NCBI GenBank assembly: GCA_051531975.1
Contig: JAOPTT010000010.1
Location: 32,001 to 96,000, forward strand
DNA length: 64,000 bases
Reading direction: 5' to 3'
DNA from: Spirochaetaceae bacterium
Lineage (GTDB): Bacteria > Spirochaetota > Spirochaetia > DSM-2461
Shown here: positions 1-64,000 of the stretch, piece after piece
Position numbering within the stretch: position 1 is the stretch's first letter
Layout: every line of letters starts with the position of its first letter
Translations under genes and position numbers: made by a program
The notes under the pieces: generated by a model
What the model was told of the DNA's origin: nothing
What the model saw: the letters and a program-made list of their open reading frames with translations, nothing else
Databases searched by the model: none

Positions 1-1887
1 AGCTCCAGGTGGATATGTTGAAACCCCACCTAGATCTTCCTGATACCCATTATAACCAGGCCATGAAAGTTTAATTCCATTTTTAGTATTTAATTTATCA
101 TAAACAGAATCGAGAGCCACTTTTGCTCTCTCATCGGTTGCAACACCTGACATAACTGTCCAAGACTGAGCATTTGTAAATATGGAACCATACTCATTCT
201 TTTTTGAACCTATAGGGGCTCCATTCTGATCAAAATATCTTACATACCAGTCACCATCCCACATAACATCATTAACTGCTTTTTGGTTATCGGCGAAATA
301 ATTTTTATATATTTTGACAGTTTTGTTATCCCCAGTAAACTCTAACAGTTCAATTAGTTCATTTAATGCTTTAGAGTATAAGTTTGCATTAAAAATTGAC
401 TCTGAACCAGTTGGTAAGTTAACTGTATCGTTCCAGTCTGCAAAACCTAACAGAGGAATGCCATGGCTACCTCTGTTATTTCTAGTAAACTCTATAGACC
501 GCTTTAAATGTTCTAAAACTGTAGCCTCTTCATCTTTGTCGTAAAATTTAACAACTTCATCTAGAAAAGCAAAATCCCCGCTCTCTTTTAAATATTCAGC
601 AACTGTCTGAACAATCCATAAATGGTCATCACCATAATAATCTGGTCTGTCCTCCATCTCCTCTGAATCTCCACATGTAGCTTCCATGGAAAGTGGGAAG
701 AACTGATGCATTGCAGAACCATTTGCCCGTTGGGTGGAAAGTAATTTTTTTAACATAACAGTTGTCTCTTCTGGACAAAGACCCATAACACCAATTAAAT
801 CCTGGGAAGTATCTCTAAAACCTATTCCTCTAGCCCCTAAACCAAGTTGATATAGTGATAGAAACCTAGACCAGTTTTTTGTAGTTAAACACTGCTTAGG
901 ATTATGAATATTTACTAAAGTATCAAAATCTTTACTTGGTGTTTTTACTTGAAAACGATCTAAATAGTTATCCCAGTGATTTTTTAAATCGGAAAATGCC
1001 TTATCAACATTAATTTCAGATCTATACTTACTCATCTCTTTAAGTTCGAATTCAAAATTTGTATATTGTCCTAGCTGAGTTATTACCCTCTCTGTTGATC
1101 CGGTTGATACTAATCCTAAGTGAAACAGTTGTGCTGCAATATTATCCTCTCGTAGAGCCTGGTAGTTACTAAGTTCAGGTTGATTTAAAGAGAGGGGTGC
1201 TGCAAATGTTCCATACCCATTATTTCCTAAAAAGTTTTTCCTATCTGTTTCAAAAGAACTAACTTCCCTATTAGATGTTACATAATTAACCTCTTTGTCT
1301 TTTTTCATGAAAGCACATTGGGTCAAAATGGTATAGATTCCATCTTTTACTAATTTAGACTGCATTGTCTGTGGAACCCAGTCAGCATTATTAAACTGCT
1401 TAATAGCCTCGAAGTGGGTATATTCAACAACAGGGATAATATCTATTTCAACAGCACTAGCCCTTAAATTTGTAACTTTTATATCGCGAATTTCTCTCTG
1501 ACTATCTGTAGGAATAAAAATTGTAACTTCTACTTTTATACCATTTACTACAGATTCATAAATACTATAACCATTACCTACTCTACATTTATAAGATTCG
1601 TAGTCTTTTAGCACTGGTACAAAAAATGGAGAAAATAGTTCGTACCCACTATCTGTTTTAACTCTAACATATAGTGTTTCACCTTTAAAATTTGAGGATG
1701 GAAGTTGTGGTATATATTTAACGATTCTATTAAGAGCAGGATCTCCTTTACAAAGTAATGCTCCACCGGTATGGTCTACAAAACCACCAAAATCTAAACT
1801 TCCAATATAGTTAATCCACTTAACTGGTGTCTTTGGATTAGTAATTACATACTCTTTTACATCATTATCAAAATAGCCATATTTCAT
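1..1887 (-). CDS. GH94 glycoside phosphorylase (cellobiose/chitobiose phosphorylase family), truncated by window edge
   Basis: Absent from ORF track. ATG at 1887 after AAGGAG; translates MKYGYFDNDVKEYVITNPKTPVKWINYIG...; contains GFRDTSQD and ADWNDTVNL, typical GH94 motifs. Confidence 0.88.
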   Translation of the reverse strand, partial: MKYGYFDNDVKEYVITNPKTPVKWINYIGSLDFGGFVDHTGGALLCKGDPALNRIVKYIPQLPSSNFKGETLYVRVKTDSGYELFSPFFVPVLKDYESYKCRVGNGYSIYESVVNGIKVEVTIFIPTDSQREIRDIKVTNLRASAVEIDIIPVVEYTHFEAIKQFNNADWVPQTMQSKLVKDGIYTILTQCAFMKKDKEVNYVTSNREVSSFETDRKNFLGNNGYGTFAAPLSLNQPELSNYQALREDNIAAQLFHLGLVSTGSTERVITQLGQYTNFEFELKEMSKYRSEINVDKAFSDLKNHWDNYLDRFQVKTPSKDFDTLVNIHNPKQCLTTKNWSRFLSLYQLGLGARGIGFRDTSQDLIGVMGLCPEETTVMLKKLLSTQRANGSAMHQFFPLSMEATCGDSEEMEDRPDYYGDDHLWIVQTVAEYLKESGDFAFLDEVVKFYDKDEEATVLEHLKRSIEFTRNNRGSHGIPLLGFADWNDTVNLPTGSESIFNANLYSKALNELIELLEFTGDNKTVKIYKNYFADNQKAVNDVMWDGDWYVRYFDQNGAPIGSKKNEYGSIFTNAQSWTVMSGVATDERAKVALDSVYDKLNTKNGIKLSWPGYNGYQEDLGGVSTYPPGA

Positions 1888-2034
1888 CTGATAAACTCCT
1901 TAGTCTTTGGTTGCATAGGCGAGCAGTAACTTTTTTGTTACGACCAGCTTTATATTATATTGATATAATGAGCTAATTAGTTTCCGTCGTCAACTAAAAA
2001 GATTGTAAATCAGTAATTATTTATATTTTGTCGA

Positions 2035-2931
2035 CTATTTTCTTTTATATATCAGTTCCCACTGGCTTAAAATCATACCTAATAACATTAAAGAACAACC
2101 TATAAAACCTTTAGTCGTAAGTCCTTCGGATAAAAATATCACTCCACCAATCACAGCAAAAACACTTTCAAAACTCATTATTATTGCAGAATGGGCTGGA
2201 GGTGCATCTTTTTGAGCAACTATTTGTAATGTATAACCTATACATACTGAACCAATTCCTCCATAAAGAATTGGAATCATAGCAGAGTAGATAGCTTGTA
2301 ATGAAATTGGTTCTAAAACAAAGGCCACTATTAAACTAAGTAGAGAACACCAAGCAAACTGTATCGATGCTAATAATACTGCTTCTATTTTTTTAGAAAA
2401 GTGGTCAATGATCAATACATGTATTGCAAAACAAAAAGAACTTAATAATACAAAAAAGTCGCCCTGCCCTATTCTACCAACATCGTTAACACTAATTAAG
2501 TAGAGACCTATAACAGCAATAAAAGCACCTATCCAGGTAGGAAGACCAGTTTTATGTTTTAATAAAATCCCTAAAATTGGAACAAAAACAACATATAATC
2601 CTGTAATAAATCCAGCTTTACCAGCAGTAGTATATTGTATGCCAACCTGCTGTAAAGATGCACCAGCAAAAAGAACTACTCCAGATATCAGTCCCACTAC
2701 AAAAATGTTTTTTTTACTAAAGGTTACTTTTTGACTATTTTCTCCTAGTCTTTTTTTCTTCATATAATATATTAGAGGTATAAGAGAAATTGAACCTATT
2801 GCAAACCTTATTCCGTTGTATAAATATGGACCTATAAATTCCATTCCTCTGATTTGTGCTACAAAAGCAAAACCCCAAATAGCAGATGTTAATAATAAAA
2901 GTGCGTCGGATCTTAGTGTTTTATTTATCAT
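2035..2931 (-). CDS. DMT/EamA family transporter
   Basis: ~10 TM; IWGFAFVAQ, TTAGKAGFITGLY, ESVFA motifs. Confidence 0.9.
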   Translation of the reverse strand: MINKTLRSDALLLLTSAIWGFAFVAQIRGMEFIGPYLYNGIRFAIGSISLIPLIYYMKKKRLGENSQKVTFSKKNIFVVGLISGVVLFAGASLQQVGIQYTTAGKAGFITGLYVVFVPILGILLKHKTGLPTWIGAFIAVIGLYLISVNDVGRIGQGDFFVLLSSFCFAIHVLIIDHFSKKIEAVLLASIQFAWCSLLSLIVAFVLEPISLQAIYSAMIPILYGGIGSVCIGYTLQIVAQKDAPPAHSAIIMSFESVFAVIGGVIFLSEGLTTKGFIGCSLMLLGMILSQWELIYKRK

Positions 2932-2953
2932 GATGTTCCTATATATCTTTAGT

Positions 2954-3784
2954 TTAGAATAATTTTTTATGCATGTGACAATATGGTTCTTTTTTATGTT
3001 TTACATAATAATCCTGGTGATAATCTTCAGCGATCCAAAATGTACTAGATTCTAATAACTCAGTTACAATATCTAACCCTCTGTTTTTAAGTATTTTAAC
3101 TAATTCTTTTGCTATATTAAACTCTTTTGTTGTTGAATAAAAAATAGCTGATAAGTATTGAGACCCAATATCAGAACCTTGACCATTACCCTGTGTAGGA
3201 TCATGTATTTCAAAAAAAAGTTTAGTTAAATCTGTGTAACTTATTTTTTTTGGATTATATATAACTCTAACAACTTCTAAATGCCCTGTGTCCCCGGTAC
3301 AAACCTGTTCATAAGTAGGATTCAAAACCTCGCCACCCATATATCCAGATTCAACACTAAAAACACCATCTTGTTTTTGTAATAGATGTTCAACACCCCA
3401 AAAACAACCTCCAGCATAATATGCAACTGCCTTAAAAACCAAAGACAGACTATTCACACAAAATCTTGTATTTTTATTTGTTAGATGTTCGCCTTCAAAT
3501 ACATGACCTAAATGACCACCACAGTTATGGCATAATATTTCAACTCTTCGGCCATCGATATCTGGTTTTCTAATTATAGCACCAGCAACCTCAGCATCAA
3601 AACTTGGCCATCCACAACCGGAATCAAATTTATCTGAGGAATCATATAGCTTAGAGTCACACTGTCTACAGTGGTAAAATCCATTATCAAATAGATTATC
3701 ATATTCTCCAGAAAATGCAGCCTCTGTTCCTTTGTTTATTATTACATGTTCTTCTTCTTTAGATAATTTATTATATTTTGACAT
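2954..3784 (-). CDS. msrAB: Bifunctional methionine sulfoxide reductase, MsrB-MsrA fusion
   Basis: N-terminal MsrB (CRQC/CHNC Zn ligands, GCGWPSF, RFCVNS); C-terminal MsrA (GCFWG, AEDYHQDY). Confidence 0.95.
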   Translation of the reverse strand: MSKYNKLSKEEEHVIINKGTEAAFSGEYDNLFDNGFYHCRQCDSKLYDSSDKFDSGCGWPSFDAEVAGAIIRKPDIDGRRVEILCHNCGGHLGHVFEGEHLTNKNTRFCVNSLSLVFKAVAYYAGGCFWGVEHLLQKQDGVFSVESGYMGGEVLNPTYEQVCTGDTGHLEVVRVIYNPKKISYTDLTKLFFEIHDPTQGNGQGSDIGSQYLSAIFYSTTKEFNIAKELVKILKNRGLDIVTELLESSTFWIAEDYHQDYYVKHKKEPYCHMHKKLF

Positions 3785-3794
3785 AATATACCTC

Positions 3795-5705
3795 TTACTC
3801 TGATTCTACAGGAAAAGCAATTTCAAAAGTAGTACCTACACTAATTTTACTTATACAATTAATTGAACCATTTAATTTTTGTTTAATCAGATTATAAACA
3901 ATATGCATACCTAAACCACTACCTCCATCTCCACGTTTGGTAGTAAAAAAAGGTTCATATATCTTCTTTACATTAATTTCAGACATTCCTTGACCATTAT
4001 CCATATAAACAACATTTATTATTTTATTAACTTTAGTTATTTTAATATCAATATTACCTTCTCCTGTCTCTGAAAATCCATGTTTTATAGAATTTAATAT
4101 TAAATTTGTTATTATCTGAGAAAATGCACCGGGGTAACTTTTAACAAGAATATTATCTGGACAATCGACATCAATTTTATAATTATTTTTCTTAAACTTT
4201 GGATGAAGACTAGATAAAACTTCACCTAAATAGTTCCCTATATTAAATTTTCTTATATCTTCAGATGACTGATCAACTGCAACCTGTTTAAAACTTTTAA
4301 TCAAGTTAGCTGATCTTTGACTATTTGCTAATATAAGCTTTGTAGTATTTTCTACATTTTCAAAATATTCTATGAATAGACTCTTTGCCAGGTTATTATC
4401 CTTATATGCTGTTAGGATATCCTCGGTTTGTTCAAAAAGGTAAGAGGATGCAGTAACAATGATTCCAATAGGTGTATTAATTTCATGAGCAACTCCAGCA
4501 ACCATGCCACCTAAAGCAGCCATTTTCTCAGATTCAATCATATGTTCTTGGGCTTGTTCTAATGATTTTAGAGCACTACGTAACTCTTTTGTCTGTTTTT
4601 TAACCTCATTCTCAAGTTCTACTTTATTTTGACTAATCTTATTTTTAGCTTGCAATAAGTCTAATTCACGACTGTTAATCTGAGTCGACATATCTAGAAT
4701 TGAATCCGAAAGCTGGTTTAGTTCTTTTATTTTAATATCTCTAATAGAAAAGTCATACCACCCATCAGATATTGCTTTTGTCGTTTGCAGAAGTATTTCC
4801 ACACCATGAACAATCCTATCCCCAAATCTTTTACTTACAATTATTGTAATTAAAATTATAATAATTAATAAAATAATTATAGGTATTAACATTTTTATAA
4901 CAGGATTTAAAACATTCTCTAACGGATTAAAAATAGTGATGCTCCAATCAATTCCTGACATTAATACTGTTTGAGAAAAGTACCTTTTTCCTAAATATTC
5001 ACGAATATTATTATTAGAATTTACAATACTTTGGGTTTCTCTAAATATAACTTTCTGTTTATCAGGATGATAAATATAAACCCCTCTCTGATCAGTTACA
5101 AAAACAAATCTATTAGATGACTTTTTATTTATTAGATCTATTAATGTTTCTATTCTTTCAATGGATATAAATAGAGTAATTATTCCATCATTATATGGAG
5201 CACTTAATGCTACTGCAGAGGACTCAGTCTGATTAGATAAAAAGGTAGGTGACCAATATGGTGCTTGTAAGTTTGTTGTTTGTTTAAAATACTCTTGCCC
5301 GGATACATCATTACCAAGTAGATATGTATCAAAAGGGTATAAAGTAAGAATTTCACCAATTTTATTTGTAACATTTATACCTTTAATGTCTTGCTGATTA
5401 ATAACAGTTGCACTTAAAATTTTATTTAAAATATCACTATCAGTCTCTAAGCCACTATTTAATGCTTCTTTAATAATCATTAATTCAGATAATGGCTCTT
5501 TTACATAGTTCTCTATACTATTAGAAAGAAGTGATACTTTTATTAGATCTTCATCTTCGATCTCTTCTCGAAGAGAATCTGCAGCAATATAGAGACTAAA
5601 GGAACTTAGGGTTAAGATAGGAATTATAACTGTAAAAAGAATAAAATATAACAAGAACTTATGTATACTTGTATTTGTAAAATTATTTATTTTTTTATAT
5701 ATCAT
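3795..5705 (-). CDS. Cache-domain sensor histidine kinase
   Basis: 2 TM flanking a Cache-like region, HAMP, AHEINTP H-box, FFTTK and GSGLG boxes. Confidence 0.9.
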   Translation of the reverse strand: MIYKKINNFTNTSIHKFLLYFILFTVIIPILTLSSFSLYIAADSLREEIEDEDLIKVSLLSNSIENYVKEPLSELMIIKEALNSGLETDSDILNKILSATVINQQDIKGINVTNKIGEILTLYPFDTYLLGNDVSGQEYFKQTTNLQAPYWSPTFLSNQTESSAVALSAPYNDGIITLFISIERIETLIDLINKKSSNRFVFVTDQRGVYIYHPDKQKVIFRETQSIVNSNNNIREYLGKRYFSQTVLMSGIDWSITIFNPLENVLNPVIKMLIPIIILLIIIILITIIVSKRFGDRIVHGVEILLQTTKAISDGWYDFSIRDIKIKELNQLSDSILDMSTQINSRELDLLQAKNKISQNKVELENEVKKQTKELRSALKSLEQAQEHMIESEKMAALGGMVAGVAHEINTPIGIIVTASSYLFEQTEDILTAYKDNNLAKSLFIEYFENVENTTKLILANSQRSANLIKSFKQVAVDQSSEDIRKFNIGNYLGEVLSSLHPKFKKNNYKIDVDCPDNILVKSYPGAFSQIITNLILNSIKHGFSETGEGNIDIKITKVNKIINVVYMDNGQGMSEINVKKIYEPFFTTKRGDGGSGLGMHIVYNLIKQKLNGSINCISKISVGTTFEIAFPVESE

Positions 5706-5858
5706 AACTTTATCTACTTCTTTTATGAGTCGTGTTTAAACGCCCTTACAATTTTTTATATTAAATATACTCTAAAATTCTAATATCAAAAAGAGTAAAT
5801 CTTTATAATAAATTGTAATTCTATAGACGTTATCAATCAAGTGGATAATCTTTTATAT

Positions 5859-6524
5859 TTACTTAACTACCTGGAATCCTCTCTTTTTCCAATCTCCAAT
5901 TCCATATCTTAGATTATATATTTTTTTAAATCCTGCATCTATTAGAATTTTTGATGCCACTGTACTTCTATTCCCAGATTGGCAGTAGACAAAAATAGGT
6001 TCATCTTTAAACTGTTCTAACTTATCTAAATTGTCTGCTATATTCTGTACAGGAAGTAGACCGGCACCTTGGATATAACCTGATTCATACTCCCCTTTAG
6101 TTCTAACATCTAAAATAAATGGAGAAATGTTTTTAATAAGTTCGGTTGCTTCAGCTGCAGTTACCTCAATATAATTAGAATTACCAGTATATTCTATAAC
6201 CCTTAAAATTCCCTTTTTCTCACCAACTATAATATTATAAGTACCAACCTCTTTCATCTTAATATAAGGTTTACCACTCTTAGGCATTGGCAATATAGAT
6301 TCAAAATCTAATTCTAAAATCTTAATGTTTGAGGTTGATCTGTCTTTTAAATTAAAAACGATGTAGTCCCCTCTATAGACAGTGAAATCTAGTTTTGTAG
6401 ACTTAGAAATATCAATAACCCTAAGACCACCTTTAATCTCTCCTGTTACTTCTACTTTACTATTTGCAGTACAGGACATTAAAAAAATTATTGTTAAAAT
6501 TAAAAAATATATCATTTTTTTCAT
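5859..6524 (-). CDS. Rhodanese-domain lipoprotein
   Basis: Likely start ATG 6524 after GAGGTG; lipobox FLMSC; LDVRT and CQSGNRS active-site loop. Confidence 0.85.
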   Translation of the reverse strand: MKKMIYFLILTIIFLMSCTANSKVEVTGEIKGGLRVIDISKSTKLDFTVYRGDYIVFNLKDRSTSNIKILELDFESILPMPKSGKPYIKMKEVGTYNIIVGEKKGILRVIEYTGNSNYIEVTAAEATELIKNISPFILDVRTKGEYESGYIQGAGLLPVQNIADNLDKLEQFKDEPIFVYCQSGNRSTVASKILIDAGFKKIYNLRYGIGDWKKRGFQVVK

Positions 6525-6639
6525 ATAGACACCTCTTATATGCAAAATATACTATATAGAACGAAAAATGGCAATTAAAAGTTTCTATACTTGATGTTTT
6601 TATTAAGAATAATTACTATTAAGTATATAGGAGATTAAA

Positions 6640-7917
6640 ATGGTTAAAAAAGAAGACGTATTAAAGGTCTTAAGTAAGATAGAAGATCCAGATTTACATA
6701 AAGATATAGTGTCACTAGGTTTTATTAAAGAGTTAATAATCGATAGTAGTAAGGTTAGCTTTGTTATGGAATTAACAATTGCAGGATGCCCAATTAAGGA
6801 TAAATTTAAAGCTGAGGCAGAGAAAGCTGTTTTGGCACTGCCTGGGGTTGATAAAGTTCATATTGTTATGAGTTCTAGAGACAAAAAAACAAGTAATACT
6901 ACTGATAGTCTTAAGAATGTAAAAAATATTATAGCAGTTGCATCTGCAAAAGGAGGGGTTGGGAAATCTACAGTGTCAGCAACCCTTGCAAGTGAGTTTG
7001 CAGCAAAAGGTTTTAAAGTAGGGCTTTTAGATACCGACCTGTTTGGTCCATCTATACCTACACTGTTCAACCAACACGATGTTAAAATATTCCAAAAAGG
7101 TAAAATGTTCATACCTGCTGAGTTTAACGGTATAAAACTTATGTCATTTGGTTATTTAATGGGAGATTCCCCTGCAATCATGCGTGGACCAATGGTTTCT
7201 GGTTACATTCAGCAAATTTTAACTTCTGTAGAATGGGGTGAACTTGACTATTTATTTATTGATATGCCTCCTGGTACTGGGGATATTCAACTAACAATTT
7301 CTCAGACTATAAAACTTGATGGTGCTGTTATTGTAACTACAAGGTCTTCACTATCTTTAGTAGATGTAGCAAAAGGCATATTGATGTTTGAGAAGGTATC
7401 AATACCGATATTAGGGGTAGTAGAGAATATGTCTCATTTTGTATGTGACAATTGTGAAAAAGAACATCATATTTTTGGAAAACAGAAGGGAGATCTATCG
7501 GAACGTTTTGGGATAGAAACTTTAGCACATATACCTATAGAGTCTACTAGAGCAATTCCATTTGATAAATATGAAAGTAATGATATTAACAGTGAACTTT
7601 CCAATCAGATTGTTCGACAATTAGGAAAATTATCATCAGAAGCTGTTAAACAACCAGAAGTTATTTTAACACCTGATACAGTTACAGTTTTATGGGATGA
7701 TGGTAAAAGTAGTGAAATACCTAATATGGAATTAAGAGACCGCTGTAAATGTGCACTATGTGTAGATGAGTATTCAGGAGAAAAAACTCTTCAGAAAGAG
7801 GATATACCAAAGGATATACAAGGCTTAGAAGTAACACCTTTAGGTAATTATGCAGTTTCTATAAAATGGAGTGATGGTCATACTTCCAGTATCTACCCAT
7901 ACAAGAGTTTAAAATAA
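6640..7917 (+). CDS. apbC: Mrp/ApbC Fe-S cluster carrier ATPase with N-terminal DUF59 and C-terminal DUF971
   Basis: EDPDL...IVSLG/GCP; KGGVGKS; DMPPGTGD; ENMS..CxxC; C-terminal LRDRCKCALC...WSDGH. Confidence 0.88.
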   Translation: MVKKEDVLKVLSKIEDPDLHKDIVSLGFIKELIIDSSKVSFVMELTIAGCPIKDKFKAEAEKAVLALPGVDKVHIVMSSRDKKTSNTTDSLKNVKNIIAVASAKGGVGKSTVSATLASEFAAKGFKVGLLDTDLFGPSIPTLFNQHDVKIFQKGKMFIPAEFNGIKLMSFGYLMGDSPAIMRGPMVSGYIQQILTSVEWGELDYLFIDMPPGTGDIQLTISQTIKLDGAVIVTTRSSLSLVDVAKGILMFEKVSIPILGVVENMSHFVCDNCEKEHHIFGKQKGDLSERFGIETLAHIPIESTRAIPFDKYESNDINSELSNQIVRQLGKLSSEAVKQPEVILTPDTVTVLWDDGKSSEIPNMELRDRCKCALCVDEYSGEKTLQKEDIPKDIQGLEVTPLGNYAVSIKWSDGHTSSIYPYKSLK

Positions 7918-7982
7918 CTTTAATTGTTCGATTAGCGTTGTTTTAGACTTCATACATCATGTTTTGCGTGCTATTATTAGGT

Positions 7983-9272
7983 ATGAAAGATTTAAATAGT
8001 AGGTTTTCCCAGATGGGGATCCATATTCCAGAGATTTTATTACCTAATAATGTGGACATGAACAAGTGGGCCGTAGTTGCTTGTGATCAATTTACCTCAG
8101 ATAAGAACTATTGGTTAGAAACTTCTGAAATAGTCGATGATAATCCATCGACTTTACAGTTAATTTTACCTGAATGTTTTTTAGAAGAAGATGATAAAAA
8201 ACAAAGAATAGATACCATAAAAACTACAATGAGTAGTTATATAAATAATAATATTTTTAAAAAACTAAAACATGGATTTATTTTAGTAGATCGTAGTACA
8301 CCGCATACACCTTCTAGAAAAGGTTTAATAATTGCTATCGACTTAGAACATTATAGTTTTGAAAAAAACAGTAAAAGTTTAATTAGACCAACAGAGGGGA
8401 CGGTTATAGAGCGTTTGCCTTCAAGAGTTGAAATAAGGGAAAATGCTCCTTTAGATATACCTCATATACTTCTTCTGATTAATGATAAACATTGTAACAT
8501 AATTGAAGAAGCTTATAAATATAAAGAGGAATTTGATACTGTTTATAATTTTGATTTAATGCAAAACGGTGGAAAGATTAGTGGCCACCTAATAAAAGAA
8601 GAGAAACATCTAGAAAATATATGTAAAGCTTTTGAAGATCTGTTTTTAAAAAATGAGATGTTATTTGCTGTTGGAGATGGTAACCACTCATTAGCTTCAG
8701 CTAAACAAATTTGGGAAAAACTCAAAAAAAGTGGTGCCGAGAAAAATCACCCTGCAAGATTTGCACTTGTAGAAGTTAATAATATTTATAACGATGGAAT
8801 AGTTTTTGAACCTATCCATAGAGCTTTATTTAATGTAGATACTAATAATTTCTTAGAATTTCTAAAAACAAAAACAAATAGTCAAATAACATATACGGCG
8901 ACTGAAGATATTGTTAAAGATCTACTTAAAAAGAATAAAGACAACCATATTATTGGTTTTAAGAATGGTGGTCAGTGGGGTTATATTACAATTATAAATC
9001 CTGATGTAAAACTATCATACGAGATAGTTCAACCTATAATAGATGAATATTTAGTAAGCAAGAAAGGAATTAATATAGATTATATACATGGGGATAAAAC
9101 TGTAGATGAAATTGGGTCTAAAACTAATAATTTAATACTTTATTTTAATACTATGGAAAAATCTGACTTTTTTAGCATGATAATTGAAGGTGGTGCGCTT
9201 CCTAGGAAGACATTCTCTATAGGTGAAGCGGAAGAAAAAAGGTATTATATCGAATCTAGACATATATCTTAA
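7983..9272 (+). CDS. DUF1015 family protein
   Basis: WAVVACDQFTS, RPTEGT, VGDGNHSLA, LPRKTFS motifs; likely start ATG 7983. Confidence 0.85.
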   Translation: MKDLNSRFSQMGIHIPEILLPNNVDMNKWAVVACDQFTSDKNYWLETSEIVDDNPSTLQLILPECFLEEDDKKQRIDTIKTTMSSYINNNIFKKLKHGFILVDRSTPHTPSRKGLIIAIDLEHYSFEKNSKSLIRPTEGTVIERLPSRVEIRENAPLDIPHILLLINDKHCNIIEEAYKYKEEFDTVYNFDLMQNGGKISGHLIKEEKHLENICKAFEDLFLKNEMLFAVGDGNHSLASAKQIWEKLKKSGAEKNHPARFALVEVNNIYNDGIVFEPIHRALFNVDTNNFLEFLKTKTNSQITYTATEDIVKDLLKKNKDNHIIGFKNGGQWGYITIINPDVKLSYEIVQPIIDEYLVSKKGINIDYIHGDKTVDEIGSKTNNLILYFNTMEKSDFFSMIIEGGALPRKTFSIGEAEEKRYYIESRHIS

Positions 9273-9291
9273 TGTCTTGTACATTTCCTCT

Positions 9292-9864
9292 ATGGGAATA
9301 ATTGAAATAATACTAATTGCTATAGCACTTGCTATTGATGCATTTGCTGTATCTATTACATGTGGGATTAATACAAAAGTTGTCAGGTTAAAAAATATAT
9401 TGAAAGTGGGACTTCTTTTTGGTCTATTTCAGGCTGTTATGCCATTAATAGGTAATTATGCTGGAAATATGATTCCATTTGACATAACAACATATGACCA
9501 CTGGATAGCTTTTGGCCTACTATCTATTATTGGTATTCATATGATTAAGGAATCTAGAACTAAAAATGACCCCCTAGAGACAAAAAAAAGTACAAAAGAC
9601 ATATTTGGAACTAGAACTCTAATATTTGCAGCTATTGCAACTAGTATTGATGCATTAGCTGCTGGATTTTCAGCATCATTATTAAATGCTAAAATTATAT
9701 TATTAGCTTCCTCTGCAGGAATAATTACTTTAATATTAAGTTGTATTGGTGTTTATTTAGGAAGACGTATAGGACATATTTTTGAAAAAAAGGCAGAATT
9801 GTTGAGTGGAATTGTCCTTATTCTAATAGGGGTAAATATTGTTTATAGGCATATGTTTCAATAA
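9292..9864 (+). CDS. mntP: Manganese efflux pump MntP
   Basis: ALAIDAFAVS and ATSIDALAAG repeats, FQAVMP; likely start ATG 9292. Confidence 0.9.
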   Translation: MGIIEIILIAIALAIDAFAVSITCGINTKVVRLKNILKVGLLFGLFQAVMPLIGNYAGNMIPFDITTYDHWIAFGLLSIIGIHMIKESRTKNDPLETKKSTKDIFGTRTLIFAAIATSIDALAAGFSASLLNAKIILLASSAGIITLILSCIGVYLGRRIGHIFEKKAELLSGIVLILIGVNIVYRHMFQ

Positions 9865-9927
9865 CTTTGAAAATAGATTATTATTAATTTAACATTAATT
9901 ACATTTAAAAATATTTTGGAGTTTATT

Positions 9928-10152
9928 ATGGGTATCGGTTTAATATTATTTGCAATCGCAATAATTACATTTATTTCATTAATTGGGGTCAAACGAAATT
10001 GGTTTCCCCAAAAAAATAGAATTCAAAGTGGGTACATAGATCCACACCTTATAATTGAAAAAAGATATGCTGATGGAGAAATAAACCATGCGGAATTTCT
10101 TGAAATAAAAAAAGAGTTCGATAAGATGAAAGAAAAGAATTTAAAAAAATAA
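9928..10152 (+). CDS. Small membrane protein with SHOCT domain
   Basis: GGAG RBS before ATG 9928; one TM; KRYADGEINHAEFLEIK. Confidence 0.75.
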   Translation: MGIGLILFAIAIITFISLIGVKRNWFPQKNRIQSGYIDPHLIIEKRYADGEINHAEFLEIKKEFDKMKEKNLKK

Positions 10153-10222
10153 TTCTAATTGACTATTGTTTTCGTAGTATTTATCATAAAAAACTAAATT
10201 TTATACATTTTAGGAGTTTTTT

Positions 10223-10819
10223 ATGACAAATAACATTTCGTTATCCAAATTAGAGATAACAGATAATAGTTCAAATCCTGCACCTCTAGGATTAGTTGGT
10301 TTTGGTTTAACAACCATTTTATTAAATTTTCACAATGCTGGTTTTTTCCCAGTTAACTCAGTAATCATGGGTATGGGTATTTTTGTTGGTGGTTTAGCTC
10401 AGGTTATTGCTGGTATTTTAGAATCTAAAAAGAATAATACTTTTGGAACAACAGCTTTTACTTTATATGGATTTTTCTGGATGAGTTTAGTTGCAACGTG
10501 GGTACTTCCAGAAGCTGGAGTTGCTGAAAGTTCTAACTCTTTTGCTATGGGTGTTTATCTTCTATTTTGGGGAGTTTTTACATTAGGAATGTTTTTTGGA
10601 ACTTTAAAAATGAACAGAGGACTACAAGTTGTTTTTGGTTCTTTAACAATTCTATTTTTTCTATTAGCAATCGGAGATTTTACTGGTAGTCACCTAATTA
10701 AAACTATAGCTGGATTCGAGGGGATTTTCTGTGGAATGTCAGCTTTGTACACAGCAATAGCTCTAATACTTTATGAAGTTTATGGTAAGGTAGTTCTTCC
10801 AATAGGTGCTCATAACTAA
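10223..10819 (+). CDS. satP: Acetate/succinate uptake transporter (GPR1/FUN34/YaaH)
   Basis: NPAPLGL signature, NTFGTTAF..YG.FW. Confidence 0.92.
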   Translation: MTNNISLSKLEITDNSSNPAPLGLVGFGLTTILLNFHNAGFFPVNSVIMGMGIFVGGLAQVIAGILESKKNNTFGTTAFTLYGFFWMSLVATWVLPEAGVAESSNSFAMGVYLLFWGVFTLGMFFGTLKMNRGLQVVFGSLTILFFLLAIGDFTGSHLIKTIAGFEGIFCGMSALYTAIALILYEVYGKVVLPIGAHN

Positions 10820-10831
10820 ATAAGATTATAT

Positions 10832-10856
10832 ACCTAGTTTTTAGACTAGGTTTTTT
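10832..10856 (+). terminator. Intrinsic terminator after satP
   Basis: ACCTAGTT-ttta-GACTAGGT followed by T run. Confidence 0.7.
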
Positions 10857-11020
10857 AACCGATTAACAATATTAGATAGAGTAGTTTTATTCTCTATCTA
10901 ACATATTGATATCCATAATACCCCTATAAAATGATTATTTGCCATTGTCACTTATTAAATTAGAACATATTTAACAATGACGATTTCAAGATTATATTAT
11001 ACAATAATTAGGGAGATTGA

Positions 11021-12928
11021 ATGGATATAAAAAAGAAAATATTAGTATCATTAGGTGTGCCTTATATAATTTCTATAATTGTTGGTTTAGCAATTATTAT
11101 TCTAATTACAACGACGCAAATAAAAGATGACCTAAAATCAACAATCAAAAACCAAAATCAAAGTTTAAACGAACATATATCAGAGCTTGTTGTTACTTCC
11201 GCAAAAAGTTATATTACTGCAATTGGTGTTACCGAAAACATACATATTTCTAAGATGGTTAAAAGTGGGAATTCCTTACATGATATAAATGAATACTTAC
11301 AAGATGAGAAATTCTTAAATGATGGTTATATATATCTTGTTGATACTGAGGGAATAATAAAACATCACCCAGATATATCAAAATTAGGAACAAAATCAAT
11401 TGTTTTAAATTGGTTATCAAGTCAAAAAAGAGATGATCCTGGTTATTATTTTTATGAGTTTAATAATAGGGATAAACTTTTATATAAAATATACAATCCT
11501 GATCTTGGATTATACATTATGGTTTCTACTTATACTGATGATTTTTCAAAATCCATAGAACTTTCTGAATTAAATAAAATTATGAATAATATATCTATTG
11601 GTAAAAAAGGTTATCCTATTATTTTAACTCTAGATGGAACATTTATCAGTTATCCTGATATAAAATATGTTAATTTAAACCAGACGGATCTTACAGATGC
11701 TGATGGTAATTATATTATTCAGAGGGTTCTTTCTGAAAGAGATGGTCATTTTGAGTATAATTGGCGAGAACAATCCGGGAAAATCAGCAAAAAAATAATC
11801 TATTTTTCTTATGAAAAAAATTCAAATTTCATTATATGTTCCACAGGTTATATAAAAGATTTTTATAGTAATATTTCTAGCTTTACAATAACAATAGTTA
11901 TAACAACGCTTTTAATACTTTTTATATTAGTTGTTTTAATGTATCAGCTTTCCGATTCTGTTATCCGACCTATAAAAGAGTTAACATACCTTTCTAAAGA
12001 GATGACTAATGGAAATCTAGATATAGAGATCGAACTTAGTGATACAGATGAAATTAATATTTTAACAAAAAACTTTTTATATATGAGAGATACAATAAAG
12101 GAAAAACTGTCTGAACTAAAAGATCTAAATGAAAGTTTAGAAGACACTGTTTTAAAAAGAACGAATGAACTAAAAGGTGCACAAGACAAACTGATACAAT
12201 CTGAGAAAATGTCCGCTTTAGGTGGTTTAGTTGCAGGTATTGCACATGAATTAAATACACCGATTGGTATAGCAGTTACAGCTTCTTCCCACTTAGAATC
12301 AGAGACAATAAAATTTATAAGTAATTATAAAGAGGATAAAATGACAAAAACTTCTTTTAATAATTATTTGGAAAGTGTATTGATTCAGTCACAGATGATA
12401 TTATCCAATATGAATAGATCGGCAATATTAGTAAAAAGTTTTAAGCAGATATCAGTAGACCAGACTATAGAGGTAAAAAGATCTTTTAAACTTAAAGCCT
12501 ATATAGATGATCTACTCCATAGTCTTAAACACAAAATAAAATACAAAGATATTAAAATAACTATTGATTGCCAAGATTCAATTGTAATAAATAGTTATCC
12601 TGGTTCTATTTCACAAATTTTTACTAATCTAATATTAAATAGTTACATACATGGATTTGAAAATAGAGATAGTGGAGAAATAACAATTATTGTTGAAGAA
12701 TTACCAACTCATTTAAGTATCAAATACATAGATAATGGGAAAGGTATTCCATCTGATACAGTTAATAAAATATTTGAACCGTTTTATACTACTAAAAGAA
12801 ATAATGGAGGAACCGGTTTAGGTTTACATGTAGTATATAACATTGTAAACAGTTCTCTTGATGGTTCTATAAATTGTATTAGTAGTGAAAACAATGGCGT
12901 CTGTTTTTTAATAAAACTACCATATTAA
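11021..12928 (+). CDS. Cache/HAMP sensor histidine kinase
   Basis: 2 TM, Cache region, HAMP, AHELNTP, FYTTK, GTGLG. Confidence 0.9.
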
Positions 12929-12984
12929 ATAATCTTATTTTATACTATAGTCATTTATTATATATATATATATATGGAGATTTT

Positions 12985-15111
12985 ATGAATATAAAAACTA
13001 GAATGTTAACTCTATTAGGAATACCTACAGTTATAGCCATTGGTTGCTCTTTTGCACTAATTGTAACTTTAACAACTAAAAGAATTGGAGATGAATTATC
13101 CAATCAATTAGAGTATCAAGAGAACTCTTTAGTTGCCCAGATATCAGAACAAGTAATGGGTTCTGCAAGAAGTTATATTTCAGCTGTTGGTACTATAGCA
13201 AACAGAAATGCTACTGAAGTTTATGATAATTACTTATCTGGTGAAATATCTGAAGAAGATGCATTAATCCAAGTACAGAATGTTTTTAATAAAGAGAAGT
13301 TTCTTGGAAGTGGATATATATATGTTGTTGATCCAGATGCTATAATTGTAGCCCATCCTAATAAAACTAAAATTGGTGGTGTTTCTACTACTAAAGAATG
13401 GTTACAAAAACAGGATATAAATATTAATAGTTTTTATAAATATGAATACGAAGGTAGAGATAAACTTTTACTAAAAATATATAACAAAAAATTAGAATGG
13501 AATATTATGACTTCAGCTTATGCAGATGACTTTTCTCAAAGTTTAGATTTTACTGAATTAAATATAACCATGAACAATATAAAAGTTGGGAAAACAGGTT
13601 ATCCACTTCTGCTTTCTGAAAGTGGAAAACTAATTTCTCACCCAGATGCACAATTATTAAATACAGATGTTATTAACTTAAAAGATTTTGATGGGAATCA
13701 GATATTTAAACGTATAATTGATGAGAAAGAAGGTAATTTTAGATATAACTGGAAAGAGAGTGATGGTTCTGTTAGAGAAAAATTCATCTATTTTAAATAT
13801 GAGAAAAATTCCAAACTTTATGTTTGCTCCACAGGTTATACTGATGACTTTTATGGAACTGTAGAAGTTATTATAAAGTTAATAGTTATTAGTGGAATTA
13901 TTATGATTGGGGTACTATTTGCCCTACTCTACGCTACCGCATCGGCAGTGGCAAAACCGATAAAAATATTCACAACTAGTTTAAAGGATATTTCTGAAGG
14001 AGATGGAGATTTAACAAGTAGAATAAATGTTAAATCTTCAGGTGAAATAGAAGTTATGGTGAGCTCTTTTAACAAGTTTATAGAGAAGCTTCAGACTATA
14101 ATATTACACATTAAAAATGCATCGGATGATACACTAAAAATTAAGAATGAAGTATCAATAGGTGTAGAAGAGACAGCAAGTGCATTACATGAAATAAGTA
14201 CTAATATCACTGAGATAAAAAATCAAACAAATCATCTGAATGAAAATATAAAAAAATCCGTTGGTTATTCTGATGAAATATCCCAAAGTGCTGGAGTTCT
14301 TAATAAGTCGGTAGATAATCAATCACTGATGTTAGAGACTTCTACTGCTGCAATAACACAGATGATATCTTCCATAACAAATGTAGACAATATTACAATT
14401 TCAAAAAAACAGTCTGCAACAAGACTTCTTGAATCAGCAGTTTCAGGTTCAAAAGTAATAGACCAGACACAACAAGCAGTTAAAGAGGTAAACAAACAGT
14501 TAGCAAATATACAAGAGATTGCAATTGTAATTTCTAATATTGCGGCACAAACGAATCTTTTAGCTATGAATGCTGCTATAGAGGCAGCCCATGCGGGAGA
14601 TGCAGGAAAAGGGTTTGCTGTTGTAGCTGATGAAATAAGAAAGCTAGCTGAAACCTCTAGCCAAAATTCAAATAAAATCACCACTACTCTTAAAAATATC
14701 TCTGAATCTATAGTTTCTGCAGATACCCTGAGCCAAAATACTAGAGTAAGCTTTACTGAACTACATAAAGAGATAGACGATATAGTTAATGCATTATCAG
14801 AGATTACAACAAGTACCCACGAACTAGAAGTTGGAGGACAAGATATACTTGAATCCATTACTGGCCTAGGAGATGCTTCTAATGTTGTTAATAATAGTGC
14901 ATTACATATTCAAGATATATCTAAGAAAGTAAAAGAATCAATGGAAGAAACTAGTGATATTTCTTTAGAAGTATTTACTTCTATCGATGAAATTAGCCAA
15001 GGGACAAAAGGGATTTCAGATTCGATGTTAGTTGTTACAAATAGTACATACAAACTAGAAGAGACAAGCGATGAATTAAATGACAATGTTAATAAATTTA
15101 AAATAGATTAA
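12985..15111 (+). CDS. Methyl-accepting chemotaxis protein with Cache domains
   Basis: [35 protein letters not shown] signalling tip; HAMP. Confidence 0.95.
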
Positions 15112-15144
15112 CATAAGTTTATATAAAGGGATTATTAGGTTTAT

Positions 15145-15171
15145 AAAAAAATAGCCGGCATAGAGCCGACT
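15145..15171 (-). terminator. Intrinsic terminator, minus strand
   Basis: AGTCGGC-tctat-GCCGGCT then ATTTTTTT on minus strand; U-G pair works only on this strand. Confidence 0.7.
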
Positions 15172-15188
15172 TTATATTTTTAGAGGAC

Positions 15189-15230
15189 CTAGATCCTCGT
15201 AACATTGGATAAGGTTTTAAAATCTTTCAT
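15189..15230 (-). CDS. Putative 13-aa peptide MKDFKTLSNVTRI (or sRNA)
   Basis: AAGGAG RBS, TTGTTT-N17-TAATAT promoter upstream, terminator downstream. Confidence 0.4.
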   Translation of the reverse strand: MKDFKTLSNVTRI

Positions 15231-15303
15231 AAAAAACTCCTTATCATTTGTTACATATTACCTTACAAAGAGTGTAAAAACAATCTGTTAAATCTAATAA
15301 TAA

Positions 15304-16458
15304 CTAATTATTTTTATTAGATTTAAACTTTTTAGACTCTAAAACTAATAGAATTGTTAAAAATAGAATATAAATAGGTGCAATAATAAAACTAGTATGT
15401 AGCCCTTTATTATCACCAACTATCCCCATAATAATTGTTGCAGAACTATAACCTGGTATACCAAAACATGATAAAAAGATCATTAAAATTGTAGTATCAA
15501 CCTTCATTACAGTTCCAGCATATGACTGGATACATGGCCAAAAGCAAGCTACAGTTAACCCGATAAAAAACATAAAAATAAATAGAGAAAACATATTAGT
15601 AATTAGAAAGAAACTTATACTAATAAACAGTGCTAAAACAGAAGATACTAGTAGAATTTGTTTCATTGTGTACTTGTGTGTAAGTTTACTTGTTAATAGT
15701 CTTCCTATAACCATACCTATTGCAAAAAGAGCTGCACCTAATGCACCGGCTCTTGGAGCTGCGCTAAACTGCAGTTGTATATAACTAGCACTCCAAAAAG
15801 CAAAAGCACTTTCAGCACCACCAGCAAAAAATAGTGAAAACCCTAAAAACCAGAATCTTGGTTTTGATAAGATTTCCCCCATATGGCTAAAATCAGTTCT
15901 AGATTTTGGAAGTTGTATTTTACTACTTCTTGGGTATATAAAACTAATTAGTAAAACAACTACTCCTAACGCAATAAAAAGAGCTCTCCAAGAGACTCCA
16001 CGAGATAAAAGTTCACCAAATATTAAAACACTAAAACATACACCAATTGGCCAAAAAGCGTGTAATACACTCATTTTTTTTCCATTATCTCCAGGGTATA
16101 AGTCCTCTACTAATGGTGTTAAAAGTGCCTCTATAAAACCTTGTCCAAAACCAATGAATAGAATTAAAAAAGTTGTCATTAAATATGTTGTACTCTGGGT
16201 AAAAAGAAAAAGACCTACAGATAAAATTATCAGAGCAGTTCGTAGAATTATAATCTTTCCAAACCATGCAGCAACAAAACAACTAAAAATAAGAACTAAA
16301 AACTGTTCTATTGAACTAATAAAACCTAAAGAACCACCTTGGGTTAAATTGAGGGATAACTCTTCTGAAATTTTAACTAAGCTTATTGGTAATATTGTTG
16401 CACTTGCAGCATAAATAAACATAGATGCTTTAGATGCAAAATCTACTCTTTTTATCAT
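15304..16458 (-). CDS. MFS transporter
   Basis: ~12 TM, FucP/TsgA-like; overlaps upstream gene by ATGA. Confidence 0.85.
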   Translation of the reverse strand: MIKRVDFASKASMFIYAASATILPISLVKISEELSLNLTQGGSLGFISSIEQFLVLIFSCFVAAWFGKIIILRTALIILSVGLFLFTQSTTYLMTTFLILFIGFGQGFIEALLTPLVEDLYPGDNGKKMSVLHAFWPIGVCFSVLIFGELLSRGVSWRALFIALGVVVLLISFIYPRSSKIQLPKSRTDFSHMGEILSKPRFWFLGFSLFFAGGAESAFAFWSASYIQLQFSAAPRAGALGAALFAIGMVIGRLLTSKLTHKYTMKQILLVSSVLALFISISFFLITNMFSLFIFMFFIGLTVACFWPCIQSYAGTVMKVDTTILMIFLSCFGIPGYSSATIIMGIVGDNKGLHTSFIIAPIYILFLTILLVLESKKFKSNKNN

Positions 16459-17678
16459 TTTGTAACCTTCTTAACTGTCATTAATTTTCTACCTACTGCA
16501 GCAAACATCTTAATTGCTGGTTTCTCTAGATCTCTTTGTACTAATTTAAACTTCTCTCTAATAGGGATAAATTGTGGACATTTCTCTTCACATTTACCAC
16601 AATCGATACAGGAACTTGTCCAGTGTGGTTTGCCATCAGGTGTCTGAATACCAAGATATGCCATATGATATAAAGTACCCTCTCTTTTTGAGAACATATG
16701 ATAATTGTTTAAGTTTTTAAAAGCTGCTGGGATATCAATTTTAGCAGGGCAAGGAAGACAATAAGCACAACCTGTACACCCAACTTGTAACAATTCATTA
16801 AATTTATCTCTTACATCAGAAATAATATTTTCTTCTTTTTCTGTCATACCACTAATTTTTGAATCTGAGCAAATTTCTATATTCTCTTTTATATGTTCAT
16901 CTTCGTTCATTCCAGATAAAACTAATGTAACAGCGGGATGATTTAAAACAAAACGAAGTGCCCAATCCGCAGGGGATCTTTTTACATCTGCTTTATTATA
17001 AATCTTCTCAACACCCTTTGGCATTTTTGAAACTAAAGACCCACCTCTTAAAGGCTCCATTACAATAATACCCATACCTTTTTTATGAGCATATTCAATT
17101 CCCTCAATTCCAGCCTGAAAATGAACGTCTACTATATTATACTGAACCTGGGCAAAATCAAAATCATATGCATCACAAATAGTTTTAAAATCCTCTTTTT
17201 GACCATGAAATGAGAATCCCATAGATTTAACTTTACCCTCTTTTTTTATCTTGTCCATGAACTCGATAATTCCTAAAGAGACCATTAATTCCCATCTTTG
17301 TAGTTCCATGGAGTGAAGCATATAATAATCAATACAATCGACCTGAAGTTTTTCTAGTTGCTTATTAAAAATATCCTCAATCTGTTCCTTCTTTTTTATC
17401 ATCATACATGGAAGTTTTGTTGCTATTTTTACTTTCTCTCTATAACCATCTTTTAAAACATACTCCCCTAAAAATGATTCAGATGCTCCAAGATGATAAG
17501 GGTATGCAGTATCTAAATAATTAACCCCATTATCTATAGCATATCTAATCTGTTTTAATGCCTTCTCTTTATTAATTAAACTAGATGCAGCCCCACCAAC
17601 ATGGGTCGGTAATCTCATACATCCATAACCTAAAGTTGATAACTTCTCATCTGAGTTAGGCATTGTTCTATATTGCAT
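16455..17678 (-). CDS. Aldo/keto reductase with C-terminal 4Fe-4S domain
   Basis: LGYGCMRLP, DTAYPYH, MEPLRGG; CTGCAYCLPCP and CIDCGKCEEKCPQ. Confidence 0.92.
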   Translation of the reverse strand: MQYRTMPNSDEKLSTLGYGCMRLPTHVGGAASSLINKEKALKQIRYAIDNGVNYLDTAYPYHLGASESFLGEYVLKDGYREKVKIATKLPCMMIKKKEQIEDIFNKQLEKLQVDCIDYYMLHSMELQRWELMVSLGIIEFMDKIKKEGKVKSMGFSFHGQKEDFKTICDAYDFDFAQVQYNIVDVHFQAGIEGIEYAHKKGMGIIVMEPLRGGSLVSKMPKGVEKIYNKADVKRSPADWALRFVLNHPAVTLVLSGMNEDEHIKENIEICSDSKISGMTEKEENIISDVRDKFNELLQVGCTGCAYCLPCPAKIDIPAAFKNLNNYHMFSKREGTLYHMAYLGIQTPDGKPHWTSSCIDCGKCEEKCPQFIPIREKFKLVQRDLEKPAIKMFAAVGRKLMTVKKVTK

Positions 17679-17746
17679 ACGACTCTCCATTTAAGTTATT
17701 ATACACTAATGACTCTAATGGTCAATTTATTAAAAAGGCGTAAAAA

Positions 17747-18109
17747 TTGAATCTTGAAGTTAAATTTGAGGATAAAATCATATTTTCCCATAATGGCAAG
17801 TGGTTACATCCACTCTTTGCCTTAGAAGATTTTTTATCTACTAATGAATATTTACCTAGTGACCTTCTGTTAACAGATAAAATTATAGGAAGAGGTGCTG
17901 CTGTTTTAATTAGTAAGATGATGATAAAAAACATACATGCAAAACTATTAAGTAGAAGAGCAATCGGGGTATTAGATTCAAATAATATTAAATATACATA
18001 TGACGAAATCATTGATTCAATAAAGTGTATTACTGAAACTATTTTAACCGATGATAAAACCCTGGATAAATGTTACCAAGAACTAAAAATACGAGCAGGA
18101 AGAGATTAG
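17747..18109 (+). CDS. DUF1893 (TM1506-like) protein
   Basis: DKIIGRGAA motif and C(x)TE near C-terminus; TTG start. Confidence 0.75.
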   Translation: MNLEVKFEDKIIFSHNGKWLHPLFALEDFLSTNEYLPSDLLLTDKIIGRGAAVLISKMMIKNIHAKLLSRRAIGVLDSNNIKYTYDEIIDSIKCITETILTDDKTLDKCYQELKIRAGRD

Positions 18110-18738
18110 TGGATCCACTGTTAGATATAAAAGACCTCTGTGTAAAAAGAGATAGAATTACAGTATTAGAAAACCTAAATTTCTCAGTAAACTTTGGTGA
18201 TGGAGTTGTTATTAATGGAATTAATGGATCTGGGAAAACAACTCTACTAAAAACTATTGCAGGATTACTTCCTTACAGTAGCGGTGAGATAAACAGAAAC
18301 AGTACAATTGGTTATGTTCCCCAAGAGGAGAACCATACAACATTTCCAGTTTCTGTTTGGGAAATGACAGAAATAGGAACAGCAGGTTTAAAATTAACTA
18401 AAGAACAACGAAAAAATAAGATAAATAAAGCTCTTCTAGATTGTAATTGTGATCATCTACAACAAAGGTCTTATTACAATTTATCAGGTGGTGAAAAAAG
18501 ACGGGTATCTTTAGCTAGATGTTTAGCACAAGGCGCTGAATTGTTACTTCTCGATGAGCCATTAACATTTTTAGATTCTAATAGTAGAAAGGATTTTATA
18601 AATGTTTTAGATCAGATACGAACTTTATATAATATAACAATAATAATGGTAACACATACAGATAATAGTATAATCAACTCCAGTTGGAAGAGATTTAATA
18701 TTGAAAATAAGATAATAAATGAGGTGCTTACATGTTAG
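18109..18738 (+). CDS. Metal ABC transporter ATP-binding subunit (ZnuC-like)
   Basis: GINGSGKTT, GYVPQ, LSGGE, LLDEP; likely GTG start overlapping upstream TAG. Confidence 0.88.
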   Translation: MDPLLDIKDLCVKRDRITVLENLNFSVNFGDGVVINGINGSGKTTLLKTIAGLLPYSSGEINRNSTIGYVPQEENHTTFPVSVWEMTEIGTAGLKLTKEQRKNKINKALLDCNCDHLQQRSYYNLSGGEKRRVSLARCLAQGAELLLLDEPLTFLDSNSRKDFINVLDQIRTLYNITIIMVTHTDNSIINSSWKRFNIENKIINEVLTC

Positions 18739-19544
18739 AAACACTTCTCTACCCTCCTGTTTTTAGAGGCCTAATATCTCTAATAATTGCAGGTATATCC
18801 TTTCCATTAACCGGTGTATTTATACTTAGGTTAAACTTAATAAATATCCGATTTATGTTAATGCATGGTGTAATGTTAGCAGGTGCAGTAGCACTATCCT
18901 TTTCATATAACCCACTACTTACCGCTATAATAATAAATATTTTTTTAGTTCTTCTAATTACTTTTATGTCTAGGCGATCAACAATACCTATGGGAACTTT
19001 AACTACCTTTTTTATGGTTTTATCTATAGGAATTGCTACAATTTTAATATATAAAAGTAAGGTCTTAGTACAAGATACAATGAGTCTATTATGGGGTTCT
19101 ATTTTTGCATTAACAGATTATGATGTAATCTTTTTACTTCTATTTTCCTTATCTACAATTCTGTTTGTAATATTAAAACATAGAGAATTAACAGCTGTTC
19201 TAATAGATTCTGAAATTGCAAAAACAACTGGTATAAAAGAGCAATTGTATTTTTATACTATAATGATTATTATAGGTCTCACTGTAGCATTTGCTATGAG
19301 ATTAATTGGTGCACTACTATTAGATGCCTTAATTCTTTTACCAGCGATGACAGCAATATTTTTGGCAAAAAGTATTAAAAAAATGTTTATAACAGCATCA
19401 GTTTTAGGTCTTTTATACAGTATAACAGGCTTTTTTTTATCACTAATTATAGATATTCCAGTAAGTTCAGGTGTAATACTGATTGCTGGATTAGTTTTTG
19501 GAATAACATACATCACGAGGTATATACATGAAAAACAAATTTAG
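18732..19544 (+). CDS. Metal ABC transporter permease (ZnuB-like)
   Basis: Hydrophobic; LLWGSI, GALLLDALILLPA. Confidence 0.88.
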   Translation: MLETLLYPPVFRGLISLIIAGISFPLTGVFILRLNLINIRFMLMHGVMLAGAVALSFSYNPLLTAIIINIFLVLLITFMSRRSTIPMGTLTTFFMVLSIGIATILIYKSKVLVQDTMSLLWGSIFALTDYDVIFLLLFSLSTILFVILKHRELTAVLIDSEIAKTTGIKEQLYFYTIMIIIGLTVAFAMRLIGALLLDALILLPAMTAIFLAKSIKKMFITASVLGLLYSITGFFLSLIIDIPVSSGVILIAGLVFGITYITRYIHEKQI

Positions 19545-20268
19545 TTTATTAATATTTTTAATAGTTAGCGTTTCTTTATTTTCAGAAACACAGTCAGTAA
19601 TTACAACTACAAGTTGGACAGCAGCTTTCGCAAAACTTGCAGGTGCAGAAAATATTACAATGTTAGCACCAATGGATATGAAACATCCCCCAGAGCATGA
19701 AGTAACAATTAAAGAGTTACAGATGATTAAAGATGCAGATTATATGGTATTTGCTGGATATGAAGCTATGGTTCCTAGAGTAAAACAGTCCTTAGGTAAA
19801 AGCTCAAATGTAAAACTTATACAAATTAAAACTTTTAATGATTTTAAAACTATAGAAGAGTCTGTATTAAAAATAGCTGATGAAATTGGAACTATGGATA
19901 TAGCTCTAAAAAACCTAAAAGCTGTAAAAGCTTTTTTTGATAGCTGGAAAAATGAGCTAAAAGGGAAAGACTTAACTAATATTCCTGTTCACTTCCATCA
20001 ACAAAAATTATTAAGAAGTTTAGGTATTAAACCATCTATGGTATATGGTCCCGCTCCCCCATCTTTAGGTGAAATTAAAAAATCCTTAGAACTAAAACCA
20101 TTAATTATTATAGATAATATTCATAATAAGAAAGCTGGAGTTTTTATGGAACAAAAACCAACTCCTACTATTATTAGTTGGATTAATTTCCCAGGTATTA
20201 AAGGAACAGAAAGTTTATTAGATGTTTTAACTTATAATAAAAATGAGTTAACTAAGGTATTAAAATAG
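19528..20268 (+). CDS. Metal ABC substrate-binding protein (ZnuA-like, short)
   Basis: Signal peptide, HPPEHE motif, operon context. Confidence 0.7.
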   Translation: MKNKFSLLIFLIVSVSLFSETQSVITTTSWTAAFAKLAGAENITMLAPMDMKHPPEHEVTIKELQMIKDADYMVFAGYEAMVPRVKQSLGKSSNVKLIQIKTFNDFKTIEESVLKIADEIGTMDIALKNLKAVKAFFDSWKNELKGKDLTNIPVHFHQQKLLRSLGIKPSMVYGPAPPSLGEIKKSLELKPLIIIDNIHNKKAGVFMEQKPTPTIISWINFPGIKGTESLLDVLTYNKNELTKVLK

Positions 20269-20912
20269 TGAAAATTAAAAAATATAAGACTTACCTATTT
20301 GATGTAGATGGAACATTATTAGATACAAACGAGTTAATCTACCAGAGCTTTAAAAATAGTTGTAAGTTTCTTGGAAATATAGATATAAGTAGAGAAGAAG
20401 TAAATAAACATATAGGTATACCCTTAAAAACCCAACTAGATCTCTACTTAGGTGAATCCACTGAGGAAGAGTATGCCAATATTTATAAAATACATTCTGA
20501 GTACCAAAAAACTATTTATAAAGATACTTTAAAAGCATTTCCTGGAGTTATAGAAGGACTTAAAGTCTTAAAAGACAGAGGTGTACAAGTTGCAATTGTA
20601 TCTTCTAGAACAAGACCATCCCTTGATAGATATTTAAAGTTTATAGGGATATACGATCTGTTTACTGTATTCTCAACCCCGGAAGTAACGGTTAACCATA
20701 AACCTCATCCTGACCCAGTGTTATGGGCTTTAGAACAACTAGGTGCAGACAAAGAGTTTACTATTTTTATAGGTGATGCAACTTTTGATATAGAGAGTGG
20801 AAATGCAGCTGGTGTTGATACAGCATTTGTAGATTGGGGTCATAATAGTTTAAGTGATATACAGGTAAAACCTACATATCACTTAAAAACATTTTCTGAC
20901 CTATTAGATTAG
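20268..20912 (+). CDS. HAD-IA hydrolase, PpaX-like
   Basis: FDVDGTL, KPHPDP, IGDATFD. Confidence 0.85.
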   Translation: MKIKKYKTYLFDVDGTLLDTNELIYQSFKNSCKFLGNIDISREEVNKHIGIPLKTQLDLYLGESTEEEYANIYKIHSEYQKTIYKDTLKAFPGVIEGLKVLKDRGVQVAIVSSRTRPSLDRYLKFIGIYDLFTVFSTPEVTVNHKPHPDPVLWALEQLGADKEFTIFIGDATFDIESGNAAGVDTAFVDWGHNSLSDIQVKPTYHLKTFSDLLD

Positions 20913-23111
20913 ATTATTGTCTAATAAATATACACTATATTCATGGTCAACTTTAGCTATATGCTCAATTAACCAAGTTACAACCTTATCTTGAATATCC
21001 AATAAAATTAGAGCTTTAGAATCACCATTTATTATCTTCTGTTGAATTTGTTTAAAATCTTCTTCGTAGATATGGTGTAATTTTTTATGTTGTTCTAATT
21101 TAGGATATTTAAATTTCTCTAACATTTTCTCTTCGTTTCTAAAGTGAACATTAATATAATCGCCAATATAGTTACTAATTTCTAACAAATCGTATGACTT
21201 ATCTTTATCTAACATTGCAACTAATAAAGCGTTAATCCTCTTAAACAGTTCTTTGTGTTCATCATCAATATCATCTATTTTAACCGATAACAGATCAGAC
21301 CAATCTATTTCAGCGGTTACGACCTTAGATGTATCAGTCTTAACACCTGTTTCGAATTTTTCAACTTCTAAAGTTAATAGGCTATTATTATATTTATTTT
21401 GGTTACCAAAAGCAGAAACCATTAAAGATATAGAGCTTAACTCTTCGGATAATACTGAAACATTCTCTATTACTTTAGTAGTTTTGTCTGTAGCACTTAC
21501 AACCTTTACAATTGACTCTTCAATAGTTGATGCACCAATTTCAAGATTAGTTGTAGACTCTTTTACCAAATTACTAGTTTGAACTAAAGTTGATACAGTG
21601 GTTAATATTTCATTACTAGCTATGGATAGTTCATTCATAGACAAAGAGACTTCTTTTAAAGCAGATGAAAACTGGTCAACTTCTCCTCTTATAATTGTAA
21701 ATGCTTTTTGACTATCAGAACCAGCTTCAGAAGCTAAAAAGATTTTATCTCTAGTCTCTCCTAGGCTTTCACCTATTCTAGCAGCATTAGTTCTAGTCTC
21801 TTCAGCAAGTTTTCGAATCTCATGGGCAACTACTGAGAATCCTTTTCCTGCTTCCCCTGCATGAGCTGCCTCAATTGATGCGTTCATTGCTAATAGGTTT
21901 GTCTGTGATGCTATATTATTAATAATATCAACCATACTCATCATATCTTCTGCTTTAGCTAAAATCTCTTTAATAAAGTTACTTGTATTTTCAACTTTAT
22001 TACCACCAGTATTTATTAAGTTAACTAAATTTTCCATTGTTGATAATCTATTTTCACTAATCTTTGCAACACTATCTACGGATCCCATAATCTCTTCCGT
22101 AGCAGCACTAGATTGTTCAATTGCTGTTAATTGAGTCTCAACAACCTGGGTTAAATTATTTACAACAAATGAAATGTTTTCCACAGAATCTGTTGTATCT
22201 TTAACAGCTGTTAAAAGTTCTTGGTTCCCATTTTCTAAATCTGTAATTTCATTGTTTATATTTTCTATAGCATTTGTACTATCTCTAGATGATCTACTTA
22301 GATGTTGACTAAGTATATTATTTTTATGAACTATTTCCGACATATTAACTATAACTAAACGTACTCTCTCTACAAATAAATTATACCATTTAGATAATTC
22401 CTTTATTTCATCATCGTTTTTAACAACTAGCTCCTTAGTTAGGTCTGCATCTTTTGAGGATAATGATTTAAGCTGATTAACTGTATCTCTTAAAGGATTA
22501 ACAACTTGTAAAGAAATAATGAAATTAAGTGTAAATACAATTATTGATAAAATAATACCTACTATTAATAATAACATTCTAGTTCCAGCTATATGCTTTA
22601 AATTTTCATTGTATAAACTTTCCCTTAATTTTATTATAGGACCACTTAATTCCTCTAAATCTTTAAATAATGTTGCTCCTGACAGATCAAATTTACCCAT
22701 CTGATTGTCACCAAGTAATTTAGAACTTCCGTAGTCTTTAAACATTTTGTTCCCAACATCCCAAAAGCTATCTAAATCACGGCTAAAGGATTCAATAATA
22801 TTTATTGAATCTGGAACTAGTTTTTCAAGTTCAGCTAAAAGATTATTTGCACTATTTCTCGCAGATTTAGCTTCAGATGTAATTACGGATGAATCTTGGG
22901 TTAAACTAGCATCTGTTAAAAATTGCCAGATATTTATAACTTCAATCTGTAGATCTTTTAAAAGAATACGCTCTTTATTGGCTAATTCTAGTTCCTGATT
23001 TAAAGATGAGCTATTTGAAAAACTTATATTTGTTATCATTACAAATATAAATACTGTTAACGAAATAAAAATGGTACTAAGTAGTAACTTTGTTTTTATA
23101 TTAATTCTCAT
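20904..23111 (-). CDS. Methyl-accepting chemotaxis protein with C-terminal bacteriohemerythrin
   Basis: MCP tip plus IDDEHKELF, HFRNEE, HKKLH, HIAKVD. Confidence 0.92.
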   Translation of the reverse strand: MRINIKTKLLLSTIFISLTVFIFVMITNISFSNSSSLNQELELANKERILLKDLQIEVINIWQFLTDASLTQDSSVITSEAKSARNSANNLLAELEKLVPDSINIIESFSRDLDSFWDVGNKMFKDYGSSKLLGDNQMGKFDLSGATLFKDLEELSGPIIKLRESLYNENLKHIAGTRMLLLIVGIILSIIVFTLNFIISLQVVNPLRDTVNQLKSLSSKDADLTKELVVKNDDEIKELSKWYNLFVERVRLVIVNMSEIVHKNNILSQHLSRSSRDSTNAIENINNEITDLENGNQELLTAVKDTTDSVENISFVVNNLTQVVETQLTAIEQSSAATEEIMGSVDSVAKISENRLSTMENLVNLINTGGNKVENTSNFIKEILAKAEDMMSMVDIINNIASQTNLLAMNASIEAAHAGEAGKGFSVVAHEIRKLAEETRTNAARIGESLGETRDKIFLASEAGSDSQKAFTIIRGEVDQFSSALKEVSLSMNELSIASNEILTTVSTLVQTSNLVKESTTNLEIGASTIEESIVKVVSATDKTTKVIENVSVLSEELSSISLMVSAFGNQNKYNNSLLTLEVEKFETGVKTDTSKVVTAEIDWSDLLSVKIDDIDDEHKELFKRINALLVAMLDKDKSYDLLEISNYIGDYINVHFRNEEKMLEKFKYPKLEQHKKLHHIYEEDFKQIQQKIINGDSKALILLDIQDKVVTWLIEHIAKVDHEYSVYLLDNNLI

Positions 23112-23281
23112 AAATATAAGTATAGGTTCAATTTTTGTAATATTCCACAGACAAATGATTATCTTTTATTCTTTTTTGATAATTATTACTATTATACTTA
23201 ACATCTTAATAGTAATAATTACTATATACATTATTTTAAAATTATATTATCGTGAATTATTAAATAAACAAGGAGTCAATA

Positions 23282-23779
23282 ATGGCAAATATAACATTAG
23301 AAGGTAATAAAATAGAAACAGTTGGAGATCTTCCTGCAGTAGGAACTAAAGCACCAGATTTTAAATTAGTGCAACAAGATTTATCGGATACAACTTTAGC
23401 AGATTATAAAGGGAAAAAAGTAGTATTAAATATTTTTCCATCTTTAGATACTGGTACATGTGCTGCTTCAGTTAGAGCTTTTAACAAAAAAGCGGCTGAG
23501 TTAGAAAATACAGTTATTTTATGTGTTTCTGCAGACTTACCTTTTGCAGCTGGTAGATTTTGTGTTGCTGAAGGAATTGATAACGTAAAAACAGCTTCAA
23601 GCTTTAGAAACCCAGAATTTGGAACAGCTTATGGTAATAGCTATAAAACAGGTCCTTTAGTAGGACTACTTGCTAGATCTGTTGTTGTTATAGATACCCA
23701 TGGTACAGTTAAATATACTGAGTTAGTTACGGAGACTGTTGATGAACCTAACTATGAAGCTGCTTTAAAAGCTCTATAG
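23282..23779 (+). CDS. tpx: Thiol peroxidase
   Basis: FPSLDTGTC, SADLPFA..RFC, EPNYEAAL. Confidence 0.95.
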   Translation: MANITLEGNKIETVGDLPAVGTKAPDFKLVQQDLSDTTLADYKGKKVVLNIFPSLDTGTCAASVRAFNKKAAELENTVILCVSADLPFAAGRFCVAEGIDNVKTASSFRNPEFGTAYGNSYKTGPLVGLLARSVVVIDTHGTVKYTELVTETVDEPNYEAALKAL

Positions 23780-23857
23780 TCTAATTTAATTCATCTCAAT
23801 TTAATTATTGATTTAGTAATATTAATACTACATTATTTATATATTTATTTTGAGATG

Positions 23858-23888
23858 AATAGTTAGGGGCGCACCCCTAACTATTTTT
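23858..23888. terminator. Terminator hairpin between convergent tpx and pspC
   Basis: AATAGTTAGGGG-cgca-CCCCTAACTATT followed by T run. Confidence 0.75.
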
Positions 23889-24239
23889 ATAACGTTTATC
23901 CCAATCACTCTCTTTATCAAACATAGTGTCTTCCATGTTTTTCATTCGTGACCGTAGATTTGAAAACTCATCTTTAACATCATCTACTGTAAAACCTTGT
24001 TTTTTATATGATCTATTACATCTGGTTCTATGATAAGTTGACTCATCACTGTCATCAACAGGTAGAAATATACCCATAACTATATATGCAATACAGAATG
24101 TCCCTCCTGTCATAAATGCTACAATAATAAATCCTAATCGGACTAAACTTACATCCATTTTTAACCAGTTTGCTAAACCTTTACAAACCCCCATGATCTT
24201 ACCACTACCTGATCTATATAACTTTCCTTTTCCCATCAT
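23877..24239 (-). CDS. pspC: PspC domain protein
   Basis: KLYRS...IMGVCKGLA; C-terminal coiled coil; ATG 24239 after AGGAG. Confidence 0.85.
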   Translation of the reverse strand: MMGKGKLYRSGSGKIMGVCKGLANWLKMDVSLVRLGFIIVAFMTGGTFCIAYIVMGIFLPVDDSDESTYHRTRCNRSYKKQGFTVDDVKDEFSNLRSRMKNMEDTMFDKESDWDKRYKNS

Positions 24240-24289
24240 AGAATCTCCTATAAACATTATTTCTTTACTTTTTTAATTTATTTAACTAC

Positions 24290-24946
24290 TTATTTTTTAC
24301 TTGAACTTAACTTACTTTTTAAAGATTTTAGCTCTTCATCTATTTTAGTATCAGACTCTAAATCTTGAAATTTCATGTCAGCTGTTGGTGCAAAAATTTC
24401 AGCTTCTGCTTCCATTCTTTCAACTTTTGATTCAAATCTTGAGAATTTTTCTAAAGCTTCAGTCCCATAAGATCTGGTAACAACACTGTTTACTGTTTGT
24501 TTTTTCTCTGCTCTTTGTGCTCTAGATAGTAGATCTTTCTTCTTTGTAAGAGTTTCAGTTAATTTCTCTTGTAATATAAGAATCTGCTCTTTACCAAGTT
24601 CAACATCAGTAGAAATTCTTTCTAAATCTTTATCTATCTCTTCTAACTTAGAAACTGCAGATGCTTTTTCTTTTAAAGCTTCTTTTGCTAAATCATCTTT
24701 GTTATCTTTTACTGATAATTCTGCTCTCTCTGTCCATCTAGTCACTACTTTTTTTAACTCTTCTGACTGTCTTGCCAATAATTTACTTTTAGTAACCTTA
24801 TCTGCTTGGCTAAATTTAAGATCAGAAACTGATTCTTCTAATTCTCTTATTATCTGATTAATCATAACTTCAGGATTTTCAGCCCTATCTAACATCGCAT
24901 TAACATTGGCATCATATATACCCTTAACTCTTTTTAAAATTCCCAT
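24290..24946 (-). CDS. pspA: Phage shock protein A (PspA/IM30)
   Basis: AENPEVMINQIIRE, long coiled coil, DEELKSLK. Confidence 0.9.
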   Translation of the reverse strand: MGILKRVKGIYDANVNAMLDRAENPEVMINQIIRELEESVSDLKFSQADKVTKSKLLARQSEELKKVVTRWTERAELSVKDNKDDLAKEALKEKASAVSKLEEIDKDLERISTDVELGKEQILILQEKLTETLTKKKDLLSRAQRAEKKQTVNSVVTRSYGTEALEKFSRFESKVERMEAEAEIFAPTADMKFQDLESDTKIDEELKSLKSKLSSSKK

Positions 24947-24980
24947 TTTGTCCTCCGTAATATATTGTTACTAACAGTAT

Positions 24981-24997
24981 TGCAAAAGGTGTGCCAA
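24981..24997 (-). promoter_or_regulatory. Sigma-54 promoter of pspAC
   Basis: TTGGCACACCTTTTGCA matches TGGCAC-N5-TTGC. Confidence 0.85.
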
Positions 24998-25048
24998 CTT
25001 TTTTACTTAGTAAATTTATGCTTAGAAACACTTATTGCTAATTCTTTC

Positions 25049-25083
25049 AGGTATATTTAACCACAGCATGGTATTAAATACCA
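25049..25083. promoter_or_regulatory. Putative tandem enhancer (UAS) sites for a PspF-like activator
   Basis: AGGTATATTTAACCA and palindromic TGGTATTAAATACCA, 20 bp apart, upstream of the sigma-54 promoter. Confidence 0.55.
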
Positions 25084-25139
25084 AAATAATATTTTTGTTA
25101 ACTATTGTTTACTTATTTAAGAGAATATAAAATGGAAAC

Positions 25140-26480
25140 ATGGATACTCTACAGAAAATAATAGATACTTTTTTTGAATTTCAAGCATATGTAATGTTAC
25201 CAATTTTTATTATTATTATTGGTTTAATAATTAGAATGAAAATATCTGATCTACTTAACTCAGCTTTAAAACTTGGAACTGGTTTTGCCGGTATTTTTAT
25301 AGTTTTTTCCTTTTTTGTAGATAATATAAGACCCGCTGTGGAAATGTTAATGACTAATAGAGGACTAGACTATCCAGTATTAGATGTGGGTTGGCCTCCA
25401 TTAGCTGCAATAACTTGGAGTTCATCTATAGCTCCCCTATCTCTTCCATTTATAATGTTAATAAATGTTATAATGATCGCAACCAAAACAACTAAAACTA
25501 TTTATATTGATATATGGAACTACTGGCACATGGCACTGATTGGAGCGCTACTGTTAAGTGTATCAAATAACTATATTATAGCTTTCTCTGCAATTGCTAT
25601 GTTAACAGTATATGCTATTAAAAATGCAGATTGGGCAGCTCCTTATGTAAAAAGAGAGATGGGTTTAGAAGGTGTAACAATTGCACCAATTTCTGTTATA
25701 GGACTTTTACCTTTTGCTGAGTTTATGGATAGTTTATATGATAAAATCCCAATTGTTAAAAACTGGCATTTTAATCCACACACTACAGAATCTAAATTAA
25801 GGCATTTTACTGAACCAACTGTTATGGGATTTTTAATAGGCTCCATTTTAGGTATTTCAGCTGGTTACTCTTTAAAAGATATATTAGAACTTGGTATCCA
25901 TATTGGTGCTGTTATGTTTCTTTTACCAAAATGTGGTGAATTAATTGGTATTGGTATAGCTCCGGTTTCTGAAACTATGAAAGAGAAAATTCATAAATGG
26001 TTTCCTGGTAGATCAGAACTATATGTTGCTGTTGATACTGGAATATTAATGAATAATAAGTCAGTTATGATATCAGGACTAATATTAATGCCTATAGCAC
26101 TTTTGGTTGCATTAATTTTACCTGGTAATAGAACTTTACCATTAGGGGATCTTCCAAACCTAATATCAGTAATATCAGTAACAGTATTAATTAGTAGAGG
26201 AAATGTAATTAGAAGTGTTCTTACCGGTATTCCAATTGTTATTACCTTCCTTTTAATTGCAAGTAATATGTCAGAACTATTCACAGACTTATCCATACAA
26301 GCTGGAATGTCTTTTGGTGAAGGGCAACTTATAACAGCTTTCACAGATGGTGGACACCATGCACGGTTTTACCTGTTTTACCTATTCCAAGGAAATATTT
26401 TAGCTTTAATAACTATACCTGTAATTGGATTATTACTATTTTTATCCCATAGGAGACATAAGAAGAATATGGAACTATAA
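25140..26480 (+). CDS. PTS galactitol-family IIC component (GatC-like)
   Basis: DVGWP, DIWNYWH, LPGNRTLPLGDL. Confidence 0.88.
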   Translation: MDTLQKIIDTFFEFQAYVMLPIFIIIIGLIIRMKISDLLNSALKLGTGFAGIFIVFSFFVDNIRPAVEMLMTNRGLDYPVLDVGWPPLAAITWSSSIAPLSLPFIMLINVIMIATKTTKTIYIDIWNYWHMALIGALLLSVSNNYIIAFSAIAMLTVYAIKNADWAAPYVKREMGLEGVTIAPISVIGLLPFAEFMDSLYDKIPIVKNWHFNPHTTESKLRHFTEPTVMGFLIGSILGISAGYSLKDILELGIHIGAVMFLLPKCGELIGIGIAPVSETMKEKIHKWFPGRSELYVAVDTGILMNNKSVMISGLILMPIALLVALILPGNRTLPLGDLPNLISVISVTVLISRGNVIRSVLTGIPIVITFLLIASNMSELFTDLSIQAGMSFGEGQLITAFTDGGHHARFYLFYLFQGNILALITIPVIGLLLFLSHRRHKKNMEL

Positions 26481-26525
26481 ATAAGTCTAATTGATTATAT
26501 TTTTAATTTGAAAGATAATGTCTTT

Positions 26526-28256
26526 ATGGTTAAAAAAACAGTATTAAACAGATTTATTCAATATTATATTCCACATAAGAAGATATTCTTTATAGATATC
26601 ACATGTGCATTATTTATTGCTTTAATTGAACTAACATATCCTGCAGCTACAAGGTATATCCTTCAGAATGTACTACCTGAAAGTAATATGCCTAAGCTAT
26701 TTATAATTTTAGGTATATTACTATTTTTATATATTATATTAGCAGGTTTAACTTTTGTGGTTAATTATTGGGGACATATTATGGGTGTATATATGGAAAG
26801 CGATATGCGTCGTGACCTATTTACTCATATGCAGAAATTACCTTTTAAGTTTTATGATAATAACCGAACTGGGGAGTTAATGTCCCGAGTAGTAAATGAC
26901 CTTAATGAAGTCTCTGAACTGTCTCACCATGGGCCTGAGGATATATTTTTGTCCGTTATAATGTTAGTTGGTTCATTTATATATTTAGTACAGGTAGAGT
27001 GGCATTTAGCAGTTATTATATTCTGTTTTATGATACCAACAATATTATGGTTTACTATAACTAGGCGTAAAAGTTTATCTAAGTCCTGGTCTAAAGTTAG
27101 AGAAAAAATGGGTGAAATTAATTCTAGCCTAGAGAACTCAATTGCAGGTATTAGAGTAGCAAGAGCTTTTACAAATGAAAAACAGGAAAAAGCAAAATTT
27201 AAAGAGAGTAATTACAAATTTCGTGGTGCAAAACGTGGGGCATATAAGGCTATGTCGTTATACCAAACTGGAGTTACTTTTTTAATGACCTTATTAAATG
27301 TAATTGTTTTAGCTGTAGGTGGAGTAATGGTTTCTAAAGGGACTATTGATATACCAGATCTTTTAGCTTTTATGTTATATATAGGTTTAGTTACTCACCC
27401 TATTAAAATGTTTACAGGGTTCACACAGCAGTATCAAAAAGGTATGGCTGGATTCAAAAGATTTTGTGAAATAATTGATGTAGAACCAGATATTATTGAT
27501 TCAGAAGGTGCTGTTAAACTGAAAAAGGCAAAAGGTGATATTATTTTAGAAAATATTTCTTTTAGCTACGATGATGAAAATCATATACTTAAAAATATTA
27601 GTCTTGAAGTGACCGCAGGTCAAACAGTTGCAATAGTTGGACCTACAGGTGCTGGGAAAACAACTCTTTGTCACCTAATACCTAGGTTTTACGAATTAGG
27701 AACTGGAAAAATTACAGTTGATGGTATCAGTATTAAAGATATTACATTAGAGAGTCTACGAAAATCTGTAGGATTAGTTCAACAGGATGTATTTTTATTT
27801 ACTGGTACAGTTAAAGATAATATTTTATATGGTAAACCAGATGCTACTAACGATGAGTTAATAGACGCAGCTAAGAGAGCTGAAATTGATGAATTTGTAA
27901 TGTCATTAGAAAATGGTTACGATACTTGGATTGGAGAAAAGGGTATTTTACTCTCTGGAGGTCAAAAACAGAGAATAGCAATAGCTAGAGCTTTCTTAAA
28001 AAATCCGCCAATTTTAATTTTAGATGAAGCAACATCGGCACTTGATAACCAGACTGAGAGAAAAATCCAAAAGGCTTTAGAGGAACTTAGCCGTGGAAGA
28101 ACTTCCTTAGTAATTGCACATAGATTATCAACTGTAGTTCATGCTGATAAAATAGTTGTATTAACATCTGAGGGAATTGAAGATCAGGGGACACACGAAG
28201 AATTGTTTGAGAGGGATGGCCTTTACAAGAATTTATATAATTCTCAATTTATATAA
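26526..28256 (+). CDS. ABC exporter, fused permease/ATPase
   Basis: HHGPED, GPTGAGKT, LSGGQKQR, LDEATSALD; start 26508 or 26526. Confidence 0.92.
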   Translation: MVKKTVLNRFIQYYIPHKKIFFIDITCALFIALIELTYPAATRYILQNVLPESNMPKLFIILGILLFLYIILAGLTFVVNYWGHIMGVYMESDMRRDLFTHMQKLPFKFYDNNRTGELMSRVVNDLNEVSELSHHGPEDIFLSVIMLVGSFIYLVQVEWHLAVIIFCFMIPTILWFTITRRKSLSKSWSKVREKMGEINSSLENSIAGIRVARAFTNEKQEKAKFKESNYKFRGAKRGAYKAMSLYQTGVTFLMTLLNVIVLAVGGVMVSKGTIDIPDLLAFMLYIGLVTHPIKMFTGFTQQYQKGMAGFKRFCEIIDVEPDIIDSEGAVKLKKAKGDIILENISFSYDDENHILKNISLEVTAGQTVAIVGPTGAGKTTLCHLIPRFYELGTGKITVDGISIKDITLESLRKSVGLVQQDVFLFTGTVKDNILYGKPDATNDELIDAAKRAEIDEFVMSLENGYDTWIGEKGILLSGGQKQRIAIARAFLKNPPILILDEATSALDNQTERKIQKALEELSRGRTSLVIAHRLSTVVHADKIVVLTSEGIEDQGTHEELFERDGLYKNLYNSQFI

Positions 28257-28607
28257 TTAGTCTCTTAATAAATTTAATATTTTACCAATCTCAAATGGTT
28301 TACCAACAAGATCGATAGCTCCTAAATTCAGAGCTTCTACAGCTCTAGGATCTGATATATTTGCTGTAATAATTAATATTTTAGCTTCAGATTTATTACT
28401 TAATATAGATCTGGTAATTTCTAAACCATCTTTTATAGGCATATTTAAGTCTACAAGTATAAGATCAAAATCTTCTTTACTTGCTATAGATTCTCCAACA
28501 AGGGGATTAATTTGACATGAAACACTATATCCTAAATCTTCAAATATCATCTCAATAGAATCAAGAATAATTTGTTCATCATCAATTACAAGAATCTTTT
28601 TACTCAA
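28257..28607 (-). CDS. Single-domain response regulator
   Basis: ILVIDDE, LVDLNMP, KPF. Confidence 0.88.
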   Translation of the reverse strand: MSKKILVIDDEQIILDSIEMIFEDLGYSVSCQINPLVGESIASKEDFDLILVDLNMPIKDGLEITRSILSNKSEAKILIITANISDPRAVEALNLGAIDLVGKPFEIGKILNLLRD

Positions 28608-28676
28608 GTTTAACCTCTTTGGAAGTTAGTATATAGTAATAGAATCATTAGATCAAATAATATACATTAAGATTAT

Positions 28677-28702
28677 ACCCCTCTACGGAAAGTAGAAGGG
28701 GT
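28677..28702. terminator. Hairpin ending the mbx-nfn operon
   Basis: ACCCCTCTAC-ggaaa-GTAGAAGGGGT about 10 nt after nfnB stop. Confidence 0.65.
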
Positions 28703-28711
28703 TATTAAATT

Positions 28712-30184
28712 TTATTTGTTTTTTAAATCTGCTGTAATTGTAGCAGCGGCTGTTCTTCCTTCACCCATTGCAAGTATTACTGTTGCTGCACCTAATACAA
28801 TATCTCCACCGGCGTATACACCTTTCATGGAACATCTATTATGATCATCAACTATAATATTACCCCAAGGGTTAGTTTCTAACTCGGTAGTAGTCTGTTT
28901 AATTAGGGGATTTGAACCATTACCAAGAGCAGGAATTACTGTATCCATTTCCATCATGAATTCACTTCCCTTTATAGCTATAGGTCTTCGTCTACCTGAA
29001 TCATCAGGTTCACCTAGTTCATATTTAAGACACTCAATAGAGATAACTCTGCCATCTTCGTCACCTAATATTTTTGTAGGGTTAGTTAAGAAGTGAAAAT
29101 TTATTCCCTCTTCTTCAGCATGGTCTATCTCTTCAGCTCTAGCTGGCATCTCAGTTTTAGTACGTCTGTAAATAACATTAACTTCTTCAGCACCTAAACG
29201 TAGAGCCATTCTTGCAGCATCCATAGCAACATTACCACCGCCTAATACGGCTACTTTTTTAGAATGATAAATAGGAGTATCCACATTATCTCTATCGTAT
29301 GCCTTCATTAGATTTGATCTTGTTAAATATTCATTTGCAGAGAATACACCAATAAGGTTTTCTCCTGGAATATTCATGAATTTTGGAAGCCCTGCACCAC
29401 TACCAATAAAAACAGCATTAAAACCATCTTTATTAATTAAGTCTTCTATGGTTCTTGTTCTTCCTACTAAAAAGTTCATATTAAATTTAACACCAATCTT
29501 TTTTAATGTATCAATCTCTTTCTGAACAATTTTTTTAGGTAATCTAAATTCAGGGATACCATATATCATTACTCCACCAGGTTTGTGGAAAGCTTCAAAA
29601 ACTTCTACATCGTGACCTTCCTGACGTAGATCAGCCGCGGCTGCTAAACCTGCAGGGCCTGAACCAACTACTGCAACTTTAGAACCTGTTGATTCTTTAA
29701 CAAAAGGTAGTTTAATCTGATTAGACTCCCTTTCAAAGTCTGCAACAAATCGTTCAACTCTACCTATAGCCACAGCTTTCATTGGGTCTTTTAAAGATTT
29801 ACCAACTGTACATGTCAACATACACTGAGTTTCCTGAGGACATACTCTTCCACATATTGCAGGTAACAGACTAGATTTTTTAATTATATCAACAGATTTT
29901 TGAAAATCACCTTCTCCAGATGCTGCTAAAAACCCAGGAATATCAATTCCCACTGGACAGCCTGCAATACAAGGGGCATTTTTACACTGTAAACAACGCA
30001 TCGATTCAACAACTGCCTGTTCCTTAGTATAACCCAGAGCAACCTCATACTGATTACTACCTCTAATTATAGGATCCTGAGCTGGCATATCCTGCTGAGG
30101 AATTGCCATTCTCTCTTTAGCTTTAAGTTCAGTAGATCTATCTTTTAAGTCTTTATATATCTGTACTGTATTTACAAAACTCAC
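28712..30184 (-). CDS. nfnB: NfnB/SudA (often annotated NADPH-dependent glutamate synthase, gltA)
   Basis: CLQC..PC..GCPV, CGRVCPQE.QC, GSGPAG, GGGNVAMD, YRR, GAATVILAMG; follows nfnA. Confidence 0.88.
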   Translation of the reverse strand: MSFVNTVQIYKDLKDRSTELKAKERMAIPQQDMPAQDPIIRGSNQYEVALGYTKEQAVVESMRCLQCKNAPCIAGCPVGIDIPGFLAASGEGDFQKSVDIIKKSSLLPAICGRVCPQETQCMLTCTVGKSLKDPMKAVAIGRVERFVADFERESNQIKLPFVKESTGSKVAVVGSGPAGLAAAADLRQEGHDVEVFEAFHKPGGVMIYGIPEFRLPKKIVQKEIDTLKKIGVKFNMNFLVGRTRTIEDLINKDGFNAVFIGSGAGLPKFMNIPGENLIGVFSANEYLTRSNLMKAYDRDNVDTPIYHSKKVAVLGGGNVAMDAARMALRLGAEEVNVIYRRTKTEMPARAEEIDHAEEEGINFHFLTNPTKILGDEDGRVISIECLKYELGEPDDSGRRRPIAIKGSEFMMEMDTVIPALGNGSNPLIKQTTTELETNPWGNIIVDDHNRCSMKGVYAGGDIVLGAATVILAMGEGRTAAATITADLKNK

Positions 30185-31026
30185 TGTTCACCTACCTTAT
30201 TAAGACCAACTCGGCACTTATGTGTAGCGTGTTTTTCTTGAGTTGTATACGCTTTTTGTCGTAACATCATATTATCAAAATCAACTAAATGACCATCAAA
30301 TTCTGGTCCATCAACACAGACAAACTTAGTTTCATTTCCAACTGTAACTCTACAACCACCACACATTCCTGTGCCGTCAACCATAATAGTATTTAAACTA
30401 ACCATAGTTTTAACTTTAAATGGTCTTGTTGTTTCTGATACAAACTTCATCATTATTGGAGGCCCAATTCCAACTACTTCGTTTGGTATACCTGCTTCAC
30501 ATAGTTCTTTTAAAGGTGCTGTAACTAGATCTTTACGGCCGTATGATCCATCGTCTGTACAGACAATAAGTTCATCAGACCATTTTTTCATTTCATCTTC
30601 CATAATTAAAAGATCTTTGTTTCTAGCGCCAATAATAGTGATAACTTTGTTCCCAGCTTTTTTATATGCTTGTACAATAGGGTGCATTGGTGCAACACCA
30701 ATTCCCCCACCTACACATATTACTGTTCCAACATTTTCTATATGTGTTGGTGTACCAAGAGGTCCTAAAACACTCTCGATTGAGTCCCCTACTTCAAATT
30801 CAGAAAGATGAATTGTAGTTTTACCAACAGCCTGATATATAATAGTAATTGTTCCAGCTTTCTCGTCAGCATCAGCGATAGTTAAGGGGATTCTCTCCCC
30901 AAAGTTATTATCTATCTGAAGAATTATAAATTGCCCAGCTTTTCGACTTTCAGCTATATATGGAGCCTCAAGAACCATCTTAAATACATCTGCAGATAAC
31001 TTCTCTTTTTTAATGATTTTATTCAT
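30181..31026 (-). CDS. nfnA: NfnA/SudB (sulfide/dihydroorotate dehydrogenase-like FAD/NAD subunit)
   Basis: GERIPLT, GGGIGVAP, MVDGTGMCGGCRV, CVDGPEF. Confidence 0.9.
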   Translation of the reverse strand: MNKIIKKEKLSADVFKMVLEAPYIAESRKAGQFIILQIDNNFGERIPLTIADADEKAGTITIIYQAVGKTTIHLSEFEVGDSIESVLGPLGTPTHIENVGTVICVGGGIGVAPMHPIVQAYKKAGNKVITIIGARNKDLLIMEDEMKKWSDELIVCTDDGSYGRKDLVTAPLKELCEAGIPNEVVGIGPPIMMKFVSETTRPFKVKTMVSLNTIMVDGTGMCGGCRVTVGNETKFVCVDGPEFDGHLVDFDNMMLRQKAYTTQEKHATHKCRVGLNKVGEQ

Positions 31027-31032
31027 ATACTC

Positions 31033-32814
31033 TTATTTCTCCTGGCTATTAAGATAAATGTCTATACCTTTTGCACCTGAGTGACCATTTGCGATAGCTG
31101 AAATAGCATCTTTTTTACTATTTGCAATATCTCCACCTGCAAAAATCTTTTTGTCTCCGGTTTGCTTAAACTCATTAACTTCAACCATTCCCCAGTTAAA
31201 CTTAATTTTATTTGCAATTTCTTCTGGTAAGAACTCATAATTTGCTTTTTGTCCAATAGCTGGAATAATTGTATCACACTCTATACACTCTTCACTACCC
31301 TCAATCTTCACTGGTCTAGGTCTTCCACCCTTAGGATCTGGAACCATTTCTGCCATGGCATAATATAGTTTAAGTCTGGTTTTATCACCTTTTTCTACTC
31401 TTAGCGGAATAGCTTGAGTAATAATGTCACAGCCCTCTCCCTGACTCTCATGAATCTCTTCTACATCAGCTGGCATATCTACGATTCTACGTCTATATAA
31501 AACAGTTACATCGGCCTTGAAACGTCTACTTGTTCTTGCTGCATCCATGGCAACATTTCCACCACCAACAACTACAACAGAACCACCAATATCAGGAGCC
31601 TGTCCACCTGTTACATCGTCTAATATTTTTAAACCGTTAATAACACCTGGTAGATCCTCTCCGGGAATATCTAGACCATAAGGAATAGTTAAACCTGTTG
31701 AGAAATAAATAGCATCGAAGTGTTCATATAATTCTTTAAAATCTTTATCTACTCCAATTCTTACTTTCTGCTCTATTTTTACACCTAAACCTTCAATGTA
31801 AGTTATGTCTTTATCAATCTGATCATAAGGAAGTCTATATTCAGGAATACCATAACGTAACATTCCACCAGCTTTATCGTTACCATCAAAAACTGTTACA
31901 CCATAACCTAATAATCTTAGATAATAAGCAGCTCCTAAACCACCAGGTCCTGAACCTATTACAGCGATATTTTTGCCATTGTCTGGTTCACATGCCTGAA
32001 GACTCTTGTGATAATCTTTTTGATATATCTGGTCAACTATGTATCTTTTTAACCAACGTATAGAAAGTGCTTCACCTTTATGTTTCATTACACATACATC
32101 TTCACATGAGTGGGAGCAAATTCGACCACAAGAAGCAGGTAGTGGATTAGATTCATAGACAATTCTTAAACCATCTTCTATATCACCACTTCTAATTGCA
32201 GCAATATAACCTGGAACATCCATATGAGCCGGACATGTTGCAACACAAATTCCACATGATACACAACGATCTGCTTCTCTAATCGCCTGGTCCTTACTAT
32301 AACCATAAACCATTTCTATAAAGCTATGTTTACTCTCTTCAAAAGGCATCATTGGCATTTCTACTCTAACACCATCTAATAGGTCGTAACCTTCTGAACG
32401 TCTATAACCTTTTTCTGAGTTATCCCAACTTTTTTTATCTACTCCTGGAGTAAATCTAAAAACTTCAGGGTCTGCATCTATCCATATATATTCGTTACTC
32501 ATACCTAAAGATGATGTTGGACAAACATCTACACATAGGGCACACCAACAACATCTACCATAATCTATATTTGGTCTTAAACCAGAGTCACCATCTTTAG
32601 TCTCTATTCCATCTACTGGAATAATATCTATAGCATTGTTTTGACAGATCTCTTCGCAGGTTCCACAACCGATACATTTTTCTGTGTCATTAATATGGAA
32701 ACCTCGGTATCTATCTGATCCAGGTCTAGTTACAATTGGGTTCTTTTGTGTATAAGGCTTTTCTAGGGCTCTGCTCCAAACCATAAATGGAGCTGCAATA
32801 TCTTTTAAACTCAT
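31033..32814 (-). CDS. MbxN/NuoI-like 2x[4Fe-4S] domain fused to GltD-like FAD/NAD(P)H oxidoreductase
   Basis: RYRGFH, CIGCGTCEEIC, CCWCALCVDVCP; then CVSCGICVATCP, CGRICSHSCE, GSGPGG, GGGNVAMD..YRR. Confidence 0.88.
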   Translation of the reverse strand: MSLKDIAAPFMVWSRALEKPYTQKNPIVTRPGSDRYRGFHINDTEKCIGCGTCEEICQNNAIDIIPVDGIETKDGDSGLRPNIDYGRCCWCALCVDVCPTSSLGMSNEYIWIDADPEVFRFTPGVDKKSWDNSEKGYRRSEGYDLLDGVRVEMPMMPFEESKHSFIEMVYGYSKDQAIREADRCVSCGICVATCPAHMDVPGYIAAIRSGDIEDGLRIVYESNPLPASCGRICSHSCEDVCVMKHKGEALSIRWLKRYIVDQIYQKDYHKSLQACEPDNGKNIAVIGSGPGGLGAAYYLRLLGYGVTVFDGNDKAGGMLRYGIPEYRLPYDQIDKDITYIEGLGVKIEQKVRIGVDKDFKELYEHFDAIYFSTGLTIPYGLDIPGEDLPGVINGLKILDDVTGGQAPDIGGSVVVVGGGNVAMDAARTSRRFKADVTVLYRRRIVDMPADVEEIHESQGEGCDIITQAIPLRVEKGDKTRLKLYYAMAEMVPDPKGGRPRPVKIEGSEECIECDTIIPAIGQKANYEFLPEEIANKIKFNWGMVEVNEFKQTGDKKIFAGGDIANSKKDAISAIANGHSGAKGIDIYLNSQEK

Positions 32815-32818
32815 CTTT

Positions 32819-34060
32819 CTACCTCTCTACTTCTGGTGGATATGTATGTAACGAAACCATTAATCCCGCTGTATCTGCAATGTTTCCACCAATAGAAAGG
32901 TGTTCCATTAAACTTACAGCATGGGTATAACTAGGACCACGAACATATATTCTTTGTGGAGTATCCGTACCATCTGTTTTCAGATAGTATCCATACTCAC
33001 CTCTAGTACATTCTGCTTTTTTATATATTTGGCCTTCAGGTACTTTCCAGTTTAGTACGTTAGGTAGCTTTGTAAAAAATTCACCTTTTTTAGGCATCTT
33101 ACTTAAAATCTGCCTAATCATATCAATACTCTGATACATCTCTTTTAACCGTACTTCGGCTCTTGTAAATGCATCTGAATCTTGACCAGTAATTACATCA
33201 AAATCTAGTTTATCGTACATTAAGTATGGTTCATCTTTTCTTAAGTCTCTTTTGAATCCAGCGGCTCTAGCGTTTGGGCCTGTAATTCCAAACTGATCTA
33301 CAATATCCGGGTGAATAATACCTAAACCTTTAGATCTCATTTTGAAAATAGCATTATGAAACATAGTTAGTTCAATATCATTTAACGTCTTCTCGCATGT
33401 ATCCATAGTATCTAAAACTCTACGTTCAAATCCATCTGTAAAGTCTGCTCTAACCCCACCTGGTAACATATACATATGGTATATTCTTCCACCAGTTAGT
33501 TCTTCGAACAGGTCTAAGATGTAATCTCTCATTGTTACAGTCCACTGCCCCTGGGTATTCATACCAAATGAACCACCTTGACCACCAAGCCACATGAAAA
33601 AACTTGCAAGTCTTGCCAATTCTAAGTTTAGTGTTCTAATCCATAAAGCCTTTTCTGGAACCTGGATTCCTGCTAACTCTTCTAAAGTAGCGGCAAACAG
33701 GTACTCGTTGAAGTCTGGTTCTGGTACAGCAACACGGCAAACAATTGGGAAACACTGCATAAACTTACGTCTCTCCATAAGTTTTTCGAAACCTCGATGA
33801 AGATATCCAATATGGGTTTTACACTCCATAATCTCATCTCCACAAACTGTAAGTTCTAAACTCATATTTCCAGTTATACCTGGGTGTTGTGGACCCTGCC
33901 AAATTTTTAAGTACTTTCCACTATCTAGGTCAAAAACTGCTTTACCATCAACAATTGGTGGAAGTTTTGGGTTATCATTTATATGCTCCTGGCTTCTTGT
34001 AAAAAGGTTAGGAACACCTTTTTCTACCATAGGCGATTTTTTTGATTTTTTCTCTACCAT
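32819..34060 (-). CDS. mbxL: MbxL/NuoD-like large subunit without NiFe motifs
   Basis: GPQHP, GYLHRGFEKL, RGEYG, RGPS, PPEVER. Confidence 0.85.
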   Translation of the reverse strand: MVEKKSKKSPMVEKGVPNLFTRSQEHINDNPKLPPIVDGKAVFDLDSGKYLKIWQGPQHPGITGNMSLELTVCGDEIMECKTHIGYLHRGFEKLMERRKFMQCFPIVCRVAVPEPDFNEYLFAATLEELAGIQVPEKALWIRTLNLELARLASFFMWLGGQGGSFGMNTQGQWTVTMRDYILDLFEELTGGRIYHMYMLPGGVRADFTDGFERRVLDTMDTCEKTLNDIELTMFHNAIFKMRSKGLGIIHPDIVDQFGITGPNARAAGFKRDLRKDEPYLMYDKLDFDVITGQDSDAFTRAEVRLKEMYQSIDMIRQILSKMPKKGEFFTKLPNVLNWKVPEGQIYKKAECTRGEYGYYLKTDGTDTPQRIYVRGPSYTHAVSLMEHLSIGGNIADTAGLMVSLHTYPPEVER

Positions 34061-34599
34061 TTTTCAGCCTCACTAGGATACATTTTTTCTCTCATATACT
34101 CAGTTGGATCGTATGTTTTTCTACCTGGTCGTTCATAAAATGTCTCTTCAGAGAACTTTTTAGTATCAAAATCCTTTCTCATAGGAGGTATATCTTCCCA
34201 ACCTTCTAGGCAAAAGTTCTCGTTAACACCTGGGGATCCAGGGAAATCTACACCGTACATCTCTCTTAGTTCCCTCTGGTATGTTGCAGCTGCAGGCCAT
34301 AAGTAGTGGATACTATCCATAGTTGCATTTTCACGGTCTATAGATACAAGAACTGCGATATCGTGATTAAATTTATAGCTATGTAACATATAAATCAGAT
34401 CAAACTCCCCTCTCTCTATGTGGTCTATTGCCGTAAAAAAGGAGAGATGGGCATAGGATTCAACTTTTTGTAGATTTGAAATTAATGCTATAGCTTTATC
34501 TTTTTTTACACGAATATACGCCTGAGTAGGGTTTTTAACTTCTAACCCAAAGGTTTCATATCCATGTTCTAATCTATTAAATAATTCTGATCTGTCCAT
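34054..34599 (-). CDS. mbxK: MbxK/NuoC-like subunit
   Basis: YQRELREMYGVDFPG, PPMRKDF. Confidence 0.85.
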   Translation of the reverse strand: MDRSELFNRLEHGYETFGLEVKNPTQAYIRVKKDKAIALISNLQKVESYAHLSFFTAIDHIERGEFDLIYMLHSYKFNHDIAVLVSIDRENATMDSIHYLWPAAATYQRELREMYGVDFPGSPGVNENFCLEGWEDIPPMRKDFDTKKFSEETFYERPGRKTYDPTEYMREKMYPSEAEKW

Positions 34600-34607
34600 A
34601 TCTCTCC

Positions 34608-35357
34608 CTACCAGTTATAGTCTGGCATATTCCAGTCTTTTATAATTCGTTTTTGGTTTGCTTTATACCACTCAAAGTTCTGAGCATATTTATTTGCACC
34701 TTCACCATTACCAGCTTTTATTATTTTTTTAAGTTCCATAAAACCGGCTAATAAAGCTTCTGGCCTTGGCATACACCCAGCAATATAAACATCAACAGGT
34801 ATATAGTGGTCGATTCTGTTTACTGTGTTATAAGAATCCCAATACATTCCACCGTTAATGGTGCAGCTACCTAAAGCAATAACAAACTTAGGTCCCTGCA
34901 TCTCCTCGTAACTTCTAACTATTCGTTTCATTGTTTTAACAGATGCATAACCACCAATAACAAATACACTAGATTGCCTTGGGGTTGGTCTTGGCTGAAT
35001 ACCATACTGGTACATATCAAACCGACTAGTCATTAATGGTCTTAATTCTATTGCACCACAACCGGTACCAAAACCTAAAACCCATAAAGACTCACTTCTA
35101 GCCCAGTTTAAAAAGTTCTCCCAGAAACCTCTAAAAGGTTTAATAACATCTGGAGCCTGGTCACAGAAGTTATCTCTATCTTCAGGAGCTAAACCTTCAT
35201 TTTTAAGTGTCAGCTGCTCTGTAAAAAGTTTTAATTGCTCGCCTGCAGTTAGATTATCTGACATTTCACCGCCAGGAATTGTTCTAGGATCAGGATTTGC
35301 AACTGGGCAGCCATCTGGGGCACCCTTGTCTGCATATTTTCTTTCTAAGTCACTCAT
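34608..35357 (-). CDS. mbxJ: MbxJ/NuoB-like Fe-S subunit
   Basis: TGCGAIE, GSCTINGG, PVDVYIAGCMPRPE. Confidence 0.88.
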   Translation of the reverse strand: MSDLERKYADKGAPDGCPVANPDPRTIPGGEMSDNLTAGEQLKLFTEQLTLKNEGLAPEDRDNFCDQAPDVIKPFRGFWENFLNWARSESLWVLGFGTGCGAIELRPLMTSRFDMYQYGIQPRPTPRQSSVFVIGGYASVKTMKRIVRSYEEMQGPKFVIALGSCTINGGMYWDSYNTVNRIDHYIPVDVYIAGCMPRPEALLAGFMELKKIIKAGNGEGANKYAQNFEWYKANQKRIIKDWNMPDYNW

Positions 35358-35366
35358 TTATATCTC

Positions 35367-36299
35367 CTAAACACTCTGTAATACTACTGCGGCAATACCT
35401 ATAATTGTAGGTACTCCAAGGAAAAATCGTATTGACTGTTCTGTTTTAAACCTAGGGAAACTAGCCCCTACTAGATTTACATATAGGTAGATTAAAAATG
35501 TTTTTGCAACCATTATTAATATAGCAATTAAAACATATTTATGTGTTGCTCCACCCCAGAAAAGGTTCATGAATAGAACCATTTTTGCTCCATTAAATAT
35601 TGCTCTATTTGTTTGTAACATACCTAAGAAGCTTGACTGCATCTCAGTTGGAGGTCCTATTGGGATCTCCTGTGGTGCTATAACAACAGAAAATGGATTA
35701 CCCATACTCATTCCTAAAAATGCTAACATTCCGGAAATCATTGCTAGAGGGTTTGTAAATGCTACCCAGTTTTGGAATCCTCCCTGCTGAGCTGCTACAA
35801 TTTCTGTAATAGATAAAGTACCATATTGTGCTGCAATTGAAATTATTGCTAAAGCAAAAGGAAGTTCAAATGCTGTCATCTGAGCTAAACCTCTACCTAC
35901 TCCTAATGGAGCGTAAGGGTGTCCACTTTGACCAGCACCTAAAGCCATACCTAATTGGCCAAAAAATATAAAATACATTACAAGAATTAGATCTCCAGAG
36001 AAGGAGAGATTCTCAAACATAACAAAACCAAAAACTACAGGCATAAATAGATATGTACCTAAGCCTCCTGCAAGTCTAAATACAGGGCCTAAATAGAACA
36101 TTATACCGTGGGATATCCCAGTTCTTTTGGCATTGTTTTTTATAATATCAATATATGGCTGCCATATAGGCTGCCCAATTCTTCCCTGGACCTTAGCTCG
36201 AATCCGAGCCATAGTACCAATTAGAAGAAGTGCATAGTTAAGTATTACCATTAAAGAGATAAATAGATATAATCCCTTAGTTAAAATTTGTTGTAACAT
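35367..36299 (-). CDS. mbxM: MbxM/NuoH-like membrane subunit
   Basis: AKVQGRIG.PIWQPYIDIIK, PQEI..GP.TE, PRFK. Confidence 0.85.
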   Translation of the reverse strand: MLQQILTKGLYLFISLMVILNYALLLIGTMARIRAKVQGRIGQPIWQPYIDIIKNNAKRTGISHGIMFYLGPVFRLAGGLGTYLFMPVVFGFVMFENLSFSGDLILVMYFIFFGQLGMALGAGQSGHPYAPLGVGRGLAQMTAFELPFALAIISIAAQYGTLSITEIVAAQQGGFQNWVAFTNPLAMISGMLAFLGMSMGNPFSVVIAPQEIPIGPPTEMQSSFLGMLQTNRAIFNGAKMVLFMNLFWGGATHKYVLIAILIMVAKTFLIYLYVNLVGASFPRFKTEQSIRFFLGVPTIIGIAAVVLQSV

Positions 36300-39200
36300 T
36301 AAGCCTGACCTCCCAAAATAACAAAGATAAATATAAGATATAGAACTATCTGGAACATATAACCCTGAGGGTTACCACTATTCCATCTTCTTAATCCTCC
36401 AGAAATTGTATGTACAATGTTACTAGAGGTATCCCAAAATCGTCTTGCCCATGGATCAACTAAGAAACCTAGTGCTTTTTGATAATGACCAAAGAAATTA
36501 TATGCATAATGAGTTGTCTCAGGTTTATCTGGTCTCTCAGATGCAAATACAATGTTAAACTGTTTAACCTTTGTAATATTAGTGTTCATAACTAATAACC
36601 AGATTAATGGAACTGCAAAAACACCCATAACTACGTACATTACAGCATTACCATTCCAGTAACCCATTGATGTAATTACTTCGTAACCATTCCACTCTAT
36701 TGTACTAGCAAAATATGGTGTTATAATTTCTTGTAGAGGTTTAAGTATTAAGTTAGGGTACATTGAAAATGCCATAACAATAATAAAGAAGATATACTGA
36801 GGTATTAAGAATACAATTGGTGCTTCTTTTATCTCTCTGTAAATACCTTTTTCTTGACCTAAGAAAATAGCGTGTATAAGTCTAAACAAGTATAGGAATG
36901 CTACACCAGAAGCAAACATAGCTAATGCTGCTTGTAGGTACCAACCTTTCTCTAATAGAGCACTGTAAATTAACCACTTTGCTCCAAAACCAGATAGAGG
37001 TGGAACACCTGATAACGCGATAATTCCAACTAATACACTAATAAAACTAAGGGGCATTCTTTTTATTAAACCACCCATCTGGTACATAAATCTAGTTCCA
37101 GTTCGGTATACAACACCTGCAATTGCTATAAATAACATTCCCTTAATCATTGTATGGGTAACAGCTAGATAAAGACTACTCATCCAACCTAAATGGCTCA
37201 TAACTGCAAAACCTAGCACCATGTAACCAACTTGTCCCATAGAAGAATAAGCCAATGTATATTTAATATCTTCTTGGAATAGAGCCATCATAGAACCAGC
37301 TACTGCTGTAATTGCTCCAATCCAACCTATTATATAGATAAAATCTAAACCTCTAAAGTTACCCATTGCTGGTATGAGGTTTTCAGCAAAAAATGATCCA
37401 CCTAAGAACAGTAGAAATAGTCCTGCTTTACTTAAAATAGTAGAGAATAGTGATGAAACATCATCCTCAGCCTCGGCGTATGTAACAGGTAACCAGATGT
37501 GGAAACCAATATTTCCCATTTTAATCAGGGCACCTAAACTTATTAATATTTTAGCAGCTAAGAAGTTTCCTTCAGCTCCAAAAGCGTCACCAATATAAAC
37601 ATTTCCTAATAGAGTTAAACCAGCTAATAAAGTAAAAGCTGAACCTAAAGAGAATATAATATAACGTAGTCCACCAGCAGAAGCTTTGTTACCTCGGCTC
37701 ATTAAGAAGTAGGAAGTTAGTGTCATCATCTCCCAACCAAAGAACAGTCCAAAGTTTGAGTTACTAACTAAAATAGTTCCTAAAGAGACAATTAGCCCCA
37801 TAATCATGGCCATTAAGCCAGGAGTACGTCCTTTTCTATTTAAGAATATAATTAACTGTACAAGTGTACCAATTATGAAAATGGCACCAAATACAATTTT
37901 AATCCCCTGTAGCTGTGGTAATAATATCCAGCCGTAATAAGCTGTGGCAGCTATGGATAAAATTACTTGTATTTTTGTAGGAACCCTTAATAGGTCTAAT
38001 AGACCAAAGGCGATAACCACAACAAATGGTATAAACAGAATAGCTGAAAGACCTACTTGAATATTGTAATAATAACCAACAACAAATAGTGAAACTGCCA
38101 TTAGACCTAGAAATAACTGAGTCCATGTAAAAGCTTTTTTATCAACAATTACTTTTTTAGCACCATCGATTCCAGCTAAAACTGTTTGTGGAGCCTCACC
38201 AATAACATCCGTAGATTTATATACTGGTTTATTAGCAACATTATCTGCTGGAACTTCCTCTTCTAAAGTAGTTCCTTTGTCTTCAGGATGTCTAATTTTT
38301 TTACTAAACCATCTAAATAGATATACACCTTCTAAAAGTGATCCTGATAAAATGATAAACATTAACAGATACTGATCGCTATTAGCTAAATACTGTATAA
38401 TAGAATATTTTGCACCAAATGCAGGGAATGGAGGTAAACCTATTAGTGTAACAATAAATATTGCTGCTAATATTAGTAAAAATGGTCTATTTCGTCCCGA
38501 TTCAACTACTGAACCATTAAATCCTGTATTTTTTTCATCAAAATATTTTCCAACAAAAAATAGTCCAGTTTTACCAACACTGTGGCTTAATAGTAGAATT
38601 ATAGCTGGGAAAATAGCATTACTTCCTAGACTTAAAACTATTAAAACAAGACCAATTTGAGCAGACGATGAATAACCTAACATCTTCTTAAATGATGTCT
38701 GGCTCAGAGCCTGTATCTGAGAAACAATAAAGGTTAATCCACCTACTGTTAATAACATTGGTAACATAAGAGCTGGGTTTACTAAAGCAAACATTTTGGT
38801 TAAAACCATTAAAAATGCTGTTGCCTGAATCCCACTCATCATAGCACCCATAGAGTGATCCGCAGCTTCGTAGGTATCCATTGCCCAACCATTTGCTAAG
38901 GCTGGTTTTAACTCTATCAATAGACCAGTAATAATAAATACTGGCCATAATAGACCTATTGGTCCTGCAGACAGATCAACATTAGCAGGAATTGCATCTA
39001 GGTTAAGTGTTCCAGCTAATAGATAAAATAGTCCAATACCTATTAGATAAAATACAGAGGATAATCCAGTGGCTAACATGTATTTAAAACCACCCTCAAA
39101 TACTCTCTGATCTTTAGCTGTACTTAATAGTCCAAAAAGAGAGATAGATGATATTTCCATAAATACAAAGATATTAAATAGGTCTCTAGTTATTACTAAA

Positions 39201-39568
39201 CCGTTAGCACCTAATAATAGAACAGCAAACAAAATAATCTGTTTACCTTTCCAGGCATCGGTTTTACTAAAAATTAACTGGGATATAACAAACAGACCTA
39301 AGCTGTTTATTACAGTTAATATAGTTGCTTCGTATATTCCAACTGCAACGTTAATAGTTAAGAAACTTGGAAGTCCCGCTGTTCCCATATAAACAAATCC
39401 AGGTTCACCAGTTAAAATATTAAATAACCATAAAGCCGGAATAGCTGCCATTGCAGAAAAAACTATAACTGTTGCTAATTTACCAACACCTATGTGAATC
39501 TTTTCAAATAGAGGAAATATAAATGCAAAGCCCAAGGCAAGGGCTAAAAGAATTAAAGGGTTTACCAT
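36299..39568 (-). CDS. Fused double antiporter-like subunit (two MrpD/NuoL-M-N-type modules; MbxH-H')
   Basis: Two modules: DLFNIFVFME/LAYSS-like/GLPPF and GWEMM/HIWLP/LAYSS/GVPPLSGF; GTG start. Confidence 0.85.
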   Translation of the reverse strand: MVNPLILLALALGFAFIFPLFEKIHIGVGKLATVIVFSAMAAIPALWLFNILTGEPGFVYMGTAGLPSFLTINVAVGIYEATILTVINSLGLFVISQLIFSKTDAWKGKQIILFAVLLLGANGLVITRDLFNIFVFMEISSISLFGLLSTAKDQRVFEGGFKYMLATGLSSVFYLIGIGLFYLLAGTLNLDAIPANVDLSAGPIGLLWPVFIITGLLIELKPALANGWAMDTYEAADHSMGAMMSGIQATAFLMVLTKMFALVNPALMLPMLLTVGGLTFIVSQIQALSQTSFKKMLGYSSSAQIGLVLIVLSLGSNAIFPAIILLLSHSVGKTGLFFVGKYFDEKNTGFNGSVVESGRNRPFLLILAAIFIVTLIGLPPFPAFGAKYSIIQYLANSDQYLLMFIILSGSLLEGVYLFRWFSKKIRHPEDKGTTLEEEVPADNVANKPVYKSTDVIGEAPQTVLAGIDGAKKVIVDKKAFTWTQLFLGLMAVSLFVVGYYYNIQVGLSAILFIPFVVVIAFGLLDLLRVPTKIQVILSIAATAYYGWILLPQLQGIKIVFGAIFIIGTLVQLIIFLNRKGRTPGLMAMIMGLIVSLGTILVSNSNFGLFFGWEMMTLTSYFLMSRGNKASAGGLRYIIFSLGSAFTLLAGLTLLGNVYIGDAFGAEGNFLAAKILISLGALIKMGNIGFHIWLPVTYAEAEDDVSSLFSTILSKAGLFLLFLGGSFFAENLIPAMGNFRGLDFIYIIGWIGAITAVAGSMMALFQEDIKYTLAYSSMGQVGYMVLGFAVMSHLGWMSSLYLAVTHTMIKGMLFIAIAGVVYRTGTRFMYQMGGLIKRMPLSFISVLVGIIALSGVPPLSGFGAKWLIYSALLEKGWYLQAALAMFASGVAFLYLFRLIHAIFLGQEKGIYREIKEAPIVFLIPQYIFFIIVMAFSMYPNLILKPLQEIITPYFASTIEWNGYEVITSMGYWNGNAVMYVVMGVFAVPLIWLLVMNTNITKVKQFNIVFASERPDKPETTHYAYNFFGHYQKALGFLVDPWARRFWDTSSNIVHTISGGLRRWNSGNPQGYMFQIVLYLIFIFVILGGQA

Positions 39569-39921
39569 TTGAGCTCCTTTGCTTTATCTATCATTAAACT
39601 TTTATTTCGTTTAGCCAGTCTAACTGCATAACTTAACATTAAAGCGGTTACTGCTAAACCAATTACAATAGCTGTTAAAACTAGTGCTGAAGGTATTGGG
39701 TCTACAGCTTTTTCTAACGCCTGGGCTACCTGCAAATCCCCGTCAAATATAGGTGCTGTTCCATCTTTTCTGTAACCTATAGCTACTAGAAACATATGAA
39801 TACCAGTATCTAAAATTGAAAATCCAAGAATTATTTTTACAATATTTCTACGGGTTAAAAGAGCCCATAAACCAACTAGAACTAAAATCCCAGCTAATAT
39901 ATATAAATATGTTGTCATCAT
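39562..39921 (-). CDS. mnhC: MbxG/MrpC (MnhC) subunit
   Basis: DPIPSALVLTAIVIG. Confidence 0.9.
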   Translation of the reverse strand: MMTTYLYILAGILVLVGLWALLTRRNIVKIILGFSILDTGIHMFLVAIGYRKDGTAPIFDGDLQVAQALEKAVDPIPSALVLTAIVIGLAVTALMLSYAVRLAKRNKSLMIDKAKELKW

Positions 39922-40607
39922 GAATAACTCCTCATGCCATCTATTAATCCTGACATCTCAGATCCAACTTTTATACCAACTAATGAGTAGATAACAGGTA
40001 TTGCTCCTGCACTAAATAGTGAACCAAACTCTCCCATTGGTAAAAATCTTGGATCAAGGAATCCACCTGCTAACCATAAACCTAGTAGACCAACAGCAAC
40101 ATAAGAAACACCAGCGAGTCCTTCTAAGAAGCTAATTAAACTATGGTTAAGTCCTTTTAGTGTTCCACCAAATAGAGCCAAAATTACACCGGAAGCGATA
40201 ATAACTCCACCTTGGAAACCACCACCAGGGGATATGTGTCCAAATACAAAAATATAGATACCAAAAACAAATATTAGAGGTAGTAGAACCATTGCACCTG
40301 TTTCTAATATCTCAGAAGGAGAGTCACCTTCCTCTTCTCTTTTTTTACCATGGAATTGGGAGAAAACAAGTGCGACACCAGCTGCTGCTGCAAATAGTAC
40401 TGTAACCTCACCTAATGTATCTAAACCACGATATGTAACAACTACTGCTGTTACTAAGTTTGGAGCTCCTAAATCTGCAGCACCGTTAACTAGGTACTCT
40501 TTTGCAAGATCTCCAACATCATTTCTCTCGTATATTACATTTGCTAAAGGAAAAAATAGTGAGGCAAAAATAATCAATAATACAATTGTGAATACTCTTT
40601 TAATCAT
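39918..40607 (-). CDS. mnhB: MbxE-F/MrpB (MnhB) subunit
   Basis: NLVTAVVVTYRGLDTLGE; GHISPGGGFQGG. Confidence 0.88.
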   Translation of the reverse strand: MIKRVFTIVLLIIFASLFFPLANVIYERNDVGDLAKEYLVNGAADLGAPNLVTAVVVTYRGLDTLGEVTVLFAAAAGVALVFSQFHGKKREEEGDSPSEILETGAMVLLPLIFVFGIYIFVFGHISPGGGFQGGVIIASGVILALFGGTLKGLNHSLISFLEGLAGVSYVAVGLLGLWLAGGFLDPRFLPMGEFGSLFSAGAIPVIYSLVGIKVGSEMSGLIDGMRSYS

Positions 40608-40866
40608 TTTTTTCCTCCTTTTTCTCTTTTTCTACATTTTTTACTCTAAACCAGGCAAAAAGGAATACAACAGTAGTTAATGCAGAACCAATAGATGCCT
40701 CTGTCATTGCAACATCTGGTGCACCATAAATTAGGTATAAAACCGATGCTAATAGAGAAACTGCACCAGCTGCTATTATAGAACTAACCATATCTTTTAG
40801 TTGAATTGCTAAAATAGCAGAAATTACTACCATTACTGATAAAACAATTAATATTATACTAATCAC
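40600..40866 (-). CDS. MbxD/MbhD-like subunit (DUF4040)
   Basis: APDVAMTEASIG. Confidence 0.88.
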   Translation of the reverse strand: MISIILIVLSVMVVISAILAIQLKDMVSSIIAAGAVSLLASVLYLIYGAPDVAMTEASIGSALTTVVFLFAWFRVKNVEKEKKEEKND

Positions 40867-41216
40867 TTTTTATCACCTCCATCTTTATACTCTCTAAGCT
40901 CATCTCTTGAAGGAATGTCCTTAGCATATTTTTTAAGAAGTGGATTTGAACCAATATAATGGGCGGCTCTAACTAAGGTATGTGAAGAGATTGGGTTAGT
41001 AAAAAATATAAATAGAACTAACAGTAAATATTTTGTCCAATCCGATGGGTTATACATAATAAAACCTAAAAAGATTAAAATACTACCAAGAGTAGAAGCT
41101 TTTGTTCCAGCTTGCATTCTGTTATATATATCTGGCATCCGAATTAATCCGATACTAGCCAAAAGCAAAAATATAGAACCTATTAAAATTACAACTGCTG
41201 CTATTATTTCAATCAT
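40863..41216 (-). CDS. mnhG: MbxC/MrpG (MnhG) subunit
   Basis: RMPDIYNRMQAGTKASTLG, TNPISSH. Confidence 0.9.
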   Translation of the reverse strand: MIEIIAAVVILIGSIFLLLASIGLIRMPDIYNRMQAGTKASTLGSILIFLGFIMYNPSDWTKYLLLVLFIFFTNPISSHTLVRAAHYIGSNPLLKKYAKDIPSRDELREYKDGGDKK

Positions 41217-41478
41217 CTAATCCTCCTCTTTCGGTATAACGGGCAAATGCTATAACACCTAAAAAGCTTAATAATCCGTATACTAGGGCAACATCTAAAT
41301 ATATAGACCGGCCTAATATGTGGGATATAAAAACTATTAAGGATATAGACATAATTGTTAGTGCATCAAACGCTACTACACGATTCAGGTAATCTGGACC
41401 TATAAGTAGACGTATAAACGTTATTGTCATTGCAAGTAGTAAAATTACACAGGCAACCATTAAAATTATATTAGCCAA
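41209..41478 (-). CDS. mnhF: MbxB/MrpF (MnhF) subunit
   Basis: GPDYLNRVVAFD, YLDVALVY. Confidence 0.88.
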   Translation of the reverse strand: MANIILMVACVILLLAMTITFIRLLIGPDYLNRVVAFDALTIMSISLIVFISHILGRSIYLDVALVYGLLSFLGVIAFARYTERGGLDD

Positions 41479-41968
41479 AGATAACCTCCAGATATTTCTC
41501 GAAACCTTTTACAATTTCGTCTGTTGCTTCCTGGGGATCTACAGATTCTATATTAATCCAATGAATAAACAGAGAATCACCTTTTACATCCACAGTAATT
41601 GTACCTGGCGTAAGGGTAATTGAGTTTGCTAAACAGAGCCTACCTAATCTACTTTTTAAAGTAGTTTTAACTTCTACGATACCAGGATTAATTGGCATTT
41701 TAGGGGTTAATACAATAAGTGCTATTTGGATATTAGACTTAACTACTGCCCATAAAAAGATAAAGATATAGACGATACCATAACCAATCTTTTTTGGAAC
41801 TAATTTAAGTTCTCCGTATACTTCCGAACCAGGGAGTGGAACAAGAATAAAAAATAGAGTAATTAACACCCCTATAATTGAATCTTGTAGACTCAGTGGA
41901 AAAACCAATAGAACCCATAACCCAAATATTGAAAGGGCTAACGGAATCCTAAACCAGAATTTTTTCAT
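41471..41968 (-). CDS. mnhE: MbxA/MrpE (MnhE) subunit
   Basis: LANSITLTPGT; ATG 41968 after GGAGG. Confidence 0.9.
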   Translation of the reverse strand: MKKFWFRIPLALSIFGLWVLLVFPLSLQDSIIGVLITLFFILVPLPGSEVYGELKLVPKKIGYGIVYIFIFLWAVVKSNIQIALIVLTPKMPINPGIVEVKTTLKSRLGRLCLANSITLTPGTITVDVKGDSLFIHWINIESVDPQEATDEIVKGFEKYLEVIFG

Positions 41969-42000
41969 TTTTACCTCCGGCATTAAATATATCTATTTCG

Positions 42001-42056
42001 ATACATATAGAAAATAATATGTATTAAATTATCGATTGAATCTGAGCCAAAGTCAA
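42001..42056 (-). promoter_or_regulatory. Sigma-70 promoter of the mbx operon with a palindromic operator candidate
   Basis: TTGACT (42056-42051)-N17-GATAAT (42033-42028); ATACATAT-N8-ATATGTAT at 42001-42024. Confidence 0.55.
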
Positions 42057-42334
42057 GGAAAATGTTTAGTAGTTTACAAACAGGCTATAATTGGGCTTAA
42101 AGTGCCTTAGAACATAAAATATTAGAATATATGATAATAAGAGCCTATATTATTAGGATATTGACATAAAATACTTTTCAGCTATTGTAGAGAAATCTCC
42201 CTATTTAAGGAATTTGATAAGCCCTACTTTCCTACCTTGGCGGTATGAATTTCTCTCTATTTTAAGCCAAAAACTGTATCAGGCTTGCTCATATTTTCCT
42301 ATATATATTCTGCAGTTCACAATTAATTGATATA

Positions 42335-43186
42335 TTATTGATTTAAATATTGATTAAATCCCTCACCTAAAACTTCATGTGTAAAACTTACAGAAATAAA
42401 TGCGTTTGGATCTAAGTTTCTTATAAATAGTTTTAATTTTATGTACTCTTTTTTATTTAAAATAGCCTGAATAACCTGTTTTGTTTCCCCAGTATATCCA
42501 CCAACAGCTTCGTAGATTGTAGTAGTTCTATCTATAGATTTTACAACAAAATCATTAATCTGTTTTGACTGCTTACTAATAACTACAACATGGAGTTTTT
42601 GTTCAAACCCGGCTATAACTCTGTCTATAACAAGTCCATTTAGTACAATTCCGACAAATGCCCATAACCCTAGAGTAAAACCAAAGGCAAACCCGGCAGA
42701 AATTACGACAACAAAATCTGTAATTAATAACGCACGTCCTATTTCGGTATGAAAGTATTTATTAATAACTTTTGCAACAATATCAGTACCACCAGTGGAT
42801 GCATCCTGATAAAAAATAAGCCCCATTCCTAAGCCCTGGATAACTATCCCAAAAATTAGATTTAAAAGAGTATCATCAACAATCGGTCCACTTAGAGGAA
42901 AAAACATCTCAAATAAAAATATAATACCTGATAGAGCTAAACTTGAATAAATAGTATTTGCTGTAAATTTTTTGCCAAAGAGAATTAAGGCCACTAAAAT
43001 TAAAACAACATTCATAACTGTCATAACTATTCCAATAGGAATTATAGGTACAAAATGGTTTATAACCATAGCTAGACCAATAATTCCACCTGCTGCTAAA
43101 TCCGATGCAATTAAAAAGAAGTGCAGTCCTATAGCCATAACTATTAGACCGACATTTATAAGTAAAAATTTCTTAAGTTTTTTCAT
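42335..43186 (-). CDS. YitT family membrane protein
   Basis: LAAGG..GLA, STGGTD, GGYTG, DPNAF, EVLGEGF. Confidence 0.9.
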   Translation of the reverse strand: MKKLKKFLLINVGLIVMAIGLHFFLIASDLAAGGIIGLAMVINHFVPIIPIGIVMTVMNVVLILVALILFGKKFTANTIYSSLALSGIIFLFEMFFPLSGPIVDDTLLNLIFGIVIQGLGMGLIFYQDASTGGTDIVAKVINKYFHTEIGRALLITDFVVVISAGFAFGFTLGLWAFVGIVLNGLVIDRVIAGFEQKLHVVVISKQSKQINDFVVKSIDRTTTIYEAVGGYTGETKQVIQAILNKKEYIKLKLFIRNLDPNAFISVSFTHEVLGEGFNQYLNQ

Positions 43187-43255
43187 AACTTGTAAAATCT
43201 AACATGATAAATACGACAATACAACACCTCTAGTACCAATTATGATTTTAACAAA

Positions 43256-43282
43256 TAACAGAGAGGATTATCCTCTCTGCTA
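43256..43282 (-). terminator. Terminator after tyrS
   Basis: TAGCAGAGAGGA-taa-TCCTCTCTGTTA then TTTGTT on minus strand. Confidence 0.7.
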
Positions 43283-43341
43283 TCAATTACTTTTGTAGTA
43301 AAATAATAGACTATTAATAACTTACAATCACAAATAGTACT

Positions 43342-44553
43342 TTAACCTAGAAATTTTACAAACCGTCTTTTTCCAACTTTAATAGTTAAAGATTCACCTT
43401 GTTTCAGATTAATAAAAAGATCACTGTTATCTATTTTTTCTCCATCAATTTTAATAGCCCCCTGGGATATTAATCTCTTAGCCTCTGTTACAGAGGGTAC
43501 TAATTCATAAGTTTTTAATAAATTGATAAGTTTACTCTCTTTAGTACCAATAGTAACTTCTGGGATATCTGTTGGGGCTTCTTTATTACTAAATACTTTA
43601 AGAAACTCATCTTTACAAAAGTCAGCCTCTTTCTTGGAATGATATATAGAGACAATTTCACTGGCTAATTCCAACTTTAAATCCCTAGGATTCTCAAGTT
43701 TCAGTCTCTCTTCAATTATTAAAACTTGATCCTGGTTAAAATTTGTACAGTAGCTAAAAAAAGTAGTTATTATATCGTCTCTAATAGCCATAACCCTACC
43801 AAACTTATCTGATGCTTTTGACAACACAGGTATATGATTATTAAAAGATTTACTCATTTTTCTACCATCGGAACCTAAAAGAAGTGGCATAAAAAGTGCA
43901 ACCTGTGGTTCTAATCCTGAATCCTTTAACATATCCCTTCCACATAAGATATTAAACTTCTGATCCATACCTCCAAGTTCTACATCGCACTCTATTTGTA
44001 CAGAGTCCCAGGCTTGTAATACAGGGTAAAATAGTTCATGCAGAGAGAGTCTAGCACCTGTTTCAAGTCGTTTCTTAAAAGTTTCGTGACTTAACATATG
44101 GGCTACAGAGAATTTAGAACTAGCAGTTAGAAGATCCTGCAGATCAACTTTGTTAAACCAATCACTCTGTTTATGAATTGTAGTTTTATCCCTATCTACA
44201 ATTTTGAATATCTGCTGGCTATAGGTTTCTGCATTGTTTTCTACATCATTAGCTGTAAGTGGAGGTCTCTCTGAATTCCTTCCTGTAGGGTCACCTATTC
44301 TAGCAGTGTAATCTCCAATAATAAGATGGGCATGGTGTCCTAAATCCTGAAACTGTCTAATCTTCTTATAAACAGTCATATGGCCTAAATGCACATCCGG
44401 GGATGTAGGATCAATTCCCATTTTAATTTTTAATGCAATTCCAGTCTCTAAACTTTTTTTAATTTTAGCTTCTAACTCTTTAACTGGCATAATTTCAGCT
44501 ACACCCTCTGTAATAATTCCCATCTGTCTTTGAACTTCTAGCTCTATATTCAT
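43342..44553 (-). CDS. tyrS: Tyrosyl-tRNA synthetase
   Basis: GIDPTSPDVHLGH, LGGMDQKFN, KMSKS, C-terminal S4 domain; ATG 44553 after AAGGGGG. Confidence 0.96.
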   Translation of the reverse strand: MNIELEVQRQMGIITEGVAEIMPVKELEAKIKKSLETGIALKIKMGIDPTSPDVHLGHMTVYKKIRQFQDLGHHAHLIIGDYTARIGDPTGRNSERPPLTANDVENNAETYSQQIFKIVDRDKTTIHKQSDWFNKVDLQDLLTASSKFSVAHMLSHETFKKRLETGARLSLHELFYPVLQAWDSVQIECDVELGGMDQKFNILCGRDMLKDSGLEPQVALFMPLLLGSDGRKMSKSFNNHIPVLSKASDKFGRVMAIRDDIITTFFSYCTNFNQDQVLIIEERLKLENPRDLKLELASEIVSIYHSKKEADFCKDEFLKVFSNKEAPTDIPEVTIGTKESKLINLLKTYELVPSVTEAKRLISQGAIKIDGEKIDNSDLFINLKQGESLTIKVGKRRFVKFLG

Positions 44554-44572
44554 ATTTTTCCCCCTTATAAAC

Positions 44573-44606
44573 AAAAAAAAGACCCGTAGGATATACCTAC
44601 GGGTCT
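44573..44606 (-). terminator. Attenuator terminator directly upstream of tyrS
   Basis: AGACCCGTAGG-tatat-CCTACGGGTCT running into a T8 tract. Confidence 0.9.
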
Positions 44607-44627
44607 GAAATTGTTCATAATTTAATA

Positions 44628-44711
44628 TTACAACTTCTGTAGCTTATACCTTACAAAAAAGAGTGAGTTGTAATAATAATAATAGTTTGTATTTGCTACA
44701 GAAATATTCAT
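44628..44711 (-). CDS. Tyr-rich leader peptide MNISVANTNYYYYYNSLFFVRYKLQKL
   Basis: ATG 44711 after AGGT, TAA 44630-44628; TAT TAT TAT TAT TAC at 44684-44670; upstream of terminator and tyrS. Confidence 0.85.
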   Translation of the reverse strand: MNISVANTNYYYYYNSLFFVRYKLQKL

Positions 44712-44874
44712 ACCTAATTATTAGCATAGATATTAAGGTTTGTACAGAAGAGAACATTAAGGTTCTGTTTTAACTGATACAGAAGTTATGAATAGGAGTA
44801 TTTGATAATTCTATAAATAATATATGTACATAGTTTAAACTAAATAATATTTATACTTGTTAAATGAAATAGTA

Positions 44875-45408
44875 TTAACACAAAATAGCTTCAGGTATTT
44901 CCCGAAATATCTCTTTTACTAAAACATCATGTTTATCTGTAAATAGTGAAATTCTTCTTCCATTACTTGAACCTGTATCTTCTGTTATTATAGAAATATT
45001 ATTGTTTATTAAGAAATTTTCAGCACAAAAAATATTTCTTTGTCCTATTGATTGGTCATTTTTTGTGCTTGGTATTATACTTCCACCACCAAAGATTTTT
45101 GCTTCAATAGATGTAACTTCAGCACCAAATTCAACCATTTTATTTATCAACTCTTTATTAGCATTATCACCAAATCTTAGGGCAGATAGATTTGATTCAT
45201 TATTAAGATATTCTATATTTGAATTACTATTTTGGGGAAGCATATAGTGATTCATACCTGAAACCCCATTTTTTTTGTCAAACAGGCATATAGAGATGCA
45301 TGAACCTAGTATCGTAGTAATAATTTCATCTTTTCTACTAACGTATACTTCACCGGGAAATATAGTTACCTGATCAATTTTATATTGTTGGTTAAAAACT
45401 CTTGTCAT
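44875..45408 (-). CDS. cheD: Chemoreceptor glutamine deamidase CheD
   Basis: TILGSCISICLFD, GMNHYMLP, AKIFGG, IGQRN. Confidence 0.9.
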   Translation of the reverse strand: MTRVFNQQYKIDQVTIFPGEVYVSRKDEIITTILGSCISICLFDKKNGVSGMNHYMLPQNSNSNIEYLNNESNLSALRFGDNANKELINKMVEFGAEVTSIEAKIFGGGSIIPSTKNDQSIGQRNIFCAENFLINNNISIITEDTGSSNGRRISLFTDKHDVLVKEIFREIPEAILC

Positions 45409-45627
45409 TTTGTACTACCTATTCAAATATTTTTTTTAAATTATTGCTCTATGTAATAGACCTTATTTATACAAAAAAACCTGTATTATCCAGACCCTAT
45501 AATTAATAAATTTAATCAAATTAATTCAATTTGTATTAATTTTATACGCATCCTATAGTAAACACAATAGTTCATGAAACTAAGAACACGAATATTTAAT
45601 ATAAACATAAGTACCAGATATGTGAAC

Positions 45628-46206
45628 CTAATATGCACGAATAGCACGTACTGAATAAGTATCCCATTCTGCGCCATCACTACTAAAACTTCCATCACTA
45701 AAATTCATATAACCAGCATATCCATCAGTTTCTAAAGATGATGACCAATAATTTTCTGAATCAAAATTACCAATCAAATCCTTTTTAGAATATAAACTTT
45801 CTAATTCAGATTTTGAAGGTAAAAACCAATCGCTATAACCATTTCGATCAGAAGAGTCACATGCATTTGCAGCATATGTTCCAGAACCTAAAGTATCAAC
45901 AAGAAGCTGCGTATTACTACTTCCTAGCCCTACTGATGAAAATAAATCATTTATATCTACGTAGTTTCCATAACCATTATACCAATACATTTCTGAATTT
46001 TCATCAGTCATTGCAACTTCTAAAAATCTCCAACCATCAGAATAACTACCTTTATCATAGAAAATGTAACCTCCAGATGGGCCAATTTCTAATTCATTAG
46101 CGTCTTCTAATTCATTAGCTTCTGGAGCATATTTAAAAAATGGATTTATAGAGAGCTGATCACAACTAAAAAGTAGTATTAATATAGCAAGTTTAATTAT
46201 TTTCAG
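45628..46206 (-). CDS. Lipoprotein with CLec-fold (DUF1566/Lcl-like) C-terminal domain; CTG start
   Basis: Frame stays open 65 codons upstream of the track ATG (46011) to a CTG after AGGAG; LLFSC lipobox; GPSGGYIFYDKG..DGWRFLE; DWFLPSKSEL, YWSSS, VRAIRAY. Confidence 0.75.
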   Translation of the reverse strand: MKIIKLAILILLFSCDQLSINPFFKYAPEANELEDANELEIGPSGGYIFYDKGSYSDGWRFLEVAMTDENSEMYWYNGYGNYVDINDLFSSVGLGSSNTQLLVDTLGSGTYAANACDSSDRNGYSDWFLPSKSELESLYSKKDLIGNFDSENYWSSSLETDGYAGYMNFSDGSFSSDGAEWDTYSVRAIRAY

Positions 46207-48014
46207 AACAGTACTCCTATAGATGGTGAGTATATAAAGTCAGCATCATCTGATAAAAAGTTTGTTGGATAAAAATAATTGTTTATTTGCAAGATGATTC
46301 TACCTAAAGGAATACTAAAACCTAAATTTAAACCAATATCTGTTACATAACCTAAGTTGGACTCATAGTCATCTTGATCAAATATTATGTATCCAAGGCC
46401 ATCTTGACTGGTTATATTCTGATATCTAATTAAATCTGATGTTATCCCCGCGTATAACCAAAAAGGTTTTTTAAAAAAATAGTAGTTAAACTCCAATGGG
46501 ATTGCTACTGAATAATAATCATAATAAGCAAAGGAAAGACCCATTTTCAAACCAAATCTCTTGGTAGGATTCCATAGAGAACTAGCTGTTACTAGAGATC
46601 CACCTCCAACATATGCATTCCACATGAATGTATCAAATTCTGGGATGTTTACTGTAAAATTTGAATCTGGTTTTAATTCAAGAAATTTTGTTTCCCATTC
46701 CAATACAGAACCTTTTGATAATTTTACATTTCTCTGTTTCATTAAATCCCAAATATCACCGTAATACTCTTTTAGGTGCTTTACAAACTGATACTTACTT
46801 TTTGTCTTTTTATCACTAAGATAAGAATTATACAGAGCTTCTATATATAAACTATCATTTCTGTATAAATTTAAAAAATCCTTAGAAAACCAAAATGTAA
46901 GAGCTTTGACTTCATTTTCATGAGAGTAATACCCCTCATAATCTTTCTTTACTAAAAGTTTTATTCCTTCTAATTTTTGTAAAACTGAAATCAACTGAAC
47001 ACTTCTTAGAAACTCTTGTTCAGCTATACTTTTATTTTCACTATCTTTTAAGAATTTATGACTTATCTGAAAAAATGAAGTGTTTATATTCTCTTTATTA
47101 TTAAAGTTTTCAATTGCATTATTAAGTTCTCTATTTATTTCTAAACGTAATAATAGTTGCTCGATATCTTTCTTCTCAATTATTAGAGTTGGGCTAAATG
47201 ACAAATCGTCCATTGATTCTAAAAGAGCTTTAACTTCCATAAGCCGAATGTCAATATCAATATTATTTACAATTGTATTTTTGGCTAATATAGCTATATT
47301 TTTAATATTCTCTTCTTCATAAGCTGTTAAATATGGAACAGAGAAATCTATATTAAGCTTTTCCCTCTCTTTTAAAAGATACTCTTTCGAGAATATAACT
47401 TTCTTCTGGTTAAACCTATTTTGTTTTATCTCTATTAAGTATGTTCCGTTTAATACTTTAGGTATATGAATAGTGTTATTACCAACAAAAGAGCCATTCA
47501 AGTAGATCTCAAAAGCTGCTTTTTCGCCACGATTATTAAAATTTATTGATCCAAAACCAATATGCTCATCACTAAAACGACTTAACATCTCAGATATTAA
47601 AATTTCTGAAATATCAAAAATATCAAAGTAGTTTTCTGCAATATAATCTTTTGATAATAAAAGACTATCTGTTTTACTCTCATAAAGAGAGTTATTTAGT
47701 ACAATATTATTTTTTTCATCAAGGTTAAGAAAACCATAAATAACATTATCTATATAGTTTTCTATAACATAGTTATGTAATTCACCTTTTGACAAACCAG
47801 AGTGTTCATCTTGTTGATCAATCAATATCTCGTATATACCCATATATTTAAGGGAATTAGTTATGGTAGAGTTTATACTAGAACATATAGCATTATAGAT
47901 ATCATCGTCTACTTGGTTTTCGAAGGGAATAATTAAAATTCTAGGTTTTATATCGTTTGAATGAACTAAAGAGATAAAATTAATAATAATAAAGGCTATT
48001 AATATCTTTTTCAC
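46203..48014 (-). CDS. Exported protein with PEGA-like middle and aromatic beta-strand C-terminus (possible outer-membrane protein)
   Basis: Signal peptide, ILIIPFEN, IYLNGSFVG..G.YLIEIK, terminal SIGVLF. Confidence 0.55.
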   Translation of the reverse strand: MKKILIAFIIINFISLVHSNDIKPRILIIPFENQVDDDIYNAICSSINSTITNSLKYMGIYEILIDQQDEHSGLSKGELHNYVIENYIDNVIYGFLNLDEKNNIVLNNSLYESKTDSLLLSKDYIAENYFDIFDISEILISEMLSRFSDEHIGFGSINFNNRGEKAAFEIYLNGSFVGNNTIHIPKVLNGTYLIEIKQNRFNQKKVIFSKEYLLKEREKLNIDFSVPYLTAYEEENIKNIAILAKNTIVNNIDIDIRLMEVKALLESMDDLSFSPTLIIEKKDIEQLLLRLEINRELNNAIENFNNKENINTSFFQISHKFLKDSENKSIAEQEFLRSVQLISVLQKLEGIKLLVKKDYEGYYSHENEVKALTFWFSKDFLNLYRNDSLYIEALYNSYLSDKKTKSKYQFVKHLKEYYGDIWDLMKQRNVKLSKGSVLEWETKFLELKPDSNFTVNIPEFDTFMWNAYVGGGSLVTASSLWNPTKRFGLKMGLSFAYYDYYSVAIPLEFNYYFFKKPFWLYAGITSDLIRYQNITSQDGLGYIIFDQDDYESNLGYVTDIGLNLGFSIPLGRIILQINNYFYPTNFLSDDADFIYSPSIGVLF

Positions 48015-48213
48015 AATTTAACTTAATATGTAGCGTAGATGATGTCAAACTTTTTTAAATTTTTTTCTAAAAGCAAGATAATATTATATAAACGAAATGA
48101 CAGTTTACATCTCTGCTTACACTTGAATATATTTTCTACTGAACTGATACAGCAGAGAATATTTAATATAAGTCCCAGATATGTAGAATAATAGAAATAA
48201 TATCAATAATTTA

Positions 48214-48930
48214 TTAATTTCCACTAATGATTTTTTTCTCTGCTATTGTAATTACTTTTTTCATTTCACCACTTTCTATCATCTCTTTAATAGCATTATC
48301 AACTATAGGAACAATCTCTGATTTACTAACATATATATAGTGGAATAGGTCAAGGACTGCCAGAGGATTTTCAAAAGGAATAATATCTGTATACCCTAAT
48401 TTTTTTATTGCAATAAGACCATCAACAGTATTAGTTAGTGCAATATCAATCCTCTTGTTTTCTAGCATTTTTATCATCTGTAATGTAGTATTAATATTCA
48501 CAACATCATCTAAACCTTCTGTGATATTATTAGTATGTTTAACCCCACGAACTTTCCCCACTCTATAATTTATTAGATCCTCTTTATTATTAATAACAAT
48601 ACCGCTGTCTTTTTTTATGAAACCCATTGTTTCAAGGTAATAATATGGAGTTGGAACCCTAACTGAGGTAGGATTTTCTTCTCCATAGCTATATATTCTC
48701 ATAATTTCACCATCTTTCTTGCCAGATATAGCTAATTGTTGAGCTCTTATTCCCGGTACTGGTGTTATTGAGACTTCAAGATCAAGTTTCTTATATATTT
48801 CAAGAATGATAAGTCGTCCAATTTTCTGCTCAATTAAATTTTCGATAGATACAAAATCATAATCCTCACCATAAGAAAAGCCAGTAATTATTATTGAAAA
48901 TAGCATTAATGAAGCAATGATTTTTTTCAC
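48214..48930 (-). CDS. Periplasmic substrate-binding protein, family 3-like
   Basis: Signal peptide; DGEIMRI, VGKVRG, RIDIAL. Confidence 0.75.
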   Translation of the reverse strand: MKKIIASLMLFSIIITGFSYGEDYDFVSIENLIEQKIGRLIILEIYKKLDLEVSITPVPGIRAQQLAISGKKDGEIMRIYSYGEENPTSVRVPTPYYYLETMGFIKKDSGIVINNKEDLINYRVGKVRGVKHTNNITEGLDDVVNINTTLQMIKMLENKRIDIALTNTVDGLIAIKKLGYTDIIPFENPLAVLDLFHYIYVSKSEIVPIVDNAIKEMIESGEMKKVITIAEKKIISGN

Positions 48931-49129
48931 ATAAAAGTCCTTTTATATTTAGTATAATTCAATTCTAATTATTGTATTAGAAAAATAATGTTAATCTACA
49001 GTTAAGAAAATATATGAAACCATCTATATTTATTAAAAGTATAATCATTTCTGTAAACAAAAAGCACAACATGGAGTCAGAAGGCAGTTCTATATTCATG
49101 ATAGTTGTATTCAAAAGTAATACAGTTGC

Positions 49130-52100
49130 TTATTTTTCGTGTATAACATCGTATATAAGTTTACTAAGTTCATCAATTCTGTATGGTTTTGCTAAATAAC
49201 CTGATAACCCAAAGCCTTTAAGATCTGTACAATTGATATTATCTGTAAATCCGGAGGATATTATGATTCTGCTGTTATCATCAATTTCTTTCATTTTAAA
49301 AAAGGCATCTCGACCATTAACATTCGGCATTACCATATCCATTAATACCAGGTCTATTTCAGAATGTTTACTACTAAAAATATTTATCGCCTCATGCCCA
49401 TCTTTTGCGGTAATAACATTATACCCAAGCTCTTTAAGCATATCATTTACAGTAATACGAATAAGTTCTTCATCATCAACTACCAGTATGTTACCGCTTC
49501 CAATAACTGCCTTATGATAAGTTTTCTTTTCAACAGTTCTACTTTCTGCACATGGTAATAGGATCGTGAACATTGTTCCAGATTTCTCTTTACTATATAC
49601 GCTTATTGAGCCATGGTGTTCAGTTATTGTTGTGTAAGCAGATGCCAGCCCGAGGCCTGTGCCTTTACCTTTTTGTTTTGTTGTAAAAAACGGGTCAAAT
49701 ATTTTATCTATTATACCTTCAGGAATTCCTATTCCATCATCTTTAATCGTTATTCTACAATATTCACCTTCTTCCAATTCAAATAAAGAATTTTGGCAAT
49801 ATCCTTTATCTAATACAGTATTTTGCACAGTAATCTCTATATTTCCACAATCACTCATAGCGTGACTTGAATTGATTCCTAGATTTATGAATATATTCTG
49901 TAATGCAGAAAAATCACCATTAACAATATTGAAATCAGATTCATTGTGAATAGATATTTTGATCCTTTTATCTAATGATCTTGATAATATAGAAATAACA
50001 TCTTCTAATAGTTTATTAAGATCTATATTACTTTTATTAAAGACTCTATTCCCACCAAAAGTTAATAACTTTGTAGTTAGATCAGCAGCTCTACTTGATG
50101 TTTGAATAATCAAATCAACATATCTTTTTGACTTATCATCAAGATTTCTTTTAGGAGAGAGTAGCAGCTGGGATGAATTCATTATTGCAGTCAAAAGATT
50201 ATTAAAATCATGAGCTATTCCCCCAGCTAAAAGCCCAAGGGCTTCCATTTTATTTGCCTGCTGAAGTTTTCCCTCTAGAATTTTAGTTTGAAGTAGAGAA
50301 TTGTGATTTTGGGATAACTGTAACTGACTTGATATTCTGGCTAAAAGCTCATATTTGGAAAAAGGTTTTGTAATGTAATCATTTGCGCCTACAGAAAATC
50401 CCTGGACAAAATCAGTAATCAGGTTTTTAGCAGTTAGTAGTATTATGGGTAGTTCATTTGCAGTATATTTTTTTCGAAGTATTTGACAAACATCAAAACC
50501 AGACATTTTTGGCATCATAACATCTAATAAAATTAAGTTTGGATTTCCATATTTTTGAATAAGTTCCAAAGCTTCCTGCCCACTCTCGGCACCAATGCAA
50601 GAGTAATTTTCTAGAGAAAGATAGTTAATAATCATTTTTACGTTTATTGGATCGTCATCAACTATTAAAATTTTAAACAAACTGTTTTTTGCAGTATCGT
50701 CTTTAGAAGAGTAAGAATTTTCTTTAACTATTTCATCAGGATCTTCAAAGACTATAGAATTCATGATAGTTGAAGAAGTAGGGGTTTTCTCTGCATTCTT
50801 TTTAGATTTAAGCAGAGTGAAAAAAAAGGTAGTACCTTTTCCAAGAATTGATTCAACCCGGATACTCCCCCCATGTAATTCTATAAGTTGTTTGGTAATC
50901 GCTAATCCTAAACCAGTTCCTCCATATAATCTCTCTGTCGAACTATCAATTTGCTCAAATGACTCAAACACTGAATCTAGGTTTTCTTCAGAAATACCAA
51001 TTCCAGTATCCTTAACTGATATTTCAAGAGTATTACCGATATCTTTTGCAGAGATTTCAATATTTCCTGATTCCGTAAATTTAATTGCATTACCAACTAA
51101 ATTATATAAAATTTGTTGTACTCGGTTTTCATCAGCCATAACTGTAGAAAATTCAGGATTAATTTTATTATTAAAAGTTACATTTTTTGACTTAATTAAA
51201 GGTTTTGATAACTTTAGAACAATATCTGCAATTGAATACATATCCACTGCTAAAAAAACTATTTCGATATCCTGATTTTTCATTTTTGAAAAATCAAGAA
51301 TATCATTTATTAAGTATGAAAGTCGTTTCCCAGCCTGAGTAATCATTTTAAGGTCACCTTTTTGAGCTGGAGTAACAGGCCCACCAATTCCTTCCGATAA
51401 GGTTTCACTAAGCCCGATAATTCCACCTAGGGGAGTACGGAGTTCATGGGATGTATTTGTTAAAAAAGAATCCTTAATCTTATTTAAGCGTTGAAGTTCA
51501 TTATTCTGAAGATCTACTAGTTCTTTTTCTTTTATAAAAGTCAAACTACGAGATAGAGCAATCATAAAGATAGCAACTAAAAGCAGTAAACTGGAAATAA
51601 TTCCCAGATATTGAATATTTTGTTTTTTATCCTTAAGTTCAATATTGAGAATGTTTGTTAATTCTAGAAAAATAGCCTCCATTGTTGTTCTAACAACTTG
51701 AAATGATCGTATATTCTCAATCAGAAGTGTAATTTTTGTTCCAGTTCTTGACTTAAATGATTGCAAGGTATCAAATTCTTCTAAATTACCACTTTCGAAC
51801 AGGACCAATAAATCATTTTCAATTAGTTTGGCATCTTCTTTATTTATCTCCCAGAGAGCATAGATCGTCTGTTCCATCTCAGCAAAATCAACATGGGTTG
51901 ATTTTATGTCTATAATAGTTGGTAACTGTGAAAGTTTGATAAATTTTTCTTCAAAGCTTACCCTAGAATCCTGCCACTCTTCATAACGGTTTTCTATATA
52001 TTCGTCTATAAGTAATGATTGAATGCTAATATTTACGACCGATAATGAGTGAAGTAGTTCTTGAAGATTTGTCTGGGCATTATCAAGTTTTTCCATTTTC

Positions 52101-52189
52101 CCATAGGCAAAAATAAGCACACCGATCATAGAAATCTGGAGGACAAACAAGACTATTATAAGAGAAAACCAACCGAGTTTACGTTTCAT
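49130..52189 (-). CDS. Hybrid kinase with two transmitter cores (TM-HisKA-HATPase-REC-HisKA-HATPase-REC)
   Basis: [42 protein letters not shown]. Confidence 0.92.
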
Positions 52190-52201
52190 TAGAACTCCAT
52201 T

Positions 52202-53536
52202 CTATTTAATGTAACCATTTTTTTTAAATAACAATTCTATACTTTGGTGGGCTTCTTTTAAAGCTTCTTCTTCTGTTTTTTTCCCATCCATGAAATCGAA
52301 CCATGCTTTGTAAAGAATTGGCTCAAGATCTGAAGCGACTGGAATCGTGGGACGGGAACGTGTAGTTAATTTTTCGCCCTCAAGGTTGACTGCAAAAAAA
52401 TCTGATAATTCAGGTTTTAAAGATTTTAATTGTTTTGATTCATGGGTGGATTGTCTTGCAATTGGTGCTCCATGAAGAAACCATTCTACAGCGTTTTCTC
52501 TGCTGGTAAGCCATTTTAAAAATAAAAAAGCTGCTTCTGTATTTTTAGACTGATTTGAAATGGCAAGGGCACCTCCTCCAACAATAAACTTACCTGGTTG
52601 TGGTGCTACCCATGAAACATTGGCAAGCCTTGACTGTTTTGGATCCAAAGCCTTGATCATATAGTTAGTCCAGTTTTGAACCATGGCAATATTTCCCATT
52701 TTATCATAATAACCAGTTTGTTCGTTAGCACCCCAATCACTAAATGCTATAGGTGGTGCATAATTTGATAGTTTTTTTGCAAATCGAAAAGCTTCTGCAT
52801 TTCCTGGAGTATCCAAAAGAACCTGATAAGTTTCTTCATCATATATTTCTCCACCGAAGCTCCAAATATACCACAAAACATTCTTATATGTTGCACTTCT
52901 GTTTCCATGGGATCGGGCCCAACCGTACTGGTCTATTTCCCCATTTCCATCTGTATCTCTTGTAAAAAACTCAGCAACATCCATAAATTGCTGCATTGTA
53001 CGGGGAGGAAGTAAATCATAACCATACTTTTGTTTAAAGTTTTTCTGCTCTTCTGGATTTTCAAACCAATCAGTTCGATATAGGTTCAGTTGGGTAATTG
53101 AGCTATATGGAAATCCTAAAGTATCCCTGCGACCTGGATATTTAACAAAATAGTCAGCTGTAGGAAAGTCTTTAAAATCAACATTGTATTTTTTCATTAA
53201 ATTATCAATAGGAAATAAGTAATCCTCTTGTGATAAGAAACCAATGTGACCTGGGGAAAGATAAAAAATATCGATTTTCCCAAGTTTAGCTTTATGTTCC
53301 AGTTTTAGCTTTTTAAAAAATACAAAATAGCTATCTTGAGATACTTCTACTTTAATTCCCGTAAGTTTCGTAAATTTTTCAATCATTGGAAAAAAGGAAT
53401 CTACATCCGCTCGTTTAGTCATTGCGACATTGATTGTAATCCCTCTAAAAGAATTTGTTTGCTCTGTAATACTATCTTCAGCAAAGACAATAGAACCTAA
53501 AATTAAAATACTAAAAAAGACTAGTGACTTTATCAT
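52202..53536 (-). CDS. Extracellular solute-binding protein (sugar ABC type)
   Basis: Signal peptide; FTKLTGIKVEV, YRTDWF, GGGALAI, AAFLFLKWLT. Confidence 0.85.
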   Translation of the reverse strand: MIKSLVFFSILILGSIVFAEDSITEQTNSFRGITINVAMTKRADVDSFFPMIEKFTKLTGIKVEVSQDSYFVFFKKLKLEHKAKLGKIDIFYLSPGHIGFLSQEDYLFPIDNLMKKYNVDFKDFPTADYFVKYPGRRDTLGFPYSSITQLNLYRTDWFENPEEQKNFKQKYGYDLLPPRTMQQFMDVAEFFTRDTDGNGEIDQYGWARSHGNRSATYKNVLWYIWSFGGEIYDEETYQVLLDTPGNAEAFRFAKKLSNYAPPIAFSDWGANEQTGYYDKMGNIAMVQNWTNYMIKALDPKQSRLANVSWVAPQPGKFIVGGGALAISNQSKNTEAAFLFLKWLTSRENAVEWFLHGAPIARQSTHESKQLKSLKPELSDFFAVNLEGEKLTTRSRPTIPVASDLEPILYKAWFDFMDGKKTEEEALKEAHQSIELLFKKNGYIK

Positions 53537-53746
53537 GTAACCCCCCTTAATGAAATATAATATAATTATAGTCTGAACCTACACAATTAACACAAAAGAT
53601 TTTATGTATTCCAATATATATATAATCAATTGTTATTCTGAAAGAATTATTAGATCAAGGAAACTTGAAGAATACAATTGACATATGGGGGGACTAATAT
53701 AATAACTGTACCTGTATAAAATAATCTGTTATAATATAATTAAATT

Positions 53747-54523
53747 ATGAAACGATATGGCCATGGACAGTACAAAATAGAAGACTCAGAAGATATACTG
53801 TTTACAAAGTGGATGGGTAGCTGGAATGAAGAGATGATGGAGGAGTTCCATTGGAAAATCCGATCTGTCTATGAATCTAGAACTGGTAACCCTTTTATAG
53901 AAATATTAGATATTAGTGAATGGGAATTAACCTCCCTTGATGTAATAGAAACAACAGTAGATCATAATTGGAATGATTATAAGTTAAGTGTGGGGCTGAA
54001 ACTTTATATAATAATTATAAAGAGTAATTTAATTGAGAGCTTAACATATCTAAAATATAAATCTAGAGTTCATATCCCTGTTGAAATTGTTCATTCTTAT
54101 AATGATGCTTTACATTTGGTACGTTCTAGGGAAAATCTAATAAACCATACACTTGATAGAGTGGGAAAATTCTATTTTATCCTGGAGCCTAATCTAACTC
54201 ATGTAATATTTTCAGGTATATGGGAAGAAAATGATTTTATAGCGTATAAAGAAGCTCTAGATGAATTATTTAAAATTATAGATTCATGTAATTACCTATT
54301 TCTTCAAGATTTAAGGTTATGGGATTCTATATCTTTACAAGCACCTTTAAGTTTACTTTCTGATATTTTGAATAAAGGGAAGAGTGAAAAAAAACTTAAA
54401 CAAAATTTTATTATTTGCAGGGATGACGAGCAGGTTAAGAAAATTGAAACCTATCTATCTCAAACTTCCAATAAGTTCACCATAAGCTGCTCTATTGATC
54501 ACTTGTTAGCCACAATGGTTTAA
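53747..54523 (+). CDS. Hypothetical protein with two similar STAS/SEC14-like halves
   Basis: Internal similarity GSWNEE..LDISEWE vs GIWEEN..QDLRLWD. Confidence 0.5.
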   Translation: MKRYGHGQYKIEDSEDILFTKWMGSWNEEMMEEFHWKIRSVYESRTGNPFIEILDISEWELTSLDVIETTVDHNWNDYKLSVGLKLYIIIIKSNLIESLTYLKYKSRVHIPVEIVHSYNDALHLVRSRENLINHTLDRVGKFYFILEPNLTHVIFSGIWEENDFIAYKEALDELFKIIDSCNYLFLQDLRLWDSISLQAPLSLLSDILNKGKSEKKLKQNFIICRDDEQVKKIETYLSQTSNKFTISCSIDHLLATMV

Positions 54524-54588
54524 ACGAAAGGTAGAGATAGCCCAGGAAGAGATAGTAAATATAAAACTAAGTTGATATACTTATAATA

Positions 54589-55356
54589 ATGAATATTGAA
54601 GAGATACTATTAAATACAACTCGTTTTAATTTAATAAAAGATGCGAGTACACCAAAAGACATCAAGAAAATAGATAATCAGTTAATTAAATTAACTAGTT
54701 GTTTTAATAAAAACTCACAAAAACTCTTAGTTCTATTTGATAAAATAGATAATCATAAAATAAATATTAATAATTATCCTAATTATACAATAGGTGATAG
54801 AACTGAGGTTATAATAAAAAATAATTCTCAATTACAAGAAGCATTAGTTGAAGTATATGATGAAAAAATCATAGGTTTTGACACAGAGCAGAAACCAACT
54901 TTTAAAAAAGGTCAGATTCAACATAAAATATCCATAGTACAAATATCAACAAAAAATTATTCTTTTATTATCCAAATGAAATATTTTGAAAACAATTATG
55001 ATATTGGAAAAGTCTTATCTGATAAATCAATATTAAAAGTAGGATTTGGTCTGAATAATGATACAAAACAATTAACAAAATTATTTGGGAAAAAACCTGA
55101 ATCATTACTTGATATATCTGTTTTTATTAAAAAAGTATTTAAGACAAAAAATAACATTGGAACTAAAAATGCTATTGCTATTTTCTTAGAAAAAAAATTA
55201 CAGAAATCTAAAAATGCTGCTTTATCTAATTGGGAAAATAGTGAACTAACATTAGGTCAAATTAAGTATGCTTCAGAAGATGGGACAGCTCCATTAGATG
55301 TTTATTACTCAATATTAACTGAGTTTTCTTTTTTACATTATTATGCAATTATATAA
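54589..55356 (+). CDS. 3'-5' exonuclease (DEDDy, WRN/RNase D-like)
   Basis: IGFDTEQKP, LKVG...ND, SNWE...QIKYASED. Confidence 0.85.
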   Translation: MNIEEILLNTTRFNLIKDASTPKDIKKIDNQLIKLTSCFNKNSQKLLVLFDKIDNHKININNYPNYTIGDRTEVIIKNNSQLQEALVEVYDEKIIGFDTEQKPTFKKGQIQHKISIVQISTKNYSFIIQMKYFENNYDIGKVLSDKSILKVGFGLNNDTKQLTKLFGKKPESLLDISVFIKKVFKTKNNIGTKNAIAIFLEKKLQKSKNAALSNWENSELTLGQIKYASEDGTAPLDVYYSILTEFSFLHYYAII

Positions 55357-55394
55357 AACAAAAAAATATTACAGCTGGAGATAATTTGACTGCT

Positions 55395-56531
55395 TTATTT
55401 CTTCTTCATTTTGATCTGTCCTGCCCTGTGTAATAATCCACTCCTATAAATAGTCGCCTTATTTCTTCCATTTTCTTTAGAAAGATATAAAGCCTCGTCT
55501 GCCCTATTTAAGATATCATTTGATGTTAAATTTTCAACCCAATTATATACACTTACACCTATACTAACAGTGACTTTTAACTCTTTATCTTGATATTTAA
55601 TAGTCAATAATTCGATAGCGGATCTAATTCTATTAGCAATCATTAGAGCTACGTTTCCTGTTGTTTCTGGAAGTAATACAGTAAACTCTTCTCCCCCAAA
55701 CCTAGATACAATATCCATCTCTCTGACCAGATGTTTTAATTCATGAGCTATTTTAATAATAACTTCGTCTCCGGCTAGGTGACCATAATCATTATTAAAT
55801 ATTTTAAAATTATCAATATCAATTATGATTAATGCCGAAGGAGTTTTGCTTCTTTTAGATCGGGCAAATTCTTCATTAACTCTACTAATAAAAAAAAGAT
55901 GATTATACAGACCAGTTTTACCATCTTTAACAGAATTTTCATAATGAATATTATTTTGTATACCAACTGATATAAAACTCATTAATCTATCAATGTATTT
56001 TATCTCTTTATCAGTATAATCTTCATCCAATATCTTCGGACCAAATAGAATAAGACCATATAACCCAGAATGGCCATGAACAGGGATTATGATTTCAGTA
56101 TTTATCTCTTTAAATGGAGCGACTAATTTTGAATTAGCTATACCATCTTCAAAAACTTTGAAATTCATGGTTCCTGGATTATTATTAAAATAGTCTACAT
56201 AGGGCTCTAATGTAGATAAATTAACTTCTATTGTCTCTCTCTTTAAATTCTTATATGTAATAAACTTTAAACCACTATTATTTAATACACCTTCATTAAC
56301 AATAACTACAAGATTTGATGGTACAAATTTCTCAGTTAAACCCTGGACTAAATATCCAACTAATTCATCCACAGATTTTTTTTCAGATATAATATACGCT
56401 TCAGAAATAAGATCTTCTAGCTCTTTATTCTTCATATTAATGGATTCAATATACTCTATAATACCTAGTTCTGAGAGTAAACTGAAATTATTTATAAGTA
56501 AGGGGTTTGACGATATATCATTCCAGTCCAT
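55395..56531 (-). CDS. Diguanylate cyclase with GAF-like N-terminal region
   Basis: DGKTGLYN, DIDNFK, REMD I-site, GGEEF. Confidence 0.9.
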   Translation of the reverse strand: MDWNDISSNPLLINNFSLLSELGIIEYIESINMKNKELEDLISEAYIISEKKSVDELVGYLVQGLTEKFVPSNLVVIVNEGVLNNSGLKFITYKNLKRETIEVNLSTLEPYVDYFNNNPGTMNFKVFEDGIANSKLVAPFKEINTEIIIPVHGHSGLYGLILFGPKILDEDYTDKEIKYIDRLMSFISVGIQNNIHYENSVKDGKTGLYNHLFFISRVNEEFARSKRSKTPSALIIIDIDNFKIFNNDYGHLAGDEVIIKIAHELKHLVREMDIVSRFGGEEFTVLLPETTGNVALMIANRIRSAIELLTIKYQDKELKVTVSIGVSVYNWVENLTSNDILNRADEALYLSKENGRNKATIYRSGLLHRAGQIKMKKK

Positions 56532-56666
56532 ATATTAATTATATCCTGAAACCCTCTTTATTCAAGTAATTAATAATGATTTTCTTATTGTATTTGACTT
56601 GGATGGAAACTAAAATTTAAAAAAGTATTAATAATTACAAACTATAATATATCAGAGGAGATTATT

Positions 56667-59600
56667 ATGATAACAAATAAGAAATTTAGTCTAATTCCTG
56701 CACTTTTTTATTGTATTCTACTTATTTCATGTGTTTCCAATGCAAATAATATAACTGATTCATCAAACTCACAGTTAAACATGGTATTTCAAGGTGGTCA
56801 TGTTTTGGCTGTTACAGATGTAGCAGTAAGCCCCGATGGTAAATTTTATGCAACATGTGGTTATGACAATATGGTTATGATATGGAGATCAACTGATAAT
56901 GTATTAGTAAAACAGATTGGATTCAAATCTCATTTAAATTCAATTTCCTATAGTCCTGATGGAACAAAATTAGCGGTTGGAGGTTCTGGTGTAAATCTGA
57001 TTGATATACTAACAGGAAACATTTTGTGGAATAACAATGAATCAGAGCTAGAACCATTTGAGATTTGTTGGAGTAAGGATGGATTAACAATACTTACTGC
57101 CCAGGGTAAAAACCCTAGAGATATTATTAGGAAAGGTAAAGTTGTAAAATATTCAGCAAAATCTGGTAATATAATAATTTCAACTGATTATTCTGAAAAT
57201 GTTTATTCAATACAATATAACGATGACTTCTCTTTATATGGAATTGGTCTAAGTGACGGTTCTATTAAAGTATATAAACCATTAGGAGGATTATATAAAA
57301 CAATAAATAGTTCTTCAGAAATTAGGTCACTTCAGTTCCTTGATACAGGAACAATTATTACTGGTCATTTAGATGGGGAATTAAGGACTTGGAATCTAGA
57401 AACAGGGGATCTATTAAATAATATTAAACTGAATAGAGGACCAATTAATAGTCTAGCCTATAATAAAAATAGTGGTTTGCTATTATGTGGAATTGAAGCA
57501 AGGAAAGAACATCAATTTTCAAATGAGGCTAAAGGCATTGTAATTCTTTATGAGCCCAAAACTAGAAAAATAATATCTGAATACGATAAACAATTATATC
57601 TTGTTAACAGCATAAAATGGTTAAAAGATGACACCTCATTTATATCAGTATCCGGTGAATATCAAGATGGTGAAGTATACTCATTTAATATAAAAAATAG
57701 TTCTTATTCTAAAAATCCTGTCTTGCTTCTTCCCTCAAGTGTAAACTTTAATGCAAAAAACAATGTTCTTGTTACTACAGGGAAAAAATGGGATGATTTG
57801 AATATTGGATCGATATCATTTCTTGATCTTCTAAACTTCAATTTGACATTTGGATCTATAGGTAAATATGGAAGTATAGATAATGCCAATATCCATCCAA
57901 GTGGTGATTGGCTTGTAGCAAATCATAAAACTGGAGATATTACTGTATGGGACTCAAATTCCCAATCAATAATAAAAACTTTACCAAGACTAAAATACAA
58001 TCAATTTTTTTCTGCCTTTAACCATGATGGATCTTTATTAGCTCTAGCTTCGTCCTTAGATGGTGTCTCTATAAGTCATATTAGAATAATGGATACAATA
58101 AACCAAAAAATATTATGGTCTAAAGATATATCTGATGGAATATTCCATGGAATAGCATTTAATAAAAAAGGTGATAAAATCTATTGTGCTGGTGGTTCTG
58201 AAGATGATCAAAAAGGTAAAATTCATATATTTGAGACGCTCTCTGGAAAACTTATCGATGTAGTTGATATTGGTTCTAGAATTCGGGATATTGATATATC
58301 ACCTGACGATACAATTATACTTGGAATAGATACAGAAGATGTAAATTATGGTGGATTATTTCTTAAACCTAAAAATATGAAAATTTCAAAGACCCTTACT
58401 AATTACGATACTATTAACAGGGTTTCTATAAATAATGATGGAACATTATTTGCTGCTGGAGAGTACTCTGGAACAGTGTCTATCTGGGATCTAGAAAAGA
58501 AGAAAATAATTTACCAACTACCTGGATTTTCAAATATCGAAAGCCTATCCTGGCATAAAACAAAAAATATAGTAACTATCGGATATTGGAACGGATCAAT
58601 TAAACTGTGGAATATTGATAATGATAAATCAGCCACATTAATTATTAGAGACCAGGATTGGATAATTTATACTCCAGAGGGATATTTTGCAGCTTCTGAA
58701 GATGGAGGGAAATTAACTGTCATGGTTGATGGGCTGACAGCATATGGGATTGATCAATTTGCATTAACAAACAACCGTCCTGATATTGTTCTTAGGGATT
58801 TGAACTTAGGTAATGATGAAGTAATTAATTATTACTACAATTTATATTTAAAACGATTAAAAAAATCAGGCTTTTCTGAACTGAATATCTCACAGACAAA
58901 ATATGTTCCTTATGCCCAAATATTAACATATAAACAGCATAACAAATTTATTGATCTGACTTTTAAATTATCAGATGAACATTCCAACTTAATTAAATAC
59001 AATATTTATATAAATGACGTACCAATATATGGAGCATATGGTAAAAAGATTTTTGGTAATAATATAACAATAACAGAAGCTATAGAACTTAGTTCTGGGA
59101 ACAATAAAATAGAAGTTACATGTATAAACAATAAAGGTGTAGAATCCTATAGACCTGTTATAAATATTACATATAAAGAATTAGTAAAAGCTAACCTATA
59201 TTTTATCGGATTTGGTGTTTCAAACTATCAAGACGATATTTTGGACCTAAAATATGCATCAAAAGATGTAGTCGACTTAGGTTCAGTATTAAAATCAAAC
59301 CTAAAAACTCAATTTAAAAATATCTATATACATACATTTATAGACGAAGAAGTTACAGCTGAGAATATGATATCTACAAAATCTTTATTAGAAAATGCAA
59401 AAGTTGATGATACCTTCATACTGCTTGTTGCTGGCCACGGTGTACACGATAATGATGAGGAATCAACATATTATTATCTTACATATAATACTGAAATAAA
59501 TGATCTTAAAAATACAGCAATAAACTTTGAGGAAATTGAAAATTTAATGCAAGGTATTGCTCCTAGAAATAAACTATTCCTAATGGATACATGCGAATCA

Positions 59601-60038
59601 GGAGAGACTGATGAAGAAACAGAAGCACGATATTATACTTTAGCAGGATCAAGAGGGATTCAACCACGAACAGCTAGGGGTTTAAAAGTTATAAGCAAAA
59701 CAGAAGATGAATTAAAACCAAGAAAATATTTACAGAACTCAAATCGTTTCATTTATAATGATCTATTTAGAAGATCAGGTGCTATAGTTTTTTCTTCTTC
59801 AAATGGAGGAGAGTTTTCATATGAAAGTGATAAAATTCAAAATGGGTTCTTTTCAGAAGGCATCCTAAAATGTCTATCTGATCCATTATCAGATAAAAAT
59901 AAAAATGGGTTTATTTCAATAAAGGAATTACAAGATTATGTAGTAAATTATGTATCTAAAGAGACAAAAGGTTTACAAAATCCAACGATTGATAGGGATA
60001 ACATATATCAGAAGTTTAATTTTCAAGTCTCAAAATAA
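56667..60038 (+). CDS. WD40-repeat lipoprotein with C-terminal caspase-like (C14) domain
   Basis: LLISC lipobox; many WD40 repeats; AGHG and DTC dyad; DKNKNGFISIKEL EF-hand-like motif. Confidence 0.88.
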   Translation: MITNKKFSLIPALFYCILLISCVSNANNITDSSNSQLNMVFQGGHVLAVTDVAVSPDGKFYATCGYDNMVMIWRSTDNVLVKQIGFKSHLNSISYSPDGTKLAVGGSGVNLIDILTGNILWNNNESELEPFEICWSKDGLTILTAQGKNPRDIIRKGKVVKYSAKSGNIIISTDYSENVYSIQYNDDFSLYGIGLSDGSIKVYKPLGGLYKTINSSSEIRSLQFLDTGTIITGHLDGELRTWNLETGDLLNNIKLNRGPINSLAYNKNSGLLLCGIEARKEHQFSNEAKGIVILYEPKTRKIISEYDKQLYLVNSIKWLKDDTSFISVSGEYQDGEVYSFNIKNSSYSKNPVLLLPSSVNFNAKNNVLVTTGKKWDDLNIGSISFLDLLNFNLTFGSIGKYGSIDNANIHPSGDWLVANHKTGDITVWDSNSQSIIKTLPRLKYNQFFSAFNHDGSLLALASSLDGVSISHIRIMDTINQKILWSKDISDGIFHGIAFNKKGDKIYCAGGSEDDQKGKIHIFETLSGKLIDVVDIGSRIRDIDISPDDTIILGIDTEDVNYGGLFLKPKNMKISKTLTNYDTINRVSINNDGTLFAAGEYSGTVSIWDLEKKKIIYQLPGFSNIESLSWHKTKNIVTIGYWNGSIKLWNIDNDKSATLIIRDQDWIIYTPEGYFAASEDGGKLTVMVDGLTAYGIDQFALTNNRPDIVLRDLNLGNDEVINYYYNLYLKRLKKSGFSELNISQTKYVPYAQILTYKQHNKFIDLTFKLSDEHSNLIKYNIYINDVPIYGAYGKKIFGNNITITEAIELSSGNNKIEVTCINNKGVESYRPVINITYKELVKANLYFIGFGVSNYQDDILDLKYASKDVVDLGSVLKSNLKTQFKNIYIHTFIDEEVTAENMISTKSLLENAKVDDTFILLVAGHGVHDNDEESTYYYLTYNTEINDLKNTAINFEEIENLMQGIAPRNKLFLMDTCESGETDEETEARYYTLAGSRGIQPRTARGLKVISKTEDELKPRKYLQNSNRFIYNDLFRRSGAIVFSSSNGGEFSYESDKIQNGFFSEGILKCLSDPLSDKNKNGFISIKELQDYVVNYVSKETKGLQNPTIDRDNIYQKFNFQVSK

Positions 60039-60045
60039 GTTATTA

Positions 60046-60705
60046 CTACTGGAGAACTGCCTTAAAAAAAAGACATTCCCAACCACGTTTTACCGCTTCC
60101 TTATATAGTTTTTTATCCGGATTTACAGGTATAGCTTTTGAACATAAATCTAGTAGAGGTAGATCGTTATAGGAATCTGAATAAAAAACCGCATCCTCAA
60201 AGGATAAATTTTCCTGTTTAAAAAATGATTCAACAGCAATTTTTTTATCTTCACCAAAAGCAGGTTCCCCTACTAAGTGACCAGTAGTTACACCGTCTTT
60301 TATTTCCATTCTACTAGAAACAAATTCATCAATTCCTAAATAATTTAGAACAGGTTCAATTAAAAAATCTACAGAGGATGTAGCAGCGATAACTCTATGC
60401 CCATCTTTTTTTAACAGAGCTACTAATTTTATAGCATCGGTATATATTTGGGACTTTGTCTGCCTGTTAAAAGTTAACATTGATAATTCACGTAAAAAAT
60501 CCAGTTTTATATTTTTTAACTTCATAACTTCTATTTTAATAAAGTCAGGATCTAAAAGTGATAATTTATACAATATATATTTAAAAGGAAAAGTTATTAT
60601 CTGGGGAATAGTAATTATTTTATGACTTAATGCTTCCTTTAAAAAACATCTTCCGGTGGATTGTCTGATTAATGTATGATCAACATCAAAAATGTGTATT
60701 GCCAT
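60046..60705 (-). CDS. HAD-IB hydrolase (SerB-like)
   Basis: FDVDHTL, YSDSYNDLPLL, VNPD. Confidence 0.88.
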   Translation of the reverse strand: MAIHIFDVDHTLIRQSTGRCFLKEALSHKIITIPQIITFPFKYILYKLSLLDPDFIKIEVMKLKNIKLDFLRELSMLTFNRQTKSQIYTDAIKLVALLKKDGHRVIAATSSVDFLIEPVLNYLGIDEFVSSRMEIKDGVTTGHLVGEPAFGEDKKIAVESFFKQENLSFEDAVFYSDSYNDLPLLDLCSKAIPVNPDKKLYKEAVKRGWECLFFKAVLQ

Positions 60706-60716
60706 GGGTATCCTTT

Positions 60717-61394
60717 CTAATTAGTTTTAATAAATTCTATATATTCTGTACTTTTTTTTGCTGGATCACTGTAGTAACCTCTCAAATTCTCCGGTAGCAG
60801 ATCTGAAACCTGATACATAATGCTCACCATCATTTTTTCACGTACTACAGAGTTTATTTTATCTTCACTTTTTAAAATGAAGGGTCGTCCTATTTTATAA
60901 GTTATTTTAGTTCTTTTAAACCTTTTTAAATTCCCCCATACTTTTTCCCCGCCATACTGAACAATAGGTAAAAGTGGAGCACCGGATAATAGAGCCATAG
61001 GAACAACTCCAGGTTTCCCTTTTAGTAGAACTCCATCCCCACTTCTTGTACCTTCAGGAGCAATACAGATAATTTTTTCTTCTTTTAAGAGTTTATTTAT
61101 ATTTTTAAACGCTGATAGATTACCCTTACCCCTATCTACTGGGATAGCATCAAAGGTATTAAATATAAATGCCAATAAAGGATTATCCCATGTCTCTTTT
61201 TTTGCAAATCCAATCATATCACGTGGTTGCAACAGTACATGAGTTAAGGGAACATCAAGGAAATTAATGTGGTTTATACAGATAATCAAAGGACCTTTTA
61301 GAGGAATAACTGATAAATCCACATCATCTACACGACAGATTAGACCTAGTGTATTTTTAAGGAATTTATTAACTATATATTTTCTAACTCTCAT
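60717..61394 (-). CDS. Lysophospholipid acyltransferase (PlsC family)
   Basis: NHINFLD, PEGTRS. Confidence 0.9.
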   Translation of the reverse strand: MRVRKYIVNKFLKNTLGLICRVDDVDLSVIPLKGPLIICINHINFLDVPLTHVLLQPRDMIGFAKKETWDNPLLAFIFNTFDAIPVDRGKGNLSAFKNINKLLKEEKIICIAPEGTRSGDGVLLKGKPGVVPMALLSGAPLLPIVQYGGEKVWGNLKRFKRTKITYKIGRPFILKSEDKINSVVREKMMVSIMYQVSDLLPENLRGYYSDPAKKSTEYIEFIKTN

Positions 61395-61398
61395 ATTA

Positions 61399-62316
61399 CT
61401 AATTGTGAATAATCCTTAATGCTTCTGGTATACAATCGATTTTTAACTCTTTACCAGTTGTGCAAATAGTCTCTCCATCGGCATGAACAATTAAATTACC
61501 ATTTAAAGCTTTTATATTATAGGATTTTGCCCGGTCCATAATAATCCCTTCAGTACCTTTCTGGGTTCCCTTAGTATAGTGTTTAACAGAGGTTAATAAT
61601 GTTCGTCTATTTATATGTTTAACAATACAAAGATCAAGTTGACCATCGTTATTAACAGCATCAGGTGCCATATAAAAAAGACCTCCCATTCTGCTTCCAT
61701 TCATAATGGATATTTGAATTGCTTTTAATGTTATGTTATTATCGTTAAATGTTGTTTCAATGACCGGGGAATCTGAAAATTTGATAAGAGTTTTAACTGT
61801 CCCGGCAATATATCCAAGTGCTCCCTTGAGATACTTCATTTTAGACGCTTCCAATCCTACAGTTGTATCAAATCCTATTCCTATTCCGTTTCCAAAATAT
61901 CTACCATCTGGGTAATCTCCACCCTTTATTAAACCAATATCAAGGAATGATGTTTTTCCATTAATGATAACATCTAAGGCTTCTTCTATTTTGTTAGGGA
62001 CATTTGCCCCGTATGAAAAATCATTACCCCGTCCAATTGGTATAACACTAAATACAGGGCTATATTGTTTTTTACCCTTCATTAAGCCGTTAATTACTTC
62101 GTTACAGGTTCCATCCCCACCTGCTGCAATTACAGCTATATCCTCTGTATTTGCATATGTTTCTGCAATTTCTGCTGCATGACCAATATATTCTGTGTTA
62201 ATCAATTCAAAATTAACATCTGATTTTTCTAAATAGGCTTCAATTAAAGGTAATTGTTTTTTTGCCAACCCTTTCCCGGCAGTAGGATTAAAAATAATTA
62301 TTAGTTTATTTAACAA
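61399..62316 (-). CDS. Diacylglycerol/lipid kinase family protein
   Basis: FNPTAG, GGDGT, GRGNDF, ADGE; likely TTG start after AAGGGG. Confidence 0.9.
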   Translation of the reverse strand: MLNKLIIIFNPTAGKGLAKKQLPLIEAYLEKSDVNFELINTEYIGHAAEIAETYANTEDIAVIAAGGDGTCNEVINGLMKGKKQYSPVFSVIPIGRGNDFSYGANVPNKIEEALDVIINGKTSFLDIGLIKGGDYPDGRYFGNGIGIGFDTTVGLEASKMKYLKGALGYIAGTVKTLIKFSDSPVIETTFNDNNITLKAIQISIMNGSRMGGLFYMAPDAVNNDGQLDLCIVKHINRRTLLTSVKHYTKGTQKGTEGIIMDRAKSYNIKALNGNLIVHADGETICTTGKELKIDCIPEALRIIHN

Positions 62317-62472
62317 GTTATTCCCCTTAAGATAATAATACACTGAATACGTTAATTTACCTATTATTAAAACAAATGCAACAAACCTATGTTCAAATTC
62401 CATTTATATTTATCTATAAAAATTATGTTGCATATCATTCTTAACATTCCTACAATTAATATTGAGGGCACA

Positions 62473-63357
62473 ATGAAGGATGTTGCAGATTTAAAAAAAC
62501 GTATACAACTGCTGACGGAGCAAATAGAAAACCTAACATTAAGAAACAGTGAATTATCAGAAGAGTTAAATCAAATGAGGGTGATATATGTTAGTTCCAT
62601 GGATTATGGATCTACACTTGAAAACGAACTTGATCAGCAGATTAAAATCCTATCAAAAGAAAATTCAGTAGAACCGAAGAGCAGTATGGATCACGACAGA
62701 GATCTTAGACTAAGATTAACACTTGAAATATCAAAAAATGAACACTTAGAACTAATAAATAAGAGCCTTATGGAACAGGTAGAACAGTTAAGAGTTCTAT
62801 ATGTTAATGTCTCTTCCCATTCTACAGCTCTAGAAAACGATCTAGACGAAAAATATGAAGAAGTTAAGCGTTTATCAATAACCGATCCTCTTACTGGAAT
62901 ATATAATAGAAGTGGATTTTACAAATCTGCAGAAGCCATAATAGATAATATGAAAAGAAAAAATATGCCACTTTCAATAATTATGATGGATATTGATAAT
63001 TTCAAGATCTGTAACGATACACATGGTCATGACGTAGGAGATGAAGTACTGATAAGTATAACAAAGACATGTTTAAAATCTATAAGAAAAAGCGATATAT
63101 TGGCTAGATGGGGTGGGGAAGAATTTATATTTATTGTTCCTGAACTTAATATGAATAAAACTATAGAGTTAGCAGAGAGAATTAGAGAGAACATTGAAAG
63201 TGAGATCTATAATATTTGTGAAAAAATAACCTGTAGCTTTGGAGTATCCACATTTAATAATGAACCTATAGAACATTGTATTAAACGATCTGACTTAGCT
63301 CTATATGAAGCAAAAAATAGGGGTAAAAACAGAGTGGAAGGATATAAAGATGGATAA
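62473..63357 (+). CDS. Diguanylate cyclase with repeated coiled-coil N-terminus
   Basis: TDPLTGIYNR, RKSD I-site, GGEEF; ATG 62473 after GAGGG. Confidence 0.9.
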   Translation: MKDVADLKKRIQLLTEQIENLTLRNSELSEELNQMRVIYVSSMDYGSTLENELDQQIKILSKENSVEPKSSMDHDRDLRLRLTLEISKNEHLELINKSLMEQVEQLRVLYVNVSSHSTALENDLDEKYEEVKRLSITDPLTGIYNRSGFYKSAEAIIDNMKRKNMPLSIIMMDIDNFKICNDTHGHDVGDEVLISITKTCLKSIRKSDILARWGGEEFIFIVPELNMNKTIELAERIRENIESEIYNICEKITCSFGVSTFNNEPIEHCIKRSDLALYEAKNRGKNRVEGYKDG

Positions 63358-64000
63358 AAAAGAGCAGATGGAAAAAATTTTTAAATTACTTAACGATTCA
63401 TGGACCGGAGCTGCATTATCAGCAGGTATGTCAGCCGGTATATTTAACACAATTCAAAGTCGAAACAAGTGGACCCAGAAGGAACTTGCCCAAGAGCTGG
63501 ATTTTGATCAAAATAAACTTGATATGTGGCTCTATTTTGCAGAGCATATGCAGTGGGTAACAAAAGTTGATAATAATTACAGTCTAACAGATTATGGAAT
63601 GAATTTTACTAAAGATGCTGGGTCTCCTGATATAAAGGGATTACTTCAGCTTTCTCAATATTATTTAAATGCAGCATCCCATGCTGATGAAACATTTAAA
63701 CCCCATAAAAGTCTTGATAAATTAAGTGATGGTAAAATAAGCAGAGAATATCAGCCTAGGGTTTCTGATAATTTTTCGATTGCCCTTAAGGATCTTTTTA
63801 TTAAACATGATTTTAAACCAAACGAAACACTTCTTGATGTTGGTTGTGGTAACGGTAGTTTCTTAAGAAATATTGGTCCACATATGGTAGATATAAAACT
63901 GGTAGGTGTGGATACAAACTTATTTGCCATTGAAAAGGGTAAACAAATTAACAAACAGGAAAAACCTATTAATCCTATAAAATTATTGGCTGGAGATATA
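63350..64000 (+). CDS. Class I SAM methyltransferase with N-terminal winged-helix-like region, truncated by window edge
   Basis: Absent from ORF track. ATG 63350, MDKKEQMEKIF..., open to window end; LLDVGCGNG and VGVD. Confidence 0.8.
   Translation, partial: MDKKEQMEKIFKLLNDSWTGAALSAGMSAGIFNTIQSRNKWTQKELAQELDFDQNKLDMWLYFAEHMQWVTKVDNNYSLTDYGMNFTKDAGSPDIKGLLQLSQYYLNAASHADETFKPHKSLDKLSDGKISREYQPRVSDNFSIALKDLFIKHDFKPNETLLDVGCGNGSFLRNIGPHMVDIKLVGVDTNLFAIEKGKQINKQEKPINPIKLLAGDI

Follow-up and report, generated by a model that had tools for sequence, protein, structure and literature searches.

What controls the tyrS gene on the minus strand of this DNA, which is preceded by a short open reading frame (ORF) rich in tyrosine codons and by an intrinsic terminator? 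Textbook cases of leader-peptide attenuation are the trp, his, phe, thr, leu and ilv operons and pheST, whereas the T-box mechanism has tyrS as its prototype. A preliminary description of the window, i.e. the whole stretch of 64,000 nucleotides analysed here, had reported a minus-strand ORF of 27 aa with five consecutive Tyr codons plus a sixth, followed by an 11-bp terminator, a T8 tract and the tyrS ribosome binding site. All of these coordinates and sequences proved correct, and the helices that had been paired by hand (TATTACAACT/AGTTGTAATA, TTCTGTAGC/GCTACAGAA, GAAGTTGT/ACAATTTC and CTAC/GTAG) are all present (Table 1). Based on the analyses presented below, we consider it likely, with a probability of about 0.8, that an accessory tyrS gene is controlled here by transcription attenuation, with a ribosome on the leader-peptide ORF acting as the sensor of charged tRNA-Tyr.

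Table 1. Features of the tyrS2 leader region (positions in the window)
Feature	Position	Strand	Remarks
tyrS2, accessory tyrosine--tRNA ligase, 403 aa	43342..44553	(-)	TIGR00234 profile; ATG at 44553
tyrS Shine-Dalgarno sequence AAGGGGG	44560..44566	(-)	GGAGG or GGGGG in all aligned loci
T8 tract of terminator	44572..44579	(-)	direct reading
Intrinsic terminator hairpin AGACCCGTAGG-TATAT-CCTACGGGTCT	44580..44606	(-)	11 bp (7 G-C), loop of 5
Antiterminator AT1, 3' arm ACAATTTC	44607..44614	(-)	pairs with GAAGTTGT, 44630-44637
Leader ORF MNISVANTNYYYYYNSLFFVRYKLQKL, 27 codons + TAA	44628..44711	(-)	ATG to TAA, predicted
P1 3' arm = antiterminator 5' strand (region 2)	44632..44643	(-)	ends at stop codon; pair counts, folds
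Antiterminator AT2, 5' arm CTAC	44639..44642	(-)	pairs with GTAG, 44597-44600, in terminator 5' arm
Distal antiterminator strand GTAAGGTATA	44645..44654	(-)	pairs with terminator loop and 3' arm, 44586-44595; hand pairing
Protector arm B TATTACAACT, over last Tyr codons	44666..44675	(-)	pairs with AGTTGTAATA, 44626-44635
Tyr run, codons 10-14 (TAT x4, TAC)	44670..44684	(-)	proposed stalling site
5' arm of P1 (region 1a of the protector; nt 6-17 of the ORF)	44695..44706	(-)	in MFE structure
Promoter-like -10 hexamer TAATAA	44718..44723	(-)	ends 6 nt 5' of leader ATG
Promoter-like -35 hexamer TGTACA	44741..44746	(-)	9/12 consensus matches; putative function

The product of the gene scores 325.3 bits against TIGR00234 (cut-off 113.8), contains the class I motifs HLGH (residues 55-58) and KMSKS (residues 232-236) as well as the Pfam domains tRNA-synt_1b, SYY C-terminal and S4, and has 6bqy and 1h3e as its closest solved chains. 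The gene is a second, divergent accessory copy, which we call tyrS2. The other tyrS copy, on contig C8, is 31% identical to it, and the housekeeping tyrS sits after glyS, without a leader. The accessory nature of the gene had been overlooked in the preliminary description, as had the probable leaderless start of the ORF and the lack of overlap between AT1 and the terminator, both of which are dealt with below.

The elements of the leader, and their conservation, can be followed in related DNA. The genomes searched were 41, namely that of the window (G000) and 40 relatives. Close orthologues of tyrS2 (57-58% identity) occur in only two of these relatives. The same leader is present in both, and also at all five metagenome loci of at least 54% identity (four distinct leaders). 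A poly-Tyr ORF is conserved before every close orthologue found: the ORF, the Tyr run, the stop position, the alternative helices and the terminator recur at all of them (54-62% protein identity; 8 distinct loci). In genome G014 the leader ORF is retained beside a decayed tyrS2. As a point against the proposed control, the sole tyrS of G049, which is 55% identical, has no leader. The ORF has 26-27 codons, with a conserved M-x-I-S start and an LQ(K/R)L-stop end, in G005, G010, G014 and the metagenome loci L154-L156. Three to five Tyr codons in a row are present in all eight related leaders (in the window ORF, the sixth Tyr is codon 22), and the alignment of the leaders contains a 3-nt, in-frame indel. 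One leader, L157, aligned poorly with the other six and was excluded from alignments A3 and A4 and from all pair counts. Apart from its Tyr run and the two ends that take part in helices, the peptide shows poor conservation; at the DNA level, mean conservation of the leader (73%) exceeds that of the CDS (66%) and of the 140 nt upstream (55%). The sequence CTATTATTAC is invariant across the six aligned sequences; since the DNA of the Tyr run is invariant in the close family, conservation of a motif and conservation of codons are indistinguishable within that family alone. The relatives that carry the leader are GC-richer, have a different and divergent upstream gene, and vary in genomic neighbourhood. 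The covariance model gave a single match in G000, and its matches in G018 (L168) and G012 (L169), of about 42 bits each, were rejected as Tyr leaders because they are driven by the terminator; the one in G012 is an Ile-rich leader before a leuA/cimA-like gene. As a separate observation, no RNA run is among the sequencing runs listed as containing the stretch. One DNA run, of a marine metagenome, contains it and may be its source; in a small metatranscriptome of the same sample, sequence words of the stretch are nearly absent.

The signals that flank the ORF suggest how it may be expressed. In 7/7 leaders, 6-7 nt separate the end of the -10-like hexamer from the ATG of the leader ORF, and the position of the -35 element relative to this ATG is constant in all seven related leaders, which read TTGAyw there; the -35 box of the window is weak (4/6). 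A promoter scan of the region gave no enrichment (4 sites versus 5.0 expected), so that it is the conserved position by itself that points to a promoter. No Shine-Dalgarno sequence precedes the leader ORF in any of the seven leaders. Together with the distance of 6-7 nt between the -10 box and the ATG, this suggests that translation of the ORF probably begins on a leaderless mRNA. At the other end of the leader, the T8 tract ends 7 to about 20 nt before the tyrS Shine-Dalgarno sequence and 18 nt before the tyrS ATG. Given this short gap between T tract and Shine-Dalgarno sequence, tyrS transcripts must cross the terminator. Two terminator-like sites were found in the region, versus 0.3 expected.

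The pairing potential of the leader was assessed by folding and by pair counts. For the 208-nt leader the folding energy is -52.4 kcal/mol, compared with -32.9 +/- 4.1 kcal/mol for shuffled sequences (z = -4.8; 0/200 as low). Across six sequences, the terminator hairpin is paired in 100% of cells, AT1 in 97.9% and P1 in 84.7%, the latter with two pairs changed on both sides; AT2 reaches 100%, and the counterpart of the distal pairing in the other sequences, (A)GGC(C):GCC(T), 87.5%. Taken together, P1 and the terminator are paired in 92% of cells versus 33-49% with slid partners, and the antiterminator in 95.8% versus 28-46%, the observed antiterminator values being equalled in 89/500 shuffle controls. 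An A:T pair of AT2 in the window is G:C in the five other sequences, matched by changes in P1 and the terminator; one concerted change (T:A/A:T to C:G/G:C) ties four segments together. Covariation is thin, being in essence a single compensatory event among six related sequences. P1, the helix between the start and the end of the ORF, is the better conserved protector, and the pairing TTCTGTAGC/GCTACAGAA (44703-44695 with 44643-44635) is present as described. The helix between the Tyr codons and the stop codon is strong in only four of the six sequences: arm B has 10/10 pairs in the window, 9/10 in L155, L154 and L156, and 5-6/10 in L002 and L003. Protector and antiterminator are clearly mutually exclusive. 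That the antiterminator invades the terminator, as had been proposed, would hold for CTAC:GTAG and for the distal pairing, which may compete with it, but not for GAAGTTGT:ACAATTTC, which abuts it: AT1 adjoins the terminator without overlap, and the two coexist in MFE folds. Exclusivity of antiterminator and terminator would therefore depend on CTAC:GTAG (4 bp) and the variable distal pairing, which appears as GTAAGGTATA in the forced antiterminator fold of the window.

Folding under constraint, with the footprint of the ribosome masked, gave the two outcomes that the preliminary description had envisaged. With the ribosome absent or at the stop codon the terminator forms; the TAA lies within and directly after region 2, and masking region 2 leaves the terminator alone in the fold. 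With a stalled ribosome and region 4 unmade, the fold is that of the antiterminator (-8.5 to -15.3 kcal/mol). Comparison of the two complete forms favours the terminator by 12.7 kcal/mol in the window, and in L002 and L003 the two are near-isoenergetic.

From these elements the following course of regulation can be proposed, in which transcription start, translation of the ORF, stalling, termination and outcome are all predicted. Transcription would start at or beside the A of the leader ATG, and a ribosome would translate the 27-codon ORF without a Shine-Dalgarno sequence. When Tyr-tRNA is ample, the ribosome at the TAA would cover region 2 (44643-44626), allowing the 11-bp terminator to form and transcription to stop before the tyrS ribosome binding site. 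If the ORF is not translated, its beginning (P1) or the segment with the Tyr codons (arm B) would sequester region 2, and the terminator would form again. When Tyr-tRNA is scarce, the ribosome would stall on the Tyr run and break both protector pairings, so that the freed region 2 could pair with ACAATTTC and GTAG, and the distal part of the ORF with the terminator loop and 3' arm. These pairings would block nucleation of the terminator, and RNA polymerase would read into tyrS. The 5' arm of P1 (region 1) lies upstream of the Tyr codons, and we assume that the trailing half of the ribosome masks it.

Tyr-run leaders are also found before tyrS genes in other lineages. In genus g5 of the same family, all four genomes have a different leader, M..SYYYYY.., before their only tyrS, with a textbook 1:2 / 2:3 / 3:4 arrangement whose pairings are cleanly exclusive, and in genome G475 a leader MNRTYYYSYY.. 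precedes a second tyrS. Altogether, Tyr-run leaders that are unrelated in sequence and are followed by terminators occur before tyrS in g5, in a further family and in two Chloroflexi assemblies. The latter were the only two of 79 distant tyrS loci with such leaders (..YYYAAD, with codons TAC TAC TAC) and terminators, in a background set that was obtained by a single-protein scan of genome contigs, reaches at most 49% identity and missed close orthologues, which shared no exact peptide words with the query. The conserved ORF, frame, stop, terminator and helices, together with these independent Tyr-run leaders, support leader-peptide attenuation on Tyr codons, with the proposed likeness to trpL, hisL and pheM-pheST.

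The preliminary description had named a confident T-box match as evidence that would speak against this reading, and Rfam gave none. The T-box model RF00230 gave no match at gathering score in the window and none at E-values up to 10 in positions 44400-45000; the same model detected 5/5 Bacillota tyrS leaders and 0/14 Tyr-leader loci. No Rfam family reached its gathering score in the window. As for the Rfam amino-acid leaders (His, Leu, Thr, Trp), Thr_leader scored 17.1 bits versus a gathering score of 55, and the others were not among the matches listed. The sub-threshold matches (trpB motif, 35.7 bits versus 59; RsaH; manA-II; Thr_leader) were rejected, being driven by the terminator and one hairpin.

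How well do other explanations account for these data? The leader might be an attenuator or riboswitch-like RNA that senses the TyrRS protein, a tRNA or a small molecule, the ORF being incidental to the RNA structure. The conserved helices also take in the Tyr-run DNA and the beginning and end of the ORF, so that RNA constraint could explain some of the conservation, and the lack of a Shine-Dalgarno sequence and the inability of AT1 alone to compete with the terminator would fit as well. We nevertheless think this explanation improbable, because three to four unrelated leaders have in-frame Tyr runs, spelled with differing nucleotides, in ORFs that begin with ATG and end at region 2, because the indel in the leader ORF keeps the frame, and because neither a T-box nor another Rfam family is present. 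A ribosome could, on the other hand, be the sensor without tyrosine being the signal: in the constrained folds, the architecture would seem to answer a stall anywhere from codon 6 to roughly codon 20, so that any slowing of ribosomes, for instance by antibiotics or low energy, might relieve termination. Such a general translation-stress sensor is very unlikely, given that three to five cognate codons are kept before a tyrosine-specific gene at 15 distinct loci in at least three unrelated leader families, and that the Ile-rich leader before the leuA/cimA-like gene, in the same family, indicates matching of codons to genes.

Promoter-like site, ORF and strong terminator could also be regarded as a complete unit, producing a 140-nt transcript that acts as an independent sRNA or small-protein gene, with read-through into tyrS being incidental. 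The best sub-threshold Rfam matches do include sRNAs, and the part of the literature available on attenuator-derived sRNAs provides a precedent (PMC6614838). We give this only a slim chance, however: the gap between terminator and Shine-Dalgarno sequence is too small for a tyrS promoter, the unit always lies directly 5' of tyrS in varied neighbourhoods, and the peptide is conserved in little else than its Tyr run and helix-forming ends. The idea that the Tyr run is a chance TAT microsatellite beside the terminator of the upstream cheD gene can be virtually dismissed. An AT-rich genome of 31.5% GC does contain TAT repeats, among them a run of >20 Tyr codons on contig C8, and runs of at least five TAY codons number 19 on both strands of its 5.46 Mb. 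However, about 3.5e-4 such runs are expected in a given 200-nt stretch, the feature is kept in the GC-richer relatives with their different upstream gene, and the leader is conserved more than the CDS; as far as sequence data allow, conservation already refutes a chance origin. Moreover, the genome has 39 small ORFs (up to 60 aa) in which four or more Tyr codons follow one another, and the window ORF is the only one of them with a terminator-like hairpin within 150 nt; the 38 others include no further candidate poly-Tyr attenuator in this genome.

Returning to attenuation by a translating ribosome, a wider and tentative proposal is that promoter, leaderless Tyr leader, terminator and tyrS2 might form a compact, transferable cassette of ~1.6 kb that encodes a Thermus/TyrZ-like TyrRS as an inducible back-up. 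Any failure of the housekeeping, glyS-linked TyrRS, for instance under a natural TyrRS inhibitor, under D-tyrosine or when Tyr is scarce, could switch it on via uncharged tRNA-Tyr. Tyr-run leaders might then be a recurrent, uncatalogued attenuator class and a ribosome-based counterpart of the tyrS T-box, having arisen before tyrS on several occasions, both in Chloroflexi and in at least two lineages of the spirochaete type.

According to the preliminary description, no Tyr leader peptide for tyrS is known to have been characterised in spirochetes, and the literature search likewise found no Tyr-codon leader peptide controlling tyrS, the studies by Lopatovskaya et al. 2010 and Vecchione and Sello 2010, which might bear on novelty, lying outside its coverage. 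Classical attenuators have been predicted for trpS and leuS in Streptomyces, according to the part of that report available (PMC1262725). As far as these sources go, E. coli pheM-pheST and the Streptomyces genes resemble tyrS2 in that an aminoacyl-tRNA synthetase gene is preceded by a leader peptide with many residues of the cognate amino acid, by alternative hairpins and by an intrinsic terminator. The tyrS2 leader differs in amino acid (Tyr), gene and phylum, in its ORF without a Shine-Dalgarno sequence, which is probably leaderless, in a region 1 part of which precedes the regulatory codons, and in an antiterminator that overlaps only the top of the terminator; it has no sequence similarity to the pheM-pheST, trpS and leuS leaders and no Rfam leader match. 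Unlike in trpL, the 5' arm of P1 lies upstream of the regulatory codons. In mycobacteria, leaderless short ORFs with polycysteine runs act as Cys-responsive attenuators (bioRxiv 10.1101/834739). In the portion of that study available, these share with the tyrS2 leader a leaderless short ORF in which a run of codons for one amino acid controls downstream genes, and they differ in amino acid, in phylum and in the genes targeted; the tyrS2 leader has an evident intrinsic terminator. The aroR leader (Phe-Tyr-Phe) before aroF of Corynebacterium glutamicum also has a Tyr codon and a link to aromatic amino acid metabolism, but, in the sections of the paper available, it has a single Tyr codon rather than a run, precedes a biosynthetic gene rather than tyrS, and belongs to an operon on which Tyr availability had no effect (PMC11802643).

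If our interpretation is correct, tyrosine joins the amino acids sensed through ribosome stalling, and classical attenuators with leaderless leader ORFs would be present in a phylum where they have barely been described. The conserved leader family could serve as the seed for an RNA family model (R1), and the link to an accessory synthetase would point to conditional use of the second TyrRS. Vecchione and Sello are said to have described, in 2010, a second, divergent Trp synthetase copy under a cognate-codon leader attenuator, the housekeeping copy not being so controlled; the present case concerns Tyr and a different phylum, with no sign that TyrRS2 is inhibitor-resistant. The other comparison is with the T-box leader of B. 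subtilis tyrS (Rfam RF00230), and with tyrZ. Bacillota homologues of the window TyrRS type carry T-boxes. The B. subtilis leader has in common with the tyrS2 leader the regulated gene, the signal (uncharged versus charged tRNA-Tyr) and the output (terminator read-through), whereas in the tyrS2 leader, which has no specifier loop or T-box sequence, the sensor would be a translating ribosome instead of direct tRNA binding. On this interpretation, the coupling of tRNA-Tyr charging to the level of TyrRS would have been solved by two RNA devices on homologous genes.

The gene downstream of the leader is a genuine tyrosine--tRNA ligase: its product scores 325 bits against TIGR00234 (cut-off 113.8), contains the tRNA-synt_1b, SYY C-terminal and S4 domains, and carries the HLGH and KMSKS motifs. 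A preliminary description had proposed that it is controlled by a Tyr leader-peptide attenuator, and each component of that proposal, from the leader ORF and its Tyr codons to the terminator and the tyrS ribosome-binding site, is present on the minus strand, as is every helix that had been paired by hand. A sixth Tyr of the ORF, by reading of the sequence, is codon 22. The 208-nt leader folds at -52.4 kcal/mol, compared with -32.9 +/- 4.1 kcal/mol for dinucleotide shuffles, none of 200 being as low. The elements are conserved and able to pair, no T-box is present, and such leaders recur before tyrS; we consider it likely (probability about 0.8) that an accessory TyrRS gene is gated here by a ribosome-mediated attenuator sensing Tyr-tRNA. 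Ribosomes would then stall at the Tyr codons, and the second enzyme would have a physiological role of its own.

Features of the window, helices and compared loci, with energies (kcal/mol) of the antiterminator form, obtained by forcing AT2, and of the terminator form
Feature	Position	Strand	Remarks	Antiterminator form	Terminator form
Window leader ORF, MNISVANTNYYYYYNSLFFVRYKLQKL	44711-44628	minus	minus-strand reading of 44300-45100 and ORF listing	-16.1	-28.8
Tyr codons 10-14, TAT TAT TAT TAT TAC	44684-44670	minus	sequence reading		
Terminator hairpin, AGACCCGTAGG-TATAT-CCTACGGGTCT, then T8	44606-44580 (hairpin)	minus	11 pairs, 7 G-C		
tyrS Shine-Dalgarno AAGGGGG, 3' of T8, and ATG	44553 (ATG)	minus	sequence reading		
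AT1, GAAGTTGT with ACAATTTC			antiterminator part		
AT2, CTAC with GTAG			antiterminator part		
AT3, AGGC with GCCT			antiterminator part		
CheD-like deamidase	44875-45408	minus	upstream neighbour; 145 bits, below equivalog cut-off		
Lcl_C-domain protein, small	45628-46011	minus	neighbour		
YitT/DUF2179 membrane protein	42335-43186	minus	downstream neighbour		
Housekeeping tyrS, 410 aa	contig C8:84115-85266 (L060 201-1433)	minus	31% identical to window copy		
TAT/TAC microsatellite	contig C8:136973-137098	plus	no terminator after it		
L154 leader ORF, MKRTAANINYYYYNSFKAEKQMLQKL			metagenome	-14.8	-29.9
L155 leader ORF, MNISAAAVKNYYYNSQCNERLKLQRL			metagenome	-20.1	-34.4
L156 leader ORF, MIISAVTVNNYYYYDSHTPQRPVLQKL			metagenome	-22.7	-29.3
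L157 and L162 leader ORF, ...STTYYYYSLLFSKGRYLMMR			metagenome; identical		
L002 leader				-29.5	-33.0
L003 leader				-33.6	-32.9
G014 leader ORF, MNISAVLLNSYYYNSPYSDRFKLQKL	L167 1240-1700	minus	intact		
G475 leader, MNRTYYYSYYSSRNGRQPGI	L170 1501-1635	minus	terminator AACCCGCAGG..CCTGCGGGTT		
Chloroflexi leaders, ORF end ..YYYAAD	L089 1216-1355; L108 1291-1424		groundwater; terminator AGCGTGGG..CCCACGCT and T run, upstream of tyrS		
Ile/Leu-rich leader ORF, MNNKSVLSIIIISLIILLGIEVDGERSL	L169 (G012) 1501-1642	minus	terminator CAGACCCGTTCTCCC-AGAGGACGGGTCT and T8		

In the genome containing the window (5.46 Mb, 29 contigs, 31.5% GC), runs of five or more TAY codons number 19 over the two strands, or about 3.5e-4 expected per given 200-nt stretch. 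It has 39 small ORFs (up to 60 aa) with four or more Tyr codons in a row, and the window leader alone among them has a terminator-like hairpin in the next 150 nt. A long microsatellite on contig C8 can be read as an ORF in which more than 20 Tyr codons follow one another.

The window gene is an accessory copy. The genome has a second, housekeeping tyrS, whose start shares an ATAATG overlap with the stop codon of a gene resembling glycyl-tRNA synthetase; this glyS-tyrS arrangement is the usual one in most of the related genomes examined, and no leader precedes the housekeeping copy. The three other genomes of the genus have the housekeeping copy only. The closest solved chains to the window TyrRS are 6bqy (284 bits) and 1h3e (261 bits), the S. 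aureus / B. stearothermophilus type being more distant (116-124 bits), and across 401 sampled genomes of the phylum the tyrS usual in other classes is of the window type (40-45% identity).

In Firmicutes, tyrS is the classic T-box gene. No Rfam family reached its gathering score anywhere in the window, the T-box model was not listed among the matches at E <=10 in 44400-45000, and none of 14 Tyr-leader loci scanned gave a T-box. The best sub-threshold matches in 44400-45000 were the trpB motif (35.7 bits versus 59), RsaH (32.6 versus 50) and Thr_leader (17.1 versus 55); their scores stem from the terminator and one hairpin, and we reject all three as the identity of the leader. In a positive control, the same scan detected T-box leaders before 5/5 Bacillota tyrS loci encoding homologues of the window TyrRS. 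These loci (L102, L105, L115, L122 and L130; 41-43% identity) have canonical T-boxes of 108-136 bits where the spirochaete-type loci have the Tyr leader.

Among 41 genomes (the window's and 40 relatives), close orthologues (57-58% identity) occur only in G005 and G010, both of which retain the housekeeping tyrS too. Their leader ORFs, MRISAFSVLSYYYLAKVPDRPPLQKL and MKISVIFANSYYYLYQDLYWPILQKL, are followed by the terminator AGACCCGCAGG..CCTGCGGGTCT and T9, and the leader is kept even though the gene upstream is a divergent GGDEF gene, not cheD. No cassette neighbour is common to the orthologous loci, and therefore the leader moves together with tyrS2. A metagenome scan with a three-protein alignment as query returned 10 loci. 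All five that are at least 54% identical over the matched length have a Tyr-run leader and terminator (four distinct sequences). The Tyr leader is absent from the other five, four at 43-47% identity and L163, a short N-terminal fragment whose upstream region is that of the 43-47% group; L158 and L160 (46-47% identical) and L163 have a common upstream block, ..AAGTTCAAAATATTATACCATATTTTAGAGGGG..TTGCGCTAA..TATAATAT... A genome whose only tyrS is 55% identical to that of the window (G049) also has no leader. Across six aligned loci, mean pairwise identity is higher for leader DNA (73%) than for the tyrS2 CDS (66%) and for the 140 nt that precede the promoter (55%).

R1, a covariance model made with six leaders, gave one match in the window's genome, which therefore has no further copies. 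Of 38 genomes of the family, six had matches at E <=0.001: the three already known, G014 at 78 bits, and two in which a weak match is due to the terminator and which we do not regard as Tyr leaders. G014 has a decayed copy of the cassette, in which an insertion of about 120 nt with CCCCTAAAGGGG-type palindromes replaces the terminator and all that is left of tyrS2 is an N-terminal piece of 29 aa and a C-terminal, S4-like one of 70 aa. Of 151 genomes of the class, the model matched the window's and G475 (53 bits).

The seven closest leaders have ORFs of 26-27 codons. One indel, of 3 nt and in frame, occurs in the alignment; the ORF ends in TTG-TAA in 6/6 aligned sequences, in all of which CTATTATTAC is invariant. 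The leader ATG is preceded by a -35-like TTGAyw (in the window, TGTACA), a spacer of 17-18 nt and a -10-like hexamer, which ends 6-7 nt before the ATG in all seven leaders. In all seven the leader ORF lacks a Shine-Dalgarno sequence, whereas tyrS at these loci always has one (GGAGG or GGGGG). From this spacing, transcription would start at or adjoining the A of the leader ATG, and the peptide would be translated from a leaderless mRNA, for which leaderless poly-Cys attenuator ORFs in mycobacteria provide a precedent (10.1101/834739).

Pairing was counted in the six-sequence alignment, which excludes the poorly aligning L157. The protector helix P1 (ORF nt 6-17 with nt 69-80) and the terminator have 92% of cells paired, compared with 33-49% when partners are slid by 1-3 columns; for AT1, AT2 and AT3 together the values are 95.8% and 28-46%. 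Four segments change in concert (CTGTAG / CTACAG / CCGTAGG / CCTACGG in the window, CTGCAG / CTGCAG / CCGCAGG / CCTGCGG in the others), but since this is essentially one evolutionary event the covariation support is thin. The helix proposed between the Tyr codons and the stop codon (B:B') forms 10/10 pairs in the window and 9/10 in L155, L154 and L156, but just 5-6/10 in L002 and L003, where P1 is strong; in L156, P1 is weak and B:B' strongest. The protector role thus seems to be divided between these two predicted partners of region 2, the segment at the 3' end of the ORF.

Constrained folding agreed with the order of events envisaged at the outset. Without a ribosome, both protector and terminator are present; when the ribosome has its A-site at the stop codon, the terminator alone is left; and when the A-site is on the Tyr run, before region 4 has been made, the downstream RNA folds into the antiterminator (-8.5 to -15.3 kcal/mol). 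The idea that the antiterminator invades the terminator stem carries a caveat: AT1 adjoins the stem without overlap and coexists with it in minimum-energy folds, and competition would depend on AT2 (4 bp, top of the stem) and on base pairs between the distal ORF and the loop and 3' arm of the terminator. The decision between the two forms would have to be kinetic, as it is in trpL.

Tyr leaders also occur outside this leader family. In another genus of the family (g5), 4/4 genomes (G007, G012, G016 and G020) have a different leader (M..SYYYYY..) 70-300 nt upstream of their only tyrS (L013, L022, L026 and L063). Its promoter is TTGACA-17-TAGATT, and the ORF, for example MKIINVNSYYYYYSSTNQGLSAR, begins 9-11 nt further on; a small hairpin that covaries comes next, and then the terminator GCCCCG..CGGGGC and its T8. 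In RNAalifold, region 1 (ACAGCU, directly 5' of the Tyr run) pairs with region 2 (GGGCUGU), which is also a perfect complement of ACAGCCCC in the 5' arm of the terminator; as predicted, this leader is a textbook attenuator with a 1:2 / 2:3 / 3:4 arrangement, unrelated to the window family. The G475 leader precedes a divergent second tyrS that shares 35% identity with the window copy, the housekeeping copy of G475 being on another contig; its congener G035 has the housekeeping copy alone. Among 79 distant tyrS loci of other phyla, two, both from Chloroflexi assemblies, have Tyr ORFs (...YGNYYYAAD or ...YDYYGYYYAAD) with a TTGACA promoter 5' and a terminator 3'. In total, 15 distinct tyrS loci have a Tyr-run leader, belonging to at least three sequence-unrelated families. 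The nucleotides of the Tyr codons vary between families, yet the codons are always in frame within an ATG-started ORF ending at region 2, which argues for codons, not for a sequence motif. The g5 genome G012 also contains what looks like a branched-chain attenuator (L169; 42 bits with the Tyr-leader model), before a gene starting MDKVLIFDTTLRDGEQAL that resembles an isopropylmalate or citramalate synthase gene.

In the literature searched, we found no Tyr-codon leader peptide for tyrS; older work on synthetase attenuators might list similar ones, and Lopatovskaya et al. (2010) reportedly surveyed attenuators of synthetase operons. The window leader is no new mechanism and belongs to a kind already known. 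Classical attenuators are described for Streptomyces, where they precede trpS and leuS, and for pheST of gamma-proteobacteria, with tyrosine regulation ascribed to T-boxes (PMC1262725); Tyr is without effect on the Phe-Tyr-Phe aroR leader (PMC11802643); Leu, Trp and Met leaders are given for Campylobacter, the tyrS mention there being unrelated (PMC3847290); and an auxiliary TrpRS gene is reportedly under ribosome-mediated attenuation (Vecchione and Sello 2010, as cited in PMC4787780). The interest of the window leader lies in its tie to accessory TyrRS copies, in its probably leaderless ORF and in the occurrence of such leaders in several lineages, where the Tyr leader would be the ribosome-based counterpart to the tyrS T-box.
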